Origin: a bacterium
GTDB taxonomy: Bacteria; UBA8248; JACPRG01; G963555815
Length of the DNA stretch: 64,000 bases
Direction: 5' to 3'
NCBI GenBank assembly: GCA_965218795.1
Contig: OZ244653.1
Span: 4,256,001 to 4,320,000, forward strand
Part shown: in pieces, positions 1 through 64,000 of the stretch
Position numbering within the stretch: position 1 is the stretch's first letter
Layout of the letters: each line of letters starts with the position of its first letter
Made by a program: the position numbers and the translations under genes
Notes under the pieces: generated by a model
The model's database searches: none
What the model was told of the DNA's origin: nothing
Seen by the model: only the letters and a program-made list of their open reading frames with translations

Positions 1-555
1 TTCAAGAATAAAAGCTTGTTCTCGACTTATCCCTTCTTTATCTCTCAAAATCAATGATGCTTGGGTGAGCACGCTAATCCAAGAAATATGAAAAAATTTG
101 ACACGATTACTGAGCCTCTTCGGAACTGAATAGGGAACATGTGATGGTAAAGGCACCAGTTGATTTGACAACGTGATCACTGCATCGATCCCGTATTCGC
201 GTGCTATCTCTGCATATCTATGCACTTGCTCTTCGCTTATCTTAGTTTGGTCGATCTTTGCTTCGAGAAGCGCTGTCCACCGGGCCTTACGCGTCAATAG
301 GCTCAAAACACCGTCGGGCCGGTCTTTGCTGCTTCCGTCGGAAGCTACAAATTCGACCTCTGTAGCTGCGTGTAGGTTGGATGTCTTCCCCATCCTTACC
401 CCACAACGCTCCAATAGTTGTTCGGCAAACGGATGCACCACGGACAGTGTCGCAAGAAGAACGGATACTATTCGCTCTTCCTTGCTGGATTCGGCAACGG
501 TAGGGATGAGCCTTGCGCGTTGGGCATCTCTCAAAATGGCGTCGAGAGCACTCAT
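1..555 (-). CDS. PD-(D/E)xK nuclease-like hypothetical protein (partial, runs off left edge; missing from ORF track)
   Basis: Manual translation from ATG 555 (GAGGA upstream) is open for 185 codons to base 1: MSALDAILRDAQRARLIPTVAESSKEERIVSVLLATL...DRPDGVL...WTALLEAKID...EEQVHRYAEIAREYGIDAVITLSNQ. PD...EAK and QxxxY pattern; visibly lower GC than flanking core genes. Confidence 0.75.
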   Translation of the reverse strand, partial: MSALDAILRDAQRARLIPTVAESSKEERIVSVLLATLSVVHPFAEQLLERCGVRMGKTSNLHAATEVEFVASDGSSKDRPDGVLSLLTRKARWTALLEAKIDQTKISEEQVHRYAEIAREYGIDAVITLSNQLVPLPSHVPYSVPKRLSNRVKFFHISWISVLTQASLILRDKEGISREQAFILE

Positions 556-633
556 GATGACTGCATTCCTCTGTTAAGGTCAGAAGAAAATCCACTATAT
601 CAAGGACTTGAGCGATGATCGAGTGTATCAGAC

Positions 634-790
634 TCAAGCTCTGGGGTCGAGCTTCCGTTGAACTGCTCCCGCCACGAGCTCGGCGGCACCGATCAGGGTG
701 GCGTCGTCGAGATGCGCGTAGCGGTTGGTGGTGGTCGTGCGTCGGTGGCCGAGCAGACGTCCCGTAAGGTCGTTACCCCGGTACGACCGC
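634..790 (-). pseudogene. Tyrosine recombinase/phage integrase C-terminal remnant
   Basis: GRLLGHRRTTTTNRYAHLDDATLIGAAE contains the LLGH...TxxY box with catalytic Tyr; the N-terminal part is absent and the frame abuts the palindromic repeat at 791. Confidence 0.8.
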
Positions 791-1176
791 ATGGATTCCT
801 GCTGTCGCCTGTCCCCGAAGGTTTCTATCGGGGGCAGGAATGACCAACGACTCAGACAGTGCGGAATTCCCACACTTTCGTCGAACTCCCCCTGTCCAAC
901 CCTTTTGATTGTCATTCCCGCGCAGGCGGGAATCCAGGATGCAGGGGCGGCGCCCCTACACCCGCCACAAGGACTCCTGCGGAACCTCCCAACCCGTCAT
1001 TTCCGTTGGCCTGCCCCCGAACGTTTCAGTCGGGAAATGGATAATGGATTCCTGCTGCAACCTGTCCCCGAAGGTTTCTATCGGGGGCAGGAATGACCAA
1101 TCGAAGTCGCGTGGAGCCCCGCTCGTCATTCCCGCGAGGCTTGTCCTCGAGTGCTTGAGTCGGGGAGCGGGAAACC
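791..1176. repeat. Cluster of REP-like palindromes (GTCATTCC...GGAATCC type, several with a nested hairpin, plus one GTAG-type)
   Basis: 791-847 and 1044-1100 are direct repeats (54/57 identical). 911-936 GTCATTCCCGCGCAGGCGGGAATCCA, 996-1040 and 1125-1176 are opposite-orientation relatives. 941-959 GCAGGGGCGGCGCCCCTAC is a GTAG-type REP on the minus strand. Confidence 0.85.
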
Positions 1177-1369
1177 GGATTGGCCGGATCATAGCGGTCG
1201 GTGGCGAGTGCTTCCGTCGCGCCCCGCCGATTGACACGGGCGGGAGGCGCTCGCCATGAATCGGTTGAAGTCCGAATTTCAAGGTCTCGATGGATGCCGT
1301 TATGGCTCATTGAGTCATGGGCCGCGGGTTCCCCAGGTCATGAGAGGCGAAGGTCCGAAACGGAAAATG

Positions 1370-1378
1370 TGCTATATT
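1370..1378 (+). promoter_or_regulatory. Candidate extended -10 promoter for the AhpD-like pair
   Basis: TGcTATATT about 97 nt upstream of ATG 1475; no clear -35. Confidence 0.4.
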
Positions 1379-1474
1379 GGAGGCGCTCATTCTCCCATGG
1401 AAGGAGCGCCTTTCGAACGATGTGACCCGTTCTTCTCATGATCGGGAGTGGCGAAACGAAGGGAAAGAACTCTC

Positions 1475-2110
1475 ATGCCGAACATCACAATGCTGGACAT
1501 CGAGGACCTGGAGAGCACAAAGCTCGGGCCTTTTATCAAGAAGAGTCTCAAGCACCGTGCTCCCGACCCGGCTTTTCACGCGATGATGGGCCACAACATC
1601 GAGCTGACCCAGGCGATGTTCATCGCCTGGGGGACCGTCTTCAATACCGGGAAGATCGACCACAAGCTGAAAGAGATCATTCGCGTGCAGTTGTCCCGAA
1701 TGGTCGATTGTAATTACTGAGGCAACGTCCGGTCCGCTTCGGCGAAGCGGCAGGGGCTGACGGAAGAGATCATCGATGAGGGAATTGAAAACTACGAGAA
1801 GAGCGATCGATTCACCGAGGCCGAAAAACTCGCCCTGCGCTACAGCGAGTGGATGGGCGACGACCCGGGAAAGATCGATGCCGCCTTCTACGAAGCGCTG
1901 AGGAAGCATTACACCGAAGAGGAAATCGTCGAGCTGGGGGTCTTCATCGGCTTCAACGTCGGCTACCACACCTTCTTCGGGACCCTCAAATTTTATCCCA
2001 TGTTCGACAAGGAGGGGAACCTGGTCAGTCAGGAGGAGTCCGCACGGGTGTACGGATGTCGGCCCGTTTCGCATCTGAAACAGCCGGAAGAAGCGGCCCC
2101 CGTCGCCTGA
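1475..2110 (+). CDS. AhpD/carboxymuconolactone decarboxylase-like selenoprotein, CxxU motif (C79-N-Y-U82), 211 aa
   Basis: ORFs 1448-1720 and 1853-2110 share a frame and are separated only by TGA 1718-1720. Read-through gives DHKLKEIIRVQLSRMVDCNY-U-GNVRSASAKRQGLTEE...FTEAEKLALRY...LRKHYTEEEIVELG, colinear with the downstream paralogue. SECIS-like hairpin follows the TGA. Confidence 0.85.
1718..1762 (+). promoter_or_regulatory. Bacterial SECIS-like element downstream of in-frame UGA
   Basis: Perfect 7-bp stem CCGCTTC(1734-1740)/GAAGCGG(1744-1750) with GGC loop 20 nt after the UGA; lower stem CGTC(1726-1729)/GACG(1759-1762). Confidence 0.75.
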
Positions 2111-2142
2111 TTTGTCCTGACTTCGCTCGAGGAGTGAGCCTG

Positions 2143-2745
2143 TTGCCTCATATCGATCCCGTCCGCCCGGAGGATGTCCGGGACCCCGGTTTCTCCGAGA
2201 TTCGCAAAACCTGCGAAGAGCTTCAGGTGCCGGATGACCTCTTTCTGGGCATCCTCGGTCACGTGCCCGGATATGCAAAAGCGTTGACGGATGCCATGAT
2301 CGAATCGCATGCGAAGGGGAACGTCGACCACAAGCTGAAGGAGATCATCCGTGTCCGGCTCGCAAGAACGGCCCAGGATACGTATTTCGCCAATCTCCGA
2401 TCGCGCGAGGCGCAGGCCGAAGGTCTGACGGAGGAGAGGGTCGAGGCGGGGTCGGGGGATTTCGAGAACGATACCCGATTCACCGAGGCCGAAAAACTCG
2501 CGCTGCGGTATGCGGACTGGATGTATCGTGGTGACCCGAAGAAGCTGGACGCCGCCTTCTATGACGAGATGAAAAAGCATTTCACCGAAGCGCAGATCAT
2601 GGAACTGGGCTCCTTCATCGCCCTTCATTACGGGATGCAGGTGTTTATGCGCACGCTTCGGGCCTTCCCCGCGCGCGACCGCGAGGGGAACCCGGTCGAT
2701 CAGAACCAATCAGAAAAAATCTACGGCTCCGAAGCCGGGCGGTAA
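2143..2745 (+). CDS. AhpD/CMD-like paralogue lacking the redox motif (DTYF in place of CxxU), about 200 aa
   Basis: GAGGAG RBS 2129-2134, TTG start giving MPHIDPVRPED (cf. MPNITMLDIED); shares DHKLKEIIRV, GLTEE, RFTEAEKLALRY, DAAFY, ELG, EGN with the upstream gene. Confidence 0.85.
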   Translation: MPHIDPVRPEDVRDPGFSEIRKTCEELQVPDDLFLGILGHVPGYAKALTDAMIESHAKGNVDHKLKEIIRVRLARTAQDTYFANLRSREAQAEGLTEERVEAGSGDFENDTRFTEAEKLALRYADWMYRGDPKKLDAAFYDEMKKHFTEAQIMELGSFIALHYGMQVFMRTLRAFPARDREGNPVDQNQSEKIYGSEAGR

Positions 2746-2921
2746 CTGAAGGGCAAGGTCCGGACCGGTTGTCCATCGCCCCCTTGAGGGATGTGTCGAG
2801 GTTTGCGCGGACAATGCGGCCGGCCCGAGAGTTTCCTTGCGCCCGGAGCTGCGTAGAGGCATGAGAGGGGCGACATCGATTGACGCTGGTGACCCAAAGC
2901 AGTGGAGAAGGAGGTCCTCGC

Positions 2922-3524
2922 ATGGCGGAAGAGACAAAAATTCATGTGCCGGGCGGAGAGGGAAGGGCGTTCGAAGCCAAGGCCGGGCAGGTCGTTGCCG
3001 TGGTGAATCTGGAGGGAAAACAGGTCGCGGACTTCTGGGCGTTCAACGCAAAGAATTTCGATGAGCCCCTCGGTGCCAACCATACGGTGGTCCACATTGG
3101 AAGACTGTTCCCCCAAGTGGGGGATGAGCTGCTGACCGATATGCGGAACCCGATCCTGGAAGTGACGCGGGACGATTGCGGACGCCACGACATGATGATC
3201 GCCGCGTGCGACATTCGACGCTATGAAATCTACTACAACGTCTCGGGCCACCGGAACTGCATAGACAACGCCCTGGAGGCCCTCGCCTCCAGGGCGGTCG
3301 AGCGCCGCCAGCTGGCCCAGCCGATCAACCTGTTTCAACACATGGGTTACGGCGACGACGGGAGCCTGGAGTTCCGCGAATCTCTCGCCCAGCCGGGCGA
3401 CCGGATCGTATTCCGGGCCTTGATGGACGTGGTCGGTTGCGTGTCCGCGTGTCCGATGGATCTGAACCCGATCTCCGGAGGCAGGATCACGGATCTGGAA
3501 ATCCTGATCTCGGATTCCGCGTAA
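2922..3524 (+). CDS. DUF1989 / urea-carboxylase-associated family protein
   Basis: AAGGAGG RBS; motifs EGKQVADFWAFN, GRHDMMIAAC, HRNCIDN, PINLF, PGD...RALMD...SACP. Confidence 0.85.
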   Translation: MAEETKIHVPGGEGRAFEAKAGQVVAVVNLEGKQVADFWAFNAKNFDEPLGANHTVVHIGRLFPQVGDELLTDMRNPILEVTRDDCGRHDMMIAACDIRRYEIYYNVSGHRNCIDNALEALASRAVERRQLAQPINLFQHMGYGDDGSLEFRESLAQPGDRIVFRALMDVVGCVSACPMDLNPISGGRITDLEILISDSA

Positions 3525-3549
3525 GGCCGGGAAATGCGCGCCGCCGTGT

Positions 3550-3881
3550 GAGTGCATCTCGCGCCCGCCGTTGACGAGAACCGTCCGACCCGTGATGTAT
3601 GCGGCCTGATCCGAAGCCGGGAACGATACGAGCGACGCGGCGTCTTCGGGCCCGCCGATTCGCTCCAACGTTGTCCGCTTTGCCGCCTTCGCTTGGTACT
3701 CCCCGCACATCGGGCGTCCGTCACCGATACCCGTTGCCGCGGCCCCGGGAGCGGCGCGGACCACCCGAATCTCGGGGGCCGGATGCCGGGCGCTCCACTT
3801 CGTCATCATGACCCGGCCGATCTGCGCGACGTGACAGGGCAGGCTTTGGGGAACCGTGACGAACGCCAACTCGGACCCGAT
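3550..3881 (-). pseudogene. Degenerate C-terminal fragment of an SDR, paralogous to 3919-4665
   Basis: GSELAFVTVPQSLPCHVAQIGRVMMTKW...PEIRV...PGAAATGIGDGR...PEDAASLVSF...ITGRTVLVNGGR aligns with the neighbouring SDR; no Rossmann N-terminus and no stop at the expected place. Confidence 0.75.
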
Positions 3882-3918
3882 GGAACGGTCCGCGGGCGGC
3901 GTCGGGTGAAGCCCCGAG

Positions 3919-4665
3919 TTACCGGCAAATGCGTCCTCCGTTCACCAGGTAGGTTTGACCGGTGATGAAGCCGGCCTCGCCGGAGACCAGGAAGGCAACG
4001 AGGCTTGCGACGTCCTCGGGCTGTCCGAACCGGTCCATCGGGGTCTCGGCTGCAACGGCCTCCTGAACTTCGGGTCTGAGAAACCTGCCGTCGCCGATGC
4101 CCGTCGCGGTCGCTCCGGGACAGACGCAGTTCACGCGAATCTCCGGGCCCAGATCGTGCGCCAGCCATTGGGTCATGGATATTCGCCCGCTTGCCGAGAT
4201 GTGGTAGGGGAGGGTTTGGTATTTCGGTTTGAAGGCCAGCTCCGATCCGGTGATGACGATCACGCCTCCGCCCGCTTGCCGCATTCGCGGAACCGCCTCC
4301 CGCGTGCAGTAGAAATGGCTCTTCAGGTTGACGGCCAGAATCTGGTCCCACAACTCGTCGGTGATGTCCTCCAGCTTTGGAGCGGGGATTGCGATCCCTG
4401 CATTGTTCACCAAGATGGAGAGGGGGCCAAGGGCAGCGTCCACCTCCCGGAAGAGGGATTCCACCTCATCTTTTCGGGAGACATCCCCCCCGACCGCAAC
4501 CGCGCGGACGCCAAGCTCTTCAGCCTTTCGTGCGCCCGCTTCCGCCCGTTGCCGACCCGTCTTGTAGTGAAAGGCCACGTCGTGCCCGTTACGGGCGAGT
4601 TTCAACCCGATGGCCTGGCCGATACCGCCGCTCGCCCCCGTCACCAGGGCGACCTTTCGCTCCAT
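3919..4665 (-). CDS. Short-chain dehydrogenase/reductase (FabG-like fold), atypical active site YxxxA
   Basis: TGASGGIG, NNAG, RVNCVCPG, ITGQ motifs; catalytic helix reads PYHISASG. Confidence 0.9.
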   Translation of the reverse strand: MERKVALVTGASGGIGQAIGLKLARNGHDVAFHYKTGRQRAEAGARKAEELGVRAVAVGGDVSRKDEVESLFREVDAALGPLSILVNNAGIAIPAPKLEDITDELWDQILAVNLKSHFYCTREAVPRMRQAGGGVIVITGSELAFKPKYQTLPYHISASGRISMTQWLAHDLGPEIRVNCVCPGATATGIGDGRFLRPEVQEAVAAETPMDRFGQPEDVASLVAFLVSGEAGFITGQTYLVNGGRICR

Positions 4666-4697
4666 GGTCTCAGTCCTCTGGCGGGATGACGCGTTCG

Positions 4698-4735
4698 AAG
4701 AAAGAAGAAGGGCTCACCACCGGCGGGTGAGCCCT
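4698..4735 (-). terminator. Intrinsic terminator after ftsZ
   Basis: 10-bp stem AGGGCTCACC/GGTGAGCCCT (4709-4735) followed on minus strand by TCTTCTTTCTT. Confidence 0.7.
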
Positions 4736-4773
4736 CTCGATCCTTTTCAGTATGCGTGTCTTCTGCGTCTTCG

Positions 4774-5913
4774 TCAATCGGCCTTGTTGCGGAGGAAGGT
4801 GGGCGTGTCCAGTTCGTCCTCTTCGTAAGCCTGATAGGCGAGGGACCCGCTGGTCGGCAGGTGCACGCCCGATGGGTTCCGCGTACGAATGTGCGTGGGG
4901 ATTTCCAGATCCTGCTGGACCACGGACTTGAGAACCGGCTCGCCGGCCTTCTTCTCGCCGAATCCCGTCGCGATGACGGTCACCCGGACCTCCCCCTGCA
5001 TGCCCTCGTCGAGAACGGCTCCGAACATGATGTTGGCGTCGTCGTGGGACGCATCGTAAATGAGCTGGGCGGCCTCGTGGATTTCGTGAAGGGTGATGTC
5101 CTCGCCGCCGGTGACGTTGAAGAGAATCCCGCGTGCGCCCTCGATGGAAGCCTCCTCCAGGAGCTGACTGGAGATGGCCTGCTGGGTGGCCTCGACGGCC
5201 CGGTTCTCCCCGGTGGCTTCGCCGGTCCCCATCAAGGCCATGCCCATATCGGCCATAATGGTCTTGACGTCGGCGAAGTCCAGGTTGATCAGTCCGGGCT
5301 TGATCACCAGGTTGGAGATCCCCTCCACGGCTTGGCGCAGGACATCATTGGCCAGGGCGAACGCCTCGGCCATCTTGGTGGTGCGCACCACGGCGTTCAT
5401 CAGCCGCTGGTTGGGAATGGTGATGACGGTGTCGCACGCCTCCTTGAGCTCCGCCAAGCCGTCATCAGCCTGCGAAAGGCGCTTCTTGCCTTCAAAGACG
5501 AAAGGTTTGGTCACGACGCCGACTGTCAGCGCGCCGCAATCCCGCGCGATGGACGCGATGACCGGAGCCGCGCCCGTCCCCGTTCCGCCGCCCATGCCGG
5601 CCGTGATGAAGACCATGTCGGTATCCACCATGAGCTCGGAGATTCGTTCGGAGTCCTCCAAGGCGGATTTTCGGCCCACCTCGGGATTGGCGCCGGTTCC
5701 GAGTCCCTTGGTGAGCTTGGCTCCGAGCTGGAGTTTGGTGGATGCGGCGGAATAGTCCAAGGCTTGCAGATCCGTGTTGGCTGCGATGAATTCGACCCCG
5801 TCGACATTGGCTGAGATCATGGCATTGACCGCGTTTCCCCCGGCCCCGCCCACGCCGAAGACCTTCAACCGTGCACCGATGTTTCTTTCTTCGCCTAGTT
5901 CAAACAACATCAT
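4774..5913 (-). CDS. ftsZ: Cell division protein FtsZ
   Basis: [18 protein letters not shown] tubulin signature, INLDFADV, C-terminal LDTPTFLR. Alternative GTG start at 5964. Confidence 0.98.
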
Positions 5914-5960
5914 TGGTTGGCTCCCTGCATTGAGTTTATCTTCTCCACTCTCCTGCGGTT

Positions 5961-7202
5961 TCACTGAAACACCCTTGCCAACACCGATTTCACCTGTTGG
6001 ACGACATCCCCCAGACTTCCAGCGTGACCGTTGCCTCCCTGCCAGGAGGAACGGACCTTCTCGTTGAGACCGTATAAGAGGAGACCGATACCCGTGGCGT
6101 GAATCGGACTCCGCACCATTTGGACCAGGCCGCCGCCGACCCCTTCGGGGATTCCCCGACGGACCGGGATGCCGATGACCTCTTCGGCCGATTCCGGCAT
6201 GCCTTCGAGCAGCGTCGCCCCCCCCGTAATGACAATCCCCGATGCAATCACCTCGTCATATCCGCTCTTTTGGATCTCCCGCCGGACCACGCGGAAAAGC
6301 TCCTCCACGCGCGGCTCGATGATCTCGCACAGAACGCGGCGGGAGAGGATGCGGGGCTCGCGCCCGCCGATGCTGGGCACTTCGATGGTTTCATTCCGGT
6401 CCACGAGGCCCGCCTTGGCGCAGCCATACCGCCGCTTGATCCGCTCCGCCTCCCGCGTCGGCGTCCGGAGACCGACGGCCAGGTCCTTGGTGATGTGATC
6501 GCCTCCTACCGGGATGACCGAGGTATGCTGGATGGAATGGTCGTAAAAAGTGGCCAAGTCCGTCGTTCCACCGCCGATATCCACCAGTGCCACCCCAAGC
6601 TCGCGCTCGTCGTCGGTCAAACAGGCAAAGGATGACGCCAGCTGCTCCAGGATCAGCGATTTCGTCCGCAGGCCCGCTTGCTCCACGCTCCGGGTCAGGT
6701 TCTTGGCGGCCGTCACCGAACCCGTCACGATATGGGCCTTCCCTTCCAGACGTACGCCCGAGATCCCGAGCGGGTCCTGAATCCCGTCCTGGTTGTCCAC
6801 CACATAGCTCTGGGGAAGTACGTGAAGGAGCTGCTGATCCGGGGGCAGGTTGACCGCCTGCGCGGCCTCCAGAACGCGGGCCACGTCATCTTCGCAGACC
6901 TCCGAATTCCGCACCGCCACCGTCCCGTGACTGTTGAAGCTCCGGATGTGTCCCCCGGCGATGCCCACGTACACTTCGCCTACGGGGACATTCGCCATGA
7001 GTTGGGCTTCACCGACGGCGGCGACAATCGAGTCGACGGTCTGCTCGATATTGACGACGACGCCTTTCCGAAGCCCCTGGGAAGGGTGGATCCCCACGCC
7101 CAGGATGTCCAGCAGGCCGTCTTCCCCTCGTTCGGAGATCAGGGCGCACGTCTTGGTCGTCCCGATGTCAAGCGCGACGATGTATTCTCCCTTTCGGCTC
7201 AT
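5961..7202 (-). CDS. ftsA: Cell division protein FtsA
   Basis: [34 protein letters not shown]; directly upstream of ftsZ. Confidence 0.97.
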
Positions 7203-7228
7203 CTTGATCCCTCTCGCTGGCCGATGGA

Positions 7229-8098
7229 TTATCGAACCACCGCCCGGCTCCCCATGGACAAGTCCACTTCCCCCGGCCACGATTTTCCATTCCAATGCCG
7301 GAACAGGGCCGAAAACCGTCTCAACCCTTCATCTAATTTCCGCGGGTCGAGGCGAAGCCAGACCGACTGCCCCTGCGGGCCCAGAACGTCCATCGAGATC
7401 CTCTGTCGCGCCGGAAAATCCTTCAGACGGACCGCCGCCAACCGGATCTTGCCTTTTCGGTTTGCCGGCCATAGCGTCCGGAAGGTGCTGACGGCGGCCA
7501 GCCCCGCCTGGAGTTGCTCTCCGGACAGGGCCTGACCGATTTTCAGTTTTCGCGACGCCCGTTTCGGCGCGATCTCGCGCAAGACGGGAAATCTTTGCGG
7601 ACCCGCGCCCACTTCGCCCAGAATCACCCCCTCGCCGTCCACGATGTAGCGGATCTTCCCGCCCAGGGGAATGACGGCGGCCGAGGGCCTTCTTTCCACC
7701 ACCTCGACGATCAACGTGTCGGGCAGGTCGCGGGAAAGCGAGGCGGACCGCACCCAGGGGTGGCTCTCGATTTTCTCTCGCAAGACGTCCAGATCGATCG
7801 CCAACAGGTTGTCGGAAGACTTGAGGCCCAAACGAGCCTTCACGACAGACCGCGTCAAGTGGCTGACCCCCGTAACGGTCACGCTTCTCACTCTGAAGTA
7901 AGGCGAAGTGAGCGACCAACGGTAGAAGGCGTCGGTCCCGAAGTAGAGGAGCAGGAGGATGGCCGCATACATGCCCAAGCGAGTCCAACGCCTCCTCCGT
8001 CCGGCAGAGGCATCCTTCCCCAATTCGGCCGTTCGGCCTTTTGTCGCCCGGCGGCTTCGCGGCGGAGCAACCGGAGTCGCCATCACCTGTGTCCCCAT
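7229..8098 (-). CDS. ftsQ: Cell division protein FtsQ/DivIB
   Basis: Single TM followed by POTRA (PWVRSASLSRDLPDTLIVEVVER); position before ftsA. Confidence 0.9.
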   Translation of the reverse strand: MGTQVMATPVAPPRSRRATKGRTAELGKDASAGRRRRWTRLGMYAAILLLLYFGTDAFYRWSLTSPYFRVRSVTVTGVSHLTRSVVKARLGLKSSDNLLAIDLDVLREKIESHPWVRSASLSRDLPDTLIVEVVERRPSAAVIPLGGKIRYIVDGEGVILGEVGAGPQRFPVLREIAPKRASRKLKIGQALSGEQLQAGLAAVSTFRTLWPANRKGKIRLAAVRLKDFPARQRISMDVLGPQGQSVWLRLDPRKLDEGLRRFSALFRHWNGKSWPGEVDLSMGSRAVVR

Positions 8099-8113
8099 TC
8101 CCTTGGGTCTCCT

Positions 8114-9034
8114 TTAGACATCCTCATCCGGCTCTCCCACGCGGTGAATCTCCATTTCCAGATCGGGTCCGACACGGCGCCGGATTTCCTCCATCAGCCG
8201 TTCAATGTCTCGCGCCCTGGCCCGGCCCTGATTGACGATAAAGTTTCCATGAACCTCCGAGATCTCCGCATCGCCCGCTTGAAGCCCCTTCAGTCCAGCC
8301 TCTTCAATCATCCGGCCGACCGACCCTCCGGGCGGATTCCTGAAGACGGAGCCCGCACTGGGCTGACTCAGGGGCTGCGTATCTTTCCTCTGCCGAACAC
8401 GGCGGCGAATATCCTCGATCGTTTCCTTCTTCGACCGGTTTCGGCAGCGCAAAGTGGCCCCGACAATGGCCCCCAAGACGGGATATACGGTCTTCCGGTA
8501 GCCGAAGCCGATCTCTTCTCCCGGCACCAGCCACAGCTTGCCCGCCCCATCCACCACTTCCACGGAATCGACCACGTCGCCGATGAATTCCTCCACCGTC
8601 CCGCTGTTCATTACCAGCGCCCCTCCAACCGTGCCCGGGACACCGGCAAGAAATTCGAGTCCGCCAAGGTCGACATCCGCCGTCCGTCGCAGCAGGTCCC
8701 CCACTTGGGTACCGGCGCCCGTATAGACCTCGGCGCCCTCCTTTGTCCGGGATACGACCCGGATTTCGTCAAAACCCTTTCCGAGCGTGACGACGACTCC
8801 CCGAATGCCCCGGTCCGACACGAGGAGATTGGTTCCGCCGCCGACGATGCGGATGGGGATCTGCTCTGCGTGACCCCTGGCCAAGACCTCCTGAAGGGCC
8901 TCTAGGGTCTCGGGGATCACGAGAGCGTCCGCCTTTCCCCCGACACGATAGGACGTCCGTTCGCTCATCGGTACGTCCGTCTGGAGCTGGGCGTTCAGTC
9001 GTGTCAGCCAATCCATCCAAGCTTCCTGGTCCAT
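8114..9034 (-). CDS. murB: UDP-N-acetylenolpyruvoylglucosamine reductase
   Basis: GGGTNLLVSD, GLEFLAGVPGTVGGA, PSAGSVFRNP, HGNFIVN. Confidence 0.96.
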   Translation of the reverse strand: MDQEAWMDWLTRLNAQLQTDVPMSERTSYRVGGKADALVIPETLEALQEVLARGHAEQIPIRIVGGGTNLLVSDRGIRGVVVTLGKGFDEIRVVSRTKEGAEVYTGAGTQVGDLLRRTADVDLGGLEFLAGVPGTVGGALVMNSGTVEEFIGDVVDSVEVVDGAGKLWLVPGEEIGFGYRKTVYPVLGAIVGATLRCRNRSKKETIEDIRRRVRQRKDTQPLSQPSAGSVFRNPPGGSVGRMIEEAGLKGLQAGDAEISEVHGNFIVNQGRARARDIERLMEEIRRRVGPDLEMEIHRVGEPDEDV

Positions 9035-9041
9035 CGCGTTC

Positions 9042-10514
9042 TCACGCCGCTTCGCCGCCCACCGCGGGGGCCGCATCCCGGCCTGTGGTGTCTCTTCTCG
9101 GAGTCGGGGAGCCTTCACGAAGACGCCGCACGAACTCCGGAGCCGCCTTCCAGATGTCTCCCGCTCCCAGGGTGATCACCAGATCACCCGGTTGGACGGC
9201 CTGCAACAGAAAGTCCTGGGCCTCCTCCAGTCCGTTGACCATCTCGACGCTCACGGCCCCGCGACCCCGTACGCCCTGAAATATCCGGCGCGTATCCACG
9301 CCGGGGATAGGCTCTTCCCCCGCCGCGTAAATGGGAAGAAGGGCCAGGCCGTCGGCCTCATCGAAAGCCCCGAAGAATTCCTCCAGTACGTCCCGCGTGC
9401 GCGTGTAACGATGGGGCTGGAACAGAACAATAACGCGGCGAGCCGGCCAGGCCCCGCGCGCCGCCGACAGCACGGCCCGGATCTCCCGGGGATGATGGCC
9501 GTAGTCGTCCACGACCGTGATACCGTTCACCTCGCCGATATGCTCGAATCGCCTCTGAATGCCGCTGAACTCCCCCAACGCATGCTGGATCTGCTCGAAG
9601 TGAATCCCGAACTCCATCCCCATGGCGACCGCGGCCATGGCGTTGGACACGTTGTGGCGTCCCCTCAGGCGAATGCGCAAGTTTCCCAGCTGCGCCTCTT
9701 TTTGATATGCGGTGAAGGTCATCCCGTCGGGAGCGGATTCCACGTCACGGGCCGTGTAGTCGGCGGTTCCCTCGATACTGTATGTCACGACCTTGCGATC
9801 CATCAGCGGGATGAGCTCTCGGACGTGAGGGTCATCCGCACAGAGGATGGAAAAGCCGTAGAACGGAACCTTGTTTGAAAATTCCCGAAAGGCGTCCAGG
9901 ATCGCGTCGAAACTTCCGTAATGATCCAAGTGCTCGGCATCGATGTTGGTCACGACCGCGACGGTGGGCGTCAGGCGTAGGAACGAACCGTCGCTTTCGT
10001 CCGCCTCGGCGATCAGGTAATCGCCGCTGCCCAGGCGCGCGTTCCCTCCAAGGCTGTTCACCCGCCCGCCCACGATGGTCGTGGGATCCAGCCCGCCTTC
10101 CGCCATAACGGCTGCCACCAGCGAGGTCGTGGTGGTCTTTCCGTGGGCCCCGGCCACGGCGACCCCATACCGCATCCTCATCAGTTCGGCCAGAATTTCC
10201 GCACGCGGAATGACGGGGATCTTCCGGACGCGGGCCGCCTGGACTTCCGGATTCGACGACGCGACCGCCGAGGAGTAGACCAATACGTCCACTTGCTCGA
10301 TATTCCCGGGGGCGTGGCCCCGGCCCACCTTTGCGCCCAATGTCTCGAGCCGGCGGGTGGTCTCCGATTCGGAGAGATCCGAGCCGCTGACCTCATATCC
10401 CAGGTTCATCAGCAGTTCAGCCAGGCCGGACATCCCCACGCCTCCGATACCCACGAAGTGGATCCGGCGGCACCGGCTCAGAAAGGGATAGTTTTCAATC
10501 GGATTGGCGATCAT
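9042..10514 (-). CDS. murC: UDP-N-acetylmuramate--L-alanine ligase
   Basis: HFVGIGGVGMSG, GAHGKTTTTS, EADESDGSF, DDYGHHP, FQPHRYTRT. Confidence 0.97.
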   Translation of the reverse strand: MIANPIENYPFLSRCRRIHFVGIGGVGMSGLAELLMNLGYEVSGSDLSESETTRRLETLGAKVGRGHAPGNIEQVDVLVYSSAVASSNPEVQAARVRKIPVIPRAEILAELMRMRYGVAVAGAHGKTTTTSLVAAVMAEGGLDPTTIVGGRVNSLGGNARLGSGDYLIAEADESDGSFLRLTPTVAVVTNIDAEHLDHYGSFDAILDAFREFSNKVPFYGFSILCADDPHVRELIPLMDRKVVTYSIEGTADYTARDVESAPDGMTFTAYQKEAQLGNLRIRLRGRHNVSNAMAAVAMGMEFGIHFEQIQHALGEFSGIQRRFEHIGEVNGITVVDDYGHHPREIRAVLSAARGAWPARRVIVLFQPHRYTRTRDVLEEFFGAFDEADGLALLPIYAAGEEPIPGVDTRRIFQGVRGRGAVSVEMVNGLEEAQDFLLQAVQPGDLVITLGAGDIWKAAPEFVRRLREGSPTPRRDTTGRDAAPAVGGEAA

Positions 10515-11625
10515 GCAGTTCTTCTCCGCGAGCGGCCTCCAGGCAAAGATGCGCAATGCGGGCGGCCGCGCCCGTCCGGTCCTTGAGAAGTCCGGCCCTG
10601 GACATGGATTGACGCGCCCCGGCGTCCCGCACCAAGTCTTCCACCTCGTCCACAAGACGTACCGGGAGGTCTTGTTCCCGTATCGTTCGGGCCGCGACGC
10701 CCGCGGAGGCCGCGTTGGCCTCCTGGTGTTGATCCGTCCCTGACGGCAAGGGGACCAGGATTGCAGGGAGCCCGACCGCCATCAGCTCGGTTACCGTCAG
10801 TGCGCCCGCCCGGGTCAGGGCGAGCGAAGCGCGGCGGTACGCCGAGGCCATGTCTTCGATGAAAGGAAAGACCTCGGCATCGAGCCCGGCCTCCTGATAG
10901 GCCCGCCGGACCCGTTCCAGCTCCGTCGGTCCTGTCGCGTGAAGGAACCGAAGGTTCAAGCCGCGGTCCTTCCACGCCGGCAACGCACCGCAAACGGCCT
11001 TGTTCAGCGACCGGGACCCCTGGCTTCCCCCAAAGACCAACAGCGTGGGCGGCCCCGGGGCCTCCATGCGTGTGTCCTCGTCCGAATCCAGCCCGGATTG
11101 CCTCTCCGCGGCCAGGGCCTCGATCTCCGGTCGAAGCGGGTTGCCCGTCTCCGCGCAAGGGTTGCGAGGGAAGGAGGCGCGCGCTTCGGGAAATCCCAAT
11201 GCAACCGATTGCGCAAAACGCGCGAGAAACCGATTTGCCGCACCGGGCCGGGCGTTCTGCTCCATCAGGACGACGGGCCGGCCCGCGCACCGGGCCGCCA
11301 AGACGGCCGGGGCGCTGGCATAGCCGCCGCCCCCCAAAACAACGTGAGGCCGGAATCGAACGACGACCCAGAGAGAGACCAGGAATCCCATGCCCAACAG
11401 GCAGAGGGACCGAATGCGCTCCAGGACGGATTTCCCCTTGACGCCGCCCGCGGGAACGAGTCGGTAGGGCAGGCCCGCGTCCGCGAGGATTCGGTGGTCC
11501 AGAGGCCGTCTCGCACCCACCAGCAAGATCTCCTCTCCTTCGGCCAATTCCAGCCATTCCCGGGCGACGGATATTCCGGGGAGCAGATGCCCGCCCGTTC
11601 CGCCCGCCGAGATCAACATCTTCAA
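10495..11625 (-). CDS. murG: Lipid II GlcNAc transferase MurG
   Basis: GGTGGH, GGYAS, EQN, GNPLR, GGSQG, RAGALT, HQEANA. Confidence 0.96.
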   Translation of the reverse strand: MKMLISAGGTGGHLLPGISVAREWLELAEGEEILLVGARRPLDHRILADAGLPYRLVPAGGVKGKSVLERIRSLCLLGMGFLVSLWVVVRFRPHVVLGGGGYASAPAVLAARCAGRPVVLMEQNARPGAANRFLARFAQSVALGFPEARASFPRNPCAETGNPLRPEIEALAAERQSGLDSDEDTRMEAPGPPTLLVFGGSQGSRSLNKAVCGALPAWKDRGLNLRFLHATGPTELERVRRAYQEAGLDAEVFPFIEDMASAYRRASLALTRAGALTVTELMAVGLPAILVPLPSGTDQHQEANAASAGVAARTIREQDLPVRLVDEVEDLVRDAGARQSMSRAGLLKDRTGAAARIAHLCLEAARGEELHDRQSD

Positions 11626-11640
11626 CGTTCGGCTCCCTCG

Positions 11641-12759
11641 TCATGAATGACGGCCTCTCTTCCGGCTGCCGCCGCCGACGCTCAGGATGACGCCCACCGC
11701 GGCCATGGAAGCCACCAGCGCGGACCCTCCCGCGCTGAAAAAGGGCAGGGGAAGCCCCTTGGTCGGCAGCAATCCGGAAACCACACCCAGGTTGCCGAGG
11801 ATTTGCAGCCCCAGCAGCACGGTGAAGCCGGCTGCCAGGTAAGCCCCGAACGGATCCTTGCAGAGCGTAGCCGCCCGGGAGGCCCTCCAGAGCATGACCC
11901 CAAACAGCGCCAGGACCGCGCCGGCCCCCAGCAGCCCGAGTTCCTCGCCGAGAACGGCGAAGACAAAATCGGTGTGAGGCGCGGGGAGGAAGTGAAGCTT
12001 GGCCTTCCCCTGCATCAAACCCTCGCCCACCCAGCCTCCCTGCGCGAGCGAGAGATAGGATTGCACCATCTGGAATCCCGATCCCTCCGCATCGGCCCAT
12101 GGATCGAGGAAGGTCAGCAACCGCTGCCGCCGATATCCGGCCGAAACGACGAATGCGGTCACCAGCGGCAGGGCGGCCGCCACCGCCGTGCCCAGATGGA
12201 GCGGCCGGGCGCCGGCCACCAACAGCAACGTAAACGTCACGCCGAGAATCAGGAGGGCCGAGCCCGCGTCCGGCTGAAGCATGACCAGAACGGAGAGGGG
12301 GGCTGCCATTCCGAGCGCGGGAAAAAGTCCGAAGCGCAACTCGCGAATCCGCTTTCCCTTCGCCGCAAGGAAATGAGCCAAGAGGATCACCAGGGAGAAT
12401 TTGACGGCCTCCACGGGTTGAATGGAGAACGCTCCGACACGGAACCATCGCCGGGCCCCCCCCGCCTGCAGTCCCAACCGGGGGATGAGCACCAAGGCCA
12501 GCGCCAGGAAGCACAGGATCAGAAGCGGATATGCAGCTTTTTGCCAGAAGGAATAATTCATCCGGGTGATCACGATCAGGACACCCAAACCCACGGCCGC
12601 AAACAGGATCTGCCGCTTGAGGAAGTAAGAGGCGTCCCCGTACCGGTCCAGGGCGAGTACGGCGCTGGCGCTGTACACCATCACAATGCCGGTGCTGACG
12701 AGCGCCAGTACGGACCCCAGGAGCCAATAATCGAATGATTGCTTCGCGCTGGTGCTCAT
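11641..12759 (-). CDS. ftsW: SEDS peptidoglycan polymerase FtsW
   Basis: MVYSAS, GARRW, QPVEAVK, LPAPHTDFVF, PTKGLPLPFFSAGGS. Confidence 0.96.
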   Translation of the reverse strand: MSTSAKQSFDYWLLGSVLALVSTGIVMVYSASAVLALDRYGDASYFLKRQILFAAVGLGVLIVITRMNYSFWQKAAYPLLILCFLALALVLIPRLGLQAGGARRWFRVGAFSIQPVEAVKFSLVILLAHFLAAKGKRIRELRFGLFPALGMAAPLSVLVMLQPDAGSALLILGVTFTLLLVAGARPLHLGTAVAAALPLVTAFVVSAGYRRQRLLTFLDPWADAEGSGFQMVQSYLSLAQGGWVGEGLMQGKAKLHFLPAPHTDFVFAVLGEELGLLGAGAVLALFGVMLWRASRAATLCKDPFGAYLAAGFTVLLGLQILGNLGVVSGLLPTKGLPLPFFSAGGSALVASMAAVGVILSVGGGSRKRGRHS

Positions 12760-14135
12760 GGGGAAAGCTTCTCCACCTCCTCCGCAAAACGGCGGCCGCG
12801 GTCTTCGTAGTCGTCAAACATGTCGAAGCTGGCGCACGCCGGAGAGAGAAGAACCACGTCGCAGGATTGGGACGACCGATCGGCGGCCTGGACGGCCTCG
12901 GCCATCGATCCCGCTTCCATGCATTCGGTCAGGCCCGCAAAAGCGGAGCGGAACCGCGTTCTGGCCTCTCCGATCAGGATGAGGGTCTTGACCCGATCCC
13001 GGACCAGAGGTCGAAGGGGCGTCAGGTCGCTGTATTTGTCGCGCCCTCCCGCAATGAGGACGATGGGAACTTCAAAGCTCTCAATCGAGCGGACGGCCGC
13101 GCCGACATTCGTTCCTTTCGAGTCGTTGTACCATCGGACTCCGGCGCGCTCCCGTACGAGCGTAAGACGGTGTTCGATAGGGAGGACGCCCCGGAGGGCC
13201 GGGCCCATGGCCTTTGCCGGAGCGCCGCATACGGCCGTGGCGGCGATGGCCGCCAGAGCGTTCTCGACGTTGTGCACTCCGTGGAGCGGAAAGTCTACGC
13301 TTGGAAGCACGGGCACGGAGGAGCCCTCGGTTCGCAAAACCAGGTCCCCGCCGTCCAGGCACGCGCCGTCAGAGGTCAGGGTCCGGCGGCTGAAGGTCCG
13401 AACGGCGGCTCGGGCCCCCCCCGCAAAGGAGCGCACCATTTCGTCATCTTCGTTCAGGACCACAAAATCTTCGCCTTCCTGAAAGGCGAAGACCCGCTTT
13501 TTCCAGCCGATGTATTCCGCCAAATCCTGGTGACGGTCGAGGTGGTCGGGGGTGATATTGGTGATCACCGCCACAAATGGGCGGAAGGTTTCGATCCATT
13601 CAAGCTGAAAACTGCTGACCTCGACGACCATGAAGTCTGGGGGGTCCTTCTCCGGGAGCGCTGCGATAAAGGGCTCTCCGATGTTTCCCACCGCCGGCGC
13701 CCGAAGCCCCGCCGCCTCCAGAACGGTATGGATGAGATGGGCCGTGGTGGTCTTCCCGTTGGTCCCCGTCACGGCGATGACGGGGGACTTGCAAAAACGG
13801 AAGGCCAGCTCGATCTCGCTCCAAACCGGTACGCCCGCCGCCGCCGCCCTCGCAAGGAGCGGGTGCTCCCGCGAGACGCCCGGACTCACTACGACGCCGT
13901 CGGCTTCATCAAACAGCCGTTCCGGGTGGCCGCCCAGAGCCTTGGAAACGTCCGCCGGAAGCCTGGACAAGACGGGCGCCAGATCTTCTTCCGACCGCTG
14001 GTCGGTCACCGTCACGCGGGCTCCCCGGTTGGCGAGGAATCGGGCCGCCGCCTCGCCGGTCCGCGCCAGTCCCATGACGGTATACCGTCGTCCTTTCACT
14101 TCGGGCTCCAGAACCGGGGCCACCATGAGATTCAT
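12756..14135 (-). CDS. murD: UDP-MurNAc-L-Ala--D-glutamate ligase
   Basis: TGTNGKTTT, EVSSFQL, DHLDRH, NDSKGTN, LSPACASFD. Confidence 0.97.
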   Translation of the reverse strand: MNLMVAPVLEPEVKGRRYTVMGLARTGEAAARFLANRGARVTVTDQRSEEDLAPVLSRLPADVSKALGGHPERLFDEADGVVVSPGVSREHPLLARAAAAGVPVWSEIELAFRFCKSPVIAVTGTNGKTTTAHLIHTVLEAAGLRAPAVGNIGEPFIAALPEKDPPDFMVVEVSSFQLEWIETFRPFVAVITNITPDHLDRHQDLAEYIGWKKRVFAFQEGEDFVVLNEDDEMVRSFAGGARAAVRTFSRRTLTSDGACLDGGDLVLRTEGSSVPVLPSVDFPLHGVHNVENALAAIAATAVCGAPAKAMGPALRGVLPIEHRLTLVRERAGVRWYNDSKGTNVGAAVRSIESFEVPIVLIAGGRDKYSDLTPLRPLVRDRVKTLILIGEARTRFRSAFAGLTECMEAGSMAEAVQAADRSSQSCDVVLLSPACASFDMFDDYEDRGRRFAEEVEKLSP

Positions 14136-14148
14136 CCCTTGATTCCCG

Positions 14149-15234
14149 CTACCGCAGCTTCAGGGTGCTCAGGCTGAAAAGGGCCAGGATCACGGCGATA
14201 ATGAAAAATCGCACGACTACCTTCGGCTCCTCCCACCCCTTCAACTCGAAGTGATGGTGAAGGGGCGCCATTCGAAAGATCCGTTTTCCCGTCAGCTTGA
14301 ATGAGACAACCTGAAGGATGACGGACACCGCCTCCAGAACGAAGATCCCGCCGGCGATCATGAGCGCGACTTCCTGCCGTGCGATCACGGCGATGGTCCC
14401 CAACGCCCCACCGAGGGCCAGCGCGCCCACATCGCCCATGAAGACCTGAGCGGGATAGGCGTTGAACCATAGAAATCCAAGACTGGCCCCGAGCATCGCC
14501 CCGCAAAAGACCGTCAGTTCTCCCGCACCCTTGACGTGGATGACCTGGAGGTACCGGGAGAAGACCGCATTGCCGGCCACATAGGTGAAAAAGACGAAGG
14601 CCATCGTGGCGACCAGAAAGGGCCCCAGCGCGAGGCCGTCCAACCCGTCCGTCAGGTTCACGGCGTTGGACGTGCCGGTTACGACCACAAGAATCAGGAA
14701 GACATATCCAATACCCAAATAGGGAAACACGTTCTTGAAGAAAGGTACGGCGAGTCGCCCCCGGATTTCGGGGTTCACCGGGTCGTTCAGCAGGAAAATG
14801 GCGATGGCGAGGCCGAGGACGACCTGTCCGATGAACTTGTAGGAAGCCGGAAGGCCTTTGCCCCGATTGCCGCGGACCTTGAGGAAGTCATCCAGAAATC
14901 CGATGGTCCCGAATCCCAGGGTCGCGAACAGGGCCACCCAGATATAGGGATGGGTCAGGTCGGCCCAGAGCAGAGTCGGAAAGACCAGGGCTAGGATGAT
15001 CAGGAGGCCGCCCATGGTCGGCGTTCCGGTCTTCATCTGGTGACGCTCGGGAACGTCCTCCCGAACGGATTGATCGGGCTGGAGCGTCTTGAGGAAGCGG
15101 ATCAAGGGGGGTCCGAGAATGAAACTGATGAGAAGCCCCGTCAGAACGGCGAAGGCGGACCGCAGGGTGATGTATCGGAACAAGTTGAAGAAGGCGTGCA
15201 CGTCCTTGAGGGGCGCCAGAAACAGGTACAGCAT
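14149..15234 (-). CDS. mraY: Phospho-MurNAc-pentapeptide transferase
   Basis: KTGTPTMGG, NAVNLTDGLDGL, FMGDVG, MAPLHHHFE. Confidence 0.98.
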   Translation of the reverse strand: MLYLFLAPLKDVHAFFNLFRYITLRSAFAVLTGLLISFILGPPLIRFLKTLQPDQSVREDVPERHQMKTGTPTMGGLLIILALVFPTLLWADLTHPYIWVALFATLGFGTIGFLDDFLKVRGNRGKGLPASYKFIGQVVLGLAIAIFLLNDPVNPEIRGRLAVPFFKNVFPYLGIGYVFLILVVVTGTSNAVNLTDGLDGLALGPFLVATMAFVFFTYVAGNAVFSRYLQVIHVKGAGELTVFCGAMLGASLGFLWFNAYPAQVFMGDVGALALGGALGTIAVIARQEVALMIAGGIFVLEAVSVILQVVSFKLTGKRIFRMAPLHHHFELKGWEEPKVVVRFFIIAVILALFSLSTLKLR

Positions 15235-16688
15235 CAGGCCGACCCTCCCTTGCGCCCGGTTTTGATCAGCCCCTCGAGGATCCGTTCCAAGCCCATCCCC
15301 CGTGATCCCTTCAAAAGCACCCAGTCTCCGGAATGCGTGTGCCGCCTCAGCCAGTCGGCCGCGTCTTCATGGTTCTCACACACGGTGATCCGCCGCCGGC
15401 TCATACCGCGCTTCAGCGCCTCATCCGCCATCAGCCGGGCCCTCGACCCCACGACCAGCAGGTGATGGATACGGCCCTTGCGGCCCTCGGCCAGCCGGGC
15501 GACGGCGGCGCCGATGGACCGGTGGGCGGTGGCGGACCGCCTGCCCAACTCCAGCATGTCCCCGAGGACGGCCACGGACTGGCCGCCGTTGGCCAAGCCG
15601 ACGAAGGTGTCCAGCGCGGCCATCATCGAATCCGGATTGGCGTTGTAGGCGTCGTTCACGATGTGCAATCCACCCGGCAGATCGAACATTTCCATCCGCA
15701 TCGGCGCGGGACGGTAGGTTTCCAGGCCTCGGGCCGCTTCATCGGCAGACAACCCCAGCGTCCATGCGGCGGCCGCGGCCGCCAGGGCGTTGGACACGTT
15801 GTGCTCTCCCGGGATTCGGAGCCGGACGTCCCGCCGCTCGGTTCCCAGACGCAGGGTAAAGGCCACGCCGTTCCGTCCCAGCGGACGGATCCGGGTCGCC
15901 TGCACGTCGGCGGCGGCAAGGCGGCCGAAAAGGGTGATTCTGCCGGGAAGTCTTTTGGCGTAGCGCTCGGCGAGAAGCAGGCCATGGGGATCATCGGCGT
16001 TCAGAATCAGCTTTCCCTCATCCTGAGTGGCCAGGAAGGCCGCAAGCTCGGCCTTGGCCTCCCGCACCTGCGCGACCGTCTTCAGGAATTCCAAATGGAC
16101 CGGCCCGATATTCGTGATGACGCCCGCGGCCGGTCGGGCGATCCGGGCCAGCCGGCGGATCTCCCCCTTCCGGTTCATCCCCATCTCCACGACGGAGACG
16201 CCGTGACGGGGGCCGAGCTGGAACAGGGACAGAGGCAGGCCAAACAAGTTGTTCAAGTTGCCTTCCGATTGATGGACGCGATATCTGCCGTCGAGGACGG
16301 CCGCGGTCATATCCTTTGTGGTGGTCTTGCCGCTGCTGCCGGTAATCCCGATCAATGGCAGCTCGAACCGGTTGCGGTGAAAGGCCGCAAGGTCCCCGAG
16401 GGCGCGCGTCGTGTCACCGACGGCGAAGATCCATCGACCGACGGCCCGCTCCAACATCTCGGGCCGGACCCGCTTTTGTTCCACGATGACAGCCGAGGCC
16501 CCGGCCTCCAGGGCCTGCGGAATAAAGGTGTGGGCGTCGTACCGCTCACCGACCACAGGAACGAAGATCATACCCGGTCGGAGAGTCCGGGAATCGATCG
16601 AGATCCCGTCCAGGTTTTTACGTTTTCCCGGCCGGTGGACGACGCCCGTCGTTGCCTCCAGTATCTCTTCCGGTCGAAAACGGGGCAT
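15234..16688 (-). CDS. murF: UDP-MurNAc-tripeptide--D-Ala-D-Ala ligase
   Basis: TGSSGKTTTK, EMGM, DAYNANPDSM, LGDMLELG, KGSRG. Start could be up to 16733. Confidence 0.96.
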   Translation of the reverse strand: MPRFRPEEILEATTGVVHRPGKRKNLDGISIDSRTLRPGMIFVPVVGERYDAHTFIPQALEAGASAVIVEQKRVRPEMLERAVGRWIFAVGDTTRALGDLAAFHRNRFELPLIGITGSSGKTTTKDMTAAVLDGRYRVHQSEGNLNNLFGLPLSLFQLGPRHGVSVVEMGMNRKGEIRRLARIARPAAGVITNIGPVHLEFLKTVAQVREAKAELAAFLATQDEGKLILNADDPHGLLLAERYAKRLPGRITLFGRLAAADVQATRIRPLGRNGVAFTLRLGTERRDVRLRIPGEHNVSNALAAAAAAWTLGLSADEAARGLETYRPAPMRMEMFDLPGGLHIVNDAYNANPDSMMAALDTFVGLANGGQSVAVLGDMLELGRRSATAHRSIGAAVARLAEGRKGRIHHLLVVGSRARLMADEALKRGMSRRRITVCENHEDAADWLRRHTHSGDWVLLKGSRGMGLERILEGLIKTGRKGGSA

Positions 16689-16772
16689 TCCGCTTTTTCC
16701 TCGTTCCGTTTTGTCCCGCGGCTTCATCCTCAACGAGGCGGTCCGGAGGCCCGACGAGAGGGCCCCCCGAAG

Positions 16773-18311
16773 CTATTCCGTTCGGGTTCCTTTGAACCCC
16801 AAGGCCCGCAGGCTCTGACGCGCTTCCTCTCGATCGTCGAAGGCGATGACTTTCTGCCCGACGATCTGATAGTTCTCGTGTCCCTTTCCCGCGATGACGA
16901 CGCCGTCGCAGGGCCCCGCCTTTCGCAGGGCCCGGCGAATCGCTTCCCTTCGGTCCACGCACATCTCATATCGGCCCCGGTTCGGCCCGAGGCTGAGGAT
17001 CCCGGGCTCGATGTCGGCCAAGATGGCCTCGGGGTCTTCGGTACGCGGATTATCTGAAGTGACGACCACGTCGTCGGCGATCTCCGCCGCTGCGGCCCCC
17101 ATGCGGGGCCGCTTGGTGCGGTCTCGGTCTCCGCCGCAGCCCATCACGGCGATCAAACGGCCGTCGATGACCTCTGCTGCGGTTTGAAGGACCCGCCGCA
17201 GCGCATCCTCCGTATGAGCGTAATCTACGACCACCAGAAAAGGCTGTCCCATGTCGATTCGCTCGAACCGCCCGGGGGCGTTTTCGAGCCGCCCCAACCC
17301 CTCCGCCACGACGTCCGGCGGAATACCCAGCGAGAGGGCGGTGGCCGCGGCCGCGAGCGCGTTGGAAATATTGTGGCGTCCAGTCAGGCGCAGGCGGACG
17401 GGTACCTTCACCCCGGGGGTGGACATCCGGAATCGCAGGCTTGAGCCGTCGCTCATCACATCCTCGGCCCGAACGTCCGCTTCAGGGGTCAGCCCGAAGG
17501 TGAGCCCTGCTGCTCCGGACGGCTGTTCCTTCACATCAGCCCAGAGCCGGGCACCGTGGGGATCATCCAGGTTGACGACGGCCCGGCCGACCGGATAATC
17601 CAAAAACAGCGAGCGCTTGGCCTGGTAATACGCCTCCAGGTTCTCGTGAAAGTCCAGGTGGTCCTGCGTCAGGTTTGTAAACACAGCGGCCTCGAACGCG
17701 GTTCCCCTCACCCGCCGCAGCGAGATACCGTGGGAGGAGACCTCCATCAGGCAGAATTCCACATCAGCGTCGGCCATCTCCCGGAGGACGCCTTGAAGAT
17801 CGGGCGCCTCGGGGGTCGTCTGGCCCGCGGGACGCTCGATCCGATCCCCTGGACGGGTCCCGAACTCCCACCTGTAGGCGATCGTTCCGATGACGCCGGT
17901 TGTTCGGCCGGCCGTCCGTAAGATAGATTCCGCCAAGTATGTCCAGGTGGTTTTCCCATTGGTTCCGGTCACGCCGACGACGCGGAGCCGGCCGGAGGGA
18001 TGCTCATAAAAACGGTCTGCAACGTGCGCCAGGGCTTCGCGAATGTCCGGAACCTCCGCTACGGCGACCGAGGCGTTCAGGCCCCGGGCCTTGGCGTCGG
18101 CCAAGTTGCGAACCATCAATCCCGCCGCCCCCCGCCGGACCGCCTCTTCCAGAAAGTGTTGGCCGTCAGTCCGCGTCCCCGGGACGGCGATGAACAAATC
18201 TCCGGAGTTGACTTTGCGGGAGTCGTAAGCGATTCCCGTGATGTCGGCATCCAGAGGCCCGGAGACCGGCAGATCACCCAGCCCCGCCAGGAGTTGATTG
18301 AATCGGACCAT
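16773..18311 (-). CDS. murE: UDP-MurNAc-dipeptide--meso-DAP ligase
   Basis: TGTNGKTT, MEVSSH, DHLDFH, DYAHT, DNPR (DAP-type specificity motif), GKGHE. Confidence 0.96.
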   Translation of the reverse strand: MVRFNQLLAGLGDLPVSGPLDADITGIAYDSRKVNSGDLFIAVPGTRTDGQHFLEEAVRRGAAGLMVRNLADAKARGLNASVAVAEVPDIREALAHVADRFYEHPSGRLRVVGVTGTNGKTTWTYLAESILRTAGRTTGVIGTIAYRWEFGTRPGDRIERPAGQTTPEAPDLQGVLREMADADVEFCLMEVSSHGISLRRVRGTAFEAAVFTNLTQDHLDFHENLEAYYQAKRSLFLDYPVGRAVVNLDDPHGARLWADVKEQPSGAAGLTFGLTPEADVRAEDVMSDGSSLRFRMSTPGVKVPVRLRLTGRHNISNALAAAATALSLGIPPDVVAEGLGRLENAPGRFERIDMGQPFLVVVDYAHTEDALRRVLQTAAEVIDGRLIAVMGCGGDRDRTKRPRMGAAAAEIADDVVVTSDNPRTEDPEAILADIEPGILSLGPNRGRYEMCVDRREAIRRALRKAGPCDGVVIAGKGHENYQIVGQKVIAFDDREEARQSLRALGFKGTRTE

Positions 18312-18340
18312 CACTCGGCGCTTCTTCCAGCCGACCCCTG

Positions 18341-20107
18341 CTACGCTGTGCCGGGCCGGGCCTCCCCCCGAAAACTGGGAGGGCGGGGCCGGAAGCCCGG
18401 CCCCGAGGCGCGCAATTGCGGTTCTCCGGACGGAGGAATCCGCAGATAACGGAGAGTCTTTTCGGCGATTTCTCGGAAGACGGGCGCGGCAATGACCCCT
18501 CCGTACGTATGCGTCTTGGGGTGGTCGATCGAGACGAAGATCACGACCCGCGGGCGCTCCACGGGTGCGAAGCCGACAAAGGAGGCCACGAACCGTTCCT
18601 TGGAATAGGCGCGGGTGGCCGGGTCGATCTGCTGGGCCGTGCCCGTTTTCCCGGCGGCGGAATAACCTCGCGGCCGCGCCGCCTTTCCGGTACCGTGCTC
18701 GACGACGCCGGCGAGCATTCTTTTCAGTGTTCGTGCCGTGCGTGCGGAGAGGACCCGGCGGACGATTTTCGGAGCGAAAACGCGAACCGCTTGGCCTTGA
18801 TCCCGAATGAGCCTGACGATGCGGGGACGCATCAGGTAGCCGCCGTTGGCGACCGCCGCATAGGCCATCGCCACTTGCAGGACGGTGGCGGCTACCTCTT
18901 GTCCGATGGGAACCGCGGCGATTGAGCCGCGCGTCCAATCCTTCGTTTTTCTTACCAGTCCTGGGGATTCCGAAGGCAGTCCCGAGCGCGTCGATACGCC
19001 GAACCCGAAGCGGCGAATGGTACGGTAGAGCCTTTCCGGCCCCATCTTTTCCGCAATCTGGATCGTGCAGATGTTGCTGGAGACCTGGAGCACCCGCGCG
19101 ACGGAAAGTTTGCCGTAGGGATGGACGTCGCGGACGGTCCGTCCGCCGATGCGGTAGCGTCCCTTCCGGCAGTCGAACCGATCCCGCGGAGAGGTTCCAC
19201 GCCTCTCCAGGTAGGCCGCCATGGTAACGAGCTTGAACGTCGACCCCGGCTCGAACACCGTGGTAATGCCCGGTATTCCGCGGCTCCCGCTCGGAGCGTT
19301 GCGAAAGCGGTTGGGGTTGAAGCCTGGGGAAGCGGCCAGGGCCAGGATTCTCCCCGTATCCGGCTCCAGGACAAGGGCGGTTCCCGACTTCGCCCGGGTT
19401 TTTTCCAACGCCCGGTCTAGTGCGGACTCGGCAAAGTACTGAACGGCTTCATCAATGGTGAGAACCAGGTCTGAGCCCCGCCGGGGCGGTTGTTGCAGCA
19501 TCTCGAGGGGATACAGGTTCCGACCGCGGCCGTCGCGGGAGACCCGGATGCTGTCGGAGACCCCGCGGAGGTAGGGGTCATACGCATACTCCAGGCCCTC
19601 GAGGCCTTTGTTGTCAACACCGACGAATCCCAGTAAAAGGCCACCCAGCGAGTCCTTCGGGTAATAACGCTTGCCCCCGGAAACCGTTCCAACCCCCGCG
19701 AGCTTCAGTTTACGCACGCGCTTGGCCTCTTGGAGGGTCGTTTGGCGCTTCAGCCAGACAAATGGCTGCTTCGACGCCATCTTCTTTCGGGTTTCCGGTT
19801 CGGGCAGCGAGAGTGCTTCGGAGAGGAGCCGGGCTGCGGCAGGCGGCCTTGCCAGGGCGGCCGGCCGTACAAAGACGGAATCAGCAAGAACGCTCAGGGC
19901 AAGCGTCCGACCCCGCTGATCCAAAATGGTCCCACGCTGAGGCTGGATGGGAACACTCTTCGTATACTGCCGCAAAGCCCGGCCCAGGGTGAGCGAATTG
20001 GGTGTCACCTGCAGCTGATAGAGCCGCACGGCGACCGTGCATAATCCTGCGATCAGCAGGGTGAGGAATATCTTTTGACGTCGCCGGAAAGGTTCCAGGG
20101 TTTTCAA
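18341..20107 (-). CDS. ftsI: Class B penicillin-binding protein FtsI/PBP3
   Basis: RGTILD, GLEGLE, EPGSTFK (SxxK), SSN, KTGTAQ; TTG start overlapping ftsL stop. Confidence 0.95.
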   Translation of the reverse strand: MKTLEPFRRRQKIFLTLLIAGLCTVAVRLYQLQVTPNSLTLGRALRQYTKSVPIQPQRGTILDQRGRTLALSVLADSVFVRPAALARPPAAARLLSEALSLPEPETRKKMASKQPFVWLKRQTTLQEAKRVRKLKLAGVGTVSGGKRYYPKDSLGGLLLGFVGVDNKGLEGLEYAYDPYLRGVSDSIRVSRDGRGRNLYPLEMLQQPPRRGSDLVLTIDEAVQYFAESALDRALEKTRAKSGTALVLEPDTGRILALAASPGFNPNRFRNAPSGSRGIPGITTVFEPGSTFKLVTMAAYLERRGTSPRDRFDCRKGRYRIGGRTVRDVHPYGKLSVARVLQVSSNICTIQIAEKMGPERLYRTIRRFGFGVSTRSGLPSESPGLVRKTKDWTRGSIAAVPIGQEVAATVLQVAMAYAAVANGGYLMRPRIVRLIRDQGQAVRVFAPKIVRRVLSARTARTLKRMLAGVVEHGTGKAARPRGYSAAGKTGTAQQIDPATRAYSKERFVASFVGFAPVERPRVVIFVSIDHPKTHTYGGVIAAPVFREIAEKTLRYLRIPPSGEPQLRASGPGFRPRPPSFRGEARPGTA

Positions 20108-20436
20108 CGTCCCATTCCGTCGGAATCGGCCTGCCTCTGGGCCCGGACCCAAATGACCTGTCCCGGTTTCGGGTCGGTCAGGCCCAGGCGCTCACGGGCG
20201 ACGGCCTCAATTCTGCGCAGGGATTGTAGTCTCGCGCGCGTCAGGCGAAGGCGGCGGTTTTCCCTGAGAAGCTCGGTCTGCTGAACGCGCAGCGAGCGGT
20301 ACTCGTAACGCAACCGGAGGTCGTGAAGCCGCGGCCAGGCCAGGGCGACGGCCGCGGCCGCCAGAATCGGCACACAAACCAGAACGTACCATCGGCCGTC
20401 CTGCCCCCTCCGTGTCAGGAAGCGGAATCCCTTCAA
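20104..20436 (-). CDS. ftsL: Cell division protein FtsL
   Basis: TM plus coiled coil, RIEAVARERLGL; between rsmH and ftsI. Confidence 0.85.
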   Translation of the reverse strand: MKGFRFLTRRGQDGRWYVLVCVPILAAAAVALAWPRLHDLRLRYEYRSLRVQQTELLRENRRLRLTRARLQSLRRIEAVARERLGLTDPKPGQVIWVRAQRQADSDGMGR

Positions 20437-21410
20437 TTGTTATCCCTCCGCTCGGCCGCGCGGAACAGCGCGCTCCGGCACCGCGGATTCTCCCGGATCT
20501 CCGGTTCGCCCGGTTTCAATGGTCTTTTCGTCAGGATGTCGAGAATTCGGGGCCCCTCCGTCCCGGTCAGGGGGAACCGCCCGCCATTGTCATTTCCGGT
20601 CGCCAGCCTGCGGAAGGTCTGCTTGACCAGCCGGTCCTCGAGGGAATGGTAGGAGATGGCGACGATTCTTCCTCCCGGCCGAAGCCGTTCAGCGGCGGAC
20701 TCCAGAGCGTTCGGTATCGCGTCAAGCTCGTTGTTCACGGCGATCCGAAGGGCCTGAAATGTCCGCGTGGCCGGGTGACGCTGGGTCGGCCAGTACCGGG
20801 AAGGGATAGACGAGGCGACAATCGCGGCCAGTTCCGCGGTCGTCTTGATGGAAGACTTCCGCCGGATGTGCACGATGTTTCGGGTAATACGCTTGGAGAA
20901 CCTTTCTTCGCCAAAGGTCCGCAGGATTCCGTTCAGGTCCGCTGCGGAAAGCTTGTTCACCAGGGTCGCGGCCGTGGTCTCCTGGTCCCGGTCCATTCGC
21001 ATGTCCAACGGGCCCGGATGTGTCCATCCGAACCCGCGGTCGGGCTCGTCGACCTGCGGGGAGGACATGCCGAAGTCAAAGAGGACGCCGTTGATTTCCC
21101 GGATTCCGAGGTCGTCCAAGGCGGCCGCGAGGTTCGAGAAGTTCTCTTTGACCAAGTGGACCCGTGCCCCGAACCGCGCGAGCCGGCTGGCGGTGGATTC
21201 CAGGGCCTCCGCGTCACGGTCGATTCCGATGAGCCGGGCGCCGTCTCCGACCGCCTCCAGGATGGCCTCGGTATGACCGCCGTAACCGACCGTCGCGTCC
21301 AGGTAGTCGCCCGATACGGGACGCAGGAATTCCAGGGTGCGATCAACCATGACGGGCTTATGGAGGGCATGTCCGGTCATGATGTCGATTTCCGCGGTTG
21401 TGGTTGCCAT
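20433..21410 (-). CDS. rsmH: 16S rRNA m4C1402 methyltransferase
   Basis: HKPVM, DATVGYGGH, PLDMRMD, HPATRTFQALRIAVN, SYHSLEDR. Confidence 0.97.
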   Translation of the reverse strand: MATTTAEIDIMTGHALHKPVMVDRTLEFLRPVSGDYLDATVGYGGHTEAILEAVGDGARLIGIDRDAEALESTASRLARFGARVHLVKENFSNLAAALDDLGIREINGVLFDFGMSSPQVDEPDRGFGWTHPGPLDMRMDRDQETTAATLVNKLSAADLNGILRTFGEERFSKRITRNIVHIRRKSSIKTTAELAAIVASSIPSRYWPTQRHPATRTFQALRIAVNNELDAIPNALESAAERLRPGGRIVAISYHSLEDRLVKQTFRRLATGNDNGGRFPLTGTEGPRILDILTKRPLKPGEPEIRENPRCRSALFRAAERRDNN

Positions 21411-21458
21411 CTGTGAATTCCTGTCGCCCCTCGCGGGTCCGTATGGGGACGTGTCCCC

Positions 21459-21896
21459 CTAAAATCCGATTCCCGCCGCGGCTGCGATTTCCACCATCCG
21501 ACCCTGAGCGGGCTGGACCTCCTGCTCCCAACGGTCCCGGCTCCAGACCTCGAACTTGACGCCAATGCCGGACATGAGAACCTCTTTCTCCAGCCCGGCG
21601 TCTGTCCGTAGATGTTCCGGGATGAGGATTCGGCCCTGGCCATCCACTTGGCAATCCGCCGCGTTGGCGTAAAATATCCGCAGGAAGTTGCGGACGTCCT
21701 CCTGGCTGGTGTCCAGCTCGCGGGCTCGCCGCTCCACTTCCTGCCATTCGTCCATCGGGTAGGCCACCAAACAGCGGTCCCAGAGGGTGATGACCAGTTG
21801 GTTGGACCCCCGGACGCTGAGGCTCTCCCGGAATTTGGCGGGCACACTGATCCTGCCTTTGGGATCCAATTTGACTTGGTGTTTCCCGATGAACAT
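21459..21896 (-). CDS. mraZ: Transcriptional regulator MraZ
   Basis: LDPKGRISVP and VDGQGRILIP repeats; first gene of dcw cluster. Confidence 0.96.
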   Translation of the reverse strand: MFIGKHQVKLDPKGRISVPAKFRESLSVRGSNQLVITLWDRCLVAYPMDEWQEVERRARELDTSQEDVRNFLRIFYANAADCQVDGQGRILIPEHLRTDAGLEKEVLMSGIGVKFEVWSRDRWEQEVQPAQGRMVEIAAAAGIGF

Positions 21897-21907
21897 GAGT
21901 GGGGTTC

Positions 21908-21942
21908 TCCACTTCTTCCCACTTTATGGAAAAATTCACCAC
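21908..21942 (-). promoter_or_regulatory. MraZ-binding GTGG boxes on a 10-bp register
   Basis: Minus strand GTGGTgaatt-tttccataaa-GTGGGaagaa-GTGGA: boxes at offsets 0, 20 and 30. Confidence 0.8.
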
Positions 21943-21944
21943 CG

Positions 21945-21973
21945 ATGATGGCAGGATGACAAAAAGTTGTCAA
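21945..21973 (-). promoter_or_regulatory. Sigma70-type dcw promoter
   Basis: TTGACA (21973-21968), 17-bp spacer, TGc-CATCAT (21950-21945), immediately upstream of the MraZ boxes. Confidence 0.75.
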
Positions 21974-22410
21974 GCGGAATTCAAGCGATTTACCAACTTT
22001 TGATAAACAAAAGTAAAACGAAAATCTCGGATTGTTTTTTTCGGATCTACCCTGCGAGGTTCGAAACTCGATAACAGCGGTCACGGGTTTATTCTCATTC
22101 TTACAACGGAATCTTGTAATCCTTGGATAAAAAAGGGCCTCGTTCCGCTATGCCCATGCCCATCACGATTTCCTGAATGTCTTATATCTAATTGAAAATA
22201 TGTCGATGATTGGATTGTGGGCAATGGCCGAATGATTATCGGTCTCCCCTCTCCTCCTTCATATCATCGCAAGCGGCATAGCACTGCCCGGCCCCTCGAA
22301 AATCGATCAGATCCCTCCCGACGAATGATTGGGGGAATCCAACCTCCCTTTGCTTTCTTGATTTGAGTCGAGGAGGGACAGCTTCGTTCTGAAAAATTTC
22401 GGTGGGATGA

Positions 22411-22457
22411 TGAAAGGAAAAAGGACGGAGGGGGAGGCTCGCTTCTCCCCTCCGTTC
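22411..22457 (-). terminator. Intrinsic terminator closing the LPS operon
   Basis: Long hairpin GGACGGAGGGGGAGGC/GCTTCTCCCCTCCGTTC followed on minus strand by TTTTTCCTTTC. Confidence 0.75.
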
Positions 22458-22718
22458 ATAGGGACAAATTCTTGAAGATCCCCGCTATTTCTTCTTAGGT
22501 GGGGCGCGCCGAACTTTTCGAACGGCGGGCAAGGGCTTCAGCCACCGCAGAAGACCGTTTTCTCCTCGATCGGGTGGGTCAAGGTCGCCCCAGGCCGCCT
22601 GGCCCGCAAGGGCCCGCGCGCTCAAGGAGACCTGTTCCCGTCTGGCCGGAGGCCGTCCAATGCGCGGCGACGAATCCTGTGCATCGCCTGTTCATGAGAT
22701 CTCCCCCGAGGCAAGGTT

Positions 22719-23483
22719 TCATTCGAAAATATAGCTGAACTGCTCCGCCGTTCCCTTTTCCTCATGCCAATCGGGCGATTCGATGGACTGGCCCGTTTCT
22801 TCCATCTCTGTAAGGATGTAGAGTAGCGGCCCGACGGTGTGGTCGGGGTTCCAGCACTGCTGGCCGACGAAGTAGCCCCTCGGAGAGTTCCGCTGAAAGT
22901 AGGTATACGCGAGTCCCGGGCAAAGGGCATTCACGCGGATGTTGTGCTCTTTCTCCGTCACGGAGAGGCACCACGTGATCCCCTCGACCGACCATTTGGT
23001 GGATATGTATGGAATGCTTCGGATGTGCGAGAAGCCATAGCGGGCCGTCGTGGAAGATATGTTGACGATGTGACCCGCCTTCTGTTCCCTCATGTGAGGC
23101 AGGACCTCCCTTGTGCAGAGGAAGACTCCGTTCACGTTGACCTGGTAGACTGCTTTCCATTCTTCATAGCCCGCCTCGACGAAGTCGCCGCTCGGCCCCG
23201 ACACCCCGGCGTTGTTCACCAAAACGTCAATCCGCCCGAACTGGCCGATGGTTTTCCGGACCATGTCCCCCACCTGTTCTTCGTCGGACACATCAGCTTC
23301 CACAGCCAGAGCCGATCCTCCTGCGGATGCGATCGTGTCCGCGACCCGTTCTGCTTCCTCCATGTCCCGGTCCACCACCGTGACGTTGGCCCCCTCCGCG
23401 GCGACGCCCTTGCTCATGTTCTCGCCGAAGCTGCGTCCGCCCCCCGTTATGATGACGGTCTGCCCCTCCAATTTGCCGCCCAT
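22719..23483 (-). CDS. Short-chain dehydrogenase/reductase
   Basis: AAGGAG RBS; TGGGRSFG, NNAG, NISS, YISTK, RVNALCPG. Confidence 0.9.
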   Translation of the reverse strand: MGGKLEGQTVIITGGGRSFGENMSKGVAAEGANVTVVDRDMEEAERVADTIASAGGSALAVEADVSDEEQVGDMVRKTIGQFGRIDVLVNNAGVSGPSGDFVEAGYEEWKAVYQVNVNGVFLCTREVLPHMREQKAGHIVNISSTTARYGFSHIRSIPYISTKWSVEGITWCLSVTEKEHNIRVNALCPGLAYTYFQRNSPRGYFVGQQCWNPDHTVGPLLYILTEMEETGQSIESPDWHEEKGTAEQFSYIFE

Positions 23484-23524
23484 AGCTGGATACTCCTTTC
23501 GCCGTTTCATGTTGGGTTTTCTGC

Positions 23525-24706
23525 TCAGGACGCCTGGGCCTGGATCTCCCGGTGGATCTCCAGCATTTGATCCGTGTTGGCGGAAACGGGATATCGTTCC
23601 GCAAGGGCGCGGGCCGCAGCCCCCATTCGCGTTCGGACATCCTCGTCGAGCAGAGACTCGAAATACCCGGCCATGGCATCCACGTCCTCGGCCTGTTCGA
23701 GGATGTAACCGTTTTCGCCTTGGGTCAGAATCTCCGCGGCCCCGCAGGCCCGGCTGACGATGCAGGGAAGTCCGCTGGCCAATGCCTCCAGGCAGGCGAA
23801 GCCGAACGGTTCGTAGAGCGACGGCAAACAGAACAGGTCGGCCGCGCGGTAGACGTCCGGCGGGTGTTCATCGGCAGCCGTGAAACGTACGTTCTTTCCC
23901 ATCCCCCATCGCTCCGCCATCCGGGCGGCTCCCCCCCGCCCCCCGGGCCTTCCCATCGAGACAATGCAAATCTTCGCGCCGCGACCCTTGAGGACCGCGC
24001 CCGCCCGGAGCAGATTTGCAAATCCCTTCCGGAAAATCCCCGACCCGACGAAAAGGATCGCAACGTCGTCGGGGGCAAGGCCGAGCCGCTTCCGCAGCCG
24101 GTTTTTCTCTTCCGGGCCTTGGGCAGGTGAGAATTGCTCCGAATCCACGCCATTGTAAATGACTTTGATGTGTTCTTCATCAATGCCGGTCCCGTCGGTT
24201 CCTCCATAATGTCGGAGGATATCCTCCCGTACCCGTTGGGAAATTGCGACGACGCGGGGAGAGAGAGCCCCGGAAAAGAGCCGGCGCTCCACGCCGAGGT
24301 GGAAGGCGTGAACCGGGTCCAACCGGTGGCGTATCCGGGCCACCGGAGGCAGATTCCGGGCCGCCACCCGTAGCCATTCGCGGTGACACCCCTCGCCCGC
24401 GCGGTAGATCCCGTGGATGGGCACGCGGTCAAAATTGAAGATCGCGTTGAAGGACTCTCCCCGAAGGGCGGCGATGGCGCCCCGGGCAAAGCTGCGCGCC
24501 TTGGACGCGGAAAGTCCGCCCATTCGCCCCACGGGCCGGCGAACGACCGCGGACGGGAGCCCTTCCCAGCGCCGTGCGAACAGGTAGACTTCGTGACCCC
24601 GGGCGGCCAGGTCTCGAGCAAATCCCCAGACGTACCGTTCTACGCCGCCGCGGCGGTGGACGGCGTTGCGCACAAGGGCGATTCGCAGGATTCGATCAGT
24701 GTTCAT
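23525..24706 (-). CDS. GT4 glycosyltransferase (WaaG-like LPS core)
   Basis: GGVERY, VIYNGVD, RKG, PSLYEPFGFACLEA. Confidence 0.9.
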   Translation of the reverse strand: MNTDRILRIALVRNAVHRRGGVERYVWGFARDLAARGHEVYLFARRWEGLPSAVVRRPVGRMGGLSASKARSFARGAIAALRGESFNAIFNFDRVPIHGIYRAGEGCHREWLRVAARNLPPVARIRHRLDPVHAFHLGVERRLFSGALSPRVVAISQRVREDILRHYGGTDGTGIDEEHIKVIYNGVDSEQFSPAQGPEEKNRLRKRLGLAPDDVAILFVGSGIFRKGFANLLRAGAVLKGRGAKICIVSMGRPGGRGGAARMAERWGMGKNVRFTAADEHPPDVYRAADLFCLPSLYEPFGFACLEALASGLPCIVSRACGAAEILTQGENGYILEQAEDVDAMAGYFESLLDEDVRTRMGAAARALAERYPVSANTDQMLEIHREIQAQAS

Positions 24707-24729
24707 TTCTTGAACATCATGGAATGGAT

Positions 24730-25003
24730 TCTTCCTGTCTCAGCCGGCTGATCATATCCGGCAGTCTTTCAACGCGATGACGATGCGCGTGCTCCCGCTG
24801 CGCCCGTTCATGGCTTTGCGGGCCATCTCCGAGGTCTTCTCCGGCTGGGAGAAGTAGTGTTCGATCTTATGCCGCAACTCCTCACGATTGCGGTAGGTGG
24901 CGACTTCTTTACCCGGCTCAAAGAAGTCCCCGATGTCCTCCTTGTGGTTCACCAGGAGGAATCCGCCACCGGCTTGGTCGTGCGTGGCGATGAGGAATTT
25001 CAT
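24730..25003 (-). pseudogene. CgeB/Glyco_trans_1_2-type glycosyltransferase remnant
   Basis: MKFLIATH joined directly to C-terminal GGFLL...FEPGKEVATY...EL...IEHY; the expected EHxxxHR tail (REHAHRHRVERL) lies in another frame. Confidence 0.7.
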
Positions 25004-26178
25004 CGGACTTCAGCCAGGAGAGCGCGGATCCGCCTCTCCAGCTCCTCGGCCATGAGCGCGTTTCCTGCGGGGGTGAAATGACCGTCCTTGTCGTAGAAAA
25101 GATCCGCGGCATCGGGCCGCCGGAATGCGGGCCGCAGATCCCAACAGGAAATCCCCGCCTTCCCGCAGAGCGAGAGAAGGTCTTCGAACAGGCTTCCCTC
25201 GTACACCTTACCGCAAGCGAAATAGGATTTTCTCCGTCCTTTGCACCAGGCCATCGGGTGGATCATGTGTCCTGTCGGGTGAATGGAAAGCGCGAATCTC
25301 ATTCCATTCGCTTCGGCCATGTTTCGGATCCAGGCGATGTACGTCAATGTCCGTCCCACCTGCTCCCGTTAAACCGCTCCCGGATTCGGGCCCAGCCGCG
25401 TCCAGCCGTATTTGTCGTATTCGATATCGCCCAGCCGCTTGCGCACCCACGGCTTGTGCGTCCTCCGAATCCAGTGCCAGACCCCGCACCTGAGAAGGTA
25501 AATGTCGCGCCAGGGCGGGCCCGGGAGGGATTCCAGGAAGTGACGGCCGCAGGTCGGGTAGGGCGGAAGGAGGCCCTCATGTCCCACCCGGAGAAGTTTT
25601 CCATCTCCATCCTGAACGGCGCCCTTTTCGTAGAAATGGTCGTCCGCGAAGTCCGACCCGTCGAAGTTGAGCAGGACAAAGTCCCCCGGCAGCTTGTCCA
25701 CGAATTCCTTGAGCCGGAGGAACTCCAGCAGGGGCGAGAAACTCGCGACGCCGAGATTCGCCACTTCATAAGTGATGCCCTCCTTCGGCGGACGCGCGTT
25801 CAGGCGGTGCTCGAGCCGCTTGATGAAGCTATCCGCCAGATCGGAGGAGTAGCCTTCCGTAAAGGAATCTCCCAAGGCCAGGATGCGGTAGGTCGAGGAC
25901 GGCTTTGCGCGGGGGTATCCCCGATCGCGCATCCCCAGGGAGTTGATTTGGTAGGAGGCGCGGAATTCTCCCTTGGCGGTGTTGGTTCCGGACGCACCCG
26001 GGACCAGTCCGTGATGGTAAACGGGGTGGTGCCGGCGAAATGGGGGCATCTTGTGACGGCCGACGATTCGGATCGAACGGGAGTCCTTGTATCGAAGGAC
26101 GGCCTCGCCGATCCCAAGGGCGATACAAATCGACAAGGCCAGCAACAGAAGATTCTTGGCTCGATTGGACAGGGACAC
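25000..26178 (-). pseudogene. Membrane-anchored SGNH/GDSL hydrolase (acyl-transfer like) interrupted by in-frame TAA
   Basis: ORFs 25369-26178 (LGDSFTEG, NLGV) and 25000-25359 (DKDGHFTPAGN) are in one frame: GCG GTT TAA CGG GAG CAG GTG. Confidence 0.8.
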
Positions 26179-26187
26179 GGGGCGGAT

Positions 26188-26847
26188 TCAGTCGACTCGC
26201 CGGGCGCCGGGATTTCTTTTGGAGACGAGGAACTCTCCGAGAAAAAGGTGCGGCAGCCCCGACTTCTCAAAGGTCTCCACCGCCTCAGCCGGCGAGCAGA
26301 CGATGGGTTCTCCGTGAAGATTGAAAGATGTGTTCAGGACACCGCCCACCCCCGTCCGCTCTTCAAAGCGCCGCACGAGCCGATGATAGGCAGGATGGTC
26401 CGTCTCTCGCAGGATTTGGGGCCGCGCGGTCGCGTCATATGGATGGATGGCTGCGGGCAGGCATTCGCGTCCTTCGGGGGTGGTGTCAAAGGCCAGCATC
26501 ATGAAGGGGGATTGCAGCCCCTTTGGATTTTTCAAGTAGTCGAGTGCCCGCTCGGCCAGCACCGTCGGCGCGAAGGGCATCCAGAAATCCCTGCTTTTGA
26601 TCATCTTGTTGAGCCGGGCCACGACCCGAACATCACGGGGGTCCGCCAGGATGGACCGCGGTTCCCGAGTGCCCGCGCCTCCGTCCGGTAGAAAACCGAG
26701 GCAATAATCGACCGATTGGCGGGGGTATCCCCCTTCGTTCTTCCTCCGGGTGAACCGCTCCTCGCTCACGCAGGCGACGATTCGGCCGTCGACCAACAGG
26801 GCGGCGGTCGCGCAGTGGGAATCGGTAATCCCCAGAATGACCGTCAT
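26188..26847 (-). pseudogene. NodU/CmcH-family carbamoyltransferase with large internal deletion
   Basis: N-terminal ILGITDSHCATAALL...EERFTRRKN fused to C-terminal RSILADPR...RDFWMPFAP...LNTSFNLHGEPIV; 219 aa versus roughly 550-600 aa typical for the family. Confidence 0.85.
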
Positions 26848-28061
26848 GGCGCGCGCTCCGTCATGACGGGAGCGGCGTCCGGACCATCAGTCGCCGCCGT
26901 CTGCCCCAGAACGCCCCGGTAAACGCCCACCCATTTACGGGTCCAGACGAGACGGTCGTACTCGGATTCGGCCCGCGCCCGTGAAGCCGCCCCCAGTTGA
27001 CGCCGGAGATCGGAGTTCCGTACGATCCGTTCCATGGCGCCGGCCAAGGCGGACGGATCCTCCGGAGGCACGACAAGCCCCGCCGCGCCGTCCTCCAGCA
27101 GTTCCCGTACGGATCCCACATCCGTTGCGACCACGGGTTTGCCGAGGGCCATCCATTCCAGGACGGCGCGGCTGGTTCCCTCTGAGCTTCGGGCGGCAAA
27201 CAGACCTGCATCGGCGGCCGACAGGGCGGCCGGGAGGTCGTTACGAAACCCAAGGAAATGAACCGCGTCCTCGATCCCCAGGTCGGCGGCCCGGACGGCC
27301 ACTTTTCCCTGGTCTCCTCCCGAGCCGGCCATCATCAGACGGGCGGGGAGGCCGCGGTCTTTCCGTAGCCGGGCGAGCGCGTCGACCGCATCCATGTGGC
27401 CTTTGAGGGGGATGAAACTGGAAGACATGCCAAAGACGATTTCTCCGTCCGGGATTTTGAATTGCGCCCGAATTTCATGACTGTCCGGGCCCGGCCGGAA
27501 GTCCCGCGTGTCGACACCGCCGCGCAGCGTAATGAACCGCGGCTCCTGGAACACCCGGGTTTTCATGTACCCCCGGCGGATCGTCTCCGTCGCCGCGGCG
27601 GTCTGGGCGGTTGCGTGGTTGTAGAGCCAGCGGTTCAGCCAATGTGTGCGCACCGGTTGCAGGATGTGCCTGGAACGAATCAAGGCGGGCGGGCGGCTAT
27701 GCGTTCCGGCGATCAGGCGACGCGCGGCGGCGGCGAGCCAATGGTCCTGTCCCCGGTGGGCGTGAAGAACCTGAATCCGGTCCTGGCGCCATCGCTCGAC
27801 GATCCCCCGAATGTCGTGAATCCAGGCCTTTGGTGCGAACCCCGTCCGGAAGGAGAGAAACATGATGCGCCGGACGCCGGCATTCGACGCTCGTTCCGCC
27901 ACGCCCCCGCCCCCGCCTTTGCGGCAAATGAGGATGACGTTGTGGCCCAACTCCTGGAGTCCCAGCGTGAGGGAGACCGCCGCCCATGCGTCCGAGCTCC
28001 AGCCCCGGCAGCTCATGAGCTGGAGGATGCCGAGCGGCTCCTCTTTTGAGTCCTCGGCCAA
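26844..28061 (-). CDS. GT4 glycosyltransferase
   Basis: HAH, KGH, SEGTSRAVLEWMALGKPVVATDVG. Confidence 0.88.
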   Translation of the reverse strand: MAEDSKEEPLGILQLMSCRGWSSDAWAAVSLTLGLQELGHNVILICRKGGGGGVAERASNAGVRRIMFLSFRTGFAPKAWIHDIRGIVERWRQDRIQVLHAHRGQDHWLAAAARRLIAGTHSRPPALIRSRHILQPVRTHWLNRWLYNHATAQTAAATETIRRGYMKTRVFQEPRFITLRGGVDTRDFRPGPDSHEIRAQFKIPDGEIVFGMSSSFIPLKGHMDAVDALARLRKDRGLPARLMMAGSGGDQGKVAVRAADLGIEDAVHFLGFRNDLPAALSAADAGLFAARSSEGTSRAVLEWMALGKPVVATDVGSVRELLEDGAAGLVVPPEDPSALAGAMERIVRNSDLRRQLGAASRARAESEYDRLVWTRKWVGVYRGVLGQTAATDGPDAAPVMTERAP

Positions 28062-28062
28062 G

Positions 28063-29838
28063 CTACCGAATTCCCCCGTTATCGGCTGGGCGTTCGCCGG
28101 CCGGGTGGACGGCGGGAGCGGGACTCATGGTTTGCAAATCGTACAGCCGCGCGTACAGGCCTTCCTGCGTCAGGAGGGAGTCGTGCGTCCCCTGTTCGAT
28201 CAGCCGGCCCCGATCGAAGACCATGATCCGATCCGCCCGGCGGACCGATGCCAGCCGATGCGCCACGAGCAGCGTGGTTCTCCCTTCCATGAGCTCATTC
28301 AGCGCTTGTTCAATCAGCCGCTCGGATTCCGCGTCCAGTGCCGAAGTGGCCTCATCGAGGATGAGCAGGGCCGGGTCCCGAAGCGCGGCCCGGGCTATCG
28401 CAAGCCGCTGCCTCTCCCCCCCTGACAGCTTCACTCCGTCTTCGCCGATGAGGGTTTCGAATCCCTGGGGAAGGGCGGTGATGAACCCGTAGGCGTTTGC
28501 GGTTTTTGCGGCCGCCTCGATTTCGTCCGCGGAGGCCCCCGACAGGTTGTAGGCGATGTTGGCGGCGACGGTGTCGTTGAACAGGACCGTTTGCTGCGTG
28601 ACGACCGCCATCTGCGATCGAAGGGAGTGAGGATCGTATTCCGTCATGTCCGTTCCGTCCCACAGAATGCGCCCCGACGTCGGCTCGTACAACCCCATGA
28701 CGAGGTCCAGGATCGTCGTCTTGCCAGCCCCCGTCTGACCGACGATGGCGGTCACTTCCCCCTTGGGAAGATCGAGCGAGACATTCTGAAGAACGGGAAC
28801 GTCCTCATACTGAAAGGAGACATGATCGAATGCAATGCCGGCGGCAAGCGCGGGTACGGACCGGCCTCCGCGCCGTTCCTTGAGTGGCGAGGTCTCGTCC
28901 ATCAGGCCGAAGACTTCGTCCGCGGCGGCCATCCCCTCCTGGAGCGTGTGATAGGTGCGCGAAAGCCGCTTCATCGGGCCTATGATGAGACCGAGGGCCG
29001 CAATGAAGGAGATGAATTCGCCGGGTGTTCGCGTGCCGCTCAGGACCTGCCGGCCCCCATACCAGAGGATAAAGGCGGCTCCGGCTCCTCCGAGGATCTC
29101 GACGATCGGGTGGCTGATCGCCCGCACGCGTCGGGCTTTCATGGCCAGGTCGAAAAACTTCCGGTTTCGCCCGCCGAACCGGACGGATTCGTGCTCCTCC
29201 GCGTTGTAGGCCTTGACGACGCGCGCGGCCTGAAACGCTTCTTTCATCGACGTGCTGATGTCACCCATTTGAGACTGCATCCTCCGGGTGATCCCCCGGA
29301 GCTTTCCGCCCAGCCGTCCGATGATGAGCCCCAGAGGCGGCAGGATCACGACGAAAATGCCCGAAAGAAAGGGATCCCGGTAGAAGGCCAGCGCGAGGAG
29401 GAAAACCAGACTGATGGAATGGTGGCCCAGGTCCCTCAGGCCCGTGGCGGATGCCTGCTGCATCAGGGTGATGTCGTACGTGATTTTCGACATGAGCTCG
29501 CCCGAAGTTTTCCGGACGAAGAAGGCCAGGGGCAATTGGTGGAAATGGCGGTAGAGGTCGTTTCGAACGTCCATCACAAGCCGCTGACCGAGCCAAAACA
29601 TGAAGTAGCTCTGGCCGTAGGCAAAGATCCCCTTGATCACATAAGTCAGGAGGATGGCTGCCACAATGAGGTTCAGCGTCCACAGATCCTTCGCAATGAA
29701 AACGTCGTCGATCACATTCTTTGCAAGGTAGGCGGGCACGGCTGTCACTGCCCCCAGGACGATCATGCAGATCGCAGCCTGAATGCACCGCCGCCCATAA
29801 GGTTTGAGGTAGCAGAGAATCCGCAGGTACTTCTTCAT
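28063..29838 (-). CDS. msbA: Lipid A-core flippase ABC transporter MsbA
   Basis: TMD plus NBD (GQTGAGKT, LSGGERQR, LDEATSALD) inside LPS operon. Confidence 0.88.
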   Translation of the reverse strand: MKKYLRILCYLKPYGRRCIQAAICMIVLGAVTAVPAYLAKNVIDDVFIAKDLWTLNLIVAAILLTYVIKGIFAYGQSYFMFWLGQRLVMDVRNDLYRHFHQLPLAFFVRKTSGELMSKITYDITLMQQASATGLRDLGHHSISLVFLLALAFYRDPFLSGIFVVILPPLGLIIGRLGGKLRGITRRMQSQMGDISTSMKEAFQAARVVKAYNAEEHESVRFGGRNRKFFDLAMKARRVRAISHPIVEILGGAGAAFILWYGGRQVLSGTRTPGEFISFIAALGLIIGPMKRLSRTYHTLQEGMAAADEVFGLMDETSPLKERRGGRSVPALAAGIAFDHVSFQYEDVPVLQNVSLDLPKGEVTAIVGQTGAGKTTILDLVMGLYEPTSGRILWDGTDMTEYDPHSLRSQMAVVTQQTVLFNDTVAANIAYNLSGASADEIEAAAKTANAYGFITALPQGFETLIGEDGVKLSGGERQRLAIARAALRDPALLILDEATSALDAESERLIEQALNELMEGRTTLLVAHRLASVRRADRIMVFDRGRLIEQGTHDSLLTQEGLYARLYDLQTMSPAPAVHPAGERPADNGGIR

Positions 29839-29935
29839 GCTGTCTGTTCCGCCAACGCAGCAATTTTCAACCGGTTGCCACCAATCGAGTATAACAGGAT
29901 GCCCATGAGCGGCAACCGATTCCCGTGCGATGGAG

Positions 29936-31087
29936 TCATGCCCCTTTTTCCCGTACGGAAGATAAGAGAGATCGATACATCGTCTCCACCCGGTCGCCCT
30001 GGACCCGTTCATCAAATTCGGACGCTGTTCTTTCACGGGCGCCTCGCCCCAAGGCTCCCGCGCGTTCGGGCTCCCTCAGCAGGCCGATAATCGCCCCGGC
30101 CATGGCGTTCGGATCGGAGGGAGGGACAACGACCCCCGATGTTCCGTGCTCCACGATTTCGTCCAGGCCGTCCGCCCGGGCGACCACGCTTGGAAGTCCG
30201 TAGGCCATGGCCTCCAGCAGTGCGCGCGCGGTTCCTTCGGATCCTCCGGACTGGAGGACGAACACATCCAACTGGCACAGAACGTCCCGAAGGTCACCGT
30301 CCCAATACCCCGACAGGATGACCTCACGGCCGGGGTGCAGCCCCAGGCGCTCCGCTCGCCGGACAATCGCCTCGCGGTATTCCCCTTTACCCGTCAGCAG
30401 AAGCCGGGCTTCCGGAATTTCGTCCCGGATGCGCCGGAACGCCTCGAGAAGGGGAAGGTGCCCGCGGTCCGGCGCCAGCCGGGAGACCGTGCCTACGACG
30501 GGACCCGTGCCGTCCAATCCCAGCCGGTTCCGCCCGCCCGCGTTTCCCGTGCCGGGCTTGAAGAAATCCGTGTCGACCATTCCACGAAGGGCGAACGTCC
30601 GTTCCTTCGGGGTGCGCGCCTCCTTCTCGCATTGCGTCCGGATATCTTCCGATACAGCGAAGAAACCGTCGGTCCGTTCATAACAGAACTTGCGATGTAA
30701 CGGATCCCGCCGGACGTGCCGGGCCCGATGGAAGGTTCGCACCACGACGGGCGAATCCCCTGTTCTTGCCGCCACCGCGACCCAATGGTCGTGGGACAGG
30801 TGGGCGTGCAGGATATCGACGGCTTCCCGGTGGACAATTTCACGAAGACGACTTCGGTCGCTCAAAAAATCAAGGAGGCCCAACCGGCGATTGAGCCGCA
30901 ATCCCTCGAACGTGAGGCCCGCCTCGCGGACGCGCTTTTCCAACTGGTCGTCCGAGATGGCGGCCAGGACCACCCGATGGCCGCGACCCCGAAGAACGCG
31001 GGACAATCCCAGCGTTGCGGAAGCCGCCCCCGTCAGCCAAGGGCTGCTGATGATCTGAAGAACCGAAAGCCGGTCCGGCCCCGTCAA
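29936..31087 (-). CDS. GT4 glycosyltransferase
   Basis: HAHLSHDHW, SEGTARALLEAMAYGLP; paralogous to 26844-28061. Confidence 0.88.
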   Translation of the reverse strand: MTGPDRLSVLQIISSPWLTGAASATLGLSRVLRGRGHRVVLAAISDDQLEKRVREAGLTFEGLRLNRRLGLLDFLSDRSRLREIVHREAVDILHAHLSHDHWVAVAARTGDSPVVVRTFHRARHVRRDPLHRKFCYERTDGFFAVSEDIRTQCEKEARTPKERTFALRGMVDTDFFKPGTGNAGGRNRLGLDGTGPVVGTVSRLAPDRGHLPLLEAFRRIRDEIPEARLLLTGKGEYREAIVRRAERLGLHPGREVILSGYWDGDLRDVLCQLDVFVLQSGGSEGTARALLEAMAYGLPSVVARADGLDEIVEHGTSGVVVPPSDPNAMAGAIIGLLREPERAGALGRGARERTASEFDERVQGDRVETMYRSLLSSVREKGA

Positions 31088-32196
31088 CGTCCGTTCCCTT
31101 GGGCCCGCCGGAGCCTATCCTCATAGAGCCGTTCCAAAGCGTCCAACATCCCTTCCAGCGAGTAACGCTCGCGGACGCGCTCCAAGCCCGTGGCTCCGAG
31201 TCGGTTGCGAAGGGCCTTATCTGCAATCAACCGCCCCACGGCATCCGCGAGCGCCGGCGCGTCGCCCGGCGGGACAAGGAGTCCCGTTTCACCGTCCCGG
31301 ACAATCTCCGGGATTCCCCCGACATCTGTCCCCACCAGGGGCAGGCCGGTGGCCATGGCCTGAAGGCCCGCCTGTGGAATGCCGTCCGTCCGAATTGAGG
31401 CCATGACCAGTACGTCCAGGGCCGCCATGACGGCAGGGATGTCCTCCCGGTAACCCGTCAGGCGAACCCGGTCCGTCATCCCTTCCCGATCCACCTTTTC
31501 CCGTACTATGTTTCGCCAGAGACCGTCACCGACGACAAGGAACCGCGTATCCGGATTTTCGCCGGACAGGAGCCGCGCCGCCTCGATGAAGGTGTCGTGC
31601 CCCTTGGATCCGCGGAGCTGGGCGACGATTCCCACGAGCGGGGTCCTTTCGTCCAGCCCGAACTCTTCCCGAAACGGCCGGCCGGAAACGTGGGGACCGA
31701 ACCGATCCAGGTCCACCCCGGTCGGCAACGTCACGACCCGTTCCGGTTCCAGGCCGTATTGCCGTACCAGATGATCCCGAGTGGCGGATGCCGTGACGAT
31801 GATCCGGTCCGGTATCCGGTACACCGGATTCAGGCGATGGGCGTGGACCGGGATAGAGACATGGCGCGTCCGGATCAGGACCGGGACGCCGGTCCGCTTG
31901 CCGGCCAGTCCGGCCAGCCAGCTGTCCTTGGAGCTGTGGGTATGAAGGATGGCGGGCCGCTCGCGGCGGAGCAGACGGTGGAGCCGGAACCAGCCGTTCA
32001 GATCCATGACGCTCCGCATGGGAATGGGAATGAAGGGGATTCCGCGCCGGCGGGCTTCGCGTCCGATGCCGCTGTTCGACGGGCCGGCAATACGCACCCG
32101 ATGCCCGCGGCGGCCGAGGTGTTCGGCCTCGAGGACCGTGCGGGCCTCCTGCCCTCCCCATCCGTCGGAGGATTCGGTATGGAGAATGTCAAGCAT
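31084..32196 (-). CDS. GT4 glycosyltransferase
   Basis: WGGQE, HTHSSKDSW, KGH, DGIPQAGLQAMA, VGGIPE. Confidence 0.9.
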   Translation of the reverse strand: MLDILHTESSDGWGGQEARTVLEAEHLGRRGHRVRIAGPSNSGIGREARRRGIPFIPIPMRSVMDLNGWFRLHRLLRRERPAILHTHSSKDSWLAGLAGKRTGVPVLIRTRHVSIPVHAHRLNPVYRIPDRIIVTASATRDHLVRQYGLEPERVVTLPTGVDLDRFGPHVSGRPFREEFGLDERTPLVGIVAQLRGSKGHDTFIEAARLLSGENPDTRFLVVGDGLWRNIVREKVDREGMTDRVRLTGYREDIPAVMAALDVLVMASIRTDGIPQAGLQAMATGLPLVGTDVGGIPEIVRDGETGLLVPPGDAPALADAVGRLIADKALRNRLGATGLERVRERYSLEGMLDALERLYEDRLRRAQGNGR

Positions 32197-32953
32197 CCGG
32201 TTTGTTCAACAGTTCGCGCAGGCGAGCGTACTTGGCAAAGACATAGAAAGCGTCGAGCCCGGCATAGATCAGGCCGTCCACACCATCCCGAAATCCGCCC
32301 ACGGTCAAAAAGTTCCGGAGGAAACGCGCGGGTGGCCGCAAACAGAGATGGGTCCATCCCGGCCGGACGCCCTGCCGCTTCAGGTCGGCGGCGGCCAGAT
32401 TCGCATACCGATCGAGCCTTCGAAGGAAGTCCCCCAGGTCGTCGTATGAATAATGCTCCAGCGCGCCCTGCAGGGTGCCCGTTCGCCCCTGGACCTCCAC
32501 GGACTCATGGACGCTTCGGTCGTTGAACCGCCCGGCCCCCTTCCGGAAGAATCGCATTTGATGATCGGGATACCAGGACCGGCCCTTCATCCAGCGGCCG
32601 CCGAAGATGTTTTTTCGGGGAATGAGGTAGCCGTCGCATTCCGGTCCCTGCGCGAGAAGGGCGCCGATTTCCTGCCGCAGCTCATCGGTGACGCGTTCAT
32701 CGGCATCCAGGCTCAGCACCCAGCCGTGCGATGCGTGATCGATCGCATAGTTCTTCTGGACCGCAAAGCCCGGCCAGGAATTCTCCAGCACCCGCGCCCC
32801 GCAGGCGCGGGCGATCTCCCGCGTATCGTCTGTGCTGCCGCCGTCCACCACGATGATTTCATCCACCCAGGAAAGGCTCTCCAGGCAGGGGCCGATGCGA
32901 TGAGCCTCATCTTGCGCGATCACTGTAGCGGAGACCGGAGTGCCGTCATCCAT
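32189..32953 (-). CDS. GT2 LPS core glucosyltransferase (WaaE/KdtX-like)
   Basis: VVDGGSTDDT, QKNYA, LDADE, WYPD, VHE, HYSY. Confidence 0.9.
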   Translation of the reverse strand: MDDGTPVSATVIAQDEAHRIGPCLESLSWVDEIIVVDGGSTDDTREIARACGARVLENSWPGFAVQKNYAIDHASHGWVLSLDADERVTDELRQEIGALLAQGPECDGYLIPRKNIFGGRWMKGRSWYPDHQMRFFRKGAGRFNDRSVHESVEVQGRTGTLQGALEHYSYDDLGDFLRRLDRYANLAAADLKRQGVRPGWTHLCLRPPARFLRNFLTVGGFRDGVDGLIYAGLDAFYVFAKYARLRELLNKPDA

Positions 32954-33023
32954 GGAACGCCGTCCAGGCCGGTGTTCGGCCGGAGATCTTCCGGCTGGTG
33001 ACCACCGGGTCGGAGAGCCGCCG

Positions 33024-33200
33024 CTAGCCCGCTTCGAGCGGCAGGGCCTCATCAATGAGCATGATGGGAATGTCGTCGCGGATGGGGTATTTCAGCTTGC
33101 AGGCATCGCAGATCAGGAAGCTCTCGTCGTCAAGCAGTCGAAGCTCCCCCTTGCACTTGGGACAAGCCAGAATCTCCAGCAGTTCCTTGTTGATTGCCAT
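33024..33200 (-). CDS. Trm112/YcaR family small protein, 58 aa (missing from ORF track)
   Basis: Manual translation MAINKELLEILACPKCKGELRLLDDESFLICDACKLKYPIRDDIPIMLIDEALPLEAG; AGGAG RBS. Confidence 0.92.
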   Translation of the reverse strand: MAINKELLEILACPKCKGELRLLDDESFLICDACKLKYPIRDDIPIMLIDEALPLEAG

Positions 33201-34164
33201 TCAATCGTCTCCTTTGTTGCCATTCGTATTGCTGTCGGATGCCGTCCATCAGTCCGACTTTCGGGCAAAATCCGAAATCCTTCGCCGCGCGGGAAATATC
33301 CGCCCAGGTATGACGAACGTCGCCCGCCTGCCGGTCCAGGAATTTTCTTCGCGCCTTGCGGCTGGAGACCTCCTCCAGGATATCCACCACCCGGTTGATG
33401 GAGGCCCGCTCGCCCCCACCGATATTGTAAACGCTTCCGTCCTTTCCTTCTTTCACCGCAGCCAGATTGGCATCGATCGCATCGCTGATGAAGGTGAAAT
33501 CCCGGGTCTGTTCCCCGTCCCCATAGATCTCGATTTCCCCATCGTCCAGAAGGGTCTCGATGAAGCGATTGAACGCCATGTCCGGCCGTTGCCGGGGGCC
33601 GTATACCGAAAAGTATCGGAGCGAAACGACCGGCAGGCCGAACTGTCTCCAGTAAAGATAGCCCAACTGCTCGCCGGCCAGTTTGGATACCCCATAAGGG
33701 GAAACCGGACAGGGCGTCGCATCCTCCGTCGTCTTTCCTTCCTCGGCCTCACCGTAAATCGAGGAAGAGGAGGCGTAGACAATCCGCTCCACGGAGCCCC
33801 CGCCGGAAGCGCCCAGCCCTCTGATCGTCTCCAGAAGGTGCTGGGTGCCGAGGATATTGTTGTCGGAATAGGTGCGGAAGAACTCGCCCCAACTGGCCCG
33901 CACACCGGCCTGGGCGGCCTGATGAAAGACCCAGCCCACATCCTTCAGGACCGGTTCGAGGACGATCCGGACCAGGTCGCCTTCGATGAATTCAAAACGG
34001 CTTTCCCCTCGAAGCCGATCCAGATTGGCTTCCTTGACGCCCCGGGCGTAGTAATCCGTAAAGCAGTCCAGTCCCCGAACCTCCAGACCGTCTTCGACAA
34101 GCCTTTGTGCGAGATTGGAGCCGATAAACCCTGCGACGCCGGTCACAAGGCAGCGTTTGTTCAA
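33130..34164 (-). CDS. NAD-dependent nucleotide-sugar epimerase (UDP-glucuronate/glucose 4-epimerase-like)
   Basis: TGVAGFIGS, AAQAGVR, ASSSSIYG, YGVSK, YGPRQRPDMAF; TTG start overlaps waaC stop. Confidence 0.9.
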   Translation of the reverse strand: MNKRCLVTGVAGFIGSNLAQRLVEDGLEVRGLDCFTDYYARGVKEANLDRLRGESRFEFIEGDLVRIVLEPVLKDVGWVFHQAAQAGVRASWGEFFRTYSDNNILGTQHLLETIRGLGASGGGSVERIVYASSSSIYGEAEEGKTTEDATPCPVSPYGVSKLAGEQLGYLYWRQFGLPVVSLRYFSVYGPRQRPDMAFNRFIETLLDDGEIEIYGDGEQTRDFTFISDAIDANLAAVKEGKDGSVYNIGGGERASINRVVDILEEVSSRKARRKFLDRQAGDVRHTWADISRAAKDFGFCPKVGLMDGIRQQYEWQQRRRLNGNQQGTAGDSGLSQVQGGASTA

Positions 34165-35267
34165 GGCTGTTGATTCTCCCTTTGAGCAGCGACCGCACGG
34201 GGTCGGTTCCAGGAATCCAGAGCCGCGCCGGCGACCTCCTCGGGGCTCATCCCGGTCAGGCACCGCGTTCCGAATCCGGGGCAAACCCTCAGATAACAAT
34301 GGCTGCAGGAAAGCTCATGATGCACGATGGTCCCCCGAACGCCGCCCGGTCCCATCGGTCCGTTCCGCGCGGGGGTCGTCGGTCCCATGAGGGCAAGCGT
34401 CGGAACGCCCAGCGCGGCCGCCAGATGGAGCGGGCCCGTGTCTCCGCCGATGACGAGACCGCACCGCTCGAGGAAACCCGCCATCTCTCGAACCGTCGTC
34501 GGGGGGATGACCTCGGCGGAATCGTCCAACTCTTCGCACAGGGACGCGGCGAGCGATTCCTCTCCGGGACCCCAAATCACCAGGAGACGCGCTCCCGTTT
34601 CTCTGGCCAACGAAGTCCCCAATGCGGCGTAGCTTTCCACGCTCCAACGCTTGGTGGCCCAACCCGCCCCCGGATGAATGGCAATGGGCGGGAATTCCGC
34701 GTCTTCCCCCCGCTCGGCATAAAACCGGTCGGCGTTTTCCCGGTCCACGGCGGTGAGTCCGATGGGAAACTCGATGGGGGTGTCCCCCTTCAGTCCAAGG
34801 GGGCCCAGAAGCGAGAGGTTCCATTCGATAACGTGGGAATCTTTCGCGAAAAGCGGCACCCGTTCCGTATAAAAAGAGGCGGCCAGGGCTTCCCTGCAAT
34901 GGGGTGCATCGAACCCGATTCGTCTCCGGGCGCCTGTGATCCAGGATACCACGGCGCTTTTCAACAATCCTTGAAAATCGATTACGGCATCGTAGCGTCT
35001 GTCTCGGATCCGCCTGAATGCCTGGAGGGGGCCCGCAGTCCCTCGGTCGAGCCGGCGCCATTGCTTCGTGTCCACCGCCTGAACACCGTCCAGGCAGGGG
35101 TGGCCCTGCAAAAAGGGGATGTAAGCCGATTCCGTCAGCCAATCGATTCGGTTCGACGTAGCGGTTCCGTTCTCAATCTTGGGAAATGCGGCGCGCAGGG
35201 CTGATAACGCGGGGAGGGTATGGATGATGTCGCCCAGGGAGCCGAGGCGAATGATTCCGATATTCAA
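34161..35267 (-). CDS. waaC: LPS heptosyltransferase I (GT9)
   Basis: RLGSLGDIIH, IDFQGLLKSA, KRW, DTGPLHLAAA. Confidence 0.85.
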   Translation of the reverse strand: MNIGIIRLGSLGDIIHTLPALSALRAAFPKIENGTATSNRIDWLTESAYIPFLQGHPCLDGVQAVDTKQWRRLDRGTAGPLQAFRRIRDRRYDAVIDFQGLLKSAVVSWITGARRRIGFDAPHCREALAASFYTERVPLFAKDSHVIEWNLSLLGPLGLKGDTPIEFPIGLTAVDRENADRFYAERGEDAEFPPIAIHPGAGWATKRWSVESYAALGTSLARETGARLLVIWGPGEESLAASLCEELDDSAEVIPPTTVREMAGFLERCGLVIGGDTGPLHLAAALGVPTLALMGPTTPARNGPMGPGGVRGTIVHHELSCSHCYLRVCPGFGTRCLTGMSPEEVAGAALDSWNRPRAVAAQRENQQP

Positions 35268-35279
35268 GGGCGGCGGTCC

Positions 35280-35786
35280 TTATTCCTTCACGTCCGGAGG
35301 CCCCGTTCGGGCGGCCAGTCGGTCGATCATCTCTGAGGAGGATCGCATCTTCGGGTCTCCGGTGATGGCGGTTTCGCCTCCGTATTCCAGGACGACATCG
35401 CGCTCCGGCACGGTATCGACCGTATAATCCGTGCCCTTGGCGTGCACATGCGGTTTGTAGAGCCTGAGCAGTCGGGCAACGTCCCGATCACCAAAAAGCA
35501 CAAGATAGTCCACGCAGAACAGGGAGGCCAGGATTTCCAGCCGGTCCTCCTCGTTCATCCACGGGCGGCCCTCGCCCTTGAGCATCTTGGCGGACTCGTC
35601 ATCGTTGACGGCGACGATGAGGACGTCCCCCAGAGAGCGGGCCTCGGTCAGGTAACGGACGTGCCCCACGTGGAGGAGGTCGAAGCAGCCGTTGGCGAAC
35701 ACGACCCGCCGCCCCTGGGCCTTCAGTTCTTTGACGATTTGCGCCAGGTCTTCCACGGAGAGGATCTTTGTCGTGTTCCGGGTCAC
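35280..35786 (-). CDS. hldC: D-glycero-beta-D-manno-heptose 1-phosphate adenylyltransferase (RfaE domain II)
   Basis: ANGCFDLLHVGHVRYL, KGEGRP, KGTDY. Confidence 0.88.
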   Translation of the reverse strand: MTRNTTKILSVEDLAQIVKELKAQGRRVVFANGCFDLLHVGHVRYLTEARSLGDVLIVAVNDDESAKMLKGEGRPWMNEEDRLEILASLFCVDYLVLFGDRDVARLLRLYKPHVHAKGTDYTVDTVPERDVVLEYGGETAITGDPKMRSSSEMIDRLAARTGPPDVKE

Positions 35787-36817
35787 AAGACCTCCAGCAT
35801 CTCACGGCGGGAAACGGTGGCCGTTCCGCGCTTCATCACGACCAGTCCTCCGGCAATGTTGGCCAGCTGGGCGGAAACCCACATCGAAGCACCGGCGGCG
35901 AGGGAGAGCGCGAACGCTCCGATGACCGTATCCCCCGCCCCGGTCACGTCGGCCACATCGTCCCCTCCGAAGACACTCAGCGCTTGTGGCGGGTTGTCCC
36001 CCTCGAACAGGACCATACCGTTTTTCCCGCGCGTGAGGAGAAGCCCGCCGAAGTCCTGCCGCTTTCGGACAGCCTCGGCTTCGCGGTACAGGTTTTCGTC
36101 ATCGAGTTCCTTTCCCCGATTCAAGGATTCGGGGACATGTTTTCCCACTTGGCCGATCGCTTCCCGCATCTCCCCTTCGTTGGGCGTTGCCGCAGTGATA
36201 CCCCGGAAGCCGGGCAGGCCAGACCGGGAATCCACCACCACGGGCAGTCCGCGGTCACGGGCGGCGCGGTCAGTGGCCAGGACGTTGACGGCCTCCACCA
36301 CCTTCGGGTGCACCACCCCCAGGCCGTAATCGGAGATCAGGACCGCGTCGGCCTCCTTGGCCATCTCATTCAACCGATCGATCAGGAGAGCGGTCACCTT
36401 GTCCGAAAGCCTTCCCTCCCACTCGCGATCGATTCGGATGACTTGCTGCATGGTGGTGTTGGATTGTCCGGCCAGGACGCGGGTCTTGACCGTTGTATCC
36501 ACGTCGGGGAGCTGCAAGACACCAGTGGTATCGATGCCGCGGCTTCTCGATAACTCCAGGATTTCTTCTCCGGGCGCGTCTTCGCCCAGGATGCCGATGG
36601 TCCGGACCTCGCCGCCCAGGTCCCGGACGTTGTTCGCCGCGTTGCCGCCGCCCCCGAGTCTCAGCTCCCGGTCGCGGTGTTTCAGGATCAGGACAGGCGC
36701 CTCGCGGGAGATCCGGTAGGTGGACCCGAAGATGTACTCGTCCGCAATGATATCGCCGAGCACGACGACGCGCCGTCCCCGCAAGGCTTCAACCCAACCA
36801 CGGAGAAGATCGCTCAT
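35783..36817 (-). CDS. hldA: Heptose-7-phosphate kinase (RfaE domain I, PfkB family)
   Basis: RISREAPV, GGGGNAANN, SDYGLG, TPN, DVTGAGDTV. Confidence 0.88.
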   Translation of the reverse strand: MSDLLRGWVEALRGRRVVVLGDIIADEYIFGSTYRISREAPVLILKHRDRELRLGGGGNAANNVRDLGGEVRTIGILGEDAPGEEILELSRSRGIDTTGVLQLPDVDTTVKTRVLAGQSNTTMQQVIRIDREWEGRLSDKVTALLIDRLNEMAKEADAVLISDYGLGVVHPKVVEAVNVLATDRAARDRGLPVVVDSRSGLPGFRGITAATPNEGEMREAIGQVGKHVPESLNRGKELDDENLYREAEAVRKRQDFGGLLLTRGKNGMVLFEGDNPPQALSVFGGDDVADVTGAGDTVIGAFALSLAAGASMWVSAQLANIAGGLVVMKRGTATVSRREMLEVL

Positions 36818-37269
36818 CGGGAGGTCTCCAACTTCATGTCCCGGAGTATCCAGCGGGCGGCATCGTACAAATCCTCGACGACCGCGTCCGGGGCGTGCGT
36901 CCATTGAGGGGTGTTCCACTTCCATTCTCCCCGCCCGTAACCCGTCAGGACCAAGATCCCCCGGGCGCGGATTCGGGCCGCCAATTCAATGTCCACATAC
37001 TTGTCATCCACGACATAGCTGCGATGGAGCTCGAGCCGCAGGTCCTCTGCGGCCCGCTCGGCGAGCTTCGGCTCGGGTTTCCGACAGTCGCAGGCCCGAT
37101 GGAAGGACGCCACCCGGCCGTGCGGATGATGCGGGCAGTGATAATATGCGTCGATGCCGGCGCCGCGGGGAAGCAGGACGAGGCGGCTGATATGATTGAG
37201 ATATCCCATATCCTCGCAAATCGTTCCGTTGCGGTCGAGAAGGACGCCCGGCCTTCCTGAATTATCCAT
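36814..37269 (-). pseudogene. gmhB: Heptose-1,7-bisphosphate phosphatase GmhB, internally deleted and DxD mutated
   Basis: LDRNGTI (consensus DRDG), TNQSG segment absent, CPHHP...CDCRKP retained; 151 aa. Confidence 0.8.
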
Positions 37270-38311
37270 GGGCCGGCTCGGTTTGGGCGCGGCTTGCGGA
37301 CCTCATATGCAGCTTCTCCCGGACCGCCTCAACCACTTCGTCTACGCCCATTTCCTCCATGCACTCATGGCCGTAGGGACATCGTTTCAGAAAGCAGGGG
37401 GAGCAGAACAAATCGCGGTGGAGAACCGTGTGAGAATCTCCCAGGGGTCCCGTGTGCCCCGGATCGGTCGGACCGAACAAAGCGACGACCGGCGTTCCGA
37501 CGGACGCGGCGGCGTGCATGGGGCCGGTATCGCCCGTCAAAAAGGCGTCGAGCCGCTTCAGGATCCCCGGCAGCACGGACAGGCTGTCGCGTCCCGCCAG
37601 ATTCACGGGCTCGGTTTTCGTCAGACCGGCGATCGATGTCGTCAACTGCGCCTCCTCGCGGCTTCCGAACAGGATGACCCGGGCGCCTTCGACTTCGGCC
37701 AGCCGATCGGCGACCGCCGCAAACCGATCCGCCGGCCAGAGCTTGGTGACGCCGAACCTGGCTCCCGGCTGGATGCCGACCACCGGTTCGTCATCCCGAA
37801 TGCCGTGCTCGTTCCAGAGCGCATCGGCGAAGCTGAGCGCTTCGCCCGAGATGCCGATCCTGGGTTCTCGGGTCATGATCGCCACACCTGCGTGCTCCAG
37901 CAACACAAGGTACTCGTCCATTTGATGCCGGGCTGCCCCGGAGCGGAAGGGAACGGGGTCTGTCAGAAGCAATGCGCGGCCGTCCCGGCTATAGCCGGTC
38001 CGGTTCCGCGCTCCGGATGCGTAGGCCAGCAGCGCGCCGCGAAACGAGTTGGATAGGACCAGCGCCCAGTCCATCTCTGTTCGACGGAATCGGGCCGCCT
38101 CCCGGATGTCTCGAACGGCGGCGCCCGTCCGGACAAGCAGTTCGTCAAGGTCGGGATGCCCGGCGAGAATCGCCGCGGCGCCGGGAGCGCCCAGATAATG
38201 GAGCCGGGCGGAAGGGAATGCCGCCCGGAGATTCGACAACACAGGGATCGACAGGATGGTATCGCCCAGCCAGGTCGGTCCGATGACGAGGATGTTGGCC
38301 GGAGGCTTCAT
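37262..38311 (-). CDS. waaF: LPS heptosyltransferase II (GT9)
   Basis: PTWLGD, NSFRGAL, PGARFGVTKLWP, DTGPMHAA, CSPCFLKRCP. Confidence 0.9.
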   Translation of the reverse strand: MKPPANILVIGPTWLGDTILSIPVLSNLRAAFPSARLHYLGAPGAAAILAGHPDLDELLVRTGAAVRDIREAARFRRTEMDWALVLSNSFRGALLAYASGARNRTGYSRDGRALLLTDPVPFRSGAARHQMDEYLVLLEHAGVAIMTREPRIGISGEALSFADALWNEHGIRDDEPVVGIQPGARFGVTKLWPADRFAAVADRLAEVEGARVILFGSREEAQLTTSIAGLTKTEPVNLAGRDSLSVLPGILKRLDAFLTGDTGPMHAAASVGTPVVALFGPTDPGHTGPLGDSHTVLHRDLFCSPCFLKRCPYGHECMEEMGVDEVVEAVREKLHMRSASRAQTEPAHG

Positions 38312-39339
38312 GAGGCGCTCGTTTTGTGGGGAACGGAGGTCTTGGCAGACGCCTCGGCGGTCTGCACCCGGTCCAATGATCTCGGGCCGGGCGTCGGGAT
38401 GGGTTGGGTGCGCCAGCGCCGGTGCATCCAGAGCCAGTGATCGGGGCTCTGCCGGACGGCCTTCTCGATGGTCTGGTTGTATCGGCTCGTATTGGTCGCC
38501 AGGTCGGCCTGTACATCTCCCGTGCGGACGGTCGCAATCTCTTCTCCGAAAATGAACCGGTGATGGTACGGCGCATCCCGGAAAATGAAACCCGGAAAGA
38601 CGGCGGCTCCGGTCCGCTGGGCCAGCAGCGCGGGCAGAGGGGTCGTGCAGGCCGGCTTTCCGAAAAAGTCCACAAAGATTCCCTCGCGGTGGATCATGTT
38701 CTGGTCCATCAGGACGCCCAGCATTTCGCCCGCCCGCAGGCAGCGAATCGCATTTCGGATGGCGTCCTTGCGCGCCAGTACCCGGCATCCATACCGGCTG
38801 CGGAGGTGGTTGAGCGAACGGTCCAGCAACGGATTGTCGAGGGGGCGAACGATGAGGTTGAGCGGACCGTGACGCCGGGCCCAACACGGGGGCATCAACT
38901 CGAAGTGGCCGAAGTGGGCCGTAATGGTGATGACCCCCCGCCCTTGGGACAAGGTGTCCAGGATGGGCCGGTCCCCCAGCATCTCAACCCGGTCCAGGAC
39001 GCCTTCAACCCCACCTTGACCCGGGCGCCAGGTTCGGGCCCACTCGGCCAGCGTCAACCCCCATTGCCTGTAGGCGTTGCGGGCCAAGTCCTCAAGCAAT
39101 GCAGGCTCCATTTCAGGGCCAAAGGCGATTTCCAGATTCTTCCTGACCGTTGGGAGGCCAACGCCCGCCGCAAAGGCGGCCTTGGCCGCGGCTTGCGCAA
39201 TGGCCGCACCGCCTCTTTCTCCCGCCCCGTTCAGCAGTGAGACGAATGAGCGCAAGGCGGCCCACTCCAGAAGATTCCGGATCCCCGCCCCTATGCCTTT
39301 GTTTTTTCTGCGCCTTCTTCCCATAGCGGCGCGCACCAT
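38308..39339 (-). CDS. lpxL: Lipid A late acyltransferase (LpxL/HtrB family)
   Basis: HFGHFE, LDNP, DQ, FFG, WLWMHRRW. Confidence 0.85.
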   Translation of the reverse strand: MVRAAMGRRRRKNKGIGAGIRNLLEWAALRSFVSLLNGAGERGGAAIAQAAAKAAFAAGVGLPTVRKNLEIAFGPEMEPALLEDLARNAYRQWGLTLAEWARTWRPGQGGVEGVLDRVEMLGDRPILDTLSQGRGVITITAHFGHFELMPPCWARRHGPLNLIVRPLDNPLLDRSLNHLRSRYGCRVLARKDAIRNAIRCLRAGEMLGVLMDQNMIHREGIFVDFFGKPACTTPLPALLAQRTGAAVFPGFIFRDAPYHHRFIFGEEIATVRTGDVQADLATNTSRYNQTIEKAVRQSPDHWLWMHRRWRTQPIPTPGPRSLDRVQTAEASAKTSVPHKTSAS

Positions 39340-39524
39340 TTCGCAAATCGTTCGAAGAGGTCATTAAACCAGCCAGCCGCTCTTCATGTCAATATGGATA
39401 GGCCGGATTGAAAACGCAAAATGCATTTAAAATCAAATAGTTCACCCTGGCCTCCTCAGTGAATCGATGACTTTACTTCCGCGTGAACACTGGATTAACA
39501 TGCAGCGGATGAGGAGACACCAAC

Positions 39525-40742
39525 GTGCGGATTCTGACCCGGTACATCCTCAAAGAACTCGGTGCCTATCTTGGGATGGGCCTCCTTGTTTTCACGTTCG
39601 TTCTCTTCATGAACCAAATCCTTCACTTGACGGACCTCTTCATCAATAAGGGGATTCCCTTTGGGATGGTCTTCAGGATGATGTTGGTCGTCTCGCCCTC
39701 CATTCTCTTGGTGACCATCCCGATGGCCCTGTTGGTATCCACTGTGATGACCTTTGGGCGGATGTCGGCCGACAGCGAGAACGTCGCCATGCGCGCCACG
39801 GGCGTCAGTTTCTTCCGGCAGTTGGTCCCGGTGGGACTGCTCTCGCTCCTCTGCTATGCGGCTACCAATTATCTGGTGTTCTACGCACTGCCCTGGAGCG
39901 AGGCGCAGTTCAACGAGTTGAAGTTCAAGCTGGCGAGCTCGAGTGCGGCGACGACATCGATCAAGGAACGGGTGTTCAACGACGATTTCGACGGGTTGAT
40001 CGTTTACGTGAATGAGAAGCCCGCCGATGAGGAGATTTTGAAGGGGGTTTTGATCTACGACAGCCGCTCACAGGAAATTCCCCAGACGATTGCGGCCGAG
40101 GAAGGAGCCATGGTGACCCACCCGGAATCGCTGAGGGTATCGCTCCGGTTGCGGAACGGCTCCATCCATCAGGTCACGGAAGAAGACGAGAAGTACCAGG
40201 TGATCCGGTTTGCCACTTACGAGGTCAATCTTGACACCCGGTCTCTTTTGGGAGACGCCGGCAGACTGGAGCGGGCGGGGAAAAACCATTCTCTGTACGT
40301 CATCAAGGAAAAGCTGAAGCGGTACAAAAAGACCGACAAGCGCTACAACGACCTGCTGGTGGAGTATTACAAGAAGTTTTCGCTCCCTGTGGCTTGTCTC
40401 ATCATCGGTTTCGTCGGGGCCCCGTTGGGCGTTCAGAATCGACGATCCGGGAGATCGGGCGGCCTCGCTTTGAGCCTGATGATCATCATCATTTACTACA
40501 TTCTTCTCTCCATGGGGGAAGGGCTCGGTGACGGCGGCCACATCCCGCCAATGATTGCGATGTGGATCCCCAATCTCGCTCTGGCCGCGACCGGAGTGTA
40601 CCTGACCGTCAAAATTCATCGGGATTCGCCCTTCCGGCTGGCTGCCCTGGTCATTGAACGGATTCAGAGCATTCTCGAGAAGCTGCGGAATCGATTCCTC
40701 GCGCAGTGGATTGGGCCTGTGGGTGAGGGAGAGCAGGCGTGA
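39525..40742 (+). CDS. lptF: LPS export permease LptF
   Basis: RYILKE, GRMSADSE, AMRATGVS, YYKKFSLPVAC; followed by LptG. Confidence 0.92.
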   Translation: MRILTRYILKELGAYLGMGLLVFTFVLFMNQILHLTDLFINKGIPFGMVFRMMLVVSPSILLVTIPMALLVSTVMTFGRMSADSENVAMRATGVSFFRQLVPVGLLSLLCYAATNYLVFYALPWSEAQFNELKFKLASSSAATTSIKERVFNDDFDGLIVYVNEKPADEEILKGVLIYDSRSQEIPQTIAAEEGAMVTHPESLRVSLRLRNGSIHQVTEEDEKYQVIRFATYEVNLDTRSLLGDAGRLERAGKNHSLYVIKEKLKRYKKTDKRYNDLLVEYYKKFSLPVACLIIGFVGAPLGVQNRRSGRSGGLALSLMIIIIYYILLSMGEGLGDGGHIPPMIAMWIPNLALAATGVYLTVKIHRDSPFRLAALVIERIQSILEKLRNRFLAQWIGPVGEGEQA

Positions 40743-41821
40743 GATTGCTGACCCGATATGTGGGGATCCAGTTCCTTCGAATTTTTCTGGTCAGCCTGCT
40801 GGCTTTTCTAGCCATCTATCTGATCGTCGAATTCTTCGAGCGCGTCGATGATTTTTTGGAGAAGGGCACTCCGCTGAAACAGGCCGTCGGATATTTCGTC
40901 TACAAGACTCCTCAGATTCTCATGCAGGTGGGTCCGGCGGCCGTCCTCTTGGCCTCCGTGTTCTGTTTGTTGTTGCTGGGGCACAACAACGAGGTTACGG
41001 CGATGCGGGCCTGCGGACTCAGCCTGTATCGAATCTCCTATCCGATTTTAGTCTGGGGAGGCATTGGGAGCGTTGTCCTGTTCCTGGCGAGTGAGTATGT
41101 TCTCCCGGTGACCAACCGGAAGGTCAATCAGATTGTTCAGGTTTACATCAAGCGAAAGCCCCCGAAATGGGTGATCCGAAAAAACAATATCTGGTACCGC
41201 TCCGATAACCGGACCATCTGGCATATCCGGTCCTTGGATCCCGATCGGCAGATTCTCAAGGGGATCACGCTCTATCGCATCTCCCCGAAGGGAAAGGTGA
41301 TCGAGCGATTGGACGCCCAAACGGCGGGGTGGAACGGGAGCGTTTGGGTCTTCCGAAACGGGCATCATCGGAAGTTCCCTGAGAAAGGCGCGTTGGAGTC
41401 CCGGGCTTTCACGGAGGCCGAGGTCGCAGTCGTGGAGAAGCCAGCGGACTTCCTTCAGATCAAGAAAGAGCCGGGGGAGATGAATGTAGGCGAAATGAGG
41501 GATTACATTCGTGGGTTACGGGCCAATGGGGTGGACGATACGAAATACCGGGTGGACCTCAATGCCAAACTCGCCTATCCGATGGTGGGCATCATTATGG
41601 CGCTGGTCGGGATCCCGTTTTCTCTTCGGACCGAAAGAAGCGGGGGGTTGGCGCGTAGTATCCTGCTCACCCTGCTCATTGGCTTCAGCTATTTCATTCT
41701 TTTTTATGCGGGGATTTCACTCGGGCACGCCGGCAAGCTCCCTCCCTTCATTGCCGCCTGGTCGACGAATATCATTTTTGTGGCCACAGGTGTTTATATG
41801 ATGGCCACCGTTCGGGGGTGA
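40739..41821 (+). CDS. lptG: LPS export permease LptG
   Basis: NEVTAMRACGLSL, KLAYP, AAWSTN; 4-bp overlap with lptF. Confidence 0.92.
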   Translation: MRLLTRYVGIQFLRIFLVSLLAFLAIYLIVEFFERVDDFLEKGTPLKQAVGYFVYKTPQILMQVGPAAVLLASVFCLLLLGHNNEVTAMRACGLSLYRISYPILVWGGIGSVVLFLASEYVLPVTNRKVNQIVQVYIKRKPPKWVIRKNNIWYRSDNRTIWHIRSLDPDRQILKGITLYRISPKGKVIERLDAQTAGWNGSVWVFRNGHHRKFPEKGALESRAFTEAEVAVVEKPADFLQIKKEPGEMNVGEMRDYIRGLRANGVDDTKYRVDLNAKLAYPMVGIIMALVGIPFSLRTERSGGLARSILLTLLIGFSYFILFYAGISLGHAGKLPPFIAAWSTNIIFVATGVYMMATVRG

Positions 41822-41830
41822 ACCCCTTAC

Positions 41831-42955
41831 CTATCCGGTCGATGAAGTCTTGCCGGGGTCGGGCGGACGCTTCCACGTCTCCCAATGGGAGCTGCCCGAG
41901 AGGATTTCCAGGCCGAGACGAAGCGCACGGCAGGAAAGCCCGCCCCTCCAAACCGATCGCAGCTTGACCCCATCCTTCTCCGTCGTCAGAATTCCCCCGG
42001 CGCCGGCCGCGCGCGCCCGGGAGTGAATTTCCTCCACGTCACCGGACGTGTACCGGTGGTGATCGGGAAAGACCATGCGTCCCGCCTCCTGAATTCCGAA
42101 ATCTGAGGCCAGACGGAAGAAATCAGCCGGCCGCGCGATCCCGCAAACCCAAAAGGTCGGGTGTTCATCGAGTGGAACAGGCTCACCGGACTCCACATCC
42201 ACCGCCGCCTCGGGGACGAATCGGCTCACTGTCACGGGGAGGGAAGGGTGCTCCGCCCGAAGGCGTTCGGCGGCCTCCGGGTTCGGAGACTCCGCCCGGG
42301 TGAGCAGGATTCCTTCCGCACGCCGTACGGCGCCGGGCGGCTCGCGCAGTGTCCCGCGCGGCAGCAGAAAACCATTCCCGAAAGGTCTCTCAGCGTCCAG
42401 GAGGAGGAGATTTCTGTCTCGCGCCAACTGAACGTGCTGGTAGCCGTCGTCCAGGATTACGCCTTCAACGCCGAATTCCTTGATCGCGTGCAGCCCCAGG
42501 GTGTACCGATCCGGGCCGGTCAGCACCGGGATCCCGGGCAGCCGCGAAGCCAACAGACAGGCTTCGTCGGCGGCATCCGGAGGATGGATACGAAGCCCGG
42601 TTCCGTCAGAGACAATCGTCACGGGCCCTTTGGCCAAGCCCCCATACCCGCGGCTCAGGACGGCGATTGTATGGCCCTGCTCCGAGAGGGTCCGGGCGAG
42701 TGCAAGGGCGACCGGGGTTTTTCCCGTCCCCCCGGCCGTCAGGTTTCCCACGCTCACTGTCCAGCAGGGGAGACTCCGGGTCTTGACAAGTCCGGTTCGG
42801 TAAGCGGCCATCCGGGAAAGATGTCCGGCGCCGTAAAAGCCTGAAGCGGCCAGCAGCATGCACTTCACGAGGTTTCCCCAGGCGCCGCCTGGAAGGTCGT
42901 CGTCCTGGAGAAGCAGGCCCGTCCGGCCGATCTGATTTCCGGTGGAGGGCTTCAA
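41831..42955 (-). CDS. lpxK: Tetraacyldisaccharide 4'-kinase
   Basis: SVGNLTAGGTGKTP, SRGYG, DDGYQH, LPRGTLRE, TTEKD. Confidence 0.95.
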   Translation of the reverse strand: MKPSTGNQIGRTGLLLQDDDLPGGAWGNLVKCMLLAASGFYGAGHLSRMAAYRTGLVKTRSLPCWTVSVGNLTAGGTGKTPVALALARTLSEQGHTIAVLSRGYGGLAKGPVTIVSDGTGLRIHPPDAADEACLLASRLPGIPVLTGPDRYTLGLHAIKEFGVEGVILDDGYQHVQLARDRNLLLLDAERPFGNGFLLPRGTLREPPGAVRRAEGILLTRAESPNPEAAERLRAEHPSLPVTVSRFVPEAAVDVESGEPVPLDEHPTFWVCGIARPADFFRLASDFGIQEAGRMVFPDHHRYTSGDVEEIHSRARAAGAGGILTTEKDGVKLRSVWRGGLSCRALRLGLEILSGSSHWETWKRPPDPGKTSSTG

Positions 42956-44289
42956 GCTTCCCTCCCGTCAGCCAAGCCGGCCACCCATTCGGCGTAGCGG
43001 CGGGAGGCCCCGGCCTGGGCTTCCACGACGGCCCGGCCCCGTTCTCCCATGGCTCTGGCATCGGTCGGGGAATCAAGCATTTGGGCGGCTGCGGCCGCCA
43101 GCCGTTTGCCTGCGTCCTCTAAGGGGCCATCGATCCAGAAGGCGGCCGATACCTGATCGCCATCCGGCTCCGTTAAGGCGCGTCCGGCCTCTTCAAAGTT
43201 GTGCATATGGCGGCCGAACAGAACCGGGAGCCCCAATCCGGCCGGTTCAAGCGGGTTCTGTCCGCCCCACGGAAAAAGACTTCCGCCCACAAAGGCGATA
43301 TCCCCCGCGCGATAGGCCCTGCCGAGCTCACCCAGGGTGTTCAGAATGAGGACCGCCGGCTTCCCGGGGCGGTCTGTCGTTTCGCGCGGACCATCCGTCC
43401 GCAGGTGGAAGGCGATCTTCCGGGTGCGCAGATCCCCCACCAGTCTAACGGCACGGTCGGGGTGCCTCGGCGCCAGGATCAGCTGAAGCGTCGGATGGGA
43501 GGCCAGAAGCTGCTCATAGGCGTCCAAGACGGCCCCTCCTTCCTCGGGGTGGATGCTGCCCGCAACCAGAACGGAGGCCTCCTCGGATAGGCCCAAATCC
43601 TTCCGAATGTCCCGTTTCTCCCGGGTGTCCGGCGGATCACTGGCGGCGGCCCCGTCAAACTTGAGATTTCCGCCCACCCGGACGCGGTGCGGCGGGGCCC
43701 CCAATGCCCGGATCCGCTCCGCATCGGACTCAGACTGCATGCCAAACCCCGTCACCCTCTCCAGGGCGCATTTCATCAGCGGTCGGATTCGGTGGTAGCG
43801 CCTGAACGACCCCGGGGAGATCCGCCCGTTGATCAGGACCGATGGAACCTTTAACTGATCGAGGGCGCGGATGAAGTTCGGCCAGATCTCCGTCTCCAGG
43901 ATAACCGCCATTTGGGGCCGGACCCGCGAGATCGACCGGCGGACAGACCCCGGGAAGTCCAGCGGAAAATAGAACCGCCCATCCGCCTCGGGGATTTGGC
44001 GGATACCGGCTTCCCTTCCGGTTACGGTCACCGTGGACAGGACGAGACGCCAGCCCGGAAGAAGGTGTTTCAACTCCCGAACCAGCGGTGCCGCGGCGTG
44101 GATCTCTCCCACAGAGACCGCGTGGACCCATAAGGTGGGAAGATTGCGGGAGTTGTCGGGAAGGCGCGGAAACCCCATCCGTTCGGCCAGACCCCGGCGG
44201 ACTTTTCCCCGGAAGAGCGCCTGGAACCCCCAATAGAGCGCGAGAAAGGGGGCACCGGCAAAAAGGATGGCGTTGTAGAGGGCGTACAA
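42952..44289 (-). CDS. waaA: Kdo transferase
   Basis: WVHAVSVGE, ETEIWPN, GNLKFD, APRHP, FVGGSL, QNPLEPA. Confidence 0.95.
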   Translation of the reverse strand: MYALYNAILFAGAPFLALYWGFQALFRGKVRRGLAERMGFPRLPDNSRNLPTLWVHAVSVGEIHAAAPLVRELKHLLPGWRLVLSTVTVTGREAGIRQIPEADGRFYFPLDFPGSVRRSISRVRPQMAVILETEIWPNFIRALDQLKVPSVLINGRISPGSFRRYHRIRPLMKCALERVTGFGMQSESDAERIRALGAPPHRVRVGGNLKFDGAAASDPPDTREKRDIRKDLGLSEEASVLVAGSIHPEEGGAVLDAYEQLLASHPTLQLILAPRHPDRAVRLVGDLRTRKIAFHLRTDGPRETTDRPGKPAVLILNTLGELGRAYRAGDIAFVGGSLFPWGGQNPLEPAGLGLPVLFGRHMHNFEEAGRALTEPDGDQVSAAFWIDGPLEDAGKRLAAAAAQMLDSPTDARAMGERGRAVVEAQAGASRRYAEWVAGLADGREA

Positions 44290-44310
44290 GTTCGAAGGCC
44301 TCTTCAGCGG

Positions 44311-45039
44311 TCATTCATCGCGTGGCGGCTCAGGGGGAGCAAAGCGTCCCTGAACTGCGGCGTCGGCCGCGGCTTGCGCCCAGAGCATTTCCGCTTCCAG
44401 CTCCAGCCGTTTTTTCTCCATGCGCCGCTTGTCGGTGTCGCGCGCGACCCGCACGGGGCGGCCGAAGACGACCGCCACGCGCGTGAAGGGCAGAGGCAGA
44501 CAGAGACGGTCCCAACTATCGAACATTTTGACGTGTGCGGCGCCGAAGACGATCGGGAGGATGGGCGCGCCGGTCCGGGAAGCGAGCTGGAGGATTCCCG
44601 GCTGTACCTGGTTTGCGGGCCCCCGGGGGCCATCCGATGCAATGCCGATATCCTGTCCATCGCGCAGGGTGCGGATCAATCGCCGCAACGCGGGACCGCC
44701 CCCGCGGGATGTGGATCCCCGGACGGTCCGGTAACCCAGCGTCCCCAGCACTCCGGCAAGGATTTCCCCATCCCGGCTGAGGCTCACAAGGACGGCTGCG
44801 TTCAGTTTCCTCCGGAAGAATGCGGGGTAGAGCATCCGGCCGTGCCACAGGGAATAGATCCGTCCCGGCGCCCTCTCCCGGCGGGGCACTTCCCGCTCCG
44901 GATAGAGGATGCGTGCCCGCAGCGTTGCAGCCAGCCCGTAAATCGCCAAACCGAGAAGCCGGCCCGCCCACCGGGAGACCCGGTGAGAAGATTCCTCGGA
45001 ACTTCGGAAGTCCTGTACGGGTTCATCCGAGCTTTCCAT
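44311..45039 (-). CDS. DUF374 acyltransferase (LpxJ-like)
   Basis: WHGR, SLSRDGE, RGSTSRGG, DGPRGP, SWDR...PLPF; between lpxB and waaA. Confidence 0.85.
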   Translation of the reverse strand: MESSDEPVQDFRSSEESSHRVSRWAGRLLGLAIYGLAATLRARILYPEREVPRRERAPGRIYSLWHGRMLYPAFFRRKLNAAVLVSLSRDGEILAGVLGTLGYRTVRGSTSRGGGPALRRLIRTLRDGQDIGIASDGPRGPANQVQPGILQLASRTGAPILPIVFGAAHVKMFDSWDRLCLPLPFTRVAVVFGRPVRVARDTDKRRMEKKRLELEAEMLWAQAAADAAVQGRFAPPEPPRDE

Positions 45040-46238
45040 CAGCCGAAGGCCAAATCCAGGATCTCTCTCGCCGCACGGTCAAAGCAGCTTCGCTCTTTCC
45101 CCGGAAGTCTCCCGCCGCGCGTTTCTTCAGCGGAGTCGTCTTCCAGAGAACGGCGGATATCCTTCAGTCTTCGTTTCACATAGGCGCGCCGTTTTTCGTC
45201 GTCCGTCAATCGACGCGCCTCCAAAGATAGATTTTGTCCGTTGACCTCTTGCTGCAGAAGCTCCGGGAAGATTTCCTCAGCCGCCAGGATGTTGACCAGA
45301 CCGAGGAAGTAACGCTCGGGCGGCAGGCTCGACATCCACAGGGCGATGGCGAAGGTCAACGGGTTGAATCGGTAAGCGATCACGCTGGGCGTCCCCAACA
45401 GGGCCGCCTCCAGTGTGGCCGTGCCGGAGGCGATAAGGGCCGCATCAGCGGCTCGCAGGACGTCTCGGGCGCCCCGGACCGGCACGGCTCCCGCCTCCAT
45501 CGCCTGCCCGGCTATCGGTTCCCAGGGCAGGGTTTCCGCAACGGGCAGAAGAAATTGCGTTTCGGGCCGGGAGCTTTGCAGGATCCGCATCGCTTCAAGC
45601 ATCGGAGGGAGGAGCGCGGCCAGCTCGCTCTCCCGGCTCCCCGGGAGCAGACCGATCACCGGCCCTTCCCCGACGACGCCCAACCGTTCTCTGGCCGCCC
45701 GCCGCCGTTCGCGGGGGTCCGAATCGTCCGAATCGGGCTGGATGGATTCGAGGAGGGGGTGGCCGACAAATACGGCCGGAATCCCCAAGCTCCTGAAATA
45801 CTCCACCTCGAACGGGAAGATGACCAACAGCTTGTCGATGCATCGCGCGATGCGCCACGCCCGCCACTGTCCCCAACCCCAAAGCTGCGGCGCGACGAAC
45901 TGCACGGTCCGAACGCCGCGGGCATGAAGCTTCCCGGCCATGTACAGGTTGAATCCCGGATAGTCTATGAGCACGGCGACCCGGACCCCCCCAGACTGAA
46001 CGGCCTGAAGAATCCGCCGCTCCATTCGGCGCAGGGCGGGCAGCAGCCGCGTCACTTCGAGGACTCCGACGGCCGCGATCTCTCCCGCGTCACCCCAGAC
46101 GTCCACGCCCGCCGCCCGCATGGCCGGCCCTCCGACTCCCCCAATGCGAAGATCGGGACGACGCACCCGCAGAGCCTCGGCGAGGGGACCCCCCAGGGCG
46201 TCGCCCGAAGCCTCACCCGCGACCATCAGGATTTCAAT
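45039..46238 (-). CDS. lpxB: Lipid-A-disaccharide synthase (start uncertain)
   Basis: AGEASGD, IDYPGFN, PQLWGW, FPFE, VGHPL, LLPGSR, SGTATLE. Confidence 0.93.
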   Translation of the reverse strand: MEILMVAGEASGDALGGPLAEALRVRRPDLRIGGVGGPAMRAAGVDVWGDAGEIAAVGVLEVTRLLPALRRMERRILQAVQSGGVRVAVLIDYPGFNLYMAGKLHARGVRTVQFVAPQLWGWGQWRAWRIARCIDKLLVIFPFEVEYFRSLGIPAVFVGHPLLESIQPDSDDSDPRERRRAARERLGVVGEGPVIGLLPGSRESELAALLPPMLEAMRILQSSRPETQFLLPVAETLPWEPIAGQAMEAGAVPVRGARDVLRAADAALIASGTATLEAALLGTPSVIAYRFNPLTFAIALWMSSLPPERYFLGLVNILAAEEIFPELLQQEVNGQNLSLEARRLTDDEKRRAYVKRRLKDIRRSLEDDSAEETRGGRLPGKERSCFDRAAREILDLAFG

Positions 46239-47124
46239 CGCCGGTCTCCTCTTGCACGGGGTCCTGAGCGACCACGGCAATTTTCCACTGATTCGCTGCT
46301 TCCAGGAATGGCCGGGTGGCGACGATCATCGTTCGCTCCGCCTCGATGCCCAGCGCCGTGCCGCGCCCGTCTTTCAGGACGCGAAGTGTGTCCTCGCCGA
46401 CGACGGGAACGTCGAATCGAGGGTCCTGCCGGGGCTTCGCCACCTTCACGGCCACTGCCCCACGCCCGGATATCGCACAACCGCGCTGTACGGTTTCGTC
46501 CGTTCCTTCGATGGTTTCGACCGCGACGACCGCCTGGTTCCGAACCACGACCGTCTGGCCGAGATCCAAAGCGGCAATCCCTTTGGCCATGCGGAACCCG
46601 AATTCCAGATCCTCGCGTTCCCTTTGGGTGGGCGGGCGCCGGGAGAGCACTCCCGGCGCTGGAAACAGTTCGCCCAGGAACTCCCTCTGCGGGAGGACCC
46701 GGAACCCTTCGCTCTCGAATGCTTCGATGATGGCCAGCATCAGTGAGTCGTCGCGTCTGTCCTTGAGACGGCGGAGGATCTTGATGGCCCGAAGGTCGAG
46801 CATCGGATTCCGATACATCAGCCGCTTGTCCATCTTCCCCACAAAGACCAAATCGCGGGCACCCTCGTCTCTGAGGAATTGCCCGATCTTCGTGGCCTGG
46901 CCAACGCCGCACTGAATCAGGGACGCCGAAAGGGGCTCCAGGGTTTTTCGCGTTTGAGGAGAGAAGGTTACCGTGACGGGATCGATGCCGCGGGACCGGA
47001 CGTTCTCGGCCACCAGCGCGGGGAGGGCTCCTTCTCCGGCGATGATCCCGACCCGTTTGACATTTTGGAGAGGGCTGGGCTCCGGAGAACCCTCCTCATC
47101 CAGCCGGCTGTTCAGATTGGCCAT
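46234..47124 (-). CDS. lpxI: UDP-2,3-diacylglucosamine pyrophosphatase LpxI
   Basis: GIIAGEGALP, DLGQTVVV, EGTD, KPRQDPRFDVPVVG. Confidence 0.9.
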   Translation of the reverse strand: MANLNSRLDEEGSPEPSPLQNVKRVGIIAGEGALPALVAENVRSRGIDPVTVTFSPQTRKTLEPLSASLIQCGVGQATKIGQFLRDEGARDLVFVGKMDKRLMYRNPMLDLRAIKILRRLKDRRDDSLMLAIIEAFESEGFRVLPQREFLGELFPAPGVLSRRPPTQREREDLEFGFRMAKGIAALDLGQTVVVRNQAVVAVETIEGTDETVQRGCAISGRGAVAVKVAKPRQDPRFDVPVVGEDTLRVLKDGRGTALGIEAERTMIVATRPFLEAANQWKIAVVAQDPVQEETGD

Positions 47125-48097
47125 GAATCTGCGAGATGATTTGAAGCGCCAGACGAAGGGATTGGAGCTCCTTTTCCGCGGTGCTCACGCCCGGGGGTCC
47201 CAATCCATTGCCGGCCATGTGGAGGAGGGTGCGGATTTCCAGCTTCAGCGGATTGTCCTTATGGACGAAGATTCGCTCAATGAAGGCCTCCTGCCGGTAA
47301 CGCAACTCTTCCTGGGTGAGCGTGTGCTCCGATGCCGCCCGCCGGTAGACGTGGATGTCCTGGTCGGCGTAGTCGAGAAAGATGTAGGTATCCCGCTGCG
47401 TGACGGCCAGGGTGCGCACCTTGTTCTGGGTGGCCCGGCTGGCGGTCAGGTTGGCGACGCAGCCGTTCTTGAAAGTCAGCGACACGTTGGCGATGTCTTC
47501 ATGGGCGGAGTGCACGCTTGTGCCGATGGCGTAACAGGTCTCAATGGGTGAATCGATAAGACGCAGGACAATATCCAGGTCGTGAATCATCAAATCAAGG
47601 ACCACGCCGTCCTCCTGGACCCTCGACTGGAAAGGGCCCATCCGGCGGCACTCGATGAGGAGCGGGTCTTTGACGATCTTCTGCAGTTCCTGCACGGCTC
47701 CGTTGAATCGTTCCACGTGACCGATTTGCAGCACGCATCCCTGTTCTTCGGCAATCCGGAAAAGTTCCTTCGCCTCTTTCAGCGTAGAGGCGATCGGCTT
47801 CTCGACCAGGACGTGGACACCCGCGTTCAGGAATTCGCGCGCGACCGGATAGTGCTGGCTGGTCGGAACCACGATGCTGACGGCGTCCACCAGACCGATC
47901 ATGTCCCGATAGTCTTGCAGCGGACGGGTATCAGACTGCTTGGCGATGGATTGAGCCCGGTCCAGGTCGACATCGGCAACCGCCACGAGGTCCACCTCAC
48001 CCAGAGCGTGATAAACCCCGGCGTGGTAGCGGCCCATGTGGCCGACCCCGACGACCCCCGCGCGGATTTTGCCATTGGAAGAATTCGGCTTTGTCAT
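47096..48097 (-). CDS. Gfo/Idh/MocA oxidoreductase (GnnA-like)
   Basis: GVGHMG, EKP, GHVERFN, DLMIHDLD; between lpxA and lpxI. Confidence 0.85.
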   Translation of the reverse strand: MTKPNSSNGKIRAGVVGVGHMGRYHAGVYHALGEVDLVAVADVDLDRAQSIAKQSDTRPLQDYRDMIGLVDAVSIVVPTSQHYPVAREFLNAGVHVLVEKPIASTLKEAKELFRIAEEQGCVLQIGHVERFNGAVQELQKIVKDPLLIECRRMGPFQSRVQEDGVVLDLMIHDLDIVLRLIDSPIETCYAIGTSVHSAHEDIANVSLTFKNGCVANLTASRATQNKVRTLAVTQRDTYIFLDYADQDIHVYRRAASEHTLTQEELRYRQEAFIERIFVHKDNPLKLEIRTLLHMAGNGLGPPGVSTAEKELQSLRLALQIISQIHGQSEQPAG

Positions 48098-48113
48098 GAC
48101 GCCCGCTTTCCGC

Positions 48114-48890
48114 TCATCGATAAAAGCCCCGTTCGGAGGATGCCGCAAAATCAGCAAAGTGGAGAACCTCCGGAAACTCGCCGTACGTCTCCTTCATCTT
48201 GTTCACCGCGTCCACGGTCCGCCCCGCTTCGTCGAGGAGGATATTCAGCGCATGCTTCAAGGCGCTTCGATTCTCGGCGGGGATCTGGGCTCGCCTCAGT
48301 CCTTCGACATTCAGGCCCCGGACCCGCGGAGGGTGTCCTTCAACAATCGCGTAAGGAAGGACATCCTTCCGGATCGGGGACAATGTGGCCGTCAGGCACA
48401 TTGTCCCCACACGGACGAACTGATGAATGGGGACTAAAGCGGAAATGAAGGCTCCCGCTTCGACCGTGACGTAACCGCCTAGATGCGCGGCGTTTACGAT
48501 GACGACCTTGTCCTCGATTCGGCAGTCGTGACCCAAGTGGCTGTAGGCCATCAGATAGCAGTTATTCCCGACGGATGTGACGCCCTCCGCCTCTTTGCTT
48601 CGGTTGATGGTCGCATACTCTCGGATGACGGTTCGGTCGCCGATTCGGACAAAGGACCGATGGCCCGTATAGCCCACATCCTGCGGGGCGCCCCCAATGA
48701 CCGCACCGGTCCCAATGGTACACCCTTCTCCCAAGGTGGTCCAGTTCTCGATGACCGCGTGAGGACCAATCTGTGTCCCCCGACCCAGGGAGACCTCCTC
48801 CCCAATGACCGCGTAAGGGCCGATCTCCACCTCCTCTTCGACGGATGCATCCGGGGCGATGACCGCGGTCGGATGGATCACCTCGCTCAA
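48114..48890 (-). CDS. lpxA: Acyl-ACP--UDP-GlcNAc O-acyltransferase
   Basis: Hexapeptide repeats, PQD, AYSHLGHDC, HQF, GLNVEGLRR. Confidence 0.95.
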   Translation of the reverse strand: MSEVIHPTAVIAPDASVEEEVEIGPYAVIGEEVSLGRGTQIGPHAVIENWTTLGEGCTIGTGAVIGGAPQDVGYTGHRSFVRIGDRTVIREYATINRSKEAEGVTSVGNNCYLMAYSHLGHDCRIEDKVVIVNAAHLGGYVTVEAGAFISALVPIHQFVRVGTMCLTATLSPIRKDVLPYAIVEGHPPRVRGLNVEGLRRAQIPAENRSALKHALNILLDEAGRTVDAVNKMKETYGEFPEVLHFADFAASSERGFYR

Positions 48891-49345
48891 TCTTTGTGAT
48901 TTTCCATAGCGGCCTGAAACTCGCCTCCGGCCGCCAGATCGCCGTTCACGTAAGCCTCACCCCGGAACCACCAGATGCGGCGTCGGTTGCGCATAACCTC
49001 CACCTTCATCAAGAGCACGTCTCCGGGAACCACCGGGCGACGAAACCGCACTTTATCGATGCGCGTAAAGAAGGGGACGATTTCGGACTCCTCGGACAAC
49101 GTATCCAGAGCGATCAAACCGCCCGTCTGAATCATGGCCTCAATGATCAAGACCCCGGGCATGACCGGATGGTCTGGGAAGTGTCCCTCGAAAAACGGTT
49201 CATTATGCGTCACGGCCTTGATGCCGACGATCCGCTCTCCAGGCTCATACTCCTCCACCCGGTCCACGAAGAGGAAGGGGTAGCGGTGGGGCAGAAGATC
49301 GATCAGCCCTCTTGATGTTTCGGGATCAATTTTCGGCTTGGTCAT
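48887..49345 (-). CDS. fabZ: 3-hydroxyacyl-ACP dehydratase
   Basis: LPHRYPFLFVD, FEGHFP, PGVLIIEA, FRRPVVPGD. Confidence 0.96.
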   Translation of the reverse strand: MTKPKIDPETSRGLIDLLPHRYPFLFVDRVEEYEPGERIVGIKAVTHNEPFFEGHFPDHPVMPGVLIIEAMIQTGGLIALDTLSEESEIVPFFTRIDKVRFRRPVVPGDVLLMKVEVMRNRRRIWWFRGEAYVNGDLAAGGEFQAAMENHKD

Positions 49346-50405
49346 GGAATTCACCGATCATCTTTCCTTCCAAGTCCGTTAGCCGCTTTTCCAAAGCGTC
49401 CAGGGTTTTCAACGCCTGAGGAACCTTTCTGAGACTGATCTCCAGCCTGATATGTTCCACGACGGGACGCGGGATCCGGGCGGCAGCCCACAGGGATCCC
49501 GGCTGAACGTCACGATTCACGACGGTCAATGCCGTGAGGATGGCCCGGTCCCCAACGTGGACGTGGTCGCCGACACCCGAGCGTGCCGCGACGGTGACCC
49601 CCTCACCGAGCGATGAGCTCCCAGCCATGCCGGCTTGACCGAGCAGCAGGCAGTTTTCTCCGATTTTTGCGTTGTGCGCCACCTGAACAAGGTTGTCGAT
49701 TTTCGTTCCTTGGCCGATTCGTGTCTCTTCGAGCGTTGCTCGATCGATCGCCGAGAGCGCTCCGATTTCTACATCATCTTCGACGACGACGCGGCCCGTG
49801 TGGGGCATCTTCTCGTGACTGCCGTCCTCCCTCCGGGCGTATCCGTAACCATCGCTACCCAGAACGCTTCCGCTGTGGATGATGACTCGGTCGCCGACCT
49901 CCACGTCATGATAGATGGAAACATTCGCGTAGAACACGCATTCGGACCCGACTCGACAGTTCCGTCCGACGTACACTTGGGGGTACAAGACGGTCCGATC
50001 TCCCACCTCAACACCGTCATCCAAGACGACGCCTGCATGAACCGCCACATCCCTCCCCAGGCGGACGTCCCGGCCAATGACCGCACTTGGGTGAATCCCC
50101 GGCTGGGGGTGCTCATTCGTATAGAACAAGCCGAGAAGGGCCGCCAGCGCCAGTCGGGCGTTTGGGACCCGGACGGCCGATTTTCCTTCAAACCCGCGTT
50201 CCAACTCGGAAACGACCGCACCCGCACGAGAGGCTTCAACCTCGGAAAGGCGCCGCTTGTCGGAGAGGGCGATAATCTGATCGGGAACCGCTCTTGAGGG
50301 CTCGGCCACACCCCGGATGATCAGTTCCGGATCCCCGATGAGTGAACCGCCCAATCGATCCGAAATGTCCTCCAGCCGAAGAGCGGGGGGGGAGGCACGA
50401 TTCAT
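49326..50405 (-). CDS. lpxD: UDP-3-O-acylglucosamine N-acyltransferase
   Basis: GSDGYGY, IDRA, KIDNLVQVAHN. Confidence 0.95.
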   Translation of the reverse strand: MNRASPPALRLEDISDRLGGSLIGDPELIIRGVAEPSRAVPDQIIALSDKRRLSEVEASRAGAVVSELERGFEGKSAVRVPNARLALAALLGLFYTNEHPQPGIHPSAVIGRDVRLGRDVAVHAGVVLDDGVEVGDRTVLYPQVYVGRNCRVGSECVFYANVSIYHDVEVGDRVIIHSGSVLGSDGYGYARREDGSHEKMPHTGRVVVEDDVEIGALSAIDRATLEETRIGQGTKIDNLVQVAHNAKIGENCLLLGQAGMAGSSSLGEGVTVAARSGVGDHVHVGDRAILTALTVVNRDVQPGSLWAAARIPRPVVEHIRLEISLRKVPQALKTLDALEKRLTDLEGKMIGEFHDQAEN

Positions 50406-50986
50406 TGTTTGGCCTGATCGTACGCCTTGATGATTCTGTCCGTCAGATCGATTCTCTGGCTGTCGAAATAGAGGAGAAGGTTGTTTCGCTCGATGACCAG
50501 GGTGAATTTGTCGCTCTTGCCAATCCGGACCACGACGTCCCGGATTTCCCGCCGAATCTTCTGCGTGCTCCGGGCGCGTTCCCGGTTGAAATCGTCTTCT
50601 GCCTCCCGCCGAAACCGAACCAGCCCCTCTCGGCCTCGCGTGAACTTCCTTTGCTTCTGAAGGAGTTCATCCTCCTTCTGACGCCGAACGTCTTCGCTGA
50701 ACAGGAGACTCTTCTGCCGAAGCTCGGCCTGCATTTTTCTCAAGTTTTGTTCGGAGCGTTGAAGGGCCTGGGCCCTGGAGTTCAGCTCGTCTTGAAGCCG
50801 CTTGGTGGATTCCTGAAGCTTGGCCAGCGTCTTTTTTCCTTCTTTTGATTCTTGCATGACGCGCTGAATGTCCACGAGGCCGATCTTGTTCTGCGCCGAT
50901 GCGAAGCCCGTCAGGGTTAAGCCCAACCATCCCGTCATCAGAACAAAGACCGCCAGACACCTCAGTGGTGACGCTCGTCCGCTCAT
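50402..50986 (-). CDS. skp: Periplasmic chaperone Skp/OmpH
   Basis: Signal peptide, KIGLVD, coiled coils, DLTDRII; between bamA and lpxD. Confidence 0.9.
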   Translation of the reverse strand: MSGRASPLRCLAVFVLMTGWLGLTLTGFASAQNKIGLVDIQRVMQESKEGKKTLAKLQESTKRLQDELNSRAQALQRSEQNLRKMQAELRQKSLLFSEDVRRQKEDELLQKQRKFTRGREGLVRFRREAEDDFNRERARSTQKIRREIRDVVVRIGKSDKFTLVIERNNLLLYFDSQRIDLTDRIIKAYDQAKQ

Positions 50987-51073
50987 GTGCCTTACCGCCT
51001 CCAAATAGGGGGTTTGTTCACGGGTTCAATGCTGCATGCCGCAAGGAGGAATCCCATCCGGAGCATCCCGGCA

Positions 51074-53368
51074 CTAGAAGGTTCTCCCGATGCCGAAATG
51101 GAATTCACTGCGCGACTCATCGTCCCGTTTGTCGAGTTTCACGCCCCAGTCCAACGAAATGGGACCCAACGGGGAGAGAATCCGAAGCCCCGCGCCCGCG
51201 CTGGAACGCAACTCGCCCAAATCATATAGATTGCGGTCTTCCTTCAGGTAAACCTGGCCGGCATCGAAGAAAATGACCGCCCGCAATCCCGCGATGAACG
51301 GGAAGTGGACCTCGGCATTGAAAAGCAGGGACGCCTCGCCGCCGATCGGGTCTTCGTTGGCGTCTTGAGGCCCGATTTCTCGGAAAGCAAAGCCTCGAAC
51401 GGTCCGCGCCCCACCCATATAAGCCCGCTCGAACACAGGCAACTCCTTTCCGCCATAGCCGTCGGCCCAGGTCATCCGTCCCCGTCCCATCAGGATGACT
51501 CGTTTGTTGAAGAAGGGGTAATAATGCCTGTGTTCCGCCCCGATGGAGTAAAAGTCATTCTCCCCCCCCAGGATCCCGCCGGCGACACGGCTGGTGAGCC
51601 GGCTCAACCCGCCCTTGCTGGGCCGGAGGCGGTCATCCAGATTGTCACGTGTCAGTGTAGGAATAATGCTGCTTGTGGTGGATCGGCCTTTCTGTTTTTT
51701 GACGAAGGAAGTCGCCGTGTCCTTCACCTTAAACACGGTGTTCTCTTCGTACTGATACATCACACGGCCGATCAGTCTCTCGGCCAGGATGCGGCCGGTC
51801 CCGATGTTTCCGCCCTTCCTGTCGCGCTCAAAGGTGTCAAATTCGTCGTTTTGGAAGAAAACAGCGCTGCTCAGAGAAAAGTTGGTATCCAGAAAATAAG
51901 GTTCCAAGAAGCTGATCGTTCCCGTTGTGTCCAGGTTGGACCGTCGGATCTTCAACGAAAGTTCCTGCCCACGCCCAAAGAGGTTGTTCTCGCGGACTTC
52001 GCCGAAGAGAAGGAACCCCGACCGGTTGCTGAAACCGGTGCCGCCGCTGATCACGCCGGTCGGCCTCTCTTTCAGATCGATTTCGACATCCAGCAGGTCG
52101 GGTTTCTCACCTCGTTTGGTTTCTATCTTCACGTCTTCGAAGAAGCCGAGGCGTCGCAGCCGACGCCGCGTCAGCTTGAGTTTCTCGCCGTCGAAGAGAG
52201 AGCCCTCCAACAGCGCAACCTGGCGCCGGATGACCTTGTCTCGGGTGAAATCGTTGCCCTTGATGATGATCCGACCGATGAAGGCGCGGCGCCCCTTCTG
52301 CGGCGTGATCTTCAGATCGACGATCTGCTTGTCATCGTTGATATTGGTTTGCGGAATGATGTCCGCGAAGGCGTGACCCTTTTGCGCGTAAGATTCGGTG
52401 ATTCTGACGATGTCCGAGTTCAGCCGGGACCGGTTGTAGACATCCCCCTTCTTGAGATTGATGTGCTTGCGTAGATCGGCGGCGGTGAATACGTTGTCTC
52501 CTTCCACCTCCACCTTGCCCACACGGTATTGCTTGCCCTCGATAACGGGGATGACGAGGGACAGGGTGTTATCCTCCCGGTTCTCGGTAATTTTCGGCTC
52601 ATTCACTTCGCCCCTGATGTAGCCGTTGTTCTGGTAGAAGATCTGGATCCGTACGAGATCGGTCCGGATTTGATCCTCTTTATAGATGTCTCCCCCCGTG
52701 AGCCAGGAAAATATCCACTTCTGTTGGGTCTGCATGATCTTCCGAAGCGCTTTGTCGGAGAAGGCCTGATTTCCTTCGAAAGAGATTTTTCGAATGCTGA
52801 CTTTCTTCCCTTCGGTAATTCGAAATTCCACATTGACCTGATTGGCGCCCGCCTCCTCCACGATCGAATCCACACGGGCGAAGTAATATCCTTCTTCCTG
52901 ATAAAGGGAGCGGACCGCCTCCACGCTCTCCCGAACCGTTCCCTGGCTCAGGATGGATTGCGCGGTGACAGTGATCTTCTCAAGGATGTCCTCCTGATCG
53001 ACCTTCTTGTTCCCCACGACCCGGACGTTGGAGACCGACGGCTTCTCCTCCACCATGAAGATGACGCGCAGACCCCCCTCAAAGGGGCTCACGTCCACCT
53101 TGACGTCACGAAAGAACCCCAGGTCGTAGATTTTCTTGATGTCTCTGCGGAGCTTGGAAACGGAGAAGCGATCGCCTGCGCGGGTCGCGATATAGAAGCG
53201 GATGGTGCTTTCTTCGACCCGACGGTTGCCGCGGACTTCAATGGACTTGACCGGAAGGGGAGGGGTCTGAGCGGCCGCCCCGTCGGGCCAAAGAAGGAAA
53301 TAAACCATCAGGACCCATCCGATGCTCCACCGGATTGTGGAAACAGGATTGTGAAGACTTGCGTTCAA
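51074..53368 (-). CDS. bamA: Outer membrane protein assembly factor BamA
   Basis: POTRA repeats, VRGF motif, SPLGPI, C-terminal Phe. Confidence 0.97.
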   Translation of the reverse strand: MNASLHNPVSTIRWSIGWVLMVYFLLWPDGAAAQTPPLPVKSIEVRGNRRVEESTIRFYIATRAGDRFSVSKLRRDIKKIYDLGFFRDVKVDVSPFEGGLRVIFMVEEKPSVSNVRVVGNKKVDQEDILEKITVTAQSILSQGTVRESVEAVRSLYQEEGYYFARVDSIVEEAGANQVNVEFRITEGKKVSIRKISFEGNQAFSDKALRKIMQTQQKWIFSWLTGGDIYKEDQIRTDLVRIQIFYQNNGYIRGEVNEPKITENREDNTLSLVIPVIEGKQYRVGKVEVEGDNVFTAADLRKHINLKKGDVYNRSRLNSDIVRITESYAQKGHAFADIIPQTNINDDKQIVDLKITPQKGRRAFIGRIIIKGNDFTRDKVIRRQVALLEGSLFDGEKLKLTRRRLRRLGFFEDVKIETKRGEKPDLLDVEIDLKERPTGVISGGTGFSNRSGFLLFGEVRENNLFGRGQELSLKIRRSNLDTTGTISFLEPYFLDTNFSLSSAVFFQNDEFDTFERDRKGGNIGTGRILAERLIGRVMYQYEENTVFKVKDTATSFVKKQKGRSTTSSIIPTLTRDNLDDRLRPSKGGLSRLTSRVAGGILGGENDFYSIGAEHRHYYPFFNKRVILMGRGRMTWADGYGGKELPVFERAYMGGARTVRGFAFREIGPQDANEDPIGGEASLLFNAEVHFPFIAGLRAVIFFDAGQVYLKEDRNLYDLGELRSSAGAGLRILSPLGPISLDWGVKLDKRDDESRSEFHFGIGRTF

Positions 53369-53551
53369 AAACGATAGGTCCTTACGTTTTCCTGAGTATC
53401 ACGGGTACAATCCGTCAGCCCACGAGAATTTTGATGCTCGACGATGTGCTCCTATCGTCAAACAGAATACGCAAAGAATCCCCCCATCCAGGGTGCATCC
53501 CGGTAGGGGGGGCTTTCCTTCGGCACTGCATATGGGCGTGCGGCGCAACCC

Positions 53552-56002
53552 CTAGGCTTCCTGTAAGCCGCTGACGACCAGTTCTTTCTCTTCGAAGACG
53601 AACGAATCGTTTTCCAGTTTCACCCGAATGTGACCAGCCTCCACGAAACGTCCCTTCAAAACCTCTTCGGACAACGGATCCTCGATGTTGCTTTGAATGG
53701 TCCGCTTGAGTTCCCGCGCACCGAACTTCGGGTCATAGCCGAGAGCGGCCAGCCTTTCCTTCGCCTCGTTCTCCAGCTCGATGGTGAATCCCCGCTCAAT
53801 CAACTGTTTGTTCAGCCGGTCCACCATCAGATCGACGATTTGCAGGATATGATCGCGCGAGAGCGGATGGAAAATGACCTCCGAGTCCAGGCGGTTCAGG
53901 AATTCCGGGTTAAAGGTCCGCCGCGTTTCGGTACGCATGACGCCCTTGAGACGTTCGGTCCTCGCCTCCGAGTCGCCCTCCTCCTCCTTGTGGAAGCCCA
54001 TAGAGGTCGCACGTTCGATGTCCCGACTGCTCAGGTTGGATGTCATCACCAGGACCACGTTTCGGAAGTCCACATGACGGCCGAAACTGTCGGTGAGCTG
54101 CCCCTCGTCCATCACCTGCAGCATGAGATGGAAAACGTCGGGGTGAGCCTTTTCGATCTCATCCAAAAGGACGACGGCGTAAGGTCGCCGGCGGACCCGC
54201 TCGGTCAGCTGACCTCCTTCCTCATACCCTACATATCCGGGAGGCGCTCCCGTCAGGCGGGAGATATTGAATCGCTCCATATATTCGGACATGTCCACGC
54301 GGATCAAGGCCTGATCGTCGCCGAAGAGAAATTCGGCCAAGGCCCGGCAAACCTCCGTTTTCCCCACCCCGGTCGGGCCGAGGAGGAGGAATGAACCAAT
54401 GGGCCGTTTGGGGGATTTCAGACCGGCCCGTGAACGCCGAATGGCCTTGGTGATGACCGAAATGGCCTCGTCCTGGCCGACGATGCGCTTGTGCAGCTCT
54501 TCCTCCATCCGAAGCAACCGCGCGCTTTCGCCTTCTTCGATCTTGGAGAGCGGTATCCCGGTCATCCGAGAGACCACAAAGGCCACATCCTCATCGTCGA
54601 CAACCGTTTCGTCATCCGTCTGCGATTGCTCCCAGGCCTGCTTTTGCTCGTTGAGCTGTTCGCGGATTTCTTCCTCCATGTCGCGGAGCTTGACGGCGTC
54701 TTCAAAGTTTTGCTCTTCAATGTGCGCACGCTTCTCGCGAACCACTTCTTCCACCCGGCGCTGGAGGTCGCGGACATCCCTCGGATAGGTGACCTTCGCG
54801 AGGCGGACCCGGGAGCCTGCTTCGTCGAGAACGTCGATGGCCTTGTCGGGCAGGTAGCGGTCGGAGATATACCGGTCCGACAGCCGGACCGACTCGACGA
54901 TGGCCTTTTCCGTGAACTTGGCCCGATGGTGGTGTTCGTATTTATGCTTGAGGCCCCGAAGGATCAGGATGGTTTCGTCCACGGTCGGCGGGTTCACCGT
55001 GATGGGCTGGAAACGTCGTTCCAGGGCTCCGTTCTTCTCGATGTATTTCCGGTACTCGTCCAGGGTGGTCGCCCCGATGCACTGAAGCTCACCGCGGGAC
55101 AGGGCGGGCTTGAGCATATTCGAGGCGTCGATGGACCCTTCGGCCGCCCCCGCGCCCACGAGGGTATGGAGCTCGTCGATAAAGATGATGACGTTTTCCG
55201 ACTGGGTGATCTCCTTCATGATGGCCTTCAGTCGCGCCTCGAACTGTCCCCGGTACTTCGTTCCGGCGACCAACGCGCCCAGGTCGAGAGAGACAACCCG
55301 CTTGTCATACAGCACTTGGGGAACTTCATGCGCGACGATGCGTTGCGCCAGCCCCTCGACAATCGCCGTCTTCCCCACGCCCGGTTCCCCGATCAGGACC
55401 GGGTTGTTCTTGGTCCGCCGGCTGAGGATCTGGATGACCCGATCGATCTCGCTGTCGCGTCCGATGACGGGATCCAGCTTGTCTTCAAAGGCCAGATCCG
55501 TCAGATCCCGCCCGAACTCATCGAGCGACGGGGTCTTGCTCTTTTCTTTGGGCCGACGGGAGGTCGGCTCGCGCAACAGGTTCAGCGTCTGCTCCCGGGT
55601 TTGCTGGAGCTTGATGCCGAGGTTGGACAGGATCTTGGCGGCCAAGCCGTCCTTCTCCCGGATCAGTCCCAGCAGGAGGTGCTCGGTGCCGATGTAGTTA
55701 TGGCCCATCAACCGCGCCTCTTCCACGGCGTATTCGAGAACCTTCTTGGCTTTCGGAGTGAAGGGAATATCGCCTTCGACCGAACTGGTCAGGCTCTTGG
55801 GCAGATTTCGTTCCACTTCCATGCGGATCTGCTTGTTGTCCTGACCAATCTTTTGAAGCACGGCAATGGCGATGCCGCCCCCATCCTTCAGGATTCCCAG
55901 CAGGATGTGCTCCGTTCCGAGGTATTCATGATGATAGCGTTCGGCTTCCTCTCGGGCGAGAATGATGACTTTTCGAGCGCGTTCAGTAAACCGTTTAAAC
56001 AT
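53552..56002 (-). CDS. clpC: ATP-dependent Clp protease ATPase subunit ClpC
   Basis: [10 protein letters not shown] with two Clp_N repeats, two AAA+ modules ([16 protein letters not shown]), short UVR middle domain ([12 protein letters not shown]), MGF ClpP-docking loop. Confidence 0.93.
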
Positions 56003-56022
56003 GCGATAAGCCCTCGCTCAGG

Positions 56023-56724
56023 TTACCCTTCCATACGCCCTTCGGAGATGCGCAGCACGCGCCCCAGTCGGCGCGCGAAGCGATCATTATGGGTTGCGAC
56101 CAAAAAACTTGCTCCCAGTTCTTTATTGATCCGGTCAAGAAGCTCATGAATTTCTTCGCCCGTCCGTTCATCCAGGTTTCCGGTGGGTTCATCCGCCAAA
56201 ATGACATCCGGCTGATTCACAAGAGCTCGCGCAACGGCCACCCGCTGCTGTTCACCGCCGGACAATTCGCCCGGCTTGTGATTCAATCTGTCGCCGAGCC
56301 CCACTTTCTGCAACAAGTCAGCCGTTCGGTTGCGGGCCTCCGCCTTCAGAGCTCCCCCGACGAGGGCCGGCATCATCGCGTTTTCAAGGGCCGTGAACTC
56401 GGCGAGCAAGTGATGAAACTGGAAGACAAAACCGACGGTTTGGCTCCGCAGTCTCGCCAAGGACGCCTTATCCAGCGCATAGACATCCCTCTCGCCGTAC
56501 TTTACCCGGCCTCCGGTCGGCCGGTCAAGCCCTCCAAGTACCTGAAGAAGCGTGGTTTTCCCCACGCCCGACGCACCCATGATTCCGACCATCTCACCCG
56601 GGTGGATTTTCAGGTCAATTCCTCGAAGGACCGAGATGGTCTTTTGACCGCTTCGAAAGTCCTTTCGCAGCTCTTCCGCCGACAACACGGGCGGTTCCTC
56701 AGTACCTCGAAGCCCCTCATTCAT
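56023..56724 (-). CDS. lolD: Lipoprotein-releasing ABC transporter ATPase
   Basis: GASGVGKT, FVFQFHHLL, LSGGEQQR, ADEPTGNLD. Confidence 0.92.
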   Translation of the reverse strand: MNEGLRGTEEPPVLSAEELRKDFRSGQKTISVLRGIDLKIHPGEMVGIMGASGVGKTTLLQVLGGLDRPTGGRVKYGERDVYALDKASLARLRSQTVGFVFQFHHLLAEFTALENAMMPALVGGALKAEARNRTADLLQKVGLGDRLNHKPGELSGGEQQRVAVARALVNQPDVILADEPTGNLDERTGEEIHELLDRINKELGASFLVATHNDRFARRLGRVLRISEGRMEG

Positions 56725-57982
56725 ACCGCAGGGTCTCTGCCGGGTCAACCCGCGATGCTTTCCAGGCGGGATACAGGGTTGCCAAAGAACAAAGGGCGAA
56801 TGCGATTCCCACAATCAGGGCCACATCTCCACTTTGCACGTCGACGGGAAGTCGATCGATAAGATAGACGCTGCCCTGGAAAATTTCAAGGTCAAACGAG
56901 CTTTCCAACCACTCCGCAATGTCCGGTAAGGTCAGGGCCAGAGCGATTCCTCCCACCATTCCCAGGATGGTTCCCACCGCACCGACGATCATGCCCTCCA
57001 CCATGAAAATTTTGAGAACGCTGCCGTCTGTGGCCCCCATGGATTTGAGGATCGCAATGTCCCGCGCTTTTTCTTTCACCACCATGACCAGGGTAGCGAT
57101 AATGCTGAACGTGGCGACCAGGGTGATGAGCACCAGGATGATGAACATAACGGCTTTTTCCGTCCGCAACGCGGCAAACAGGCTGGCGTGCATCTGCATC
57201 CAGTCGCGGGTCCAGAACGGAAGACCCAGACGCTTCCGAATCCTGTCCGATACCCTTCTCGCCTCATAAAGCTCGTCGACCCGGACCTCGATGGCCGAAG
57301 CCGTATCCCCCATCTCAAAAAACTTCTGAGCCTGATGAATCGAGATCAAAGCCAGGCCGTTGTCGTAGAGGTAATAGCCGGAATCGAAGATCCCGGCGAC
57401 CCGGAACCTCCGGGCTTTGGGAATCAGCCCTGCAGCCGTCATCCGGCCCATCGGCGAAACCACCAACACCTCGCTTCCGAATTGAAGGGCCAGAGACCGT
57501 GCCAGGTGGCGTCCAAGGATGATGGCGGGCTGGCGCGTCTGATTGGGTCCGGGATAAGTCTTGTTCAGGTCTTGCAGGCTGCCCTGGGTCAAACGCAGCG
57601 AGAGATCCGTCACCTTCGGTTCCAAGGCGGGGTCCACGCCCCTGAGCACGACGCCCGTTACGTTGTCTCCCGAGCGCAACAGTACCTGATTGACCACATA
57701 GGGGGCCGCGGAGGTCACCCCCTTCACCCGGCTCACTTGGGAGGCAACCTTCCGGTAATCGCGGATCGGGCCTTGGAACCTTTGAATCAGGATATGCGCC
57801 TGCCCGCTCAGAATTTTGTCCTGAAGGGAGTGCTGAAATCCTGTCATGACCCCGAGCACGCAAATCAGCGTGGCGACGCCCAGCATGACGCCAAGCGCTG
57901 AAATCCAGGTTCCGACCGAGATCAGGCGGCTCGTCCGCTTCGATCGAAGGTAGCGAAGGCCGACCCAAAGCTCATACCCCAA
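56717..57982 (-). CDS. lolE: Lipoprotein-releasing ABC transporter permease (LolC/E/F family)
   Basis: LRYLR, VMTGF, IAILKSMGA, YPAWKASRVDPAETLRYE; single permease copy. Confidence 0.88.
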   Translation of the reverse strand: MGYELWVGLRYLRSKRTSRLISVGTWISALGVMLGVATLICVLGVMTGFQHSLQDKILSGQAHILIQRFQGPIRDYRKVASQVSRVKGVTSAAPYVVNQVLLRSGDNVTGVVLRGVDPALEPKVTDLSLRLTQGSLQDLNKTYPGPNQTRQPAIILGRHLARSLALQFGSEVLVVSPMGRMTAAGLIPKARRFRVAGIFDSGYYLYDNGLALISIHQAQKFFEMGDTASAIEVRVDELYEARRVSDRIRKRLGLPFWTRDWMQMHASLFAALRTEKAVMFIILVLITLVATFSIIATLVMVVKEKARDIAILKSMGATDGSVLKIFMVEGMIVGAVGTILGMVGGIALALTLPDIAEWLESSFDLEIFQGSVYLIDRLPVDVQSGDVALIVGIAFALCSLATLYPAWKASRVDPAETLRYE

Positions 57983-59543
57983 GGGGATTCTCTCCGGATT
58001 CGGTTCCCTCCGACGCCCCGCTCTCGGATTCCCCGGCCTGCGGGTCTGCCTCCGGTTCTTCGTCGAATATTTCCCGGCGGAGTTGGGGAAAGAGGATCAC
58101 ATCACGGATGGACGGCTGGCGGGTCAGCAGCATAACCAGCCGGTCGATGCCGATCCCGCACCCGGCCGTTGGGGGCATGCCGTATTCCAGGGCGCGAAGG
58201 TAATCGTAATCCATCATCTGGGCCTCTTCGTCTCCCATCTCGCGCTGTCGAACCTGATCCTCGAAAAGCTTCCGCTGGACATCGGGATCATTGAGCTCGG
58301 AGTATGCGTTGCCGATTTCCCGCCCACCGATAAAGAGCTCGAAGCGCTCGGCGATCTCCGGATCGTCCTCGCGCTGCTTGGCCAGCGGAGAAACGTCTCG
58401 AGGATAATCGAAGAGAAAGGTCGGCTGGACCAGTTCCGGCTCCACCGCGAATTCGAGGATCTTGTTGAGGACCTTGCCGTATCCGTGGTGGTGTGAGACG
58501 TCGATGTCCTTCTTGTCCGCCCAGGCGCGAGCCGAGGATTCATCGGCCAGGTCGGTATCCGTCATGCCCGCCCCATGAAGGGCCTCCCGGAGTGTCAGCC
58601 GCCGCCAGGGCGGCGACAGGTCCACCGCATGACCGTCCCACTCCACCTTCCGCGCGCCCAGAATCTCATCCGTCACAGCGACGAGAATCGTCTCCACCAA
58701 GTCCATCATGTCGGAATAGTCGGCGTAGGCCATATAAAATTCGAGCATGGTGAACTCGGGATTGTGCTCGGTTGAGATCCCCTCGTTGCGGAAATTACGG
58801 TTGATCTCGAACACCCGGTCGATTCCGCCCACCACCAGGCGCTTGAGATAGAGTTCCGGCGCCACCCGCAGGTAGAGGGTCATGTCCAGGGCGTTGTGCC
58901 GGGTGACGAAAGGCCGCGCCGTTGCGCCCCCTACGATGGGCTGCATCATGGGCGTTTCCACTTCGACGAAACCTCTTTGGGTGAGCTGCTCGCGAAGGCT
59001 CTGAATGATCAGGGAGCGCCACCGAAAGACCTCGCGGACTTCGGGATTCATCAGCAGGTCGACGTACCGCTGCCGATACCGGGTTTCGACATCCTGGAGA
59101 CCATGCCATTTTTCAGGCAGCGGCCGTAAGGACTTGGTCAGCAGTGATACTTCATCGGCGGCGATGGAAAGCTCGCCGCGGCGGGTCTTGGTGATCGTAC
59201 CGCGAATGCCGACGAAATCCCCGATATCCAGGGATTGCAGGAATTCGTAACCCTCCTCCCCGAGGTGGTTCTTCTCGGCCAAGAGCTGGATCTTCGCCGT
59301 CCCGTCGCGGATATCACAGAAGGTCAGCTTGCCCTGTTTTCGTTTCGCCATCAGCCGGCCGCCCAGCGTGCGGACCCGGGGTTCGGAATCCAGGGCCTCC
59401 CGTTCCAGATCCCCGAAGGTCTCCACCACGTCCCCGATCCGGTCCGTGACGACGAACCGGTTAACGAAGGGATTGATTCCATCCCGGCGGAGTTGTTCGA
59501 GTTTCTGGCGACGCTGCGCCCGAAGCGGATGGGCTTCATCCAT
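57972..59543 (-). CDS. lysS: Lysine--tRNA ligase (class II)
   Basis: LPEKWHGL, RYRQRY, LRVAPELYLKRL, FRNEG, GIGIDRL. Confidence 0.98.
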   Translation of the reverse strand: MDEAHPLRAQRRQKLEQLRRDGINPFVNRFVVTDRIGDVVETFGDLEREALDSEPRVRTLGGRLMAKRKQGKLTFCDIRDGTAKIQLLAEKNHLGEEGYEFLQSLDIGDFVGIRGTITKTRRGELSIAADEVSLLTKSLRPLPEKWHGLQDVETRYRQRYVDLLMNPEVREVFRWRSLIIQSLREQLTQRGFVEVETPMMQPIVGGATARPFVTRHNALDMTLYLRVAPELYLKRLVVGGIDRVFEINRNFRNEGISTEHNPEFTMLEFYMAYADYSDMMDLVETILVAVTDEILGARKVEWDGHAVDLSPPWRRLTLREALHGAGMTDTDLADESSARAWADKKDIDVSHHHGYGKVLNKILEFAVEPELVQPTFLFDYPRDVSPLAKQREDDPEIAERFELFIGGREIGNAYSELNDPDVQRKLFEDQVRQREMGDEEAQMMDYDYLRALEYGMPPTAGCGIGIDRLVMLLTRQPSIRDVILFPQLRREIFDEEPEADPQAGESESGASEGTESGENPLGV

Positions 59544-59668
59544 GATGCGAATCCTTCTTGAGACTAACCTCGGTGAAAGGAGACCCGGACCGCCTCAAGA
59601 TCACGACGCCGGCATTCCATCCCGTATCCTTCGGCGGGGAATTCTCCGAATCGGAGCGCTCCATGATT

Positions 59669-60779
59669 TTATTCATCGCTCTCCTGATATTCCATCAGGA
59701 AGGCTTCCATGAGCTTGTCCAGGTCGCCATCCAAAACGGCGTCCACGTTGCCGACTTCGGTGTTCGTCCGGTGGTCCTTGACCATCCGGTAAGGGTGAAG
59801 GACGTAGGATCGAATCTGACTGCCGAAGGCGATTTGCTTCTTCCCGCTGTGGATCACTTCGAGCTCTTCTTCCTTTTTTTGCCGCTCCAGATCGAACAGC
59901 CTGACGCGGAGCACCTTCATCGCCATCGATTTGTTTTTGTGCTGGGACCGTTCGTTCTGACAGGAGACGACGATTCCGGAGGGGAGGTGCGTGATGCGTA
60001 CGGCCGAATCGGTGACGTTGACGTGCTGGCCGCCGGCGCCGCTGCTTCGGTAGGTGTCGATCTTCAGATCCGTTTCGTTGATATCGATTTTGATATCGTC
60101 GGAGACCTCGGGGTAGACGAACACCGAAGCGAAGGAGGTGTGCCTTCGACTGGATGCATCAAAGGGCGAGATGCGGACCAAGCGGTGAACGCCGATCTCC
60201 GAGCGAAGGTAGCCGTACGCGTAAGCGCCGTTGACCTCGAAGGTCGCGCTCTTGATACCGGCTTCCTCGGCCGTCAGCAGATCCAGGGTTTCAGACTTGA
60301 AGTTCCGGCGCTCGGCCCATCGCAGGTACATCCGCATGAGCATCTGCGCCCAGTCCTGGGATTCGGTGCCGCCCGCTCCGGCGTTGATGTGAACGATGGC
60401 GTTGCCCTCATCGTGTTCCCCGCTCAACATCAGGCGAAATTCGATTTTCACGAGGTCTTCGGCGAGGGATTCCACCTCCTTTTCGATCTCGGCTATCTCG
60501 TTGGAAGCGTCCTCTTCCTCCGCCAAGATTTCCACCAGCTCCCCCGCGTCGGTCAGACGCTGGCTGAGAGATTTCCATTCGTCGATTCCACCCGCCACCG
60601 TGGCGCGGCGTTGGAGGGACCGTTGGGCCGAATCCGGGTCGTCCCAAAATCCCTCCTGGCTGATTTGCTTGTTCAGCTTCTCGAGCTCTTGTTCTTTGGA
60701 GGCCAGGTCAAAGACGACCTCGAACGGCTTGGAGGCGGCTGGCGATGTCTTCCAGTTGGGTCTTGATCTCGACGATCAT
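59669..60779 (-). CDS. prfB: Peptide chain release factor 2, programmed +1 frameshift, about 369 aa
   Basis: GGAGG RBS, ATG 60779, 23 codons to CTT TGA C (60713-60707), then +1 frame with SPF and GGQ motifs. Confidence 0.97.
60707..60722 (-). promoter_or_regulatory. prfB +1 frameshift cassette
   Basis: GAGGT internal SD, 3-nt spacer, CTTTGAC. Confidence 0.95.
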
Positions 60780-60836
60780 GATGGATCCTCCAAATGAACG
60801 GCAGTTCCTGCTTTCAAAAATGATGGCCGGATGATC

Positions 60837-62492
60837 TCATCCGGTATTCGGTCGGCCACCGGTCCTCCCGTGGGTCCTCCACCTCCAGCCCAACCCCAGA
60901 AGGGTAACGGCCGCGCAGAGAAATGCGAAGATGTCCCCGTACCGTGCATAAAAAGAAAGTCCCTTCAATCCGGGGGCGCCGGGTTGGACCGCGGTCACCA
61001 CGCCGGTCCGGACAAACAGCACCGTCGCGTCCCGGATCCGTCCGGTTGCCTCGACCACCCCCGTAATTCCCGTATTCGCGGCCCGGATCAACGGAACACG
61101 ATTTTCCACCGCGCGGACGGCCGCAATGGCCATGTGCTGAAACGGCGCCGCGCTGCGGCCAAACCAGGCGTCGTTGGTGATGTTGACCAGCATACGCGCC
61201 CCGTCCCGGACGAACCGGCGCACCTCCTCCGCAAAAATCACCTCATAACAAATCAGAACGCTGAAGGGCGCCTTGGCGTGGCGAAACACTGTCAGGCGGT
61301 CCCCGGCCTCGAAGTCGCCGATGCCCGAGACCATCTTTCGGATGAACGGGAAAAACCGCTTGAGCGGAACAAACTCCCCGTACGGCACAAGATGCATCTT
61401 GTCATATCGGCCGTCCACCTTCTTTTCCGGGGTCACCTGAAAGGCGCTGTTCTGGAGACGATATTCCCGGTCGCGGACCACAGTCGAAAGGACCCCCACG
61501 AGCAAAGGGGCCTTCACGTCCGCCGATAGGTCCAGGAGCATCTGCCGGTAGGCCCTGTCCCGGAAGAAGAAGAACGGGGCCGCGGTCTCCGGCCAAACGA
61601 TCAGGTCCGGCTTCTTCCGCGCGGTTCGATAGGTCAGAGCCCGGTACACGTCGAGCGTCTTGCGTCTGAACGATTCGTCCCACTTCTGATCCTGAGGGAT
61701 GTTGCCCTGGAGCAAAGCCACCCGAACGGCCCGCTCCGGATTGTCTTCCGCGAATGAACTGAAGGTTTCGAGACGAGCGCGCCCGTACAGCAGAACCGCG
61801 GCCATGAGAACGGCGGTCCCGATGAGCGCCCAGCGGGAGAGCCGGGTGTCCGATTTCGAACCGCCGGGGAGATATCTGCGAAGGACGGCCCAGAGCGTCG
61901 CGTTCACCAGAACCACCAGAAAGCTCACACCGTAGAATCCCGTTATGTCCGAGATCTGAAGCACCGAAAGCCAGCGGTATTGCGAATACCCCAGGGAGGC
62001 CCAGGGGAAGCCCGTGAACAGATACGAGCGCCCAAGCTCCAGGGCGACCCAGAGGAACGGCGCCGCGACCCATCGAAGGCCGGCATCCTTTCGGCCAATA
62101 TGGCAGATCAGCGCGCAAAAGGCCCCGACAAAAAGACTCATGTAGGCGGCCAGCATGAGCATCACGAGCGAAGCGACAGGGATCGGCAGACCCCCGAACC
62201 GCGTCATGGTGATCGTGACCCAGGAGAGAATGCCCGCGTACCCGATCAGCCCGCATAGCTCCCCCAGCCAGAAGGCGCGCCTTGGGGAAGCGCCCTCTAT
62301 CGCCGCCAGTAGGGGGATCAGGGCGACCCAGGCGAGGGCCGTCAGGTCGAATCTGGGGAAACAGAAGATCAGGAGAATTCCGGAGAGGACGGCCGAGACG
62401 ACCCTCCGCCGCCGCCGGACACCGCGGATCAAACCGACCCGGCGGTCCTTGGAATCGGGCGCCTTGACTGCGGGGTTTGCCGATGGACTCAT
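60837..62492 (-). CDS. lnt: Apolipoprotein N-acyltransferase
   Basis: GFPW, QGNI, WPE, YDKMHLVPYGE, ICYE, NDAWF, RAANTG. Confidence 0.96.
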   Translation of the reverse strand: MSPSANPAVKAPDSKDRRVGLIRGVRRRRRVVSAVLSGILLIFCFPRFDLTALAWVALIPLLAAIEGASPRRAFWLGELCGLIGYAGILSWVTITMTRFGGLPIPVASLVMLMLAAYMSLFVGAFCALICHIGRKDAGLRWVAAPFLWVALELGRSYLFTGFPWASLGYSQYRWLSVLQISDITGFYGVSFLVVLVNATLWAVLRRYLPGGSKSDTRLSRWALIGTAVLMAAVLLYGRARLETFSSFAEDNPERAVRVALLQGNIPQDQKWDESFRRKTLDVYRALTYRTARKKPDLIVWPETAAPFFFFRDRAYRQMLLDLSADVKAPLLVGVLSTVVRDREYRLQNSAFQVTPEKKVDGRYDKMHLVPYGEFVPLKRFFPFIRKMVSGIGDFEAGDRLTVFRHAKAPFSVLICYEVIFAEEVRRFVRDGARMLVNITNDAWFGRSAAPFQHMAIAAVRAVENRVPLIRAANTGITGVVEATGRIRDATVLFVRTGVVTAVQPGAPGLKGLSFYARYGDIFAFLCAAVTLLGLGWRWRTHGRTGGRPNTG

Positions 62493-64000
62493 TCAGGACG
62501 ACGGCCTTCCGATTCCACCGGTTCATCCGCCTCGATCGGAGGTTCCACGGCGGCCGAATCCGACTCCGGGGAGGGCAGGTTGTCCATCGCCCTTTCTTTG
62601 ACCGACCGGGCCAGCGTCTCGTTCATGTGCGGAATTCCCGCGAGCTGCTCGATACCGGCTTCACGAATCTGGTCGATACTCCCGAAGTAGCGCAGGAGGG
62701 AGCGCCGCCGGGCCGGGCCGATCCCTTCGACTTCGTCGAGGATGGAGCGCAGGCGCTCTTTGCCGCGCCGCTTCCGGTGAAACTGGATGGCGAAGCGATG
62801 GGTCTCGTCCCGGACGCGTTGGAGGAGATACCGGACGGGGGAGTCCGGCAGAAGCGGAATGGGGTCCGGGTGATCAGGGAGGAATATCATGTCGTTTCGA
62901 CCCCGCCGATCGCCTCCCTTGGCCATCGCGATGACCGGCAGCCGCTGAAGGGCCAGTTCCTCCAGCACCCGGAGCGCCACGTTCAGCTGGCCTTTCCCTC
63001 CATCCACCAGGATGAGGCTCGGCCACGGTCCGCCTTCGGCCAGAGCCCGGCGGAACCTCCGTTCCAGGACTTCGGCCATCATGGCGTAATCGTCCGGGGC
63101 GTTTTGGCTCTGAATGATGTAACGCCGGTATTCGTCTTTCTCGGGCTTTCCATCGCGGAAGACCACCATGCACGCGACCGCGTCCGTGCCCTGCAGGTTG
63201 GAAATATCAAACGCCTCGATGCGGCGCGGGAGCTCCGCAAGGCGGAGGACGTCCCGAAGCTCGCTCAGCAATTCCTCACCCGCCGGACCCTCCACTTCGG
63301 GATTTTCGAGAAAGTGCCGGGCGTTGTCCGAGGCCATGCGGACAAGACGGGCCTTGTCCCCCCGCTGCGGAACAGTCAGAACCACCCGCTTGCCGCGGAG
63401 GGTCGTCAGCCAATCGCCGATGAGGCCCGAATCCTCGATGGGGAACGGCAACAGAACCTCCCGGGGAATAAAGGCGCCCCGGGCGTAATATTGCTTGAGA
63501 AAGGATTCCACCAGGTCCGCGTCCGGCTCCGGGGCGGGGAACTTGAAGTCATACCCCTTGTCGCCCAGAACCTTTCCTCCGCGAACAAAGAAGACGTGGA
63601 TCCGCGCGCGGTCTCCGAACCGGTGGAGCCCGATCACGTCCTGGTCTCCCAGATCCGTCGATACGATCCGCTGCCGCTGGAGGCTCCGCTCCACAGAACG
63701 GATCTGGTCCCGGTACATCGCGGCCTGCTCGTAGCGAAGCTCCTCCGAAGCGGATCGCATTCTCTCTTCCAGGTTGTGGACCAGCTCCTGGTCGCGGCCT
63801 TTCAGGAACAGGCCCACGCGCTCCACCAGGGCGTCATACTCCCCGGAGGTACAGTAGCCGACACACGGCGCGATGCAGCGCTTCATCTCGTATTCCAGGC
63901 ATGGGCGGTCGCGCCGGCCGTCCATCGGCTCCTCGCAGGAACGGATGGGAAAGACCTTATGGATCGTCCGCAGGGTCCGCCGAATGGATTTGGCCGAAAC
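62489..64000 (-). CDS. uvrC: Excinuclease ABC subunit C (5'-partial)
   Basis: RPCL...CIAPC, IEAFDISN, DDYAMM, DGGKGQL, RDETHRFA, HhH GIG; frame runs off right edge. Confidence 0.96.
   Translation of the reverse strand, partial: VSAKSIRRTLRTIHKVFPIRSCEEPMDGRRDRPCLEYEMKRCIAPCVGYCTSGEYDALVERVGLFLKGRDQELVHNLEERMRSASEELRYEQAAMYRDQIRSVERSLQRQRIVSTDLGDQDVIGLHRFGDRARIHVFFVRGGKVLGDKGYDFKFPAPEPDADLVESFLKQYYARGAFIPREVLLPFPIEDSGLIGDWLTTLRGKRVVLTVPQRGDKARLVRMASDNARHFLENPEVEGPAGEELLSELRDVLRLAELPRRIEAFDISNLQGTDAVACMVVFRDGKPEKDEYRRYIIQSQNAPDDYAMMAEVLERRFRRALAEGGPWPSLILVDGGKGQLNVALRVLEELALQRLPVIAMAKGGDRRGRNDMIFLPDHPDPIPLLPDSPVRYLLQRVRDETHRFAIQFHRKRRGKERLRSILDEVEGIGPARRRSLLRYFGSIDQIREAGIEQLAGIPHMNETLARSVKERAMDNLPSPESDSAAVEPPIEADEPVESEGRRPE

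Follow-up and report, generated by a model that had tools for sequence, protein, structure and literature searches.

A predicted selenoprotein of the carboxymuconolactone decarboxylase/AhpD fold, encoded across a conserved in-frame TGA next to a paralogue lacking the redox residues

The window analyzed here, a stretch of 64,000 nucleotides of bacterial DNA, carries on its forward strand at positions 1475-2110 a frame of 211 codons that runs from an ATG (1475-1477) to a terminal TGA (2108-2110) and contains a single internal stop, the TGA at 1718-1720. The first-pass annotation, made from the letters alone, had proposed that two short ORFs form one frame broken by this codon only, and direct reading and translation bear this out. 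As it had also proposed, the internal TGA lies in a CxxC-type motif: positions 1709-1720 read TGT AAT TAC TGA, that is C79-N80-Y81-U82 with TGA written as U, and the read-through product of 211 residues includes M-V-D-C-N-Y-U-G-N-V-R. The stretch after the TGA is indeed free of stops, with 129 sense codons before the stop instead of the 130 first counted. A GTG is found 6 nt past the internal TGA, at 1727, and a SECIS-type apical hairpin occupies positions 1734-1750 of the same strand.

Directly downstream on the forward strand, positions 2143-2745 encode a paralogue of 200 aa with a TTG start and a TAA stop. It shows 42% identity to the read-through product across 196 residues with one gap, in agreement with the colinearity noted earlier for this intact neighbor. 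The paralogue lacks both redox residues, having D-T-Y-F where the first gene has C-N-Y-U. A GAGGAG at 2129-2134 (forward strand), 8 nt before the TTG start, may act as its ribosome-binding site. The pair is followed by a DUF1989 gene at 2922-3524 (forward strand; PF09347, 167.5 bits) and, on the reverse strand, by a short-chain dehydrogenase/reductase gene at 3919-4665 (PF13561, 184.8 bits). Upstream of the pair lies a direct repeat of 57 nt, with two copies at 791-847 and 1044-1100 that are 95% identical and 253 nt apart, in a stretch whose six-frame ORFs look like noise. A scan of positions 1000-3000 for promoters and terminators returned no promoter-like sites and two terminator-like sites, against 2.0 expected, and is thus uninformative.

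Analysis of the read-through protein with profile models places it in the carboxymuconolactone decarboxylase (CMD)/AhpD fold. The Pfam model PF02627 (CMD; cut-off 23 bits) covers residues 51-106, across the TGA, with 37.1 bits, and the protein passes no other curated model. In NCBIfam, every selenoprotein model touched scores below its curated cut-off, with 61.5 bits against 310 for NF053654 ('YciW-related (seleno)protein') and 19.1 against 110 for NF041047 ('GSU3128 family (seleno)protein'), and lower scores than required were also obtained for TIGR01926 (peroxidase-related enzyme; 30.6 against 81.8) and the TIGR00778 AhpD core (18.9 against 27.8). Although NF053654 and NF041047 are the best NCBIfam matches and represent curated selenoprotein/Cys families of the same fold, their scores are far under the cut-offs. 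As judged by these scores, the orthologous group lies outside all curated NCBIfam models and is a sister group of the two families, not a member of either.

The best matches among solved structures are the PA0269-type CMD proteins 2o4d, 2ijc, and 7xw1 (E 2.5e-7, residues 61-160), in which the segment C-A-Y-C-V-N-M-H aligns with C-N-Y-U-G-N-V-R of our protein. The alignment therefore puts U82 on the second Cys of the CxxC motif and R86 on the motif His. In AhpD of Mycobacterium tuberculosis, the catalytic motif is E-x11-C-x-x-C-x3-H. The Glu of this motif has a counterpart in E67, which lies 11 residues ahead of C79 in keeping with the AhpD spacing, and both residues are kept in all 30 aligned sequences. 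The His three residues after the second Cys is absent from all 30, which carry an invariant Arg86 at this position. PA0269 of Pseudomonas aeruginosa and its relatives (2o4d, 2ijc, 7xw1; Atu0492, 2gmy), as well as the debrominase Bmp8 (6ohi), are Cys-type proteins of the CMD family; unlike the protein described here, these proteins have Cys instead of Sec and His instead of Arg, measure 145-165 aa, and lack the N-terminal 60 residues.

We compared the TGA column across three sets of orthologues. In a set of 41 related genomes, including the genome of origin, 36 have a match at the level of an orthologue (E <= 9.4e-62), each with exactly one internal TGA, while three have weak matches only and two have none; TGA stands at the Sec column in all 20 loci examined from these relatives. 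A scan of genome contigs confirmed 108 relatives, and the best 80 of the 108, with labels of Rhodospirillales, Burkholderiales, Xanthobacteraceae, Acidobacteriota, Nitrospinaceae, and Tectomicrobia, all carry TGA at this column (65 recognized by pattern and 15 read directly). A metagenome scan confirmed 366 relatives, of which 80 were examined; 10 of these are cut by contig ends, and the 70 that include the column all have TGA. In total, TGA is present in 170 of 170 readable loci from relatives, metagenome-assembled genomes (MAGs), and metagenomes, with slight overlap between the sets (the first 100 loci represent 95 distinct genes). The first-pass annotation had suggested asking whether homologues carry Cys or TGA at this position, and among these 170 loci no TGC or TGT, and hence no Cys-form orthologue at the DNA level, was found. 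The orthologues span 68-100% ungapped protein identity. The N-terminus MPNITMLD with its initial Met is kept in 30 of 30 aligned orthologues, and the codons after the TGA stay open and conserved, with a mean column identity of 75% in the same number of orthologues. Of 98 orthologous genes whose end lies within the locus, 66 terminate with TGA, 23 with TAG, and 9 with TAA. TGA is also the ordinary terminator of the gene in the window, so the codon has not been reassigned.

This conservation bears directly on the possibility of a pseudogene, in which a recent nonsense mutation or a sequencing error would have struck a formerly Cys-carrying gene. A single substitution suffices to turn TGT or TGC into TGA, and the first-pass annotation had remarked on other decay in the window. 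However, the same column holds TGA in every readable locus from distant taxa, and the 129 codons that follow it have remained open and conserved in sequence.

The RNA downstream of the TGA provides a second line of evidence. CCGCUUC (1734-1740) pairs with GAAGCGG (1744-1750) around the loop GGC (1741-1743), confirming the perfect 7-bp stem described in the first-pass annotation; the distance of 20 nt from the UGA given there applies to the loop, whereas the stem starts 13 nt after it. The supporting lower stem that had been described, GUCC (1727-1730) with GGGC (1754-1757), is present in the minimum free energy fold of the window, spanning 1727-1757, but is particular to it: RNAalifold retains only the upper six pairs as the consensus structure of 86 sequences, and we do not count it as belonging to the element. 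The earlier statement that the paralogue offers only a 4-bp stem at the equivalent position proved too loose, as this stretch has other weak folds, including a 6-bp hairpin further 3'. In bacteria, the range used by bSECISearch for SECIS elements places an apical loop with a G at 16-37 nt from the UGA, and the G-containing loop GGC at 20 nt lies within it. The SECIS of Escherichia coli fdhF, which acts with SelB, is likewise a coding-region hairpin within a few tens of nt after the UGA with a G in its apical loop; it differs from the hairpin described here in its stem sequence and in having a larger loop with a bulged U, compared to the small apical loop of 3 nt (GGC) in the window. An Rfam scan of positions 1300-2900 with E up to 1 gave no match, and Rfam is not known to include a bacterial SECIS model.

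Judged by itself, the hairpin is no more stable than expected by chance, with z-scores of 0.12 (61 nt) and -0.56 (43 nt) and with 50 of 200 shuffles folding as well as the hairpin segment. Single-sequence folding was therefore set aside as uninformative in this GC-rich DNA, and it is comparative evidence, not its own stability, that raises the hairpin above chance. In an alignment of 86 distinct segments of 60 nt, each beginning at the TGA, 98.3% of the cells of the 7-pair stem are paired; sliding the 3' partner by one to three columns lowers this to 28-63%. Pair 18/32 is C:G in 55 sequences, U:A in 21, and U:G in 10, and never C:A; pair 21/29 is U:A in 84 and C:G and U:G in one each; pair 19/31 is G:C in 82 and G:U in 4; and pair 17/33 is C:G in 76 and unpaired (C·A) in 10. 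Compensatory changes from C:G to U:A in 21 sequences and from U:A to C:G in one, with G:U intermediates, represent few independent events because the sequences share ancestry and may have spread by lateral transfer. The observed covariation score was reached by none of 500 shuffles. Several of the changes that keep a pair replace a residue of the protein (R to Q, K to R, R to W). A G·G mismatch interrupts the stem in one metagenome locus (L151).

The synonymous sites provide the strongest test and give a concordant picture. Over 42 conserved four-fold-degenerate codons in 95 distinct orthologues, the median entropy of the third position is 1.33 bit, and values below 0.1 bit occur only at codons 88 (GCT in 94 of 95), 89 (TCG in 95 of 95), and 90 (GCG in 95 of 95), all of them in the hairpin. 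Codon 87 switches between C and T in step with its pairing partner, and free variation (1.33-1.91 bit) is seen on either side, at codons 83, 85, 86, and 94. Frozen sites together with covariation are selection on the RNA. The conserved TGA, the compensatory changes, and the frozen synonymous sites together exclude a recent nonsense mutation or a sequencing error, and we consider the pseudogene reading extremely improbable.

The genome of origin (5.17 Mb) contains the machinery required for selenocysteine insertion. All four genes that the first-pass annotation had proposed to look for are present: selB (386.7 bits) and its neighbor selA (565.8 bits) both exceed their cut-offs, selD was found with 319.1 bits, and the tRNA-Sec scores 72.1 bits and is called by ARAGORN as tRNA-SeC with the anticodon TCA. 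The selD gene (G000:C1:5147448-5148413, reverse strand, outside the window) has one in-frame TGA of its own and therefore probably encodes a selenoprotein form of SelD. None of the three outcomes that the first-pass annotation had named as refuting its proposal applies: the machinery is present, close homologues carry TGA and the hairpin instead of TGC or TGT, and a sequencing error is excluded.

Two further CMD-family genes of this genome, both outside the window, carry a C-x-x-TGA motif: T-C-N-N-TGA-I-G-H at G000:C1:1018246-1018539 (forward strand) and G-C-L-H-TGA-I-D-L-H at G000:C1:3004290-3004652 (reverse strand). Each has a stretch after the TGA that, judged by eye, could form a hairpin, and the two are probably further AhpD-like selenoproteins. 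The related genomes G003-G040 contain many more weak CMD-family matches with one in-frame TGA apiece, which suggests a lineage rich in AhpD-like selenoproteins. In BSepDB, genomes labeled Nitrospinota or Nitrospinaceae (its group UBA8248) appear among the richest selenoproteomes (PMC13326102).

Database records of the family reflect the difficulty of calling such genes. A protein search gave 302 matches at E <= 0.001, and 107 of the 120 matches listed start after the TGA column, mostly with M/V-R-S-A-S-A-K at the first GTG. Starts just past an in-frame TGA are typical of selenoproteins that have been mis-called. The expectation of the first-pass annotation that standard callers would split the gene is borne out by these 107 relatives, which lack the part before the TGA. 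NCBI labels such pieces of 122-131 aa 'carboxymuconolactone decarboxylase family protein', and the JGI label of relatives is 'alkylhydroperoxidase family enzyme'.

The same records could be read as a real stop with two products, an N-terminal peptide of 81 aa and, after a restart at the GTG at 1727, a protein of about 126 aa, with the hairpin serving translational coupling, pausing, or mRNA stability. The prevalence of the downstream piece in annotation and the presence of a GTG 6 nt past the TGA would fit such an arrangement. Several observations speak against it: the CMD domain match crosses the TGA, the stop coincides with the second redox residue of the family motif, and the genome keeps a full Sec machinery. 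Selenocysteine decoding would be expected to yield just such a stop, conserved at one codon of a redox motif and followed by a hairpin at the distance of a SECIS, and we regard two separate products as very unlikely.

The 13 listed relatives that do span the column comprise seven with W, one with C-V-F-C (P0025), two of the paralogue type, and three that are garbled there. The seven full-length proteins with W (P0005-P0009, P0012, and P0019) would fit a TGA read as an ordinary amino acid, be it Trp, Cys, or Gly, through suppression or a deviant code. They are confined to contigs of 806-1319 nt, and none is encoded in the DNA of the 180 loci screened; W at the Sec column is presumably the output of a caller using a TGA=Trp table. 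Reading TGA as an ordinary amino acid is further contradicted by its use as the terminator of this gene and of two-thirds of the orthologues counted (66 of 98), by carriers that include Proteobacteria, which use the standard code, and by the chemistry, since a Trp in a CxxC redox motif would make no sense. Such a reading is exceedingly improbable. P0025 may be a true Cys form, although it is known as a protein only and its DNA was not found among the 180 loci; that it is the one possible Cys form among the 13 column-spanning proteins listed argues likewise against decay of a Cys-carrying gene. The absence of a Cys orthologue from the loci read at the DNA level points to a function that needs selenium.

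Taken together, the Sec machinery, the conservation of the TGA, the constraint on the hairpin, and the alignment of the motif support the selenoenzyme of 211 aa postulated in the first-pass annotation, and we are highly confident that positions 1475-2110 are one gene for a predicted selenoprotein of the CMD/AhpD fold. The UGA at 1718-1720 would be decoded as selenocysteine by SelB and Sec-tRNA(Sec), with SelB recruited by the coding-region hairpin at 1734-1750, whose loop lies 20 nt past the UGA. The residues C79-x-x-U82 would form a redox motif at the CxxC position of the family. The enzyme most likely cycles between a selenol/thiol and a selenenylsulfide state and most likely acts as a reductase of a peroxide, a disulfide, or another electrophile. 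From the gene order and the fusions described below, the Sec protein may be expected to work with the product of 2143-2745, probably as a heteromer with one active site.

The association of the two genes is conserved well beyond the window. In 97 of 100 loci, the gene immediately following the Sec gene, in the same orientation, is of the paralogue type, and two of the three exceptions are cut by a contig end. All 56 paralogues caught by pattern have D-x-x-F in place of the redox motif, and D79, Y81, R86, and S87 are invariant in 30 aligned paralogues. The two genes are separate in the 100 genome loci, and they are fused in 18 of the 120 listed database relatives, proteins of 276-352 aa in which a variable linker rich in Pro, Ser, and Ala joins what follows the TGA in the Sec protein to an entire D-x-Y-F domain. 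Some of these fusion proteins are encoded on contigs of 18-314 kb. The metagenome locus L141 contains a whole fused frame at the DNA level, of about 423 codons, in the order M-P-N-I-S..., C-V-Y-TGA-G-N-V-R, linker, and a D-R-H-F domain. Tandem order together with fusion is classical evidence that both products act together. We propose the paralogue as a non-catalytic partner, and gene order and natural fusions suggest a heteromer of the two proteins with one selenium site.

Nothing beyond the two-gene pair is conserved in the neighborhood of the 180 loci screened, and the gene neighborhood was rejected as a clue to function. The DUF1989 gene follows the pair in only three further loci of this set, the closest to that of the window (L028, L029, and L047, with L028 and L047 at the same contig coordinates), and the short-chain dehydrogenase/reductase gene is not linked to the pair elsewhere in it. 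At least 15 other loci have, upstream of the pair and in its orientation, an ORF that resembles class-III aminotransferases by eye, for example at L032:2-1459 (forward strand); it is absent from the window.

AhpD-like CxxU selenoproteins had been cited in the first-pass annotation as a known class, and they have been in print since 2005. The published accounts, available to us in part, describe a CxxU 'AhpD-like protein' (COG2128) and a 'CMD domain-containing protein' (PF02627) as selenoprotein families of the Sargasso Sea (Zhang, Fomenko & Gladyshev 2005, PMC1088965), and the GOS data contain 299 sequences of 'AhpD-like 1' and 70 of 'AhpD-like 2' (PMC2398784, Table 2). Both families are listed in a 2026 review, where the AhpD-like protein is tied to TIGR01926 (PMC13188914), and in BSepDB, according to which such genes are usually truncated in annotation (PMC13326102). 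The gene described here shares with the AhpD-like family (COG2128), as described in those accounts, the all-helical AhpD/CMD-type domain, a Sec at the second CxxC position, a coding-region SECIS just past the UGA, and a size of about 200 aa. It differs in its score on TIGR01926, well below the cut-off, and in the Arg that replaces the motif His. Whereas 902 Cys homologues are recorded for AhpD-like 1 in the part of the GOS study available to us (PMC2398784), the group studied here has no Cys orthologue at the DNA level in the loci readable at the column. With the CMD domain-containing or 'AhpD-like 2' family it shares the passed PF02627 cut-off and the CxxU motif; that family is defined by the Pfam domain alone in the available portions of its accounts (PMC1088965, PMC2398784, PMC13188914), and the comparison is one of descriptions. 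A tandem or fused D-x-Y-F paralogue found no mention in the available portions of the published AhpD-like family accounts, and a search of the literature returned no prior description of the pair of Sec-CMD gene and paralogue.

The result is an annotation rescue, a new and uncurated member of an established kind of selenoprotein, which adds a widely spread predicted redox selenoenzyme and leaves the existing knowledge of Sec decoding unchanged. A selenoprotein-flagged model for the orthologous group would repair hundreds of records. Novelty, of a mild degree, is confined to the obligate, inactive-looking paralogue and its natural fusions to the Sec gene. Tentatively, and with slightly less than even confidence, we extend this to a strictly Sec-dependent branch of the AhpD/CMD fold that would function only as a heteromer of a CxxU subunit and a D-x-Y-F pseudo-enzyme subunit, fused into one chain of about 420 aa in some lineages. 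If true, this would be a single-site selenoenzyme, its Arg in place of the motif His would hint at a substrate different from the peroxides that classical AhpD handles, and the near-identical hairpin in the lineage of origin, in Proteobacteria MAGs, and in one Acidobacteriota MAG would reflect lateral spread of the cassette. The inactive paralogue and the fusions provide a concrete hypothesis on how AhpD-fold selenoproteins are built.

Follow-up and report, generated by a model that had tools for sequence, protein, structure and literature searches.

AhpD-like selenoproteins of marine metagenomes reportedly featured in a 2005 paper on the Sargasso Sea. The available portion of the GOS survey by Zhang and Gladyshev (2008) lists two such families in its Table 2, 'AhpD-like 1' (COG2128, CxxU) and 'AhpD-like 2' (pfam02627, CxxU), with 902 and 207 Cys homologues, respectively, and records one read with Prx-like 1 beside AhpD-like 2 (PMC2398784), an observation repeated in a 2026 review (PMC13188914). 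Proteins of the AhpD-like family form hexamers, trimers and dimers, and in the accessible text of the paper on the PA0269 structure their catalytic motif is independent of the oligomeric state and His55/His137 are called invariant (PMC3141380). Sestrins combine a redox-active SESN-A domain with a non-redox SESN-C domain and have an electronegative DDYDY hinge as a defining feature; fused AhpD-like dimers with one Cys-less pseudo-domain, from C. ureicelerivorans and Comamonas aquatica, are presented as their bacterial analogues (PMC11429811, available part). The literature searched held no description of a selenocysteine (Sec) gene with a sister gene free of redox residues, the arrangement that we report here. 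The claim in the preliminary description of this DNA that no described system is of this kind was nevertheless too strong, as AhpD-like CxxU selenoproteins are catalogued (PMC2398784) and Cys-less pseudo-domain dimers described (PMC11429811).

The window, i.e., the whole stretch of 64,000 nt that was analyzed, contains two tandem genes. Gene 1 runs from an ATG at 1475 to a terminal TGA at 2108-2110 (211 codons) and has an in-frame TGA at 1718-1720 (codon 82), within the motif D-C-N-Y-U-G-N-V-R-S. Gene 2 runs from a TTG at 2143 to a TAA at 2743-2745 (200 codons) with zero internal stops. The features of the pair are as follows.

1475 to 2110, forward strand: gene 1, predicted AhpD/CMD-fold selenoprotein of 211 residues, Sec at codon 82 (from the translation)
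1709 to 1720, forward strand: redox motif C79-N-Y-U82 of gene 1, with TGA 1718-1720 very likely read as selenocysteine
1734 to 1750, forward strand: SECIS-like hairpin CCGCUUC-GGC-GAAGCGG of 7 bp, starting 13 nt after the UGA (from conservation)
2111 to 2142, forward strand: 32-nt spacer between genes 1 and 2, with AGGAG at 2130-2134, 8 nt 5' of the TTG start
2143 to 2745, forward strand: gene 2, paralogue of 200 residues without redox residues (from the translation)
2377 to 2388, forward strand: D79-T-Y-F82, the former redox site of gene 2 in remodelled form (from conservation in 133 gene 2 sequences)

The two products are identical at 83 of 196 residues (42%; BLASTP E 4e-55) and have in common DHKLKEIIRV, GLTEE, RFTEAEKLALRY and a P-x-x-D-x-E-G-N-x-V tail, with C79-N-Y-U82 of gene 1 corresponding to D79-T-Y-F82 of gene 2. 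Coordinates, translations and BLASTP thus bear out what was first described, namely a Sec gene followed by a full-length paralogue that has its own ribosome-binding site and DTYF in place of CNYU. The reported absence of a His after the motif also proved correct: both genes have Arg86, four residues past the second redox position, which falls on the chain's His in the alignment to P. aeruginosa AhpD (7xw1, 2ijc). Gene 2 has Cys at neither redox position and, as translated, cannot perform thiol chemistry; a Cys back-up copy, already dismissed in the preliminary description, is ruled out on that ground. The spacer in relatives is mostly -1 to 42 nt, with a 1-nt overlap or a very short spacer at many loci. 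A promoter and terminator scan gave no signal exceeding shuffles.

The in-frame TGA of gene 1 is very likely a selenocysteine codon, because the same genome has selA (566 bits), selB (387 bits), selD (319 bits) and a tRNA-Sec (72 bits, anticodon tca), and because a conserved hairpin with a compensatory pair lies just after the UGA. The protein is conserved on both sides of the TGA, which stands at the same codon, at the second position of the CxxC motif, in all 132 distinct pairs, each reading C-x-Y-U-G-N-V-R-S. When 55 distinct hairpin sequences from 75 loci were compared, each of the 7 base pairs was kept in at least 53 of them; pair 2 is C-G in 40, U-A in 15 and broken in none, i.e., one compensatory pair. 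Support for the hairpin comes from this conservation and the compensatory pair; the single-sequence fold of the post-UGA region is no more stable than shuffles (z 0.29), and an Rfam search of the region returned no family match at E <= 10 and no Rfam SECIS family. Neither the 132 pairs nor 16 database matches included a Cys form of gene 1, unlike the GOS AhpD-like families with the Cys homologues listed in the available part of that survey. Of these matches, 9 are fused entries truncated at the UGA, 5 span the full length and have W where the TGA lies, and 2 are odd frames. No full-length fused database entries were found either, a second search giving only clusters P0125 and P0126; both absences are weak evidence because the searches depend on shared short words.

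Gene 1 scores above the cut-off of the Pfam CMD model PF02627 (37.1 vs 23 bits) and its 42% identical paralogue just under it (20.9 bits). None of the NCBIfam models covers either gene, with TIGR01926 (peroxidase-related) at 30.6 bits against 81.8 and NF053654 (YciW-related selenoprotein) at 61.5 (gene 1) and 44.5 (gene 2) against 310; for annotation, genes 1 and 2 each deserve a family model of their own. The AF2 model of gene 2 (pLDDT 88.9) is all-helical with an AhpD-like tertiary fold. In Foldseek it matches Bmp8, PA0269/AhpD, 2prr, 2oyo and 6k40, and all 16 matches listed at E <= 0.001 are AhpD/CMD-type chains. Its best match is Bmp8 (6ohi, 6ohj; E 6.5e-5, TM 0.67-0.71), which gene 1 also matches in sequence (E 8.6e-6), both being full-length AhpD-like proteins of ~190 residues. 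From the PDB titles we take the chemistry of Bmp8 to be that of a debrominase; identity to it is only ~20%, and there is no pointer to halogenated substrates for the pair. The all-helical fold of the gene 2 model is shared with AhpD of Mtb and PA0269 (1knc, 1gu9, 2o4d, 2ijc, 7xw1), whose family is oligomeric, with Mtb AhpD itself a weak structural match (TM 0.33-0.48).

Conservation at the former active site of gene 2 nearly equals that at the active site of gene 1. Among 133 gene 2 sequences, D79 is conserved in 98%, Y81 in 99%, F82 in 96%, R86 in 100% and S87 in 99%. The motif is D-x-Y-F in 121 of 132 pairs, and gene 2 retains the pocket-frame residues H63, E67, R70, Y81, R86 and S87. This conservation fits a scaffold no better than a protein with its own ligand site or activity. 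By alignment, the AhpD relay maps onto gene 1 with Glu36/Glu118 at E67, Cys48/Cys130 at C79, Tyr50/His132 at Y81 and Cys51/Cys133 at U82 (PMC3141380, accessible text). AhpD proper has a Glu, Cys-x-x-Cys and a His four residues on (same source), where gene 1 has E67/C79/U82/R86 and gene 2 has E67/D79/F82/R86. Thus, unlike in AhpD, Arg86 takes the place of His55/His137 in both paralogues, Sec that of the second Cys in gene 1, gene 2 has neither Cys, and no ahpC lies beside the pair in the window.

We found the D-x-Y-F paralogue conserved beside the C-x-x-U gene in every lineage examined in a neighbourhood survey, which had been set beforehand as a test that could refute the proposed heteromer; the idea survived it, as it did the test for neutral evolution given below. 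In a search of relatives, 39 of 61 genomes had a full gene 2 orthologue, each beside a gene-1-like frame with one TGA, and the pair was present in 30/30 related loci checked. For loci found via gene 2 (80 kept of 184), the Sec gene lay directly upstream in 78/78 usable cases, the remaining 2/80 being cut by a contig end; for loci found via the TGA and hairpin (80 kept of more than 120), gene 2 adjoined gene 1 in 76/77 usable cases. The three censuses overlap in genomes and their loci are related, so these counts are not independent events. Because the pairing recurs at such rates in all three, it is far beyond chance. The one exception among usable loci (L147) has a thioredoxin gene, gene 1 and then a zinc-ADH-like gene, without gene 2, and solo Sec relatives with 53% identity occur in two related genomes (G003, G025). 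Among the carriers are Nitrospinota, Tectomicrobia, Alpha- and Betaproteobacteria, Acidimicrobiia, Acidobacteriota and SAR324, with gene 1 orthologues at 56-86% identity in 158 loci. The family is small: a profile search of 1.84 billion representatives gave 34 at E <= 1e-30. Since cultured carriers exist (Rhodoplanes tepidamans DSM 9987 and Polynucleobacter kasalickyi VK13), the pair is experimentally reachable.

Both genes stem from one duplication, with 49 gene 1 and 49 gene 2 rows on opposite sides of a single branch of the tree (SH-aLRT 100), and their pairwise distances are correlated (Pearson 0.88, 132 pairs). Purifying selection acts on gene 2, whose median dN/dS is 0.158 (78 pairs, dS 0.05-0.3) and 0.167 (226 pairs, dS 0.3-0.7), i.e., 0.16-0.17 compared with 0.08-0.14 for gene 1, and its frame is intact in 157 loci. 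These values, from a check proposed at the outset, agree with the early remark that the frame is free of decay and show that gene 2 does not evolve neutrally. The genes are separate in the window and in 77/78 gene 2-found loci classified for fusion. Ten fused cases were found, namely nine database clusters (P0016, P0017, P0019, P0036, P0047, P0062, P0064, P0125 and P0126), which start just past the Sec codon and continue with a linker and a whole gene 2 domain, and SAR324 locus L111, which is one 426-codon frame with Sec82. Such natural fusions add support to the idea that genes 1 and 2 may be a physical or at least a functional unit.

Gene 1 resembles the GOS AhpD-like selenoproteins in its CMD/AhpD domain, its C-x-x-U motif with Sec second and its hairpin after the UGA. 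It differs in the Cys-less paralogue beside it and in the fusions, of which the available parts of the GOS paper and the 2026 review make no mention. As in Sestrins and the fused dimers, insofar as the accessible text describes them (PMC11429811), two AhpD-like modules are paired, one redox-competent and one Cys-less, and the ten fused relatives have the same architecture of two domains in one chain. Unlike in those systems, and comparing by architecture, there are two genes in the window and in 77/78 loci, and the redox-competent module uses Sec. The gene 2 translation lacks the DDYDY hinge. The pair can be viewed as a bacterial counterpart to the way Sestrins combine two modules.

Proteobacterial loci often have a thioredoxin gene ahead of the pair (PF00085, 85.5 bits; directly upstream in 22/80 and 8/80 loci) and sometimes a Sec-peroxiredoxin gene beside it, i.e., an AhpC/TSA gene with an in-frame TGA (H-W-U-P-Y-C; PF00578, 69.8 bits) in 6/80 loci plus 2 further strong matches. 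The loci with this selenoprotein neighbour are proteobacterial, and its occurrence in Burkholderiales matches the GOS read with Prx-like 1 beside AhpD-like 2 (PMC2398784, available part). In Proteobacteria, these neighbours argue in favour of a peroxiredoxin-linked thiol/selenol relay. Neither a thioredoxin nor a peroxiredoxin gene lies beside the pair in 30/30 Nitrospinota loci, the window's included, and the proposed redox chain is therefore extrapolated from Proteobacteria.

It is probable that the two products act together as a single unit, because a sister gene free of redox residues follows the Sec gene in many bacteria and is carefully conserved. The reading with the best support is a heteromeric selenoenzyme that includes a non-redox partner, and we think it probable that genes 1 and 2 form one functional unit, most likely an AhpD/CMD-fold hetero-oligomer of a Sec alpha and a non-redox beta subunit. 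We infer the physical contact between its subunits, their stoichiometry, the direction in which electrons move and the substrate as follows. By analogy with AhpD-like hexamers, the assembly could be a dimer or trimer of alpha/beta dimers. Alpha (gene 1) would be the sole redox centre, using a C79-x-x-U82 selenenylsulfide/selenol couple in which Sec82 occupies the position of AhpD's attacking Cys. Beta (gene 2), which shares its ancestor with alpha through a single ancient duplication, exchanged Cys for Asp and Sec for Phe while retaining the pocket frame, and may bind a substrate or partner protein or shape the assembly. Electrons would pass from thioredoxin to alpha and on either to a peroxiredoxin-like protein or to a small substrate in oxidised form. 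The preliminary description had reasoned from active sites near subunit interfaces; this premise is contradicted by the accessible text on PA0269, according to which the motif of every subunit is exposed and does not depend on the others for its structure, and the fold therefore does not require a partner (PMC3141380).

Several other readings were weighed against this hetero-oligomer. It is possible, though unlikely, that the products form separate homo-oligomers acting sequentially in one pathway, with gene 1 performing a redox step and gene 2 being a non-redox CMD-fold enzyme or binder whose own active or ligand site consists of D79, Y81, F82, E67, H63 and R86. The 96-100% conservation of these residues would suit such a role, as would the presumed debrominase Bmp8 being the closest structure, the existence of solo gene-1-like relatives and the fact that consecutive pathway enzymes also become fused. 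In addition, the CMD fold, of which carboxymuconolactone decarboxylase is the family name, allows non-thiol chemistry (PMC3141380, available part). However, both proteins stem from a single duplication of a self-associating fold, after which paralogues can usually still co-assemble. Many loci have a very short spacer or a 1-nt overlap, and no pathway-marking gene is conserved around the pair across phyla. In a stronger form of the hetero-oligomer, which we regard as rather doubtful, alpha and beta would be obligate partners in one selenoenzyme, with the D-x-Y-F/E67/H63/R86 pocket of beta and the Sec site of alpha jointly handling a substrate foreign to ordinary AhpD. If true, its chemistry would be so selenium-dependent that a Cys version survives nowhere, giving a family where Cys cannot replace Sec, and the pair would represent a two-gene precursor, in bacteria, of the Sestrin combination of a redox module and a ligand-binding module.

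Gene 2 might instead be a regulator or guardian, for instance a redox-inert decoy capping the selenol, keeping over-oxidation in check or gating the access of thioredoxin. We consider this improbable: a kept pocket frame lacking both redox residues, obligate pairing and the fusions would be compatible with it, but it has no specific support, and the ~1:1 arrangement, short spacer and fusion fit a stoichiometric subunit better. We give almost no credence to the notion that gene 2 is a duplicate in decay or evolving neutrally, or that gene 1 is a broken gene whose TGA acts as a real stop. Gene 2 scoring just under the CMD cut-off (20.9 vs 23 bits), the hairpin being no more stable than shuffles (z 0.29) and the lack of an Rfam SECIS match could be taken in its favour, whereas a dN/dS of ~0.16, a frame intact in 157 loci, a TGA at the same codon in 132/132 pairs, the compensatory hairpin pair and the full Sec machinery contradict it. 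The decaying duplicate was rejected on dN/dS.

Bacterial selenoproteins are usually catalogued gene by gene, and gene callers cut gene 1 at the UGA; the constant partner has therefore gone unnoticed or been labelled 'alkylhydroperoxidase family enzyme'. A Sec subunit with a conserved pseudo-subunit, occasionally fused, would offer a testable case of the change from homomer to heteromer after duplication, and a subfamily without a Cys form may be useful for understanding why some sites insist on selenium.

RNA support for the pair is weak. Two metatranscriptome runs each gave one contig of ~200 nt inside gene 2, with DNA carry-over possible, and a contig across the junction of genes 1 and 2 came from a run only guessed to be RNA, where DNA carry-over is likewise possible; stretches without cover carry no meaning in these contigs. 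When the neighbourhoods were clustered, no gene proved to accompany the pair across phyla. Rather, its neighbours follow lineage, with an aminotransferase III gene in 29 Nitrospinota-type loci and a CoA-transferase III gene near the pair in 8 loci, mostly of Rhodospirillales.

The pair comprises an AhpD/CMD-fold gene with an in-frame TGA (gene 1) and an adjoining cysteine-less paralogue (gene 2), arranged as follows.

1475 (ATG) to 2108-2110 (TGA), plus strand: gene 1, 211 residues on read-through
1718-1720, plus strand: the single in-frame TGA of gene 1, in the motif D-C79-N-Y-U82-G-N-V-R86-S
1734-1750, plus strand: hairpin CCGCUUC-GGC-GAAGCGG, 13 nt 3' of the UGA
32-nt spacer between the genes, plus strand: AGGAG at 2130-2134
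2143 (TTG) to 2745, plus strand: gene 2, 200 residues

An alignment of the two proteins has 83 identities over 196 positions (42%, E 4e-55), and every sequence block described earlier as common to both was found in each. The redox positions of gene 2 read D79-T-Y-F82. Gene 1 clears the 23-bit Pfam cut-off for the CMD/AhpD family at 37.1 bits, which makes it a member, and gene 2 falls slightly short at 20.9 bits. Neither reaches the cut-off of any NCBIfam model, the top one being NF053654, 'YciW-related (seleno)protein' (61.5 bits for gene 1 and 44.5 for gene 2, cut-off 310). AF2 confidently predicts an all-helical protein for gene 2 (pLDDT 88.9, pTM 0.87), and the best structural matches of this model are the debrominase Bmp8, Pseudomonas aeruginosa PA0269/AhpD, Deinococcus radiodurans AhpD (6k40) and the 'peroxidase-related' proteins 2prr, 2oyo and 2pfx.

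The TGA of gene 1 very likely encodes selenocysteine. The window's genome, a single contig of 5.17 Mb, carries selB (387 bits), selA (566 bits), selD (319 bits) and a tRNA-Sec (72 bits; anticodon tca, ARAGORN). Its selD, outside the window at G000:C1:5147448-5148413 (minus strand), has an in-frame TGA of its own and is therefore a Sec-type SelD. In all 132 distinct gene pairs the TGA of gene 1 occupies the identical codon, within C-x-Y-U-G-N-V-R-S. Each of the seven hairpin pairs is kept in at least 53 of 55 distinct sequences (from 75 loci); pair 2 is C-G in 40, U-A in 15 and broken in none, the swap being silent in a Ser codon and at the same time exchanging Arg and Gln. Counting against the hairpin are a single-sequence fold that does not beat shuffled controls in stability (z 0.29), the lack of a matching Rfam family and the limitation of covariation to one pair. 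The stretch G-N-V-R-S-A-S-A-K is invariant in gene 1, whereas positions 88, 89 and 91 of gene 2 are variable, a pattern that fits an RNA constraint on top of the coding sequence. Five full-length gene 1 database entries (P0127-P0131) are stored with W at the Sec codon (C-x-Y-W-G-N-V-R-S), evidently an annotation artefact of calling under a TGA=Trp code. The search that returned them, together with two fused clusters, yielded no Cys form of gene 1.

As the heteromer proposed in the preliminary description requires, gene 2 is conserved beside a CxxU gene in other genomes, in three locus samples that share genomes and kinship and whose counts (30/30, 78 of the best 80 of 184, and 76/77) are not independent events. 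Searching the window's genome and those of 60 relatives turned up a full-length gene 2 orthologue (50-100% identity, no stop) in 39 of the 61, each time with a gene-1-like frame containing one TGA just upstream on the same strand. In the 30 of these loci that were re-extracted, gene 2 always reads D-[TP]-Y-F and the upstream frame C-N-Y-U-G-N-V-R-S, with gaps of 2-42 nt except for one of 227 nt and one 10-nt overlap. For the second sample, a gene 2 alignment was used to scan one genome per species, giving 184 relatives; among the best 80 loci gene 1 was directly upstream, with the TGA every time, in all but two, which end at a contig edge. The third was a reverse census, not selected by gene 2, in which DNA was scanned for the gene 1 TGA plus hairpin. 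This returned at least 120 stretches, and the DNA of 80 was examined, three being cut by contig ends. The sole usable locus without gene 2 (L147) has a thioredoxin gene, gene 1 and a zinc-ADH-like gene, in that order.

Going by the titles of their records, the carriers of the pair belong to Nitrospinota, where the window has its nearest relatives, and to Tectomicrobia, Beta- and Alphaproteobacteria, Acidimicrobiia, Acidobacteriota and SAR324; Rhodoplanes tepidamans DSM 9987 and Polynucleobacter kasalickyi VK13 are in culture. Two MAG records titled Bordetella parapertussis and Klebsiella pneumoniae (L128, L167) carry the pair with Burkholderiales-type sequences, and their titles look doubtful. 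One contig (L158/L159) has gene 1, gene 2 and a second gene 1, 1290 nt after the first; its gene 2 reads D-S-Y-S in place of D-x-Y-F. At L177 (534-1053, minus strand), two overlapping pieces match gene 2, suggesting a frameshift or assembly error. All that the related genomes G003 and G025 have is a solo Sec relative that shares 53% identity with gene 1, reads C-S-Y-U-[KS]-N-V-R-S and is without the C-terminal tail. Another AhpD-like frame with one TGA lies outside the window at G000:C1:1018138-1018539 (plus strand), 27% identical to gene 2; with up to 16 such matches per genome in relatives, the lineage is rich in AhpD-like selenoproteins.

Gene 2 is also non-neutral. Across 74 loci (Nei-Gojobori), median dN/dS was 0.158 for gene 2 and 0.079 for gene 1 at dS 0.05-0.3 (78 pairs), and 0.167 and 0.140, respectively, at dS 0.3-0.7 (226 pairs). 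Mean column identity was 64% for gene 2 and 75% for gene 1 (23 orthologues each). Judged from sequence, the ex-redox site of gene 2 is not relaxed: among 133 sequences, D79 is kept in 98%, Y81 in 99%, F82 in 96%, L85 in 93%, R86 in 100% and S87 in 99%. The joint alignment shows H63, K66, E67, R70, Y81, R86, S87, A90, G94 and E97 kept in both paralogues, and fixed gene 1/gene 2 differences at G39/A39, S74/A74, C79/D79, U82/F82 and V85/L85.

In a quick IQ-TREE tree built from 49 sequences of each gene (every third of the 132 pairs plus five named ones), one branch parts the two sets (SH-aLRT 100), which indicates that a single duplication predates the spread across phyla. Over the 132 pairs, pairwise distances in gene 1 and in gene 2 are correlated (Pearson 0.88, Spearman 0.77), reflecting co-inheritance rather than co-adaptation because related sequences share history; gene 2 evolves faster (mean p-distance 0.44 vs 0.32). 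Fusions also occur. Seven of the 120 gene 2 matches listed are entries of 319-343 residues whose first residue follows directly on the Sec codon, the point at which gene callers resume, and which contain the remainder of gene 1, a linker of ~50-70 residues and a complete gene 2 domain with G-D-[PSTA]-[YC]-F. A second search added two fused clusters (352 and 371 residues), and the DNA of the SAR324 locus L111 is a single 426-codon frame with Sec82.

No neighbour apart from the pair itself is conserved across phyla. In Proteobacteria a thioredoxin gene (PF00085, 85.5 bits) lies directly upstream at 22/80 loci found via gene 1 and 8/80 via gene 2. An AhpC/TSA gene with an in-frame TGA (H-W-U-P-Y-C; PF00578, 69.8 bits) adjoins the pair at 6/80 loci plus two strong matches:

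L081 2976-3455, plus strand: AhpC/TSA-family UxxC peroxiredoxin-like selenoprotein gene of Burkholderiales-type loci, also at L091, L105, L112, L116, L121, L171 and L181

The 30 Nitrospinota loci lack both neighbours, but elsewhere the window's genome does contain two peroxiredoxin-like frames with TGA.

It is the second Cys of AhpD that attacks AhpC. The relay is given in PMC3141380 as Glu118, Cys130, His132, Cys133 and His137 in Mycobacterium tuberculosis and Glu36, Cys48, Tyr50, Cys51 and His55 in PA0269, which map (alignment offset 31) to E67, C79, Y81, U82 and R86. Gene 1 thus keeps the relay, but with Arg for the 'invariant' His and Sec at the second Cys; gene 2 keeps E67, Y81 and R86, but can form neither a disulfide nor a selenenylsulfide. 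The gene 1 product would have a Se-S redox centre that receives electrons from thioredoxin and may pass them to a peroxiredoxin-like protein or to some small substrate in oxidised form, and the gene 2 product would be a companion subunit without a redox role. The premise that AhpD active sites lie near subunit interfaces did not stand: the same paper describes hexamers, trimers and dimers in the family and a catalytic motif independent of oligomeric state.

Catalogues of 2005-2008 already include AhpD-like CxxU selenoproteins; GOS Table 2 lists 299 AhpD-like 1 sequences (902 Cys homologues) and 70 AhpD-like 2 sequences (207 Cys homologues) (PMC2398784). That paper and a 2026 review (PMC13188914) mention a Prx-like/AhpD-like neighbourhood, and a 2024 Sestrin review describes bacterial fused AhpD-like dimers with one cysteine-less pseudo-domain (PMC11429811). 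In the literature searched, no paper was found on a Sec AhpD-like protein that has a conserved Cys-less partner encoded by a separate gene. The pair is a variant on two kinds of system already known, AhpD-like selenoproteins and AhpD dimers in which one half is a pseudo-module. The preliminary description was right about the gene pair, and its heteromeric selenoenzyme, with a catalytic Sec subunit and a structural, substrate-binding or regulatory partner, withstood the tests of conserved pairing and of selection and is the best available reading, in which the two proteins would bind one another.

Around the pair, the window holds the following genes.

2922-3524, plus strand: DUF1989 gene, 3' of the pair (167.5 bits)
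3919-4665, minus strand: SDR gene
4774-5964, 5961-7295 and 7229-8098, minus strand: ORFs that, from translations alone, read like FtsZ, FtsA and FtsQ

If the Fts reading is right, the pair sits just past the end of a cell-division cluster. G003 also has a DUF1989 homologue (L252 247-924, minus strand), next to its solo Sec relative and divergent from it; the recurrence may reflect a link between the families or simply synteny. Two copies of a 57-nt direct repeat (791-847 and 1044-1100), 253 nt apart and 95% identical, lie in non-coding DNA upstream of gene 1 and may represent a small repeated element.
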